Below, one piece after another: positions 1 through 36,037 of a stretch of DNA of 36,037 bases. Numbering within the stretch: the stretch's first letter is position 1; each line of letters starts with the position of its first letter. A program made the translations under genes and the position numbers. The notes below the pieces were generated by a model that saw only the letters and a list, made by a program, of their open reading frames with translations, was not told the DNA's origin and did no database searches. The DNA is taken from contig JAUVAX010000026.1 of assembly GCA_030591685.1 (NCBI GenBank), forward strand, positions 1-36,037, given 5' to 3'. This stretch comes from Pseudobdellovibrionaceae bacterium. Its GTDB lineage: Bacteria > Bdellovibrionota > Bdellovibrionia > Bdellovibrionales > UBA1609.

Positions 1-2
1 AC

Positions 3-905
3 AATAATTTTGAAGTTCTCTTTGTAGCTGCTGGGTACGCTTTTACATGTGTTATAGTAAAGGGCAAAAACGAGGCCTATATAGGATCAGGGGCATTAAA
101 GTGTTTTGGTAATAATGATTACAAACAGCTCGGTGTGAGCACAAGCCAGGTGGCCTCGACTTATAGGCCACGAGCTGTCCCGGGCCTTGGCGCAGGAGTT
201 ACTGATGTGGCTTTAGGAGAGGGCTCCTCTTGTGCCATTAAAAATGGTGGTGTTTGGTGTTGGGGGAGAAATAACTTTGGTCAACTAGGAAGGGGTTCAT
301 CAGGTGGTTCAGATGCAACTCCAGTGCTGATTGCCGAGTTAGGTGAAGGAGTCACTGAAATTTCAGCGGGTCGGTATAATTTTTGTGCTTTACAAGAGAA
401 AAATAATTCTCAATTAGTTAAATGTTGGGGTCACAATAACTATGGCCAAGTTGGTAATGGGCCAACTTTAGACTCTGTAACAACCCCTTTGGTGACTATA
501 ACTGAGCCTTTAAATACAATTAAAAGCATAGCTCTTAGTGCTGAAAGCAGTTGTGCGACGTACTCAAATGGCTCAGCTCAATGCTGGGGGTTTAATTATT
601 ATGGACAATTAGCAAATGACATAACCCCTGGCCCTGTAACCCCTGGTAACTCTAATGATCCTATTCAATTAACCCCTACACTTGTCACTAAGGGGCTTAA
701 AAGCCCAGATGCGCCGCCATCACAAATTAGTGAAACTTATCCTTCAAAGGCTAATAATCGTTGTGCTCGATTTAATACAACTAATGGAAAAAAATTAGGT
801 TGCGTTGGGAGTAATGGAGCTATGCAACTAGGTAATGGTCTTTCAGCTTTATCTGACCCCGATTATAATCGTTTTTTTGATGGAAGAAGCAAGTGGGGGA
901 TGTAA
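3..905 (+). CDS. RCC1/BLIP-II repeat beta-propeller protein, 5'-truncated by the window edge
   Basis: Repeated RCC1 motifs (VWCWGRNNFGQLG, VKCWGHNNYGQVG, AQCWGFNYYGQLA). The frame stays open upstream of the tracked GTG at 135 back to position 3 (NNFEVLFVAAGYAFTC...LKCFGNNDYKQLG), which is another repeat. Confidence 0.85.
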   Translation, partial: NNFEVLFVAAGYAFTCVIVKGKNEAYIGSGALKCFGNNDYKQLGVSTSQVASTYRPRAVPGLGAGVTDVALGEGSSCAIKNGGVWCWGRNNFGQLGRGSSGGSDATPVLIAELGEGVTEISAGRYNFCALQEKNNSQLVKCWGHNNYGQVGNGPTLDSVTTPLVTITEPLNTIKSIALSAESSCATYSNGSAQCWGFNYYGQLANDITPGPVTPGNSNDPIQLTPTLVTKGLKSPDAPPSQISETYPSKANNRCARFNTTNGKKLGCVGSNGAMQLGNGLSALSDPDYNRFFDGRSKWGM

Positions 906-913
906 GTCAACGG

Positions 914-932
914 GGTCACTCGTAGAGTGACC
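914..932. terminator. Hairpin between convergent genes (possible terminator, no U-tract)
   Basis: GGTCACTC-GTA-GAGTGACC perfect 8-bp stem, just after the RCC1 stop. Confidence 0.35.
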
Positions 933-996
933 TAAGCCCCTCCACTCAGCATAGGTACTAATTTTTGTAGACCTGAGTACTGACGCCTTACAACAG

Positions 997-1842
997 TCAC
1001 TCTATAGTTTTTGTAACTAAAGTATTTATAACTATGCCGGCACAGGTGGCGACGTTGAGCGAGTTTTTTTTGCCGTACAGTGGGACTCTTACAATGTGAT
1101 CAGCCTCAGTTAAAGTCTCCTTTGAAATCCCAAAACGCTCGTTACCAAAAATAACGGCTGTGGGGTGTGTTGGTATAAACGCCTCTAACGAGAGGGCGTT
1201 TTTAGCGGTCTCTATGGCGACAATTTCATACCCCTTAGCCTTTAGGTTTCTTATAAGTTCAGGTGTGTCCGGGCCTGGCTCCCAGGGTATGTTTTTTTCA
1301 GCCCCCATGGAGGACTTTAACACTTTTTCAGAATCAGGGGTCGCCGTGTAGCCCGATAAATACACCCGCTCTAAGTTAAAGCTTTCAGCTGTTCTGATGA
1401 TAGAACCCACATTAAAAGCTGAGCGTAAGTTCTCTAAAACAATAGAGATTTTAAAAGGAGTACTGGGGCTTAAAGTTTTGTCGTTAGTGTCTATCTGTTG
1501 GTCCAGGTCGGACTTGTTGAGCTCTCTTTTAAGAGGGGTCATTATGTGTTGGAGCTGATCGGGGTTACGAAGAGTCCCCTTAAGCCGAGTTAAACCGTAA
1601 AGGTGATGGGCATGGGCCTGATCTGTTAAGCCGCGAGTGGTGTCGTCTGTGGAGTCATCTACGGAATCATTTGTAAAATCGTTTGTGAAGTCCTGTAAAG
1701 ACTCTAGCTCGTCAAATAACTGCGAGAGCAAGAGGTCTTTTTTAAGCTCTTCGCCCCAGTGCTCTTTGGCTTGTAAGCAAAGAGCTAAGATGTATTCAAG
1801 TTTTAAAGTGTACTTGTTTTTAAACATATTTTCGGGGCTCAT
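997..1842 (-). CDS. TrmH/SpoU family RNA methyltransferase with N-terminal extension
   Basis: SPOUT motifs IVLENLRSAFNVGSIIRTA, IFGNERFGIS, VPLYGKKNSLNVATCAGI. Confidence 0.9.
   Translation of the reverse strand: MSPENMFKNKYTLKLEYILALCLQAKEHWGEELKKDLLLSQLFDELESLQDFTNDFTNDSVDDSTDDTTRGLTDQAHAHHLYGLTRLKGTLRNPDQLQHIMTPLKRELNKSDLDQQIDTNDKTLSPSTPFKISIVLENLRSAFNVGSIIRTAESFNLERVYLSGYTATPDSEKVLKSSMGAEKNIPWEPGPDTPELIRNLKAKGYEIVAIETAKNALSLEAFIPTHPTAVIFGNERFGISKETLTEADHIVRVPLYGKKNSLNVATCAGIVINTLVTKTIE
1642..1701. repeat. Degenerate 12-bp tandem repeat inside the TrmH-family gene
   Basis: Units gtcgtctgtgga / gtcatctacgga / atcatttgtaaa / atcgtttgtgaa / gtcctgtaaaga, encoding ...DFTN-DFTN-DSVD-DSTD-D. 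Confidence 0.6.
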
Positions 1843-1864
1843 AGTTAGGTTTAATTGTTTTTTT

Positions 1865-3520
1865 TTACGCCTTTGAGCTTTTACTTAATTCTTCTTGTAT
1901 CATGGTATCAAACTGTTTTTGCTCTAACCGCGTTGCTAGATGAGTATATGCGTTGATGGCTCTATTTTCTAAAACCTCTTGAGCACTGTTCCACGTAAAG
2001 GGTGTTTTTTCATTAAGTAGCGCCTCTACATTTTTAGAGTACTCAGGCATAACGGGCTTTAAATAAATAGCCATAATGCGAAACATATTTATTATGGTCG
2101 TTAGTATTTGTTTTGTTTTTATAGGGTCCGTTTTAATGAGCTTCCAAGGCTCGTGTTCGTCAAAATATTTATTGGCACCTTCGGCAATATCCCTGATTTC
2201 AATAATGGCTTTTGAGTACTCAAGGTTTTCAAAATGCTCAGCAATCACCTCTGATTTACTTTGCGCCCACTTAACCTTCTCTTGGCCTAAATCATCAAGA
2301 GTGCTTGTCGTGCCGTCGAGTTTTTTATTAAGCATTTGTGCCCCGCGAGAGGCCAGGTTAGTGATCTTACCTATAAGCTCCGAGTTTACTCGGCTTATAA
2401 AATCAGAAATATTAAGGTCAATGTCATCCACTCTGTTTGAGAGCTTACTGGCATAATAGTAACGTAAGTACATAGGGTCGACGTGTTTTAAATAAGTTCG
2501 GGCGTTGATAAAAGTCCCTTTAGATTTACTCATTTTTTCGCCATTTATTTTTACAAATCCATGCACATTAACCTTTGTGGGTAAATTATACTCGGCCGCT
2601 TTAAGCATTGCCGGCCAAAAAAGTGTATGAAAATAAATGATATCTTTACCGATAAAATGATGGATCTCAGCCTCAGGGTTTGACCAAAATTCTTTATAGT
2701 CCCTACCGTTTCGGTCACACCAGTTTTTAGTAGAAGATATGTACCCAATAGGGGCATCCACCCATACGTAAAAATATTTACCAGGGTGGCCGGGGATTTC
2801 AAAACCAAAGTAGGGGTCATCCCTTGAGATGTCCCAATCCCTGAGGTCTTCGCCAAACCACTCGAGCATTTTATTGTTGATTTCTTTTTGCGTATGCCCC
2901 GGGAGCCAGTCTTTTAAAAAGTCCTTATAATCATTAAGTTTAAAAAATATATGTTCACTGTCTCGTGTTGTGGGTGGGTTTTTACAAATAGAGCAATGAG
3001 GGTCTTTAAGATCACCTGGGGCATAGGTGGCCGCGCACACGTCACAAGAGTCCCCGTATTGCTCTTCGGCCCCGCATTTAGGGCACGTGCCCTTTACAAA
3101 GCGGTCGGGTAAAAACATTTTATCGTGCTCGCAATAGGCCTGTTTTATAGTCTTGAGTACAATGTGGTTTTTTTTCTTCATTTTTAAAAAAAACTCTTCG
3201 CTAAAAACCTTGTTTTCAGGAGAGTGGGTGGAGTAGAAGTTATCAAACTCCACTTGAAAGTCTGCCAAGTCAGCACTATGTCTCTCGTAGGCACCTTTAA
3301 TGAGTTCTTCAGGGGAGATATTTTGCGCCCGAGCACTAATCATTATAGGGGTGCCATGGGTGTCATCGGCACAAAAGTAACGGCACTCATGACCTCTCAT
3401 TTTTTGAAAACGGGTCCATATATCTGCCTGAACATACTCCAAGACATGCCCTAAATGGATCTCACCATTAGCATAGGGCAGGGCCGCAGTGACGAGGATT
3501 TTTCTTGGTGAAGAGCTCAT
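1865..3520 (-). CDS. metG: Methionine--tRNA ligase (short form, no C-terminal tRNA-binding/dimerisation domain)
   Basis: TAALPYANGEIHLGH (HIGH-like), KMSKS, Zn-knuckle cysteines CPKC / CDVC / CSIC, 551 aa. Confidence 0.97.
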   Translation of the reverse strand: MSSSPRKILVTAALPYANGEIHLGHVLEYVQADIWTRFQKMRGHECRYFCADDTHGTPIMISARAQNISPEELIKGAYERHSADLADFQVEFDNFYSTHSPENKVFSEEFFLKMKKKNHIVLKTIKQAYCEHDKMFLPDRFVKGTCPKCGAEEQYGDSCDVCAATYAPGDLKDPHCSICKNPPTTRDSEHIFFKLNDYKDFLKDWLPGHTQKEINNKMLEWFGEDLRDWDISRDDPYFGFEIPGHPGKYFYVWVDAPIGYISSTKNWCDRNGRDYKEFWSNPEAEIHHFIGKDIIYFHTLFWPAMLKAAEYNLPTKVNVHGFVKINGEKMSKSKGTFINARTYLKHVDPMYLRYYYASKLSNRVDDIDLNISDFISRVNSELIGKITNLASRGAQMLNKKLDGTTSTLDDLGQEKVKWAQSKSEVIAEHFENLEYSKAIIEIRDIAEGANKYFDEHEPWKLIKTDPIKTKQILTTIINMFRIMAIYLKPVMPEYSKNVEALLNEKTPFTWNSAQEVLENRAINAYTHLATRLEQKQFDTMIQEELSKSSKA

Positions 3521-3737
3521 AGGGGGTATTTGTCCTTTTTTTTAAATTTACGCACTTTTTAGCCCCTCCACTAACTGAAAGGCTCACTCTAAGTAACAAT
3601 TTTTGTAACTATGGTCCACGAATATACGCTTTTTGTCCTTAGTAAATACTGAAGCAAACTAGGGCTAAAATCAATAAAAATAAGTATAAACAGGCAGTTA
3701 CATGAATTCAGCCGGTTTCAACAGATCCTTCCCTCCT

Positions 3738-3752
3738 TGGCACTTTGTTTGC
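3738..3752 (+). promoter_or_regulatory. sigma54 (-24/-12) promoter
   Basis: TGGCAC-tttgt-TTGC, GG-N10-GC, about 40 bp upstream of ATG 3793. Confidence 0.75.
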
Positions 3753-3792
3753 TTTATTTAAGCTTAAAGCCAGCCAATCTAAGGAGAACTAT

Positions 3793-4812
3793 ATGCGTAA
3801 ACATTCAGCCTCAATTTTTTTGTGGGTCCTATTACTAACCCCCGCATTTGCCTTTTCAGCGATTAAAACGGAGCTGAACTCAGAGATCAACAGTGCCATA
3901 AAAAAAGAAGCTCAGCTTAAAAAGAAGGCCAAAAGACTTTCAAAGCGCTCAAAAAAATTAAGAGCCCGAAAGTTAAGAGCCCAAAAATTAAACAAGAAAA
4001 AAAGACGAAGAGCCAAAAGAAAGTCTAATAAAAAAAGGGCCCGTAACTCCTCTGTATCTAAAATATCAGTTGCTAAAAAATCATCAGTAAAAGATTTTTG
4101 GGGTTTCACTTTCTATACAGAAAATTACAAGTCAGCAGCAGATCATGCGGCTAATTTATCAAGCTATAACCTGCTTATGCTTAAATATAATATAGACAAA
4201 GTGTCTTCAGCTACATTTTTAGAATCCTTTGTTTTTGACTGGGGTGAGTCTGGTACTTTTAGCCAAGGCGATGTGGCCTTTCAATATGATAGAAAACTAG
4301 GTAAAGCAGCGGGTTTAGATTTATCCACTCGTGCGAGGCTTTATGTGCCTGTGAGTGAGAGCAGCCAAGATTTAGGGCGCTATCAACTAAGGCTTTACGG
4401 TAATGCTGGTGGTGAAATATCCCCCATTTTAAGTTATAAATTTCAAACAAACCCTCGAATATACACGTACTCAGACCATGATGAGGGTCAGTTAACTCTA
4501 AAATGGATTAACGCGGCCTCATTAACATTAAAAGCCACAGATAAAATATCTCTAACAAGCTCTCTAGGGCACATTCATTATAGCAGAAACTCTGGGTTAA
4601 AGTACGAAGTCGATAAACCTATATATTTACTTGATGACCCGTATGATAATGATGACGCTATGTTCATTAGCCTTGAGGCAGGATTCGCGCTTGGGATCAC
4701 AAACTTCTCGCTAATGATCGAGCAGGAGAGAGACCTTAGAAGCTCAGAGTCTTCGTCACTTTTTGATGAGTCAGGAACCACATATTTTATGACCTTTAGT
4801 GTAAGCATTTAA
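3793..4812 (+). CDS. Putative outer-membrane beta-barrel protein with Lys/Arg-rich N-terminal segment
   Basis: AAGGAG SD before ATG 3793 (preferred over TTG 3745); signal peptide MRKHSASIFLWVLLLTPAFA; amphipathic strands; C-terminal YFMTFSVSI; paralogue of 5122..6066. Confidence 0.7.
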   Translation: MRKHSASIFLWVLLLTPAFAFSAIKTELNSEINSAIKKEAQLKKKAKRLSKRSKKLRARKLRAQKLNKKKRRRAKRKSNKKRARNSSVSKISVAKKSSVKDFWGFTFYTENYKSAADHAANLSSYNLLMLKYNIDKVSSATFLESFVFDWGESGTFSQGDVAFQYDRKLGKAAGLDLSTRARLYVPVSESSQDLGRYQLRLYGNAGGEISPILSYKFQTNPRIYTYSDHDEGQLTLKWINAASLTLKATDKISLTSSLGHIHYSRNSGLKYEVDKPIYLLDDPYDNDDAMFISLEAGFALGITNFSLMIEQERDLRSSESSSLFDESGTTYFMTFSVSI

Positions 4813-4866
4813 TAATTTTTAATTAAACACCACGCACCGCATTTATACCTTTCATTCGCTCGCTTT

Positions 4867-4898
4867 AGCCGACTTAGCGCACTAAGTCGGTTTTTTTT
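4867..4898 (+). terminator. Rho-independent terminator
   Basis: CCGACTTAG-cgca-CTAAGTCGG followed by T8. Confidence 0.9.
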
Positions 4899-5044
4899 AT
4901 AGTTTCTGCCCCTTCAGGCCCGATGAATATTAAATTATGTGACCATGGCTATAAGGGGCTCTTATGGCGCTATAAATATATAAGACAAATAAGTGTTTAT
5001 CATTGATTGATGACTTTACTAGTTCTATATTGGCCCCAAAATTA

Positions 5045-5059
5045 TGGCATTAAGTTTGC
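5045..5059 (+). promoter_or_regulatory. sigma54 (-24/-12) promoter
   Basis: TGGCAT-taagt-TTGC, GG-N10-GC, upstream of ATG 5122. Confidence 0.7.
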
Positions 5060-5121
5060 TTATCATAGCCTTAAAACAAATAAGCAGTGTCACTTTATAA
5101 ATACACCTCCGGGGGGGATCA

Positions 5122-6066
5122 ATGAAAAAACTACTACTAGCAGCGTTATTAATAAGCACATCGGTGTTTGCAGCAGAGAACAAGTCAAAACAAAAAGCCA
5201 GTGAGGTTAAAAAAGAAGCCAGTAAAATGAGCTTTAGTTTTTTATCTGAAGTTAATATAGATATGAAAGACATAAACAGAGGGCAAACAGACGCTTTATC
5301 GTCTTATAATGTTATTGGCTCTAGCTATAAATTAAATGAAAATGACTCTCTGGCTGTTAATCTTGTTTTTCAAACAGCTCGACCGAGCCTTAATTATGAG
5401 GGTGTTATTGATGAAATGGGTGTTGTTGCAAAACCTGGAGATAAAATTGATGACAAAAAATTAACGCTTACAAATACTCAAAAGTTTTCTTGGGGCGACT
5501 CTTATATAAAATACACTCGTGCTAAGTCATCCATTTTTGGTAAAGAGTACGTGGGCCAAATGCGAGTGTACTTACCACTTAGTGAACAAAGTGATTTAGT
5601 GGGTAAGTATCAAACTAGAGGGTATATGATTTTCTCTCAAGAGCTGAATAAAACCTTTTCAGTAGATTATATTATTAACCCAAGAGTTTATACTTATTCA
5701 AAAGATTCATCGGGGCAATTGTCTTTTATGGGGCTCTACTTAGCCTCTTTAAATCAAAAAATAAATGACTCGGTATCTTTATCTTATGCTTCGTATTTAC
5801 TTCAAAGGCATTATAATACAGGTAAGGCCCAGAGTTTAAGTGGCCTGAGTGCGGATGGGTCATATACAACTATTGAGTCTAAATACAGAGATGAGAACAC
5901 AATTTCTGAGATATACTTTAACTTAGCAGCCTCATTTAAATTAACTGACAAAGTTGGTTTTGATGTTTACATGGAGCAGCCTAGAAACTTTGCATCAACA
6001 AGTCGGTTTGTACTGTTTGATGAAGCCGATACTTATTATGGGTTTGTACTTAAAGCAAAACTATAA
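5122..6066 (+). CDS. Putative outer-membrane beta-barrel protein, paralogue of 3793..4812
   Basis: Signal peptide MKKLLLAALLISTSVFA; shared motifs RxYxPxSExSxxxGxYQ, NPRxYTYS, GQL, LFDE; C-terminal YYGFVLKAKL. Confidence 0.75.
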   Translation: MKKLLLAALLISTSVFAAENKSKQKASEVKKEASKMSFSFLSEVNIDMKDINRGQTDALSSYNVIGSSYKLNENDSLAVNLVFQTARPSLNYEGVIDEMGVVAKPGDKIDDKKLTLTNTQKFSWGDSYIKYTRAKSSIFGKEYVGQMRVYLPLSEQSDLVGKYQTRGYMIFSQELNKTFSVDYIINPRVYTYSKDSSGQLSFMGLYLASLNQKINDSVSLSYASYLLQRHYNTGKAQSLSGLSADGSYTTIESKYRDENTISEIYFNLAASFKLTDKVGFDVYMEQPRNFASTSRFVLFDEADTYYGFVLKAKL

Positions 6067-6092
6067 ACTTATAAAAATTAAAATATAAATTT

Positions 6093-6124
6093 AAAAAGGG
6101 CCCTGAAATAGGAGCCCTTTTTTT
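6093..6124 (+). terminator. Rho-independent terminator
   Basis: AAAAAGGGCCCT-gaaat-AGG(A)GCCC followed by T7. Confidence 0.8.
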
Positions 6125-6504
6125 ATTAAAAACATAGAATTGAATATTATAATAAAAACTTAAATTAAACCTCATCTAACGACCGGGTACTCACAGTGAC
6201 CCCATCTAAGTCATCTCATTTAATAGATGTTAAATGAAAGGGGACAAATAAACCGGCTCTAAAACAGCTTATTTGACTGCACGTAAAAGATTTTTAGTTG
6301 GGCTTAATGCCATGGATCTAAAAATACATACAAGCCCTTAGGCCCTTTTAGCGTATCAATCTCGCTTTTTAACAGGTCGTTTTAGATAAAAATTCCAAAA
6401 AAATAGTGTTAAATTTTCTAAAACGCTCCTCAAAGGGCTTAGCTCTTTGAGGGTTTCTTAACCTGTAGTAAAGGTAATATTAACAAATCATAAAGAGGGC
6501 ATAA

Positions 6505-7548
6505 GTGAGAGTAATAATCCTGGTTTTAGTTGTTCTTATTACCTCAGATTTAATGGCTGCCAAGGGGGCAACCTGTTCTTCAATCTTTAAATTCACCCCA
6601 AAATTAACTCTAATTAAAACAGCCCCTAAAGAAAATAAATCTTTTTTTGATAAGTTGCCGCAAGTTGAGAAAGACCGGTTTTTTTCATTAACTCGTGAGC
6701 TATCCCCTGTATTAAGTTTATTTGATAATAATTTAAAAATGAAAAATAAAATCATCTCATACGCCACTATTAATGAGAGCTTATTTAGTATCATTCAAGA
6801 CATGGCTCATGTTAAAGACCTGGTAGATACTATTATTGAGATTAAACTTGATGAGGCAAACTTTGACGCCATTTATGCCGAAAAGCTAGAGCTCCTTAGC
6901 CAGCACGATGCGCCTAAAAGCACACCTCGGTTTAAAAATAGCAGCAATGTTTATGACTTAGAATTTTCAAAAAAGCCCCTGTCCCCACAAAAAGAGTATA
7001 TGTTAAGTTGGGAGTCTCGGAGTGATCAGCATATTAAAGCGTTTTTAGAGTTTATTGTAAACGAAACATCCGAAAAATTAATTCATGAAATTAATTTTGA
7101 GCAAGCTCTTGGTATGGACTTAGAATTAATTGTAGGCAATGCGGGTAACCTTTATAGAGTTCTCTCCTCTTACTTTGCGTTAGAAGGGCTTTTAAAGGCG
7201 ACCCTTTACTCGGGTAAATTGACAGAAGGCCCCCCCGCAAGCCGACCTGTAAATTTAAAGCTTATTAACGGTGACTATCAAAAATTATTAGAACTGGATG
7301 AGATTGTTTTAATATACGCCGCCAAATACACTTATTTTTCAAATAAAAGTGTACACTTGCTTTCTGAGATTTTTTCAAGCTCAGAGAAGTTTTATAACGA
7401 AGGTTTTATAGACGCAAAAGATCAACATGATTTACTTGTTTTACTAAGTAAATTTAATGCTTCAACACCTGAGTTTAAGATTAAAAATGTAAACACTTTT
7501 TTTGAAGGCCTGATCACTATAAATTATTTTTTAGTCGAACTTAAGTAG
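6505..7548 (+). CDS. Hypothetical secreted, mostly helical protein
   Basis: 347-aa ORF, GTG start, hydrophobic signal peptide followed by ATCSSIF; no recognised domain. Confidence 0.65.
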   Translation: MRVIILVLVVLITSDLMAAKGATCSSIFKFTPKLTLIKTAPKENKSFFDKLPQVEKDRFFSLTRELSPVLSLFDNNLKMKNKIISYATINESLFSIIQDMAHVKDLVDTIIEIKLDEANFDAIYAEKLELLSQHDAPKSTPRFKNSSNVYDLEFSKKPLSPQKEYMLSWESRSDQHIKAFLEFIVNETSEKLIHEINFEQALGMDLELIVGNAGNLYRVLSSYFALEGLLKATLYSGKLTEGPPASRPVNLKLINGDYQKLLELDEIVLIYAAKYTYFSNKSVHLLSEIFSSSEKFYNEGFIDAKDQHDLLVLLSKFNASTPEFKIKNVNTFFEGLITINYFLVELK

Positions 7549-8087
7549 GTATGTTTTTGACCCAACTGAGCCAAAGACCTAATAGAGGGCAAAAACTCTA
7601 TGGGGTTGACTGGTATTTTATTTTTTAAAAGTTCAAAGTGCAAGTGTACCCCTGAGGCACGCCCTGTGCGGCCCATTTTACCAATCAACTGACCCTGTGT
7701 AAGCTCTTGGCCTGTCCTAATGTGTATATTATTTAAATGAGCATAAAGTGTAGACCAAGCTTTTGTGTGCTGAATGAGTACCATTTTGCCGTAGCCTCTA
7801 AACCGGCTGCCGGCATATATTACAACGCCTTTTTCCACAGTGATTATTTTAGTTTTAAACGGGCCAGAGAGGTCAATGCCATCGTGAGCTGGGTTTTTAG
7901 GGGGTGCAAATTTTTGTGTTAAACGAGCCGAATCAAGAGGCCAAATAGGGTTAAAGTGCAACGATAAACCAGAGCCCTCAGTTTTATAATTTTTTAAAAA
8001 AGGTTTTGGGTCGCGCCAGGCCCCTTTAAAGGGGGTCGTGCACGAGATTAAGAGTAAAAATAATAGGTTTATTAACATAGTTTTCAC
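7524..8087 (-). CDS. M23 family peptidoglycan endopeptidase, lipoprotein
   Basis: Lipobox LLISC; Zn motifs HDGID and HLHFE; GYGK, YAHL, MGRTGRASG. Confidence 0.9.
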   Translation of the reverse strand: MKTMLINLLFLLLISCTTPFKGAWRDPKPFLKNYKTEGSGLSLHFNPIWPLDSARLTQKFAPPKNPAHDGIDLSGPFKTKIITVEKGVVIYAGSRFRGYGKMVLIQHTKAWSTLYAHLNNIHIRTGQELTQGQLIGKMGRTGRASGVHLHFELLKNKIPVNPIEFLPSIRSLAQLGQKHTYLSSTKK

Positions 8088-8149
8088 TTTTTTAGTTTAG
8101 TACTAAATATAAAACATATAAAGTCGTGATTTTTTTTGAGCTGAGTACT

Positions 8150-9385
8150 CTACTTATAAATAGGGTACTTTTGGCATAAAGTTTTGACCTCTTCTTTAAT
8201 GTTACATAATACTTCTTCGGAGTTTATATTTGTAATCACTTTTTTTATCCAAGCCCCAATGGTCTTCATTTCATCAACACCCATGCCTCTTGTAGTAAGG
8301 GCAGGGGTTCCGATCCGTATGCCACTTGTAACAAAGGGGCTCCTTGTTTCGTTGGGGACGGTGTTTTTGTTCACTGTAATACCGGCCCTATCCAGTGCAT
8401 TTTCGGCCTCTTTGCCGGTGATGTTTTGAGCCGTAAGGTCAATTAATAGTAAATGGTTATCTGTGCCGCCGGTCACAAGTTGAAGGTCTAAGTCCATAAG
8501 AGTATCACCAAGTGCTTTAGCGTTTGTGACCACTTGTTGAGCGTAGGTTTTAAACTCAGGCCTTAAGGCCTCGCCAAAAGCTACGGCTTTCGCCCCGATG
8601 GCGTGCTCTAGCGGGCCCCCTTGTATGCCAGGGAATATTTTAGAGTTTACCTTTTTAGCATGCTCTTCTTTACAAAGTATAAGGCCCCCACGAGGCCCTC
8701 TAAGAGTTTTATGAGTTGTTGTCGTCACAAAGTCGGCATAGGGCACAGGGGACGGATGCTGGCCCCCTGCAACGAGCCCTGCAAAGTGAGCCATATCTAC
8801 AAGTAAAAAAGCCCCTACAGAGTCTGCGATTTCTTTAAATTTTGAAAAGTCTAATGTTCTAGGGTAGGCGCTATAGCCTGCAATAATCATTTTAGGTTTA
8901 TGTTTTTGGGCTTGCTCGTAAATAGTATCGTAGTTGATTCTATGAGTATTGGCGTCTAAACCATAGCTAACGGCATTAAATAATAGACCACTAAAATTTA
9001 CAGGGGACCCGTGAGTTAAATGCCCCCCGTGAGAGAGGTCCATCCCTAATACCGTTTCGCCAGGCTTTAAGGCGGCGAGGTACACGGCCATATTAGCCTG
9101 ACTCCCCGAATGAGGCTGTACATTTACGTGTTCGGCATTAAATAATTTTTTTGCGCGATCTATGGCCAACTGCTCTATTTCATCGACAAACTCACAGCCT
9201 CCATAATATCTTTTACCCGGGTAACCTTCAGCATATTTATTTGTAAGTATAGACCCTTGGACTTCCATCACTTGCTTTGAGGCATAGTTTTCAGAGGCGA
9301 TCATCTCTAACCCGTACTCTTGCCTGTAGAGTTCTTTTGTTAAAGAACTTTTAACTTCTATGTCAGTTAAGTGTTCGTAGTTCAT
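8150..9385 (-). CDS. glyA: Serine hydroxymethyltransferase
   Basis: [35 protein letters not shown]. Confidence 0.99.
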
Positions 9386-9511
9386 ATGGACCTCTTTTTA
9401 AGTAGTCACCCAAATAAAAGGGTTTTTGATTTTTTTAACTTAATATCTAAAAAAATAAATTTGTATTGTTATAAATAATTAACTTCATAAACGTAACATA
9501 ATTCTTTGCAT

Positions 9512-9952
9512 TCAAAGATCTATAGAGTTTTCTAACAAAGACACTCTTCTCTCATGTCGACCCCCTTCAAAAGGTGTTAATAAAAAGGTTTCAACAATCT
9601 GTAAATTATCGGCTTCTGGTGTTATTCGAGCCCCTAAACAAAGAACATTCGCATTGTTGTGTTGACGGGTCAATTGAGCCATTTCTGCTTGAGTACACAG
9701 AGCCGCCCTAATTAACGGGTACCTATTGGCCCTAATACTCATACCAATGCCTGTACCACATATAAGTAGCCCTAGGCTGTCTTTTTTACTTAAAACACTT
9801 TTACATAACTTGTCTGCAAAGTCTGGGTAGTCGACGCTTTCAGTGGTTTGTGGCCCTAAATCAACCCAGTTATAATTTTTAAATTGGGCTTGAATGTGTT
9901 TTTTTAACTCGACCCCGGCATGGTCTGAGGCAATGTAAACAGTTGGACTCAT
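9512..9952 (-). CDS. rpiB: Ribose-5-phosphate isomerase B
   Basis: IASDHAG, SVDYPDFA, LICGTGIGMSI, HNNANVLCLG, FEGGRHERR. Confidence 0.97.
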   Translation of the reverse strand: MSPTVYIASDHAGVELKKHIQAQFKNYNWVDLGPQTTESVDYPDFADKLCKSVLSKKDSLGLLICGTGIGMSIRANRYPLIRAALCTQAEMAQLTRQHNNANVLCLGARITPEADNLQIVETFLLTPFEGGRHERRVSLLENSIDL

Positions 9953-9967
9953 AAAAGACCCCTTTTA

Positions 9968-11236
9968 TTAAATTTTAGAAAATATCAAACACGCATTCGT
10001 GCCACCAAAACCAAAACTATTATTTAAAGCATGCTTTATAGGGGCTTCTTTAGCTACGTTGGGTACAAAATCAAGTTTAAAACTCCCGTCGAGGTGCTCT
10101 AAATTTATAGTTGGTGGGACTTTGTTTGTGTAAAGACTCATAATTGAAAAAACACTCTCAATGGCCCCCGCAGCACCTAACGTGTGGCCCGTCATGCTTT
10201 TAGTACTGCTCACTAGGAGTTTATTATTGTGAACTCCTAAAGTAGCCTCTATAGACCGGGCCTCAATGGTATCACCCGTGGGGGTACTGGTCCCATGGGC
10301 ATTTACGTAATCAATATCTTCAGGGTTAAGTCCGGCATCATCAAGGCACATTTTCATAGCGAGCTTTGCCCCTGCGCCATCTTCAGGGGGGCTTGTGACA
10401 TGATAAGCATCCGAAGAAAGCCCATACCCTGAGAGTTCAGCATAAATAGTCGCCCCTCTTTTTTTAGCATGTTCGAAGTCTTCTAATATTAATGTTGCTG
10501 CCCCTTCACTGAGCACAAAGCCATCTCTGTCTTTATCCCAGGGTCGACTGGCTAAATGAGGGTCGTTATTTCTTGTAGAGAGGGCCTTCATGTTTTGAAA
10601 ACCAGCCATAGCTAAAGAGCATATTGTAGACTCGGCCCCGCCAGCCACCATAACATCACAATGGCCGTTTCTGATAAATTGGGCTGCATCACCGAGCGAA
10701 TGGCTCCCCGAAGCACAAGCACTTGTCACCGTATAATTAGGGCCCATAAGCCCATATTTAATACTAATTTGCCCCGAAGCTAAGTTTGCAATTATTTTAG
10801 GTATATAAAAAGGGGATACACGGCTTGGGCCACGATTTTTAATGAGGCTTGCGGTCTCCTGTGTGTCGGGTAGGCCACCCATGCCAACGCCAATAATAAC
10901 CCCTGTGCGAGTTTTTAATGCGTCGGTAAATTCGACACCACTGTCTTCTAGGGCCATTTGAGTCGCTGCTAGTGATAAATGAATAAAGCGGCTCATTTTT
11001 TTTTGTTCTTTTTTAGGGATGTACTCATCAGGGTTAAACCCTGAGACCTCTCCGGCTATTTGTACATTTAACGAGCTAGGGTCAAAGAGAGTGATTTTGT
11101 TTATACCCGATATACCGTTAAGAGCATTCTCCCACGAAGTTTTCACGTTAAGTCCAAGGGGCGTTACGGCCCCTAATCCTGTAACTACAACTCTTCGCTG
11201 TTTGTTGGGCATTGATCTCTCAAATACATGACTCAT
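9968..11236 (-). CDS. fabF: 3-oxoacyl-ACP synthase II
   Basis: RRVVVTGLG, SACASG, NAHGTST, KSMTGHTLGAAG, NSFGFGGTN. Confidence 0.97.
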   Translation of the reverse strand: MSHVFERSMPNKQRRVVVTGLGAVTPLGLNVKTSWENALNGISGINKITLFDPSSLNVQIAGEVSGFNPDEYIPKKEQKKMSRFIHLSLAATQMALEDSGVEFTDALKTRTGVIIGVGMGGLPDTQETASLIKNRGPSRVSPFYIPKIIANLASGQISIKYGLMGPNYTVTSACASGSHSLGDAAQFIRNGHCDVMVAGGAESTICSLAMAGFQNMKALSTRNNDPHLASRPWDKDRDGFVLSEGAATLILEDFEHAKKRGATIYAELSGYGLSSDAYHVTSPPEDGAGAKLAMKMCLDDAGLNPEDIDYVNAHGTSTPTGDTIEARSIEATLGVHNNKLLVSSTKSMTGHTLGAAGAIESVFSIMSLYTNKVPPTINLEHLDGSFKLDFVPNVAKEAPIKHALNNSFGFGGTNACLIFSKI

Positions 11237-11242
11237 ATAAAA

Positions 11243-11473
11243 TTAAGACTTACCTTTTTCTTTCAGGTAGTTGGTCACATCGGTCACTGTTTTAAGCTTT
11301 TCAGCGTCCTCATCGGGGATTTCAACTTCGAATTCTTCTTCCATGGCCATTACGAGCTCAACTATGTCTAAACTATCAGCACCTAAATCATCAGCAAATG
11401 AGGCCTCTGGTGTAATGCGGTCAGATTCTACTCCTAGCTGCTCTTCAATTATTTTTTTGATTTTCTCGTCCAT
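11243..11473 (-). CDS. acpP: Acyl carrier protein
   Basis: [20 protein letters not shown]. Confidence 0.98.
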
Positions 11474-11498
11474 TGTTCCTCCGAAAAATAGTTAACCT

Positions 11499-11526
11499 AT
11501 ATTATTTAATTATTCTCTTGTGTCAA
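11499..11526 (-). promoter_or_regulatory. Possible sigma70 promoter for acpP
   Basis: Minus strand TTGACA-N16-TAATAT in the fabG-acpP spacer. Confidence 0.45.
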
Positions 11527-11535
11527 AGACCAATA

Positions 11536-12276
11536 CTACATAAATAAGCCACCGTTAATACTTATTGTTTGTCCGGTCATATATTTAGATTTGTTGCTGA
11601 GCAAAAAGCTTACAGCTTGTGCAATATCAAGTACTTCACCGAGCTGCTTCATAGGTATTTGAGCAAATATTTCTTGTTTTTGTTCGGGGGTTAAAATATC
11701 TGTCATTTCAGTTTCTATAAAGCCTGGGGCCACACAATTTAAACGAATGTTCCGACTTGCGACCTCTTGCGCCACACTCTTTGTAAAGGCCTCTATGCCA
11801 GCCTTACTGGCCGCATAGTTGGCTTGCCCCGCATTGCCCGTTTGTCCTATAACGCTTGTGATGTTCACAATCGAGCCCGCTTTTGCCTTAAGCATAGGTC
11901 TTAGGGCCGCTTTTGTGCATAAAAAGGTGCCGTTTAAGTTAGTATTGATAACTTTTTTAAACTCATCCGACTTCATTCGAAGTAAAATTTGATCCGATGT
12001 GATCCCGGCATTATTAACAAGGCCATCTATTGTGCCAAAGGTATTAAAAATAGTTTTAAAAGCCTCATTCACTGAGGACTCATCTTCAAGTTTTAACTGT
12101 ACACTTAAATGGTCCTCGCCCTTTAGTTTTGATAATACAGCTTCGGCACTGTCAGGCCTTGATGAATAAGTAATACAAACCCTGGCCCCCTCATCAGCTA
12201 GGTGAGTTGCTATACCAGCCCCGATCCCTCGACTTCCACCTGTAATGACGTAGGACTTGCCTTGATGTGAGTTCAT
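11536..12276 (-). CDS. fabG: 3-oxoacyl-ACP reductase
   Basis: TGGSRGIG, NNAGIT, GNAGQANYAASKAG; position in the fab cluster. Confidence 0.96.
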   Translation of the reverse strand: MNSHQGKSYVITGGSRGIGAGIATHLADEGARVCITYSSRPDSAEAVLSKLKGEDHLSVQLKLEDESSVNEAFKTIFNTFGTIDGLVNNAGITSDQILLRMKSDEFKKVINTNLNGTFLCTKAALRPMLKAKAGSIVNITSVIGQTGNAGQANYAASKAGIEAFTKSVAQEVASRNIRLNCVAPGFIETEMTDILTPEQKQEIFAQIPMKQLGEVLDIAQAVSFLLSNKSKYMTGQTISINGGLFM

Positions 12277-12289
12277 AAAACCTCTTTTA

Positions 12290-13273
12290 TTATTGTTTAG
12301 CCCAGTCGGACTCTATTATTTTTAAATCTTCTAGGCTATTTAGACCAAATACTTTAATGTTTGGATTAATCTTTTTAACAAGCCCCGTTAGGACCTTTCC
12401 GGCCCCCACCTCAATGGCTTTTTTAACTTTAAAAGTAGGCTCAAAACTTTGAACACACTCCACCCACCTTACTGAAGATGAGATTTGCCGAATCAGCTGC
12501 TCTCGGCACTCGCTCACATCACTCGCAACGGTGGCACTAAAGTTTTGCACCACTGGAACAGTCGAGGGGGTAAAAGAAGTGTCTTCAAGTAAAAGACGCA
12601 TTTTTTCTTCAGCAGGGGACATTAAAGAACAATGAAAAGGGGCAGAAACTTTAAGGGGTATAAACTTACACCGCCTCACTTTGTTTTCCCCTTCGGGGAG
12701 GTGAGTGAAAACACTACTTGTGTAGTTTTTAATCAACCAGTCGATGGCTTTTTTATGTCCACTTAAAACAATTTGCCCGGGGGCATTGAAATTAGCAGCC
12801 TCTACAACAAGCTGTGTGTTTTGTTGAACCCATGCACATAAAGTTTTGACCTGGGTCGGGGTCAGGCCCATGGCCGCCACCATGCCCCCTTCGCCTTCAG
12901 GCACCGCTTGTTGCATATACTGACCACGGTTTCGTACTAATTTAATAGCCTCTTCAAAGCCTATGGTTTCAGCAGCAACAAGGGCCGCGTATTCGCCAAT
13001 AGAGTGACCCGATAAAACACTCAGCTCTGAAATGTCTGTGACCTGCTTTAATGTTAAGTAAGAGGCTATAGATACCAGCAATATGGCCGGCTGAGTGTTT
13101 TCAGTTAACGAAAGTTCTTGTTCTGAGGATTGAAATAATAATTTTTTAAAATCTTGCTTGAGAAGATCACTGGATTGTTCAAATAATAACTTAACTTGCG
13201 GAAAGTTATTGTATAAAAACTCCCCCATGCCTATATGTTGACTGCCTTGACCAGGGAACAAAAGCGCGCGCAT
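12290..13273 (-). CDS. fabD: Malonyl-CoA-ACP transacylase
   Basis: FPGQGSQ, GHSIGEY, VSAPFHC. Confidence 0.96.
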   Translation of the reverse strand: MRALLFPGQGSQHIGMGEFLYNNFPQVKLLFEQSSDLLKQDFKKLLFQSSEQELSLTENTQPAILLVSIASYLTLKQVTDISELSVLSGHSIGEYAALVAAETIGFEEAIKLVRNRGQYMQQAVPEGEGGMVAAMGLTPTQVKTLCAWVQQNTQLVVEAANFNAPGQIVLSGHKKAIDWLIKNYTSSVFTHLPEGENKVRRCKFIPLKVSAPFHCSLMSPAEEKMRLLLEDTSFTPSTVPVVQNFSATVASDVSECREQLIRQISSSVRWVECVQSFEPTFKVKKAIEVGAGKVLTGLVKKINPNIKVFGLNSLEDLKIIESDWAKQ

Positions 13274-14272
13274 CTAATACCTCAACAGTAAACTGCCGCT
13301 TGTTAGCCCGCCCCCGAAAGCGGCCAGTAAAATATTTTGACCTCTTTTTATACGACCATCTTTAACGGCACGGTCAAAAGCAATGGGTATTGTCGCCGCA
13401 GAGGTATTGCCAACATCTTCAATTTCTATAATCACTTTTTCACTAGGAAAGTTAATGTACTTTGCCACCGATTCAATGATCCTAATATTAGCTTGGTGAG
13501 GTATAAACCAAGAAACATCCTCATAGCTCATGTTATTAGCCTCAAGAGTTTCTTTAGCCGCTCGGCCCATTGTTCGTACAGCCTGTTTAAAAATCTCTCG
13601 ACCATTCATTTTTACTGTGTGTAGGTTGTCACTAATAGTTTTGGCTGTGGGGGGCATTGCGGACCCTCCTGCGGGTAAAGCGAGTAAGTCTCCATATTTG
13701 CCCTCAGCATGGCACTGGTGAGAGTAAATAAGGGAGTCTTCATCTTCTTCGGCGCGGCTCAGTATAGCGGCACCGGAACCATCCCCAAATAAAATACAAG
13801 TCTGTCTTTCATTGTAGTCGACAAAAGGGTGCAACACCTCGGCCCCAACACATAAAATATTTTTATAATGACCGGTTTGAATAAATTGGTTCGCAATAGC
13901 AAGGGCATAAATAAACCCCGAACAGGCCGCCGACATATCCATGGCCATACAGTTTTTAGCGCCGAGTTTTTGTTGTAAAATGCAGGCTGTGCTGGGCATC
14001 ATATGGTCTGGGGTTACAGTGGGTAGTAAAATTAGATCTATATCTTTAGGGTCAAGCCCTGCATCATCTAAGGCTCTTTTAGAAGACTCATAAGCCAGGT
14101 CACTTGTGCAGACCCCTTCACCGGCAATATGGCGAGACCTAATACCAGTGCGCTCGGTGATCCAAGCATCATTGGTGTCGACCAACTTTTCCAGATCTTT
14201 ATTTGTTAACAGTTTTTCTGGTAAGTAAGAACCTGTTCCAGATATTTTGGCTCTATAAAATGAGTGGCCCAT
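13274..14272 (-). CDS. fabH: 3-oxoacyl-ACP synthase III
   Basis: AACSGF, PHQANIRII, GNTSAATIP, FGGGLT. Confidence 0.96.
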   Translation of the reverse strand: MGHSFYRAKISGTGSYLPEKLLTNKDLEKLVDTNDAWITERTGIRSRHIAGEGVCTSDLAYESSKRALDDAGLDPKDIDLILLPTVTPDHMMPSTACILQQKLGAKNCMAMDMSAACSGFIYALAIANQFIQTGHYKNILCVGAEVLHPFVDYNERQTCILFGDGSGAAILSRAEEDEDSLIYSHQCHAEGKYGDLLALPAGGSAMPPTAKTISDNLHTVKMNGREIFKQAVRTMGRAAKETLEANNMSYEDVSWFIPHQANIRIIESVAKYINFPSEKVIIEIEDVGNTSAATIPIAFDRAVKDGRIKRGQNILLAAFGGGLTSGSLLLRY

Positions 14273-14322
14273 AGCCCCCCCTTTATAACTTAGAAGTTAA
14301 TCAAGTGGTGAGAACACTAAGC

Positions 14323-14502
14323 TTACTCAGCAGAAGGAGATATTTCACGGCCCTTATAGTAACCACATGAACTACACACTGTGTGCGGTAGAGATAATGA
14401 ACCACAGTTTTTGCAGTTATTTGTAGTGGGTTTTTGTAATGCCGTATGGGCTCTTCTCATGCCCCGTCTTGAACGCGAAATTTTACTCTTTGGACTTGCC
14501 AT
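14323..14502 (-). CDS. rpmF: 50S ribosomal protein L32 (not in ORF track)
   Basis: Manual translation [59 protein letters not shown] (59 aa), two CxxC motifs, GAGGTG SD, between yceD and fabH. Confidence 0.96.
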
Positions 14503-14561
14503 TTTGTCACCTCAGGTTATTTAATTTCAAGGTCGTCAAAATATAGTAATCTTGACAAAAA

Positions 14562-15146
14562 TCAAGAATTTAATTTAATGTTTCCTAATATTTTAAAAGG
14601 CTTATGGGTATTAGAGCCCTCAACGCTCACAGGGCGCTCTGTAGAGATAAGCCCTTTATTTTGAGCCTCCGTGAAATTAGAGCAAGATGTGTAGCAACTC
14701 TCACTGCCTAAAGCTTGGTAGGGGGTGTTGATAGCAATCTGCTCATGAAGGTATTCGCCGATATCAAACATATTTGACTCTATGGTATGGCAGTACACCT
14801 CACTGCTGTTATCTGAGGAGTAATTTTGCCGAGACTGGCTCCCATTTGTGTAAACAGTAGAGTCATCTATAATTAATAGCTCATAAAATTCAACCATTAA
14901 GGGCTTATCCACATCAACGCCACAGCGGCTACAGGGCAGGTCTAGGGTCGTTTTAAGGGTCCCTCTCACCTCGTAGGCATTGCCTAGGTGTTTAATCGTT
15001 AACTCGACCTTATACTCATGAGAGCCAATAAGCTCTGCGAGAACCTCATTTAACTCACCCGAGCGGTGATTATAGCAAAAAAGCTGACCGTCTTTATTGA
15101 GCTCAGAGAGGTTAAATACTTTGTCAGATCTATATTTTGTTTCCAT
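14562..15146 (-). CDS. yceD: YceD/DUF177 family protein
   Basis: LPCSRCG motif, FDIGEYLHEQI, C-terminal HKPF; immediately upstream of rpmF. Confidence 0.85.
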   Translation of the reverse strand: METKYRSDKVFNLSELNKDGQLFCYNHRSGELNEVLAELIGSHEYKVELTIKHLGNAYEVRGTLKTTLDLPCSRCGVDVDKPLMVEFYELLIIDDSTVYTNGSQSRQNYSSDNSSEVYCHTIESNMFDIGEYLHEQIAINTPYQALGSESCYTSCSNFTEAQNKGLISTERPVSVEGSNTHKPFKILGNIKLNS

Positions 15147-15308
15147 ACAGGAGGGTTTAGGACATTACGCGTTAAAAATCAACCCCTCATGGCAAGTTTT
15201 AATGATGCTAGCACTTGATTTTAGGCTCAACTCACTTGAGGCAGCCCCGACATTAATTAAGCTGGGGTGACAACTTGCCTCCAAAAAATATGCCTGGCAC
15301 CTGAGCTA

Positions 15309-15421
15309 TGTCTAATACTTATACAAGCCGAGGTCGATTAAGGGCTCCGTAGACATAGTGTACACCTATTTAAGGTCTAACTCATTGAAATTACATAGGC
15401 TTATTGCGGCACAGCTGTTGC
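15309..15421 (+). promoter_or_regulatory. sigma54 promoter with IHF-like site and upstream enhancer-like palindrome
   Basis: GGCAC-agctg-TTGC at 15408-15421 (GG-N10-GC); TAActcaTTGAAA at 15378-15390 (1 mismatch to IHF YAAN4TTGATW); TGT-N11-ACA at 15309-15325. Confidence 0.6.
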
Positions 15422-15457
15422 TCTTATATGAGATAAGATAGATCAAGGAGATTCAAA

Positions 15458-15721
15458 ATGAAAGCATTTGTGATATTAACTCTAGCCTTCACATTTACAG
15501 GCATAGCCTCTGCTAGGACCGATATTGATTTTAACTCAATGATAAATAGCGGCTTTAAAAAGCAAAAATCTTTAGTCATCAACACGAAAGCTCTTGCCGA
15601 AGGGGTCGAGCATAATACTGAAGAGGGTGAAATATTAAATTTTGTGGCCAATGAAGTAAAACTGAATAAAGCCTCCAAAGTGGTCTATAAAAATAAAAGG
15701 GCAAGGCTTAAAAGCTATTAA
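15458..15721 (+). CDS. Small secreted hypothetical protein
   Basis: AAGGAG SD, signal peptide MKAFVILTLAFTFTGIASA, 87 aa. Confidence 0.7.
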   Translation: MKAFVILTLAFTFTGIASARTDIDFNSMINSGFKKQKSLVINTKALAEGVEHNTEEGEILNFVANEVKLNKASKVVYKNKRARLKSY

Positions 15722-15849
15722 GTCTAATTTCTAATTCAAATAAGTGGGCTTAAAAGGTAATATTTTAATACCTTGCCGGCTCATTGCCATGTAACCTCTA
15801 TAAATTATAATAAATCGAGTGTTTGAGTGCAAAAAGGAGCCTTTTAGGT

Positions 15850-16278
15850 ATGTCTTTATATTGGTTTAAAGCCTTTCATCTTATTGCAATGGTGGCCTGG
15901 TTTGCTGGGATGTTTTATATGTTTCGGTTATTTGTTTATCACACCGAAAACGTAGGCAAAAAAGATGTTGTTGAAGTCCTGATGGTGATGCAAAGGCGTC
16001 TTTATAAAGCCATCACTCTGCCCGCTATGTTAATCACATTGTTTTTTGGTTTTGGGATGCTTGTTTTACAACCTGAATATTTAGACTTTACATGGATGAC
16101 TCTTAAGCTGTTAGGGGTTGCTGGTTTAGTGACTTATACATTTTACTTAAACTATGTGCGAAAGCGTTTTTCTAGGGGGGATGTTTACTTGACCTCTAAG
16201 CAGTGTCGCTTTCGTAATGAAATACCAACTCCTCTGTTGGTAGTTATCGTAATACTGGCCTCAATCAGACCTTTTTGA
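15850..16278 (+). CDS. hemJ: Protoporphyrinogen oxidase HemJ family membrane protein
   Basis: WFKAFHLIAMVAWFAGMFYMFRLFVYH, RRLYKAI, NEIPT; ATG 15850 preferred over TTG 15823. Confidence 0.85.
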   Translation: MSLYWFKAFHLIAMVAWFAGMFYMFRLFVYHTENVGKKDVVEVLMVMQRRLYKAITLPAMLITLFFGFGMLVLQPEYLDFTWMTLKLLGVAGLVTYTFYLNYVRKRFSRGDVYLTSKQCRFRNEIPTPLLVVIVILASIRPF

Positions 16279-16394
16279 ATATAACAACTAGACTATGGTA
16301 CTAATGCGGCCTGTCCAAAAGTTTGGCGCGTTGCACTTAAGCCTTAAACATGGGTTAATTGTTTTAATTTAACATTGAGTACAAGGAGGTCGCA

Positions 16395-17903
16395 ATGTGT
16401 AAGCTTATTTTAGGAGCACTATTTTTAACCCTATCAACGCCTGTATTTGCAGGTAATTATATTGTTAAATATAAAGCGGGGGCCATATTGAGCCTCTCAA
16501 CAATGGATGATGTTCAACTCATGGATCAACACCCTCCGGGTCGAATTATGAAGGTCTCGATTAGTCAAAAAAATGAGCCCCAGACATTAAAGCGTCTAAA
16601 AAATCTACCTCAAGTTGAGTACGTAGTTAAAGATTTTAAACTTAAAGCCTTCAGAGCTCCTCTTTCAAACGCAAAGCTTAAGGAGCAATGGGCCATCGCT
16701 AAAGTTAACGCTGAAAAGGCTTGGTCTTTAGCCGGCAATAAGGGGTCAAAAAATATAGTTGTCGCTGTGATCGATACAGGGGTGGACTATAACCATGAGT
16801 CTCTATCACCAAACGCTGTAAAAGGTTATGATTTTAGAGATGACGACAGTGACCCTATGGACAAGACTGGGGCCAGAAACCCAGGTCACGGCACACATTG
16901 TGCTGGGATTGTCGGCGCTACCGGATTTATAGATGGTGGAACAATTGGGATAGCCCCAAATATTTCTATTATGCCCATACGTTTTTTAGGTGCTGATGGT
17001 AGTGGGGATTTAGCCGGTGGTATTAAGTCTATTGATTATGCCATAGAAAAGGGTGTGGATGTTATTTCAGCCAGTTGGGGAGCCTCTGTCCCTAAGGCTC
17101 AAGCAAAGCCACTGATTGAGGCAGTTCAAAGAGCCAGCGATGCCGGGATTATTTTTGTAGCGGCGGCAGCTAATGATGGTAAAAATAATGATAAAACGGA
17201 TGTCTTTCCGGCAAATGCAGAGTTTGAAAACACAATAACTGTTGCTGCCAGCGGCCCACAAGATGAAAAACCAAGTTGGTCTAACTATGGGCGCATGACG
17301 GTTCATCTCGCTGCACCTGGCTTAAACATCATGAGCACATTACCTAAAGATAAATACTCAAATCTTTCAGGTACAAGCATGGCCACACCTCTTGTTTCAG
17401 GCTTAGTGGCATTACTCAAATCACAAGACCCTAGTTTAACAGGCAAACAAATTAGAGCGCTCTTACAGTCAACAGGTACACAGGTTAAAATTGAAACCGC
17501 CTGCAATTGCCGGGTCGATGCTGGACAAGCCATGAAGTCACTTTTAAACAAAGACCTCATTATAGCCCCTGCAGCTTTTACAGCTAAAGTGGATGACACT
17601 AAGACCTTTGAGGTTGTAAATGCCTCAGGGACAGTGACCTATGAGTCTGAAAACCCAAGTGTGGGCACCATTGATACCCAAGGGAACTTTAAAGCCATTT
17701 CTGTGGGTGAAACTCGAATTCACGCCACAGATGCTACAGGTAGAAAGGTAAGCTCACTTCAGTTGATTATAGCTAATGCGCCCTCTGATGGCGGTGGCGG
17801 CGGAGGAGGAGGCGGTGGTGATGGCTCCTGCCCCTTAGATCCCGCTCTTTGTGACATTGCTTGTGGCATCTCACCAGAGCTTCCGTGGTGCACAAACAAG
17901 TAA
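16395..17903 (+). CDS. Secreted S8 (subtilisin-like) serine protease with Ig-like domain and Gly-linked Cys-rich tail
   Basis: Triad VAVIDTG, HGTHCAG, GTSMATP; signal peptide and propeptide; C-terminal Big_2-like segment, poly-Gly, then 4-Cys tail. Confidence 0.93.
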   Translation: MCKLILGALFLTLSTPVFAGNYIVKYKAGAILSLSTMDDVQLMDQHPPGRIMKVSISQKNEPQTLKRLKNLPQVEYVVKDFKLKAFRAPLSNAKLKEQWAIAKVNAEKAWSLAGNKGSKNIVVAVIDTGVDYNHESLSPNAVKGYDFRDDDSDPMDKTGARNPGHGTHCAGIVGATGFIDGGTIGIAPNISIMPIRFLGADGSGDLAGGIKSIDYAIEKGVDVISASWGASVPKAQAKPLIEAVQRASDAGIIFVAAAANDGKNNDKTDVFPANAEFENTITVAASGPQDEKPSWSNYGRMTVHLAAPGLNIMSTLPKDKYSNLSGTSMATPLVSGLVALLKSQDPSLTGKQIRALLQSTGTQVKIETACNCRVDAGQAMKSLLNKDLIIAPAAFTAKVDDTKTFEVVNASGTVTYESENPSVGTIDTQGNFKAISVGETRIHATDATGRKVSSLQLIIANAPSDGGGGGGGGGGDGSCPLDPALCDIACGISPELPWCTNK

Positions 17904-17929
17904 TTAAATCACTGTATATATTTTGATAT

Positions 17930-17960
17930 AAAAGGCCCCTTTATTTGGGGCTTTTTTTTT
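17930..17960 (+). terminator. Rho-independent terminator (possibly bidirectional)
   Basis: AAAAGGCCCC-tttattt-GGGGC followed by T9, between convergent genes. Confidence 0.85.
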
Positions 17961-18011
17961 GGGCTAAAGAAAGACACTCAGAAAAAGCAGAGGCATATAT
18001 TTTAAGTAGGG

Positions 18012-18878
18012 CTAAAGGGTATAAATATAAATCTTACCATGCTTCATTATTAAAGGCATAAACACAGCCTTTCGCTGAATAAAGCTAATACTTAAATTAG
18101 AGTGAGGTTCAATATAAACCTTTGATTTTAACTTTATTTCTCCGTGAGCAAATCGTTTAGTCGCTCTTCGGTGCACCATCCCTAACAGAGCTCTTGCTAA
18201 AATTTTAGGGGTTAAATTACCGGGTTCACTGCCTAAAGCGTTGTATAGGTGAGAGAGTGTCTCCGCCTCAAAGCTCATCACAAACTCTGACCGGTAACCT
18301 GTGGCCTCGACTTCAAAAAGTATGTTAATTGCTCCAATAAAATCAGAGTTCATAGGTTTAGCTTCAGGAGGACCCACTTGTACAAGAGAATTTGAAAGTT
18401 TTTTATAAATATTTTTTGTGGTATCAATAAACACCTCAAAGCAGGTGGCTGATAGATATTGATCAGTACTTTTAAGTTTTAATTCAGCGCCAATAAGTTC
18501 CATAAGGTTTGAAAAATCAATCGGATGGTGCGCAACATTGACATTACTTTTTAAAGTGGTCAAGGTGTCGTCGGCCTCTTGTTGTAGAAATACTATGGGG
18601 GTTTTATTATTATTACCCGTATGACTAAGATTGCTTAAAAAATTCAAAACACCCTTTTCTTTTAAACATTTTTGCTCAGCAATTATATAATCAAAGTTTT
18701 GATTATTAAGTTTTTTTATGGTGTCTAATGAAGTATATGAATCTACAATGTTAACACTACTAGAGAAATAACTGTGAGCATAATGTGAAAAAATACTTCC
18801 AAGGTCCTTACCCTCGGATAAAACGAGAATAGCCTTTCGATTTGATACAACCCTCTCCATTTTAAGAAACCTTCCCAC
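18012..18878 (-). CDS. Degenerate receiver (REC)-like domain plus CheX-like C-terminal domain
   Basis: REC-like pattern AILVLS...LNNQNFDYIIAE...TPIVFL...HPID; C-terminal FIDTTKNIY...FIGAINI...FVMSFE...MPLIMKHGKIYI resembles the CheC/CheX fold. Confidence 0.55.
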   Translation of the reverse strand: MGRFLKMERVVSNRKAILVLSEGKDLGSIFSHYAHSYFSSSVNIVDSYTSLDTIKKLNNQNFDYIIAEQKCLKEKGVLNFLSNLSHTGNNNKTPIVFLQQEADDTLTTLKSNVNVAHHPIDFSNLMELIGAELKLKSTDQYLSATCFEVFIDTTKNIYKKLSNSLVQVGPPEAKPMNSDFIGAINILFEVEATGYRSEFVMSFEAETLSHLYNALGSEPGNLTPKILARALLGMVHRRATKRFAHGEIKLKSKVYIEPHSNLSISFIQRKAVFMPLIMKHGKIYIYTL

Positions 18879-18966
18879 ATAAGATTAGTACTTAGAATAA
18901 TTCTCACGGGAACTTAACACAATTTATAACTCTTTATGTGTATCATATTGAGGCATTTAAACGGTT

Positions 18967-18994
18967 ATTTAACATAAAATTAATGTAAGGGCTT
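18967..18994 (-). other. Candidate dif (XerC/XerD) site
   Basis: Minus strand AAGCCCTTACA-TTAATT-TTATGTTAAAT: 11-6-11 layout with a perfect E. coli-type XerD arm; intergenic. Confidence 0.65.
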
Positions 18995-18995
18995 T

Positions 18996-19826
18996 TTAAA
19001 AAACATATAAGTAAAGATGTCCAAAGGCTGACTTTAGGGAAATACAAATGCCCTTTTTACCTTTAAGGTCATTTAAAACAGTATCGTTGGTGGGTACTAT
19101 TAATATTGACCCAAGACTCTCTTTAAAAAGGGTCTCGAAATGTGATTGAAGATTGCTGAAAATTATTTTAGTGGCAGCCTTCCCAACAATTAATGTAGAA
19201 AACTGATTACGCTGCCCTATCGACTCTGAGAGTTTTTCAAGTAATGAGCTCTCGTACATAAAAATAAAATTCGTACTCTTTTCATGAGTCTTGTTACTAT
19301 ATATTATCCCTGATTTACCCTTTAGGCTTTCTCCCTCAGGTTTTAAAATAGGGTTTTGCAAATCGGTAGGCTCAAACAAAACCTTAGATAAAAAACTGTT
19401 AGCAGATCGTGCAATGTCCTCAGAAAATTTAGACACACGGTACTGTTCAATGCCCTCTAAACCCAGTTGCTTGGAAAGCAAATCTATAAGTTTAAAATAA
19501 TTTACAGGGCGAACTGCGTTATGTACATTTTTATTTTTGGCTAAGCGGGGAGCACAGCTAGCCCCTTCGTTACTAATAAAAATAAAACTAGAGTCTTTAC
19601 TTTTAGGTAAGGCTTGAAGTTCAAAAACAAGCTTTGAGGGGGAAAAACCCTCAGCATCTCCGTCGGCTATGACAACGTGAAATTTTTGAATTCCAGCTTT
19701 TTTAATGGCTGAGTCCTGGCCAGGGGCGTGTATAGTTCTTGCTAGAGAGCCAAAGGCCTTAGCGATAAAGTAATCAATCAACTCTCTTTCTTTAGAGTCA
19801 CTGACTGTAACTAAGATATTTTTCAT
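18996..19826 (-). CDS. Degenerate REC-like plus CheX-like protein, paralogue of 18012..18878
   Basis: MKNILVTVSD...QKFHVVIADGD...FIFIS...RPVN; C-terminal ICISLKSAFGHLYLYV; ATG 19826 preferred over TTG 19847. Confidence 0.55.
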   Translation of the reverse strand: MKNILVTVSDSKERELIDYFIAKAFGSLARTIHAPGQDSAIKKAGIQKFHVVIADGDAEGFSPSKLVFELQALPKSKDSSFIFISNEGASCAPRLAKNKNVHNAVRPVNYFKLIDLLSKQLGLEGIEQYRVSKFSEDIARSANSFLSKVLFEPTDLQNPILKPEGESLKGKSGIIYSNKTHEKSTNFIFMYESSLLEKLSESIGQRNQFSTLIVGKAATKIIFSNLQSHFETLFKESLGSILIVPTNDTVLNDLKGKKGICISLKSAFGHLYLYVF

Positions 19827-19995
19827 ATGTGTCTCTGTATAATACAAACTACATACCCTTCTGCAAACGTTCCATAAAAAACAAGTCTTTAGATTTTAAC
19901 CCAATAAGTATTCATAAGCAATAAATCTTAAAGTTCACCCCGAAATGAAACTTGTTTTATCAAAAAGAAACATTAAATAAGTCACTATTAGACAA

Positions 19996-20538
19996 TTAAA
20001 GAATCAATCGTCTTAGCTCTGTTTGTGAGTACAGATAGTCCGCATATATCATTGTGTTTGTAACGTTTCTGTGGCCTAGAGCTACTTGTAAAAGTCGTAG
20101 GTCTTTAGTTTTTTTATAAAGGCGAATGGCAAAAGTATGCCTTAAACTATGAAACTTTTTATGAACAGGCCTATAGAGGTGCCAAACCTGAACAAGTCGA
20201 GAGTAGGATATAGGGAACATTAACCCTGAACATTTTTGAGGATCCAAAGAGCCCTTGAGCTGCAAAACGTGTTTAAATAACCATGAGGGCAGGGGGATTT
20301 CGCGATCATCACTGCCCTTGATCCCTCTTATATAGAGGCTCTCGTCGTACTCGTTAACGTCTTCGAGCCTGATATTAAGTAGCTCTGTAGCGCGCCCACC
20401 GGTGAGGAGTGCTAAATAAATCAAAACACAGTTTCTTTGATCTTGGTCAATAAAGCTGTCTAGTATATAGCAAAGCCTATCGTGCTCAGGCTCAACAAGG
20501 TATTTAGTTTTGTTTAATTGATACCTTTGTTGCCTCAT
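19996..20538 (-). CDS. Tyrosine recombinase, catalytic domain only (180 aa)
   Basis: Complete R-K-H-R-H-Y set: TGGRATE, GIKG, FHSLRHTFA, LGHRN, TMIY; no N-terminal core-binding domain. Confidence 0.92.
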   Translation of the reverse strand: MRQQRYQLNKTKYLVEPEHDRLCYILDSFIDQDQRNCVLIYLALLTGGRATELLNIRLEDVNEYDESLYIRGIKGSDDREIPLPSWLFKHVLQLKGSLDPQKCSGLMFPISYSRLVQVWHLYRPVHKKFHSLRHTFAIRLYKKTKDLRLLQVALGHRNVTNTMIYADYLYSQTELRRLIL

Positions 20539-20648
20539 AGGATTTCACCAATTTTTATACGCCGCGTATACCAGCCGAGTGGTGTGAAATAAAAGATAAA
20601 ACCCTCACTTTGACAAAGTTCATTAGTATAAAACTTGGCTACCAATTT

Positions 20649-20675
20649 TAAATAATTAAATAGCTTAATTATTTA
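20649..20675. repeat. Perfect 11-bp inverted repeat with 5-bp spacer
   Basis: TAAATAATTAA-atagc-TTAATTATTTA; a third copy of the arm at 20887-20897. Confidence 0.7.
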
Positions 20676-20932
20676 GTGTACTTAGCACTACAACTTATAA
20701 CTATAAGCTATAGCCTATTTTGATTTTAGGCATATGTCACCATGCATTTAATTTAATTCAATAAATCTAAATACTTAACTTGCCGCGTCTGATTTGGCGG
20801 ATGCCTTAAATATACATATCACAACTATAAATATTGTGAAACACTGTATCAAGTTGTGTTACGCAGCATGCAAGCAAGGTCGGGGTTTAATTATTTATAT
20901 AAACCCTCATCACCGACAAGCAGGGGGACAAA

Positions 20933-21484
20933 ATAGAAACCATTAAACCTAGAAAAGCCCATCTCTCAAAATATCAAAGGGGCGCATTACTTGATGCTCT
21001 TGATAATGCGAACCTTAACCAAGCACAAAACACCCCCCCTATAGCGCCTGATAGAGCACCAAAAAGTGCTTTAGGGCTTAAGTACGAAGCTGAGGTTCAG
21101 ATTATTACTGCAAAGCTAGGGGACTTAGAGCAAATCCGTACTAAACTAGGTGTTTCACGGCGTAAAATCTCACAATTACTTATGGTGGACCCGTCGGCTT
21201 GGACTCGGTGGTCTAAGCAGGGCAGAGCCCCCGCACATATTTATAGATCCTTACAGTGGTATATGGCCCTTATAGATAAGGACTCTGCCTGGCACCCACA
21301 AAACACGTTTAACACTCTTTCACGCTCATCTATTAACAATGAACTTTTGGTCATGAAAAAAACCATCCAACAACTACAACAAAACCTTAAAGCGCAAAAA
21401 CACACCAAATGGCCCCAAGCTTTAAGTTACTTTTTGGTTCTCTGTTTAGGGCTTTTAGGGGGCTTAGTTATTCAACAGCTTTAG
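20933..21484 (+). CDS. XRE/Cro-like HTH protein with coiled coil and C-terminal transmembrane helix; probable non-canonical start
   Basis: Frame is open from 20903. Tracked ATG 21182 falls inside the HTH (DLEQIRTKLGVSRRKISQLLMVDPSAWTRW). AGGGGG SD lies 5 nt before an in-frame ATA at 20933. C-terminus ALSYFLVLCLGLLGGLVI is hydrophobic. Confidence 0.7.
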   Translation: METIKPRKAHLSKYQRGALLDALDNANLNQAQNTPPIAPDRAPKSALGLKYEAEVQIITAKLGDLEQIRTKLGVSRRKISQLLMVDPSAWTRWSKQGRAPAHIYRSLQWYMALIDKDSAWHPQNTFNTLSRSSINNELLVMKKTIQQLQQNLKAQKHTKWPQALSYFLVLCLGLLGGLVIQQL

Positions 21485-21612
21485 TGCTGCCGGCTTTATT
21501 TTAAGGCTCGGGTATGAGTTTATAATTAAGTACTGTTTTTTAATAAAGTAGAGGCGCAGGATACTCGTAAAATCAGCCTTTAAGGTTTGAAATATAAAAA
21601 CGAGCTCAATTG

Positions 21613-24210
21613 TTATTGAATAACACCAAGCACAGTCATCTCTAGTTTTTGTTTTAAGGCCACGAGTTGGGTTAAAGAGTGAGAGTTCAGATGGGGCTCA
21701 AGCATATAGAGTGTTTTTAATAATTCGGTCGCCTCGCTGAGGTTAAGGGGGCGATTTTTTGTTTCGCCAATTGCGGGGGCATAGAAGTTTCTGCTTTTAC
21801 TCCAAAAAGTATGATTTAAATAATAATAATTTTCAATCGCTACCTTTTTGTAGAGGTCATTATTAAGATATTCAGAAAGCCTTAGTAGGGCCTGCATGGT
21901 CAATAACTGACTTTGCAGTGTTTTTACCGGTGCCCGTAGTACCTGTTTGGTTTCTAAATTAAAGCCCGCGTAAAATCCCTCGCCATTTAGGTAAAGTTTA
22001 TTTGTTAAAAAATTACCCATAGCTATAGAGAGAGCCCTTAAAGAGGCCTTGGCACTTAAAATCTCATCAAGGGCACTCGCTTGATTTGTTGTTAAGCTCG
22101 CGCCTGAAGCCTTTGTCGTAGGAGGGTTTAGTAAAAAGGAGGTTGTGTTTTCGACCCCCTCTATAGACTCAAGAAACTCCAATAGGCTTAGTAAAAAGAG
22201 GCTTGTGTCCTCTGTGTTAACGTTTAAAACCCTTTCAGAGTTAACTATGTCTACAACCCCGGCCATGGCCGCCGGGTGAGAAAGTGTGGAGTTTTTATTA
22301 CTCCAATGCCAATCGCCATCAAGGTTAATTAAAAATACCGGCGAGCCCGACTTATTTAAATTTTTAAATATACTTAAATTATTTACAAGCGCTATGGTGT
22401 ATGAAATGTCTTTAGGGAAGATGCTTTTGTTAAGGCTCTCTTTTGGCAGTTTTGTAAGTAACATATCAGCTGTTTTCGTTTCTAGGGTAGAGTTAAAAAT
22501 ATTATTCTCCCAATCTTTTAAAAACTGAGTAAACAGAGCCACGCCTTTGACTAATTTAGCCTGCGATCGAACTGTGGCGGTGGGTATGATTAAGGCCGGT
22601 TTAAATATTTCAAATCCGCTTTTAACCATAAAGGTATCGGGCATAAAAAAGGGCACATTACTTTCATTAAGAGCGTCTAAGCTGCTGTGCGTGATTTTGT
22701 TATGACTTTTAAAGATGGAGTACGAAGGGTAAGGCGTTTTGTCGGCCTGTTTATAACCTATCATTGGAAGAAGCTTATTGATCTGCGAAAATAACTCCAC
22801 CTCAATGTCAGCATTGCTTTTAGGGGTTTCATTTTTTAAATCAAAAGCGGTGAGAGCTAAAGAGCCCCCTATAACAGCTGATGACGTTGTTACGATGGAC
22901 TTGTCAATAGACGGCGGGGCTGTAGACTTACGGATTGACTCTATCGCCGGAAACAACTCTTTATTAAACCCCTCTTTAGACCACTGGCGGGCGCCATTTG
23001 TGATATAATTTGAATAGTCATTTTTTACTAGCGCGATTTCTGCGCGAAGAGCTGTCATCTCTATTTCTATTTGATCATATAATAAAAGCGGAACTTCTTT
23101 AAAAAAAGCAGCGGCTTTTTGTGAAACTTCGTTTTTTACATAGTCAGAAGCAGAGATGTTCACGGCCACTGCCAACTGCGTGAGTCCATAATCATGTAAC
23201 TCAGGCATTACAAATAGTCTTTTTGCTGTCTCTAAAAAGGGGTTAAAGCATATAGTTTTTTGTAGGCACTCTAGGCCCCCATCGCTTGTTTTAGATAAAT
23301 AATTGTATAGCTCTGGAGAGACCTTTTTAAAAGTGGCCCTCCTTTTAGTGTCATCCATTTGAGCCCATAATAATATTAAGGTTTTCAAAGCCTTTCCAGC
23401 TCCCTCATGGCTAATATCAATAGAAGCACCGATCTCCTCGGCCTGTGCTAATATGCCTGTATACTCTTCATTAAGCACAATGTTTGCAGATGAAATAATT
23501 TGCTTTACGATGATCACTATTTGAGAAAACTGCTCTTCCTTGTAAAGCTCTTCTGACTGTTCTTTGGCGGCGAACATCAGACTTTGAGTTTTTTGCTCAA
23601 TAGAGTTTATTATAGACTCACTAATATTGACGTCAATTCTATGATTATGCATTTTTAAATCAAACCATGTGATTAAATACTCAAACTTCTTCAGTGTCTC
23701 TGCTAAAGTGTTACTGGAGTCGGGCCATGGGAAGTTCTCATCTAAATGCTCTGTTAAAATATGTTTGAGTTTACTTAATTGTTTTTCAAGATGTTTGTCT
23801 AATAATGTGATAGATTTTATGGCTTCTTCTTCGGATTGGCCAATGAAGGCCGAAAGATAAGGGCTGTTTTCAAAGTTAAATATTGAGTAGTTATTAGAAT
23901 TATTGTAGAAATCATTTTTTAATTTTCTCCCGGTATTTAAATACGTTTTATTTTTTGTTAAATCATAGAGTGTAAATAAATTTATAGTTAAATCAAAATA
24001 GGTGTCTGTATCCGACAAAGGGGTTTTGTTTTGAATTTCTAGGCTAATATCTTTTAATGACTCTAAATCTAAAACTTGATCCTTTAAGGTCGTGTTGTCA
24101 AAAAGACTGACCTTTTCAAAATCATTTGATGGGACTTGAGGTTTGCACGAAACAGTAACACTTAAAAATAGTGCCGCAAGTAATAAGTATTTAATTTTAT
24201 ATCTGTGCAT
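21613..24210 (-). CDS. Large hypothetical lipoprotein (865 aa), possible alpha/alpha-toroid segments
   Basis: Lipobox VTVSC; helical hairpin motifs LFTLYDLTKNKTYL and ALLRLSEYLNNDLYKKVA...FWSKSRNFY. Confidence 0.7.
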   Translation of the reverse strand: MHRYKIKYLLLAALFLSVTVSCKPQVPSNDFEKVSLFDNTTLKDQVLDLESLKDISLEIQNKTPLSDTDTYFDLTINLFTLYDLTKNKTYLNTGRKLKNDFYNNSNNYSIFNFENSPYLSAFIGQSEEEAIKSITLLDKHLEKQLSKLKHILTEHLDENFPWPDSSNTLAETLKKFEYLITWFDLKMHNHRIDVNISESIINSIEQKTQSLMFAAKEQSEELYKEEQFSQIVIIVKQIISSANIVLNEEYTGILAQAEEIGASIDISHEGAGKALKTLILLWAQMDDTKRRATFKKVSPELYNYLSKTSDGGLECLQKTICFNPFLETAKRLFVMPELHDYGLTQLAVAVNISASDYVKNEVSQKAAAFFKEVPLLLYDQIEIEMTALRAEIALVKNDYSNYITNGARQWSKEGFNKELFPAIESIRKSTAPPSIDKSIVTTSSAVIGGSLALTAFDLKNETPKSNADIEVELFSQINKLLPMIGYKQADKTPYPSYSIFKSHNKITHSSLDALNESNVPFFMPDTFMVKSGFEIFKPALIIPTATVRSQAKLVKGVALFTQFLKDWENNIFNSTLETKTADMLLTKLPKESLNKSIFPKDISYTIALVNNLSIFKNLNKSGSPVFLINLDGDWHWSNKNSTLSHPAAMAGVVDIVNSERVLNVNTEDTSLFLLSLLEFLESIEGVENTTSFLLNPPTTKASGASLTTNQASALDEILSAKASLRALSIAMGNFLTNKLYLNGEGFYAGFNLETKQVLRAPVKTLQSQLLTMQALLRLSEYLNNDLYKKVAIENYYYLNHTFWSKSRNFYAPAIGETKNRPLNLSEATELLKTLYMLEPHLNSHSLTQLVALKQKLEMTVLGVIQ

Positions 24211-24220
24211 GCGTAGTCCT

Positions 24221-25450
24221 TTAAAAAAACATCATTAACCAAAGAGAATAATTAATATTTTTTGCCGTATTAATACCTGTAATTACATTAGAAGCTGAAA
24301 ACCAAACAGTCATGGGTAAGAGTGCTTGTTTTTTAAAGTAAGCCTCTACGGTGCTGTATGAGATCTCCATGTCGACCCCGCTGGACTCTCTATTTGTGCC
24401 TTCTGTTAAAAAACTGTAGTCACTTATGGGTCCGTTTGTATGCCTGTCTTTTCGTTTGTTGATGTACTCATATCCAAAGCCTAAGGAGAACTTGTTTGAT
24501 ATTTTCTTTGCAATACTTAAATTTAATGTAAGTTGCTCGCCTCCAAGTACTGTAAGCACCTGTTTTGTTTCTGGCCCTGGTAAAAAATCGGATTCATCCG
24601 CCGGAATGCGTACTGCTTTTTTTGTTGGAAATATTAATTTATACCCCACAGCCCCTACAAACTCATATAAACTTTCTGATTTTTTTGAAAATATAAATTT
24701 CTCTTCGATGGAGGTTTCGGCAAACCCTTCTGGGTCTGTAAGGTCATCGGGGTTATCTTTAGGTCCTGTTGGTAAAGTAATGAGAGTTTTAGATGTGTAT
24801 TGAGATTTTTCATCAGAGTAAAACTTATAAAGACTCGTGATTTTAAAGTCCCCCCAAATAGATTTTTTATAACTCTTTAAAGGAGCGAGTTTCTTTTCAT
24901 TAAAATGTTGATTGATGGTCTCAATTCCATCAACGTCAAGCTGATCAAAGGCCGCATCGAGTTCATTTGATAAACCGTAGAGCTGACCTCTGATGTCATT
25001 AATATTAGAGCCTACGTGATCTAGATTAATCTTGTAATCGAACTGCATAAAGGGCGACGTAAATGCAAGAGTCCATTTATCTGTGATCCCACGAGCATAA
25101 ACTGGGGCGTAGTAGCTCACGTTAGGGTTGATATCTATAAAGATCTTTCCTAGATGCAACTTCTCACCAAACTGGTAGGGGCCAAATTGGTTTAAAGTCG
25201 CTTGTAATGTTTCAAACTGAGGATTCATTGCAGTCAGTATTTCAGAGCTGAGTTCAATTGATTTTGCATCCTTTAACGACGTTAACTGGCCCTGACTGTT
25301 AAACTGATGAGTGAGTCCATCAATACGCCCCGTGATCAAAGATACGCTGTTGACCCCCTTAGGGAGTACAGTAGGGGATTCTAAAAAGCCATGTGACAAC
25401 GGGCTTAAAACCATAAGGCTCATATATATAAGTATTTTTTTGATTAACAT
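24221..25450 (-). CDS. Putative outer-membrane beta-barrel protein
   Basis: Signal peptide; YARGITDKWTL, WGDFKI, TLPTG motifs; C-terminal YSLWLMMFF; 10 bp from the lipoprotein gene. Confidence 0.7.
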   Translation of the reverse strand: MLIKKILIYMSLMVLSPLSHGFLESPTVLPKGVNSVSLITGRIDGLTHQFNSQGQLTSLKDAKSIELSSEILTAMNPQFETLQATLNQFGPYQFGEKLHLGKIFIDINPNVSYYAPVYARGITDKWTLAFTSPFMQFDYKINLDHVGSNINDIRGQLYGLSNELDAAFDQLDVDGIETINQHFNEKKLAPLKSYKKSIWGDFKITSLYKFYSDEKSQYTSKTLITLPTGPKDNPDDLTDPEGFAETSIEEKFIFSKKSESLYEFVGAVGYKLIFPTKKAVRIPADESDFLPGPETKQVLTVLGGEQLTLNLSIAKKISNKFSLGFGYEYINKRKDRHTNGPISDYSFLTEGTNRESSGVDMEISYSTVEAYFKKQALLPMTVWFSASNVITGINTAKNINYSLWLMMFF

Positions 25451-25467
25451 GACTATTTAGAAACATT

Positions 25468-25482
25468 ACAAATTTGGTGCCA
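25468..25482 (-). promoter_or_regulatory. sigma54-like promoter (imperfect -12)
   Basis: Minus strand TGGCAC-caaat-TTGT. Confidence 0.4.
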
Positions 25483-25625
25483 TGCTGCCTGATAAGAGAG
25501 GCCCTTTTAACATGTCTCAAGGTGATAATAAGTACAGACCGGTGACAATTTTTAGCGCTTGAAAAAAGTTAAAATCGACCTCACACCACTTTAAACAAAC
25601 AGTCGTTTAAGATTGCTGACGGGCT

Positions 25626-25652
25626 TAAGTTCTACTGACCTTTTGTCGATAT
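25626..25652 (+). promoter_or_regulatory. sigma28 (FliA)-type promoter
   Basis: TAAG-N15-GTCGATAT, about 30 bp upstream of 25681. Confidence 0.65.
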
Positions 25653-25680
25653 ATCTCATAACAAGTCAGGAGATATATTT

Positions 25681-26139
25681 TTGGGCCAGAAACTTAGGTT
25701 ATTCATAGTTCTCGGTATATTTGGGCTTCTAGTAAGTCCATTTACGAACTGCGCCTCCTCAATTGATCAGGGCCAGGACCTGTCAGCAAACGAGCTTTGC
25801 ACTACTGATTGTGAAAGCAATTCTCCGCAATTAGAAATTAAATTCCATTTGGAGTCTTATAAACTCACAGGTGACAAGAGGAGCATTGAAGTGGGAGGCT
25901 TTTGTAACGAAGGTCCTTTTTATAACTCTAATGGTTCAATTCATATTCAGTGGGGTCTTGTAATCCCTGGAGTTGGTGCTCAGCTCCAAAATAACATCGT
26001 AACCTGTGAAAATGGGTATTTCAAAATCGAAATTATACACACTGCAGACCTTACTCAGCATGGCCTTAATGTCACAATTGTTGGCACAAGCTCTAATGGA
26101 AACACCCAAGAGGCCACTCATAGTCTCAATATTTTTTAA
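25681..26139 (+). CDS. Hypothetical lipoprotein (FxNC-type lipobox), Ig-like beta-rich
   Basis: AGGAG SD and TTG start; LLVSPFTNC; paired cysteines. Confidence 0.7.
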   Translation: MGQKLRLFIVLGIFGLLVSPFTNCASSIDQGQDLSANELCTTDCESNSPQLEIKFHLESYKLTGDKRSIEVGGFCNEGPFYNSNGSIHIQWGLVIPGVGAQLQNNIVTCENGYFKIEIIHTADLTQHGLNVTIVGTSSNGNTQEATHSLNIF

Positions 26140-27239
26140 TTACTTTTTATATTCTTTTTTGAACGGACCGATGACAGCGTCCTCCATGGCCTTAAGCGCA
26201 GCTTATGATTAAGCCCCTTTAAAGCTTCTATCCACGTAGATTCATACCCAAAATGAGAGTAGGGGACTGTTATTTTGCTTAGCTGTATGTGTCTTAAAAA
26301 ATTGGCCTGCATTTGTGGGTTGTTTTTATTTTTTAGTGTTAAGTTCACAGTCGGGTGATTATTGGCCTGAGACATATACTGGCTCCCCTCTTTGGTGAGT
26401 AAGTAATTTAAAAACTTATAGGACAAGTCTAATTTAGTTGTGGCTTCGTTAATACTAAACGTAAAAATCATTAATGTTGCCTTTTCGTCTGGTAAGAACA
26501 CTTCAAAGCGATCATTGAGTTTTACAAAATCATGTCCATTTTTGATATTAGTTTGAAAAACAATATTTTTGGAGCTTTCAAGTGGAGCTTTTGGCGGAAG
26601 AAATGAAGTTTTTTTAAAAAAATGCTGGAGTGCGGTTTGAATCTTTTGAGTCTGTCCCGTTTTAACCCATTGCTTAATAACATACCCTAAACGTGTACTT
26701 AAAAAATAAATATCATCAGGTTCAGAGGAAATATATAATTTAGGTGTTAATTTTTTTTCACTCATCATTGTCTTTAAGCTGGTGGCTCTGATTTGTTTGT
26801 CTTTAACAAAAAAATCAATGTCCCACAGTACGGGCATCGCTATTTTGAAAAAATCATTGTTAAGCTGACTAAAATCAGATGAAATATTTTTACTGTTTTT
26901 GATGCGATCAAAATCAAGTTTTAATTTATATTTAGAGCTTTTAATAAAGTTAGAGTTGTATGTGGCCCCCTGTACTAAATCAAAATTATTTTTAGGATTC
27001 AATATTTTTTTTATAAGATCAAATGAGTTTTGCGCTAATGTGATATGGATTTTAATATTATGTTTAGACTCAAAATCATCAATAACCACTTGAGGTATGA
27101 AGTTTTTCTCTGTTAAAACCTTTAAGTGGCCTAAGTGTTTACTTTCATTTTTATTTTCTGTTAACTTTAAGCCCCAACCTACGCCTAACAAAAACGAGAA
27201 TGGGATTAAAAAAAACAAACCCTTCCAACTATTAATCAT
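26136..27239 (-). CDS. PotD-like extracellular solute-binding protein
   Basis: FIPQVVIDDFESKHNIKI, FDLV, LKLDFDRIKNSKNIS, DLSYKFLNYLL; N-terminal membrane anchor. Confidence 0.7.
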   Translation of the reverse strand: MINSWKGLFFLIPFSFLLGVGWGLKLTENKNESKHLGHLKVLTEKNFIPQVVIDDFESKHNIKIHITLAQNSFDLIKKILNPKNNFDLVQGATYNSNFIKSSKYKLKLDFDRIKNSKNISSDFSQLNNDFFKIAMPVLWDIDFFVKDKQIRATSLKTMMSEKKLTPKLYISSEPDDIYFLSTRLGYVIKQWVKTGQTQKIQTALQHFFKKTSFLPPKAPLESSKNIVFQTNIKNGHDFVKLNDRFEVFLPDEKATLMIFTFSINEATTKLDLSYKFLNYLLTKEGSQYMSQANNHPTVNLTLKNKNNPQMQANFLRHIQLSKITVPYSHFGYESTWIEALKGLNHKLRLRPWRTLSSVRSKKNIKSN

Positions 27240-27277
27240 AGCTTATTATACGGTGAAGGCCACACGTTTGAAAAGGG

Positions 27278-28402
27278 TTATTCCTCTAAAGTAAGAGTAT
27301 CAAAGGATACATTTATAGTCGCTCCCTGTACTGGAATATAGTCGCCATAAAAAACGATACTATTGGCATCAGGGCTATAATCCCAACCTCCGGACAATGG
27401 GCCAGGGTTACTGCTAACGTTAGGTATTGACAATCCATCTACGTAAACTTGGATGGTTTCAGGCTTAGGCGTTCTTGCTAAATAAAATTGTGTTGAGAGC
27501 TGGAGTATTTGTTCTGAAATAAAATTTAAATCCGTGGCAAAATCACCACATAAGTCTCCTTTGGCTCCACCTGTTGCGTCAACAAGCTCTCCGTAGCGAA
27601 CACCGATTTTTCTACCAGACCATGAGATGTTTAATAAGTCTCTGCAGGCCTCATCCCAAATTGACATGGAGTTCACATTAAACCTCTTTGTAGCCCCGCT
27701 ACTTGAAGTTAAGGCTTCTAAAAACTGAAGGTAGTAATTTGTTGGTACAATATCAGCATCGTTATAAAAGCTGGGTAAATCAGGGGTAGAGCCTGTAGGC
27801 CCCCATCCATATGTGGGATGTGAGAAATCATCCTCATCGCTCACAATGATGACGGCTAAAAAACTATCGGCTCTAACAAAGCCTGCGTTAAGAGGGGACG
27901 TTAGGGCCTCTTCCATGCTCTGAAAGGCTCTCTCTAGACCGCTCCCACTGGTTCCTTGGCGCATGTTTTCCAAAAATACAGCCTCAGGGTTGGGTGTGTT
28001 TTTATCAATTATTTTAATATTCGTGTGGATATAATTACCGGTATCTGTATCTAAATGACCTTCTTTAAATTCTGAAAAATCAGCTTCATAGTCGGGAAAA
28101 TAAAAACCCTTATAGGCTTCAGTCGTTGTTACTGCAATTTGGTAATCATAATCATTGGCTACAAACTTATTAATAAAACTAGTAAAGTTAGCCGCTAAGT
28201 TGTCCTGACTTGTTCCCATGGAGCCAGAGTTATCTACAACCCATAAGATATCGATTTTTGTATAAGTCTCTTCAGAACTACTTTGTATAAAAGTATTTTC
28301 TTCCGGCAATACAGAGAAAGTGGGGGTATCACTGGAGCACCCCAGTGTTAAAAAAGATATAATGCCTAAGGTTAGAAACGTACTACTTTTTAAGCCTGTC
28401 AT
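27278..28402 (-). CDS. vWA (MIDAS) domain lipoprotein
   Basis: GGGGAG SD and ATG 28402; lipobox LTLGC; DILWVVDNSGSM (DxSxS), IAVTTT, VIIVSDEDD. Confidence 0.85.
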   Translation of the reverse strand: MTGLKSSTFLTLGIISFLTLGCSSDTPTFSVLPEENTFIQSSSEETYTKIDILWVVDNSGSMGTSQDNLAANFTSFINKFVANDYDYQIAVTTTEAYKGFYFPDYEADFSEFKEGHLDTDTGNYIHTNIKIIDKNTPNPEAVFLENMRQGTSGSGLERAFQSMEEALTSPLNAGFVRADSFLAVIIVSDEDDFSHPTYGWGPTGSTPDLPSFYNDADIVPTNYYLQFLEALTSSSGATKRFNVNSMSIWDEACRDLLNISWSGRKIGVRYGELVDATGGAKGDLCGDFATDLNFISEQILQLSTQFYLARTPKPETIQVYVDGLSIPNVSSNPGPLSGGWDYSPDANSIVFYGDYIPVQGATINVSFDTLTLEE

Positions 28403-28479
28403 AATTTTAACTCCCCATAAAGCTACATTTAAATAGCTTCGATAGTTAATATAAGAGCTTACATACAACAGTTAGAATT

Positions 28480-28506
28480 GTATCGACGTTAGTCTAGATT
28501 GCTTTA
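28480..28506 (-). promoter_or_regulatory. sigma28 (FliA)-type promoter
   Basis: Minus strand TAAA-N15-GTCGATAC upstream of the vWA lipoprotein. Confidence 0.7.
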
Positions 28507-29107
28507 ATTATCGATGGTTCTTAAAAGCTTATATAACATATTTAAATCACTTACTTATTTAGAGTGAGCCTCAATGAGACATGGCAACTTGTTGAATTTA
28601 CTCATGTTTTTATGCCAAAATAATTTAAGAATACTTTTTTTGACTAAAAGTTCGTCATAAAAATTAAAATTTCAGGGCTTAATTCTACTAAAACTGACGA
28701 ACTATTTTTCACATTTAAAATGGACCTCACCAATGATATCTCTCAAAAACCCATATAAACCAACAAGTGGGGTGTATTAAAAAATTCAAACGAGCGTCTA
28801 TTGGTTCAATATGTCTTCATTAAGCCTCTGCGCCTCGTAGTAAATTAACAGCCAAAGCGGGCAGAGGGAGTCTTTATGTATCAGAAGTTGGAGGGGGTGA
28901 AGTTATAATTTCTTTTAAATTTGATCATAAATCAATCACGTGCCTAATATATAAGCTTTTTAATGTAATAAAATGTCATTTTATTACAAAAAAATTTAGA
29001 TTTTTTTAAACCTTCAAAAGTCCTGATTTAATAATTGTTCCACGGTAGTTATAGAGTGTGTAACAGGTGTGTTTTGCTAAGTTTTTAAATATTTGTATAA
29101 ATGCGCA

Positions 29108-29219
29108 CAGCGGTAAGACTTGCCGAACTTTAATGAAAATTCGTAGCATATGTTTGTGGGGGGGCGATGTCCGACAGGAAGACGCTTTAGAGCACGGAGG
29201 CTCACATCGTCCTTTTTTT
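29108..29219 (+). ncRNA. Candidate small RNA with GGA loops
   Basis: TTGCTA-N16-TATAAA upstream (29074-29101); 5' hairpin; stem 29162-29170/29204-29212 followed by T7, enclosing two GGA hairpin loops. Confidence 0.4.
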
Positions 29220-29469
29220 AGATTCTTACATTCTTTAAAAAGACCTTACCTTCTACAAAATAACAATCATCACATTTCAAAATAAAATCACCTTAAAAGA
29301 GAAAGGCCCGCAACGTTGGGGTCTAAGCTCTTAACTTTCTCATGACTAGTCCTCAAGAAGGCTCCTGAGCATCCAGGCCGTCTTTTCATGCTGTTGACTC
29401 CGCTTTAGTGAGCCAGTCAGCAGTAGCTTCGTCAGAGGCCTGTGTGACAACACTGTATATGCTTAATTA

Positions 29470-30054
29470 TTAATTGTGTTTATTAAACCAAGCTTTTGAG
29501 CCCTCTGGATGGGGGGTCATTGAGTCATCACCCTCAACCCAGTTTGCGGGGCAAACATCCCCCTTTTCGGCCGTAAACTGGTAGGCCGAGAGCAGCCGAA
29601 GAGCCTCATTTACACTTCGCCCCACGGAGAGGTTATTTACAGTGGCTTGTTGAACAACATCATTATCATCAATTATAAATAACCCCCTTAAAGCCACCCC
29701 TTCTTGGGTGAGGACTTCATAATCTCTAGCTATTGTTTTATTCAGGTCAGCAAGTAGGGGGAACTTAACCTCACCAAGTCCTCCATCACTTCGATCTTGT
29801 TGAGTCCACGCTAAGTGTGAAAACACAGAGTCCACAGAGCAAGCGATGAGCTCACAGTTTTTCTCTCTAAATTTCTCAGCAGCCTCTGAAAAGGCTACAA
29901 TCTCAGTAGGGCAGACAAAAGTAAAATCTAGGGGATAGAAAAACAGTATCTTCCACTTTCCTTTGAAGTCCTCAAGTTTTATATTGGTTATCTCACCATC
30001 AACAACCGCTTCTGCAGTAAAATTTGGGGCGGCGTGACCGACTAGTTTTGACAT
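29470..30054 (-). CDS. ahpC: Typical 2-Cys peroxiredoxin (AhpC/Prx1)
   Basis: FYPLDFTFVCPTE and VCPANW. Confidence 0.93.
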   Translation of the reverse strand: MSKLVGHAAPNFTAEAVVDGEITNIKLEDFKGKWKILFFYPLDFTFVCPTEIVAFSEAAEKFREKNCELIACSVDSVFSHLAWTQQDRSDGGLGEVKFPLLADLNKTIARDYEVLTQEGVALRGLFIIDDNDVVQQATVNNLSVGRSVNEALRLLSAYQFTAEKGDVCPANWVEGDDSMTPHPEGSKAWFNKHN

Positions 30055-30067
30055 ATTATTTCTCCTT

Positions 30068-30322
30068 TTAGTTAATTGAACCTATTACTCTTTGCATAAA
30101 CGTATTTAAGGCCTCTTTTTGAGGGGCCCCCTCTTCTACCATCTTGTTGACCTCAACGGCCCCGTAGAGGTCTGAAAGTAACTCACCAATGATATCTAAC
30201 TCATCAGGTTTTAGTCCGCGAGCTTGCGAAATGTGCTCGAGAACATTTATAGTTTTTGATATGTCCTCTTTACAATTTTTTTCACTATAGGCTGTGATAT
30301 GTTTAATTAGGGGTAATTTCAT
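30068..30322 (-). CDS. Small conserved helical protein (DUF6952-like) between thioredoxin and peroxiredoxin
   Basis: MKLPLIKH...ELDIIGELLSDLYGAVEV...ALNTFMQRVIGSI; overlaps the thioredoxin 3' end by 20 bp. Family label is from recall. Confidence 0.65.
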   Translation of the reverse strand: MKLPLIKHITAYSEKNCKEDISKTINVLEHISQARGLKPDELDIIGELLSDLYGAVEVNKMVEEGAPQKEALNTFMQRVIGSIN

Positions 30323-30614
30323 CGACTAAGCCCTCCACTAATTCAATTTTATTTCCTTGCGCTTCCTTTATAAGCTCTCCCTGGCGAAAGGCCGCAAACG
30401 TAGGCAAATTAGTCACATTGGCTAGCTTTCGAGCTTGGGGCATTTTTTCAGCATCAACATACACAAACGTTATGTTCTCATGTTTATCTGAGAGCTTTTT
30501 AAATTTTGGTCTTATAATTCGGCAGTTGCCACACCAGGTGGCTCCATACTGAACAATAACCCTCTCTTCGCTCTTGATTATTTGTTCAAGCGTATCTTTT
30601 GTAAGTTCGATCAT
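30303..30614 (-). CDS. Thioredoxin family protein (WCGNC)
   Basis: AAGGAG SD and ATG 30614 (MIELTKDT); YGATWCGNCR; cis-Pro motif NLPTF. Confidence 0.9.
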   Translation of the reverse strand: MIELTKDTLEQIIKSEERVIVQYGATWCGNCRIIRPKFKKLSDKHENITFVYVDAEKMPQARKLANVTNLPTFAAFRQGELIKEAQGNKIELVEGLVDEITPN

Positions 30615-30664
30615 TTGTTTCTCCTTGCTATAACCATTATTCGACCAAATGGTTAAAATATCCA

Positions 30665-30700
30665 ATATTGCTTTTCTATGGATTAACAGCTTTAAACTAT
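30665..30700. promoter_or_regulatory. OxyR-type operator
   Basis: ATAT-N7-CTAT-N6-ACAG-N7-CTAT versus the E. coli pattern ATAG-N7-CTAT-N7-ATAG-N7-CTAT; lies in the divergent spacer. Confidence 0.65.
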
Positions 30701-30729
30701 GAGTATTTGTGGTATAGTAGTTATTGACT

Positions 30730-31677
30730 ATGGCGTCTATAACTCAATTCGAATATATTATTGCTGTTAATAAAACCAAGCACTTTGGGCGGGCGGCTAA
30801 GCTTTGTAACGTTAGCCAGCCTTCCCTCTCAGCTCAGATACAGAAGGTCGAAGAAGAGTTAGGGATTATTATATTTGATCGCTCTAAAAAACCCGTCATA
30901 GCCACTGACAGAGGTTTAAAGGTGATCGAACAAGCTCGCCACATATTAAGAGAATATAAGGGACTGTTTAGTATCCAAGGCGAGGGTAGCGAAATTACAG
31001 GGGATTTTCAATTAGGGGTTATACCCACACTATCAGCTTATATAATCCCCTTATTTATAGAGTTGTTCTCAAAAAAATACCCAAAAGTAAATTTGACAAT
31101 AAAAGAACATCAAACAGAGGAGATCATCGAAAGACTCCATAACGATGAACTTGATGGGGGGCTTTTAGTTACCCCACTCCATGAGGAGCAAATCATTGAG
31201 CGCAGCCTATTTTTAGAGCCCTTTTATGCTTTTGTTTCAGAAAATCACAAATTAGCAAATAGAAAAATAATTAAGGACTCTGAGTTGTCAGAGAGCTCCG
31301 TATGGCTTCTTAACGAAGGGCATTGTCTGAGAACCCAAGCTCTTAAGATTTGCCATTCTAAAAACAAAAATCAGGTCTTAAAAAATGTACAGTTTGAAAG
31401 CGGCAACCTTGAGACGTTAAAAAATTTAGTAAAAAAGGGGAGCGGGTATACATTTTTACCCCTTTTGGCCACACTGAACTTATCCAATAACGAAAGAAAC
31501 AAACACTTACGAAAGTTTAGCAGGCCCATCCCCACTCGCGAAGTGAGCTTAGTTCATAGCCGGAGTTTTTTGAAAGAAGAAATACTCAGAGCTCTTGAGT
31601 TAGTCATTTTGGAGTCTATACCAAAAGAAATAAAATCTCTAAAAAGAGGGGGGCTTGATGTTATTGAAATTTACTGA
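30730..31677 (+). CDS. oxyR: LysR-family hydrogen-peroxide-inducible regulator
   Basis: LysR HTH (HFGRAAKLCNVSQPSLS); GHCLRTQALKIC carries both redox cysteines; divergent from the Trx/Prx genes. Confidence 0.9.
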   Translation: MASITQFEYIIAVNKTKHFGRAAKLCNVSQPSLSAQIQKVEEELGIIIFDRSKKPVIATDRGLKVIEQARHILREYKGLFSIQGEGSEITGDFQLGVIPTLSAYIIPLFIELFSKKYPKVNLTIKEHQTEEIIERLHNDELDGGLLVTPLHEEQIIERSLFLEPFYAFVSENHKLANRKIIKDSELSESSVWLLNEGHCLRTQALKICHSKNKNQVLKNVQFESGNLETLKNLVKKGSGYTFLPLLATLNLSNNERNKHLRKFSRPIPTREVSLVHSRSFLKEEILRALELVILESIPKEIKSLKRGGLDVIEIY

Positions 31678-31840
31678 TTTTTTAAATAGGCTAGGTCTTG
31701 AAAGGAATGGGGTTTATTGTCAAACACTAAGGGTGTGATAGTATAAACAAACTTTCTAGTAACAACATTTATATTTAAAGATATAGTCTTACTAAACATA
31801 TCTCATAGTAATAAAAAAATACTGAGCCATAAGGTTGTAG

Positions 31841-33046
31841 ATGAGCATAAAAAAGCAAAAAGTTTTATTTTTCTCAGAGGCCGTTACATTAGCTCACGTT
31901 TTGTATCCTCATGAATTAGCGAAAAGTCTTGATAAAAAAAAATATGAGGTCTACTTTGCGGTCAATGATAGATATAATAAATTATTTGATTTTAAAGATT
32001 TAAAACTATGTCCACTTAATACCATATCCAATAAAGACTTTGTCGAAGCACTTAAAAACGGAACCCCTCTTTATAAAACAAAAATACTGGAACAGTATGT
32101 TAAAGAGGATATAGAGCTCATTGAAAAAATAAAACCTGACCTTATTGTTTCTGATTTTAGACTTTCACTTTGTGTCAGTGCTGTAATCAAGCGAACACCA
32201 CTTGTTTCTATAGCCAGTCCTTACTGGACGCCCTATAAAACAACACCTTTTCCATTGCCAGACTTACCTATTAACAAAATCATTGGACTTAAAATAGCTA
32301 TGTTACTGTACAGATTATTAAGGCCTATGTTTTTTTATTTTCATACAAGACCCTACAATTCAATTCGTAAAAAGTATGGACTAAAAGGATTTGGGGGGCG
32401 ACTGCAAGAGGCTTATACTTTTGGGGACGCTGTTGTGTTCCCTGAAATTCCAGAGTTATGCCTCTTAAATGGTGCGCCTAAAAATTACTCTTTTATAGGC
32501 CCTCTCGCCGGAGATTTAAGGCTCCCTTACAATAAAGAGATTGAAGCTATACCCAAGAAGGAGGAGCTTATATATATAGCCCTCGGAAGCTCTGGAGATC
32601 AAAAAAAGCTCCCTCTTATAATAGATACACTCAAAGACCTGCCTTACACTCTTGTCGTATCTTCGACCGATAAATTAATAAATACTAAAGCGCAAAAAAA
32701 TGTAGTGATCTCTGATTTTGTCAATACCAATCAAATATTGGATCGAACAAAATTAGTTATTTGCAATGGAGGAAGGGGCGGAACACAACAAGCCCTACTT
32801 TTTGGAGTGCCTGTTATTGGTATAGCCAGCAATTTAGATCAATATTTAAATATGCAAGGGGTCCTGAAAAGCGGAAGTGGTCTTCTGCTACGGTCGCAAA
32901 CTCTGAACAGTTCAGAGTTACTTCAAGCCGTGCAAGGAATTCTAAAAAACAATAAATACAAAATTTCTGCTCAGAAAGCTAAAGTGAACTACAAGAATTA
33001 TAAAGTCCATGAACGTTTTTCTAAAATACTTGAAAACTACTTATAG
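31841..33046 (+). CDS. GT-B fold glycosyltransferase (GT1/MGT-like)
   Basis: EAVTLAHV, PDLIVSDFR, YIALGSSG, ICNGG, GVPVIGIASNLDQ. Confidence 0.85.
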   Translation: MSIKKQKVLFFSEAVTLAHVLYPHELAKSLDKKKYEVYFAVNDRYNKLFDFKDLKLCPLNTISNKDFVEALKNGTPLYKTKILEQYVKEDIELIEKIKPDLIVSDFRLSLCVSAVIKRTPLVSIASPYWTPYKTTPFPLPDLPINKIIGLKIAMLLYRLLRPMFFYFHTRPYNSIRKKYGLKGFGGRLQEAYTFGDAVVFPEIPELCLLNGAPKNYSFIGPLAGDLRLPYNKEIEAIPKKEELIYIALGSSGDQKKLPLIIDTLKDLPYTLVVSSTDKLINTKAQKNVVISDFVNTNQILDRTKLVICNGGRGGTQQALLFGVPVIGIASNLDQYLNMQGVLKSGSGLLLRSQTLNSSELLQAVQGILKNNKYKISAQKAKVNYKNYKVHERFSKILENYL

Positions 33047-33068
33047 GTACATATAAAAAATAATTAAG

Positions 33069-34283
33069 CTACCTAAGCCCTTCTGATATATTAATTTTTA
33101 TGACCTTTAGAGCCGGTAAAATAGTAGCCCCAACAGTAGAAAGGCTAATTAATAAAACAGCTTTTATCATCATTACATTATCTAATCTGATCCTTGATAT
33201 AAAGCCCGAAGAAGAGTTTGGGGGCGGGGGCATGTTAATACCATTTTGATTTATAAGGTAAGTGAGTAAAAAGGTCATTATAATCCCTAATAATGACCCT
33301 AATAATGAAAAACAAATGCTTTCTATGAGAAGCATTTTAAATACCTTATTTGTGGAGTCACCAATGGCCCGCATTGTGGCGATTTCTTTAACTCGCTCAT
33401 TTATACCAGCTGCAATAGTGCTATTAACAACTAAAAAAATCATTAAAAGCAGTGCCCCCTGTAAAATCCCATATTGCCGATCAAATAAAAGTACTGTTTT
33501 TCGATAAAAACTAGCCAGCATCTCCCATGGTTGAATTTCAAGATCAGAGGGTAAAATATTTTGATTAATTTGTTGGGTGACCTTTAGAGTGTCCTGAGTG
33601 TGAGTTAAAAGCCCCACAAATGAGTGAATTTGCTTTGTATTTAATAGCTTCTGTGCCGCCGAAAGAGGAAGCCTCACCCCTCGATTGTCATAAATTTTAG
33701 ACGCTGAACTAAAAACCCCAACCACTTCAAAATCTAAAAGGTTCATTGCGCCTTCAGGTGAATTTACAAACATTGAGATATACTCACCAACTTTAAGGTT
33801 CATGGCTACCGCGACCCCCTCGCCAACAATAGCTTTATATTTATCTTTAGAGGTTAAATTTCGACCACTTAATATGTTTAGAATTTCTGAAATTTTTAAT
33901 TCCTTATCGGGCTCAATCCCTTCACCATAAATAGGGTAGTCCGCCTCACCGTTACTTAGTAGGCCTGAAAACACCAATCGTTTTGCTAATATTTTAACCT
34001 CAGATAGCTGACTTATTGATTTAAAAAGAGTCGGGTCGGGCGACATTAAATACTCAAAAGGCCTTTGTCGACCAAGCTCGTTAAAGCCCTTTTTAAAGAT
34101 TTGAAAATGACCGTACTGCGAACGAATGATGTCTTCACGAAACTGATTATAAATATCTTCAATAAACCCTGAGGCTATACTCATCCCTGCCACCCCAGTG
34201 GCAAGGGCTAAAAGAGTGAAGCCTGTTCTGATTTTACTTCTAAGTATATTTTTAAATGCTAATCGTAAAAGACTAATACTCAT
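33069..34283 (-). CDS. ABC exporter permease (FtsX/MacB/LolE type)
   Basis: N-terminal TM, large periplasmic domain, ERVKEIATMRAIG, three further TMs. Confidence 0.9.
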   Translation of the reverse strand: MSISLLRLAFKNILRSKIRTGFTLLALATGVAGMSIASGFIEDIYNQFREDIIRSQYGHFQIFKKGFNELGRQRPFEYLMSPDPTLFKSISQLSEVKILAKRLVFSGLLSNGEADYPIYGEGIEPDKELKISEILNILSGRNLTSKDKYKAIVGEGVAVAMNLKVGEYISMFVNSPEGAMNLLDFEVVGVFSSASKIYDNRGVRLPLSAAQKLLNTKQIHSFVGLLTHTQDTLKVTQQINQNILPSDLEIQPWEMLASFYRKTVLLFDRQYGILQGALLLMIFLVVNSTIAAGINERVKEIATMRAIGDSTNKVFKMLLIESICFSLLGSLLGIIMTFLLTYLINQNGINMPPPPNSSSGFISRIRLDNVMMIKAVLLISLSTVGATILPALKVIKINISEGLR

Positions 34284-34289
34284 TTTTTC

Positions 34290-35507
34290 TCACTTGTAAG
34301 CCAATGCTTCTGTAATGTTTTGCCGCGAAGCCTTCCAGGCGGGCAACAAACTCGCTATAAACGTTGAAAACAGACAAATTAAAGACGACCTTATAATGAT
34401 TTGAGCGGTCCACGTTAAGCCCGCTTCAAAGCCGTGGTTCATGCCTGGTGCAGGAGGCATGGGGATCCCTACTTGAGTCCCAATTTCACATATAACTATA
34501 CCAACAGTTACACCAAAGATGGCACCTAAAACGCCCCACAGTAGGCCTTCGTAGACAAAGAGCTTTAAAATCTTTTGCCTTCGAAAGCCTAAGGCTAAAA
34601 GAGTGCCGATTTCTTTAGTTCTTTCAAGCACATTCATCATAAAAAGATTAGCAATGCCTAAAATAATAACTATCACCATTAAGATTCGTAATACCCCAAG
34701 CTGTTTTCCAAATAATTCGACAGTTTTGGTGTAAAATTCATTTATTTCATCCCAAGATTTATACTCTAAATTACTTATGTGACTAAAATTTTTTTTAATT
34801 TTTTTGAGTACCCTTTGAGTTTCCTTGACGTCATCTACATAAATCTGCCACTTATGAACTTTGTCTGTTAAAAAAAGATTTTGTAAAAGTTTTATCGGGG
34901 CCTTAATGGCTAAGCTGTCTTTGTCCGCATTTGGGGAGGTAAATTTATTAATAATATTGGCCTCAACAGCATTAAAACCTCCATACTTAGTTTTTCCCAT
35001 GAGTACAAGGGGTTTTCCAGAGCTGGCTTCAAGGGTATTGAACAAGCCCTCCCCTAACATTACATCAAAGGTTGAATCAGTAAATAGACTAATGCCCAAA
35101 AGCCTCGGGACCTTTTTGAGTACAAGCTCCGAAAAACCGATATAATCACTGCCATATCCAACAAACGGGACCGTGACGCCGTTATATGCGACCATACCGC
35201 TGACTATTAATAAGGGTTTAACAAATATTATTTGTGGGTCTATGTTTTTTATTTTTTGGATATCGGGAGCTTCAATAAGATACTTTTGGGGGTACGCGGC
35301 CCCTTTTTGCCTATAACCGACCTGGGAGACTTCAATATGTGCCCCCCAGTTCCAAATGCCACCATCACGAGTGGCTAATAATAGCCATGACATAAATGAC
35401 TCTGCTGAGATAAGTATAGCTACTGCTAACACAAGTGACGCTAAGGTTAAAAACCCTCTGCGGGAGTTCCTAAACATACTTTTAAATACAAAAGCTAAAT
35501 CATTCAT
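34290..35507 (-). CDS. ABC exporter permease (FtsX/MacB/LolE type)
   Basis: ERTKEIGTLLALG, PMPPAPG, LPAWKAS; paralogue of the adjacent permease. Confidence 0.9.
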   Translation of the reverse strand: MNDLAFVFKSMFRNSRRGFLTLASLVLAVAILISAESFMSWLLLATRDGGIWNWGAHIEVSQVGYRQKGAAYPQKYLIEAPDIQKIKNIDPQIIFVKPLLIVSGMVAYNGVTVPFVGYGSDYIGFSELVLKKVPRLLGISLFTDSTFDVMLGEGLFNTLEASSGKPLVLMGKTKYGGFNAVEANIINKFTSPNADKDSLAIKAPIKLLQNLFLTDKVHKWQIYVDDVKETQRVLKKIKKNFSHISNLEYKSWDEINEFYTKTVELFGKQLGVLRILMVIVIILGIANLFMMNVLERTKEIGTLLALGFRRQKILKLFVYEGLLWGVLGAIFGVTVGIVICEIGTQVGIPMPPAPGMNHGFEAGLTWTAQIIIRSSLICLFSTFIASLLPAWKASRQNITEALAYK

Positions 35508-35522
35508 ACTTATAAAGCCGCC

Positions 35523-36037
35523 TTAAAATTCGACAGATGCAGGGTCTAATTTTTTTAAATATTGATTGGTAAACATTTTTTTAGGGATTGGTTTGCGCTT
35601 CCACTTTTTGTATTCAAGTATCGAGCGATGGCCCTTTTTGGTCGCATCCGTCATTATCAGTTTAAGAGGGCGAAATCCACCAAGGATTTTTTTATAGCGT
35701 TTATACTGACAAGTCTTTATTAAACGCCCGGAAAGTGAGTAAAACAAAGCTTTTTTAGGTCGATAAGATTTTTTATCAACCCATAGCTTCACGCGGTGAT
35801 ATGTTACCGAGTTGTTTATAGCTTTGAGATCTAATACGTAATAACTTTTGCCTGAAAGCTTTTGTGGTTTTAAATGTTTAGCTTTATAGTCGCCGCTAAA
35901 GTTGGCCCGGGCAATATCGCCATTTGAAACCATACCTGTTAGACGTTGACTTGGAGACATCCTAATGGGTTGAGATATATTGGGCATAAAAACCCACAAA
36001 TCATTGCCTCTCATTAATAACACCTGGCCCCTCTCTC
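35523..36037 (-). CDS. Outer-membrane lipoprotein-sorting (LolA-like) protein, 5'-truncated by the window edge
   Basis: DLWVFMP, QRLTGMVSNGDIARANF, YHRVKLWVD, FYSLSGRLIK; frame stays open to the window end (ERGQ-VLLMRG). Confidence 0.85.
   Translation of the reverse strand, partial: ERGQVLLMRGNDLWVFMPNISQPIRMSPSQRLTGMVSNGDIARANFSGDYKAKHLKPQKLSGKSYYVLDLKAINNSVTYHRVKLWVDKKSYRPKKALFYSLSGRLIKTCQYKRYKKILGGFRPLKLIMTDATKKGHRSILEYKKWKRKPIPKKMFTNQYLKKLDPASVEF

Follow-up and report, generated by a model that had tools for sequence, protein, structure and literature searches.

A small tyrosine recombinase, its putative core site and a predicted membrane-anchored partner near the chromosome terminus of Bdellovibrio-like bacteria

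The window, a stretch of 36,037 nucleotides (positions 1 to 36,037 of contig JAUVAX010000026.1) from a Pseudobdellovibrionaceae genome assembly (GCA_030591685.1), contains two divergent genes separated by a spacer of 394 bp. On the minus strand, positions 19996 to 20538 encode a 180-amino acid tyrosine recombinase, for which PF00589 was the sole Pfam family matched (E = 3.6e-19). The protein has the full catalytic set (R49, K74, H130, R133, H156, and Y165), and these six residues (R, K, H, R, H, and Y) are invariant across 116 aligned sequences of the 120 homologs listed. In an AlphaFold model (pLDDT 84), it is a lone catalytic domain without a core-binding domain, and the catalytic domains of XerA and XerH are the best fold matches to this model. 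These results agree with the initial annotation, which had described a 180-residue recombinase with all catalytic residues and no core-binding domain, and both the R-K-H-R-H/W-Y signature and the fold place the protein in the tyrosine recombinase superfamily. The recombinase scored below the cut-off of the curated models for XerC and XerD (49.6 versus 335 and 54.1 versus 330 bits), XerS (50.5 versus 267 bits), and FimB and FimE (34.6 versus 221 and 31.6 versus 222 bits), and far under that for XerA. Most of the family members compared are about 170–200 amino acids long; their short length and the model indicate that the core-binding domain is missing, which sets the enzyme apart from the simple tyrosine recombinases defined by a CB+CAT architecture in the accessible part of Smyshlyaev et al. 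(2021).

The divergent gene, at positions 20933 to 21484 on the plus strand, is predicted to encode a 183-amino acid protein with an XRE-like helix-turn-helix (HTH) domain, a long helix, and a C-terminal transmembrane (TM) helix. Its predicted start is an ATA codon at 20933 with an AGGGGGA motif on the 5' side; the first ATG of the reading frame occurs only at 21182, and homologs begin with ATG at the position that matches the ATA. The structure model contains the XRE-like HTH, the long helix (residues 131–155), and a hydrophobic C-terminal helix (residues 160–182); the protein thus models as an XRE/Cro-like HTH, with fold matches that are all weak (none with E ≤ 0.001). The TM helix is predicted in 54 of 66 complete homologs, and in 8 a lysine-rich tail takes its place. 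Among 68 pairs called as open reading frames, 57 are directly divergent, 8 are divergent with intervening genes, 1 is tandem, and 2 were not placed. Comparison of the recombinase and HTH families, profile against profile, detected no similarity between them, and a complex prediction for the recombinase with the HTH domain (score 0.00) speaks neither for nor against an interaction. The head-to-head arrangement of a recombinase with an HTH/helix/TM protein across a palindromic spacer of ∼390 bp had been proposed initially, and it is confirmed by the measured length of the spacer and by the conservation of its palindromes.

Within the spacer, positions 20687 to 20714 hold a 28-bp element composed of two 11-bp arms around an asymmetric 6-bp centre, which reads TAGTTA on the minus strand (consensus ACTnnnGCTTA, 6-bp centre, TAAGCnnnAGT). 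Of 81 loci, 76 have this core element (74 score above 20 bits and 2 were recognized by eye), and the genome from which the window derives contains a single copy (41.9 bits, with the next best sequence at 10.6 bits). The centre is TAGTTA in 57 of the 76 loci, and 12 different 6-mers occur overall. Next to the core, on the minus strand, lies a conserved 16-bp flank (20671 to 20686) that is IHF-like in relatives and degenerate in the window copy, and that also accompanies the phage and g179 cores described below. A match to a second, degenerate IHF-like motif lies ∼80 bp from the core centre (20764 to 20777, minus strand). Going by the IHF consensus, we take these motifs to be IHF-like, as predicted sites; the strict motif occurs in 41 of 76 loci, at +10 in 27 and at –80 in 15. 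Closer to the HTH gene, before its start, are three palindromic boxes (TTGTG-N3-CACAA, 20810 to 20871) spaced by 20–23 bp, which are likely to be HTH operators or accessory sites. Of 76 loci, 74 have between two and four such boxes ahead of the HTH gene; the spacing is 20–23 bp in 114 of 126 intervals, and the array is unique in the genome (triple score 28.5, next best 15.7).

The sequence of the core arms differs among species, yet the arms remain complementary (222 of 304 cells, against a shuffle mean of 120, in a comparison of related and thus not independent genomes). When sister pairs were compared, 72 cells comprised 24 one-sided, 4 compensatory, and 5 other changes, with 39 unchanged; since the changes are mostly one-sided, a protein-bound dyad fits better than an obligate hairpin. 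We rejected an RNA hairpin, as there is no excess of G-T pairs and most changes between sisters affect one arm only, and we also ruled out a hairpin telomere because the core centre is not a perfect palindrome. A search of Rfam gave four weak matches, none of which came close to the gathering score. Inverted arms around a 6-bp overlap are what sites of the tyrosine recombinase superfamily have, and where a genome contains paired cores these share the same 6-mer. The 28-bp core is very probably the substrate of the 180-amino acid recombinase, as judged from these comparisons.

A scan of species genomes yielded 124 relatives of the recombinase, of which the best 80 (58–70% identity) come from Bdellovibrionales or their kin, save a few loosely labelled metagenome-assembled genomes. 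The recombinase is present in 51 of 251 genomes of the phylum, all within one class; all 17 genomes of g46, the largest genus sampled, have it, and none of 9 from genus g34 does. Similarly, the HTH gene is present in 98 of 121 genomes of the order and in none of 8 from g34. Except in one genome (G198), the two genes are jointly present or absent wherever a genome was listed in both searches. In G198, a deletion took out the core and left only 22 codons of the recombinase, and another genome (G298) has no HTH match and only part of the recombinase gene, at the end of a contig. At the locus level, the HTH gene accompanies the recombinase in 73 of 81 cases, and in 7 of the other 8 the locus is truncated where the contig ends; the remaining one (L079) is a 2-kb contig with neither HTH gene nor core. 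A strict core pattern matched 50 of 301 genomes of the order, a count of matches to a pattern that misses many true sites; 48 of these 50 genomes have a single copy, and a control pattern matched none. Among the recurring neighbours of the 81 loci we saw no transposase family or terminal repeats, and housekeeping genes (a fab cluster and leucine dehydrogenase) are common to many loci. The linkage of the genes, their wide occurrence in the order, and their location near the terminus (below) bear out the earlier suggestion of a domesticated two-gene system. We did not find the module outside this one class of the phylum or in any of 8 relatives with genomes of 1.8 Mb or less, and these absences, together with that from g34 and the loss in G198, indicate that it is dispensable. 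Division into many cells also occurs in predators from other classes of the phylum, and the absence of the module from these classes argues against an essential role in multiple fission.

The position of the locus relative to the terminus, raised in the initial annotation, was assessed from dif and from GC skew. A canonical dif is well conserved in the order (pattern matched in 112 of 121 genomes); for Bdellovibrio HD100, the sequence is given in the accessible part of PMC2731167. In all 56 cases with both on one contig, the distance between module and dif is 3.8–112 kb (median 14 kb), with the module on either side of dif, in a set of related genomes that is skewed to short distances as many contigs are short, and that excludes genomes with dif on another contig as well as the two true exceptions, G287 and G291. 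In 55 of these 56 cases, the HTH gene is directed toward dif. A sign change in GC skew at the locus is clear in one genome (G003) and weaker in G043, G041, G009, and the contig of the window (C61), which spans a replication-strand switch between about 17 and 30 kb. Conserved neighbours share this location, so proximity to the terminus may in part reflect inherited synteny, and the polarity of the HTH gene toward dif is also what symmetric inversions would preserve.

The genome also contains separate XerC/XerD-like genes (291 and 331 amino acids) on contigs C47 and C93, as the initial annotation had proposed to verify. XerC and XerD act on canonical dif, from which the linked core differs in sequence as well as in place. 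A dif-like site ∼1 kb from the gene pair had been put forward as the target, and this proposal is not supported. The 28-mer in question (18967 to 18994, minus strand) has a perfect E. coli-type XerD arm, but the genome has 8 of these, and compared with the order-wide dif the 28-mer has 8 mismatches in 22 positions. Because of these mismatches, its location on the wrong side of the module, and the number of perfect arms, it is probably a chance match to a XerD arm and no part of the module; that it is a divergent dif seems quite unlikely to us. No canonical dif was found in this assembly (best candidate, 4 of 22 mismatches), and the true site is probably missing because it was not assembled.

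The two genomes of genus g179 (G287 and G291) are the only multi-copy cases among the 50 matching genomes. In both, the recombinase is intact (51–55% identity) and far from the HTH gene, which has lost core and boxes; these genomes, with their many cores, show linkage neither to the terminus nor to the HTH gene and have no boxes. The only other match in each genome is a Xer-sized frame of 317–344 amino acids. G287 contains 51 cores, of which 44 form 22 pairs 344–346 bp apart, with inverted centres in all 10 pairs read. Eighteen of the 22 units precede genes with a prepilin-like N terminus, as scored by eye (Pfam confirmed 3). The inner segment has the same direction in 20 units and is flipped in the other 2 (L366 and L367), in which the outer flanks are swapped at the core. 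In G291, 107-bp segments between inverted cores precede pilins (3 confirmed by Pfam) and proteins of ∼1000 amino acids, and the 9 switches sampled are all in one orientation. The switch centre is uniform within each genome and differs between the two. Of all the observations, these inverted arrangements in g179 argue most strongly for the core as a crossover site with a 6-bp overlap. Since the g179 sites are homologous to the core of the short recombinase, we infer that this enzyme, rather than XerC/XerD, flips the segments, and g179 appears to use the same enzyme and site as pilus-gene switches.

Phase variation had been offered as one function of the window locus itself. The pilin switches apparently driven by the same recombinase family in g179 make this worth considering, and 8 of 76 loci have the centre reversed (TAACTA). 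However, the window locus has one core and no inverted partner, the next best site in the genome falls far below the core score, the reversed centres belong mostly to one clade, and the orientation of the core flank relative to the HTH gene is identical wherever both could be placed. Phase variation thus fits g179 instead, and a switch at the window locus seems very improbable.

Related short recombinases are largely found in phages. A profile search returned 244 clusters at E ≤ 1e-30, the best 150 of which are mostly 165–200 amino acids long, and a quick tree gave a poorly resolved radiation in which the chromosomal sequences form one weakly supported group. After removal of 4 duplicates, the short recombinase was present in 17 distinct viral loci, and none of the 17 fetched flanks contained the HTH gene. 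In named phage and plasmid collections there were only distant matches, at most 35% identical among the 20 best listed for each. In two of the 17 recombinase phages, a site of the chromosomal type scores higher than the genome background (21.8 and 17.7 versus 10.6 bits). A looser structure score picked out 6 of 17 compared with 7 of 71 control loci (p about 0.03), a modest difference at a threshold chosen afterwards, and 12-bp centres with 2 mismatches were not enriched over a control pattern. These relationships suggest that the related short recombinases are phage-borne and that the module is phage-derived.

The initial annotation had also noted an absence of tRNA or att context. The first part stands, as ARAGORN found 0 tRNA genes in the window; the second does not, as the spacer holds a core shared with one phage record and one unplaced contig. 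The phage record (L217, 37.9 kb, 81% complete) carries the core with its flank at 47 bits beside the small terminase gene, and no recombinase was found in it. The unplaced contig, from run X1, is 1093 bp long, has a depth of 11.7 (host pieces, 2.6–6.7), and ends in an exact 35-bp copy of window positions 20679 to 20713, upstream of which it is unrelated; this adjoining sequence was not found in the genome of the window or in metagenome_contigs. Together with the phage-borne nature of the wider family, these two records raise the prospect that the core serves phages as an attachment site or traps them, so that a captured integrase makes core-bearing phages integrate at, or be cut near, the terminus, with the HTH protein as a membrane-bound repressor that gates the process. 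Yet no prophage with a core at each end was seen, and where genes have entered the module they sit beside the core, not between duplicated copies. Two further viral scans for the core returned only L217 or nothing, the matches outside the module are mostly chance among 79 metagenome and 4 viral pattern matches, and the X1 contig is a single record that could come from a relative. We consider an attachment or trap site rather unlikely.

The phage and g179 loci bear as well on the role of the HTH protein, which had been proposed to give the recombinase its targeting. This is not supported as stated, because phages and g179 retain the recombinase and the core without a linked HTH gene or boxes. 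The same loci count against a purely regulatory locus, in which the palindromes would be operators, the HTH protein a transcription factor, and the recombinase no longer active on the spacer. When genes are inserted, the core usually stays 290–490 bp from the HTH motif and not next to the recombinase, as such a locus would allow, and a 10-of-12 promoter match overlaps the boxes, though matches of this quality are at chance level (3 found versus 2.7 expected). In view of the invariant catalytic residues, the phages that keep core and recombinase without the HTH gene, and the cores that serve as crossover points in G287, we regard a solely regulatory role as improbable.

Several known systems resemble the module in part. 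In XerS/difSL and XerH/difH, the gene for a single recombinase is linked to its site, an AT-rich palindrome that lies between genes near the terminus, according to the accessible part of PMC2731167. The module shares the linkage of the recombinase gene to a palindromic site at the terminus. Unlike XerS (356 amino acids), its enzyme has 180 residues and no core-binding domain, and unlike both systems, it does not take the place of XerC/XerD and a canonical dif but occurs alongside them, and it includes accessory boxes as well as an HTH-TM partner. FimB and FimE, which act at fimS, are also short tyrosine recombinases with IHF-type flanks at their site, and in g179 the module enzyme would similarly invert segments of 107–317 bp before pilus genes. 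In contrast to the Fim system, the module has a dif-sized core of 28 bp, and outside g179 there is one core and no invertible segment.

A divergent recombinase and helper with a core and helper-binding palindromes between them are described for TnpS/TnpT of Tn4651 and TnXax1 in the part of PMC4337579 that is accessible. The module has the same layout, compared here by description, whereas it is chromosomal and single-copy, has no transposase or terminal repeats seen in its loci, and has as its helper an XRE-like HTH protein with a TM helix. SGI1 MpsA/MpsB, an oriT relaxase, pairs a catalytic-type protein with a separate DNA-binding protein, MpsB, that resembles a core-binding domain (PMC6414798, accessible part). 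Although the module also has a catalytic-type protein and a separate DNA-binding-type partner, the partner models as an XRE-like HTH and not as a core-binding fold, and phages and g179 have the core without it. Xer recombinases act at cer and psi, and Cre acts at loxP of P1. As at cer/psi, ∼170 bp of one-sided accessory DNA next to the core could impose selectivity for resolution, and several phage copies of the recombinase lie near terminase genes; the proteins are different, with no homology to PepA/ArgR, or to Cre beyond the catalytic fold. We found no description of the module in the accessible literature, including PMC8138268, PMC3818213, and bioRxiv 10.1101/2025.09.24.678257 (most subscription papers were out of reach), and no match for it in the accessible portions of two supplements of PMC11870529.

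Comparison among genomes shows the predicted genes, core, and boxes to be co-inherited, single-copy, and near dif. The explanation we favor, for which we see about an even chance, is that a phage-derived module was domesticated at the terminus, where it resolves or unlinks sister chromosomes apart from XerCD/dif. The 180-amino acid enzyme would bind both 11-bp arms and exchange strands across the 6-bp centre, and IHF may bend the flanks, substituting for the missing core-binding domain. A lone asymmetric core would recombine only with its sister copy (or with an incoming element). With one such core per chromosome, the sister copy would be the only resident partner, so that dimers or multimers would be resolved, or sisters unlinked, at the terminus. 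The HTH protein presumably binds the three boxes, as neither is linked to the cores of g179 and phages, and it may control expression of the pair and/or bias synapsis to resolution, while its TM helix would hold the complex at the membrane. As counterpoints to domestication for sister resolution, recombination at the single terminus site is a prediction from comparison, a second system needs a reason because XerC, XerD, and a canonical dif are already present, and a lone site could make dimers as readily as resolve them unless directionality is imposed.

The membrane helix, the single copy, and the fixed polarity to dif would also suit a terminus tether, in which the box-bound HTH-TM protein anchors the terminus to the membrane and the recombinase holds or releases sister termini through a stable cleaved or Holliday-junction complex, without completing the exchange. 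The accessible parts of PMC8445325 and PMC11318664 place the terminus at the nucleoid tip near the flagellated pole, consistent with such a tether. The lysine-rich tail that replaces the helix in some homologs could serve the same end. MatP/matS is a macrodomain tether with many sites, unlike the boxes of the module, which form one array with no enrichment of single boxes on the terminus contig. Moreover, the flipped segments of G287 imply complete exchange by this recombinase family. We think a tether unlikely.

More tentatively, and with some reserve, the observations can be joined in an extended form of the sister-resolution reading, a second, membrane-anchored terminus unlinking system that does not await the septum or FtsK. 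Its parts would be a mini-recombinase of phage origin, a 28-bp core flanked by IHF sites, and an HTH-TM protein that sets directionality; the system would serve a filament that contains many chromosomes and has not yet divided. One genus would then have freed the core from its accessory sites, giving rise to ∼20 pilin antigenic-variation switches, and some phages would mimic the core to exploit the host enzyme.

In its accessible part, a Bdellovibrio review on the separation of sister chromosomes names only XerCD, dif, and FtsK, all of them in silico (PMC11318664). The module would provide a defined enzyme, site, and partner for the question of how sister chromosomes of the filament are separated before synchronous division. 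A 180-amino acid tyrosine recombinase with an assigned 28-bp core falls outside the CB+CAT classification, and the family offers a natural case in which one type of core is found singly at the terminus and as inverted pairs in putative pilin switches. If these g179 switches are true, they would be phase variation in a predatory lineage. Taken together, the comparisons suggest that most Bdellovibrio-like predators keep, near the terminus, a recombinase with its own site and a membrane-anchored partner.

The HTH gene of the module in the window begins with an ATA codon (20933-20935), the corresponding start codon in its homologs is ATG, and automatic gene calling of the window gene yielded a truncated product of 100 aa. 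This ATA may be either a true rare start codon or an assembly error. In one clade (loci L012, L025, L051, L055, L059, L068, L069, and L077), the HTH protein has a lysine-rich, histone-H1-like tail in place of the transmembrane helix.

Downstream of the recombinase gene are two tandem ORFs of 283-288 aa (window 18012-18878 and 18996-19847), both of which have receiver-like N-termini and neither of which had a significant Pfam match. These ORFs are not kept as neighbors of the module in relatives. At one related locus (L304, G198:C1 about 162300-162600), the 28-bp core and most of the recombinase are deleted, and the HTH gene and palindromic boxes remain. In genome G028, a break in the assembly coincides exactly with the core, and contigs C8 and C56 both start with it.

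A canonical dif was not found in the genome assembly from which the window derives, despite 100% marker completeness and the presence of the terminus contig. Other near-perfect dif-shaped palindromes, with ATAA-N6-TTATG in both directions, occur at L037 (881-928), L040 (6988-7016), and contig C35 of this assembly (48369-48397).

Catalytic-only tyrosine recombinases of 165-200 aa also form a widespread family in phages (records L119-L122 and L135-L150), several of which have terminase genes nearby. No close match to this family was found in the named phage collection.

In genus g179, invertible switches lie 5' of many pilin-like and large secreted-protein genes at multiple loci (L354-L373, L318, and L322 in genome G287; L348-L353 in G291). 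Downstream of the HTH gene in G287 (L321, about 15800-16300) are tandem repeats that each contain a tRNA-like 5' half-sequence. G287 also has unpaired cores followed by 58 bp of switch sequence (L340, L344, and L346), and those in L340 and L344 precede ankyrin-repeat genes. Promoter shuffling between these two solo cores and the paired switches may be possible. The multi-locus invertible switches of genus g179 probably constitute a phase or antigenic variation system.
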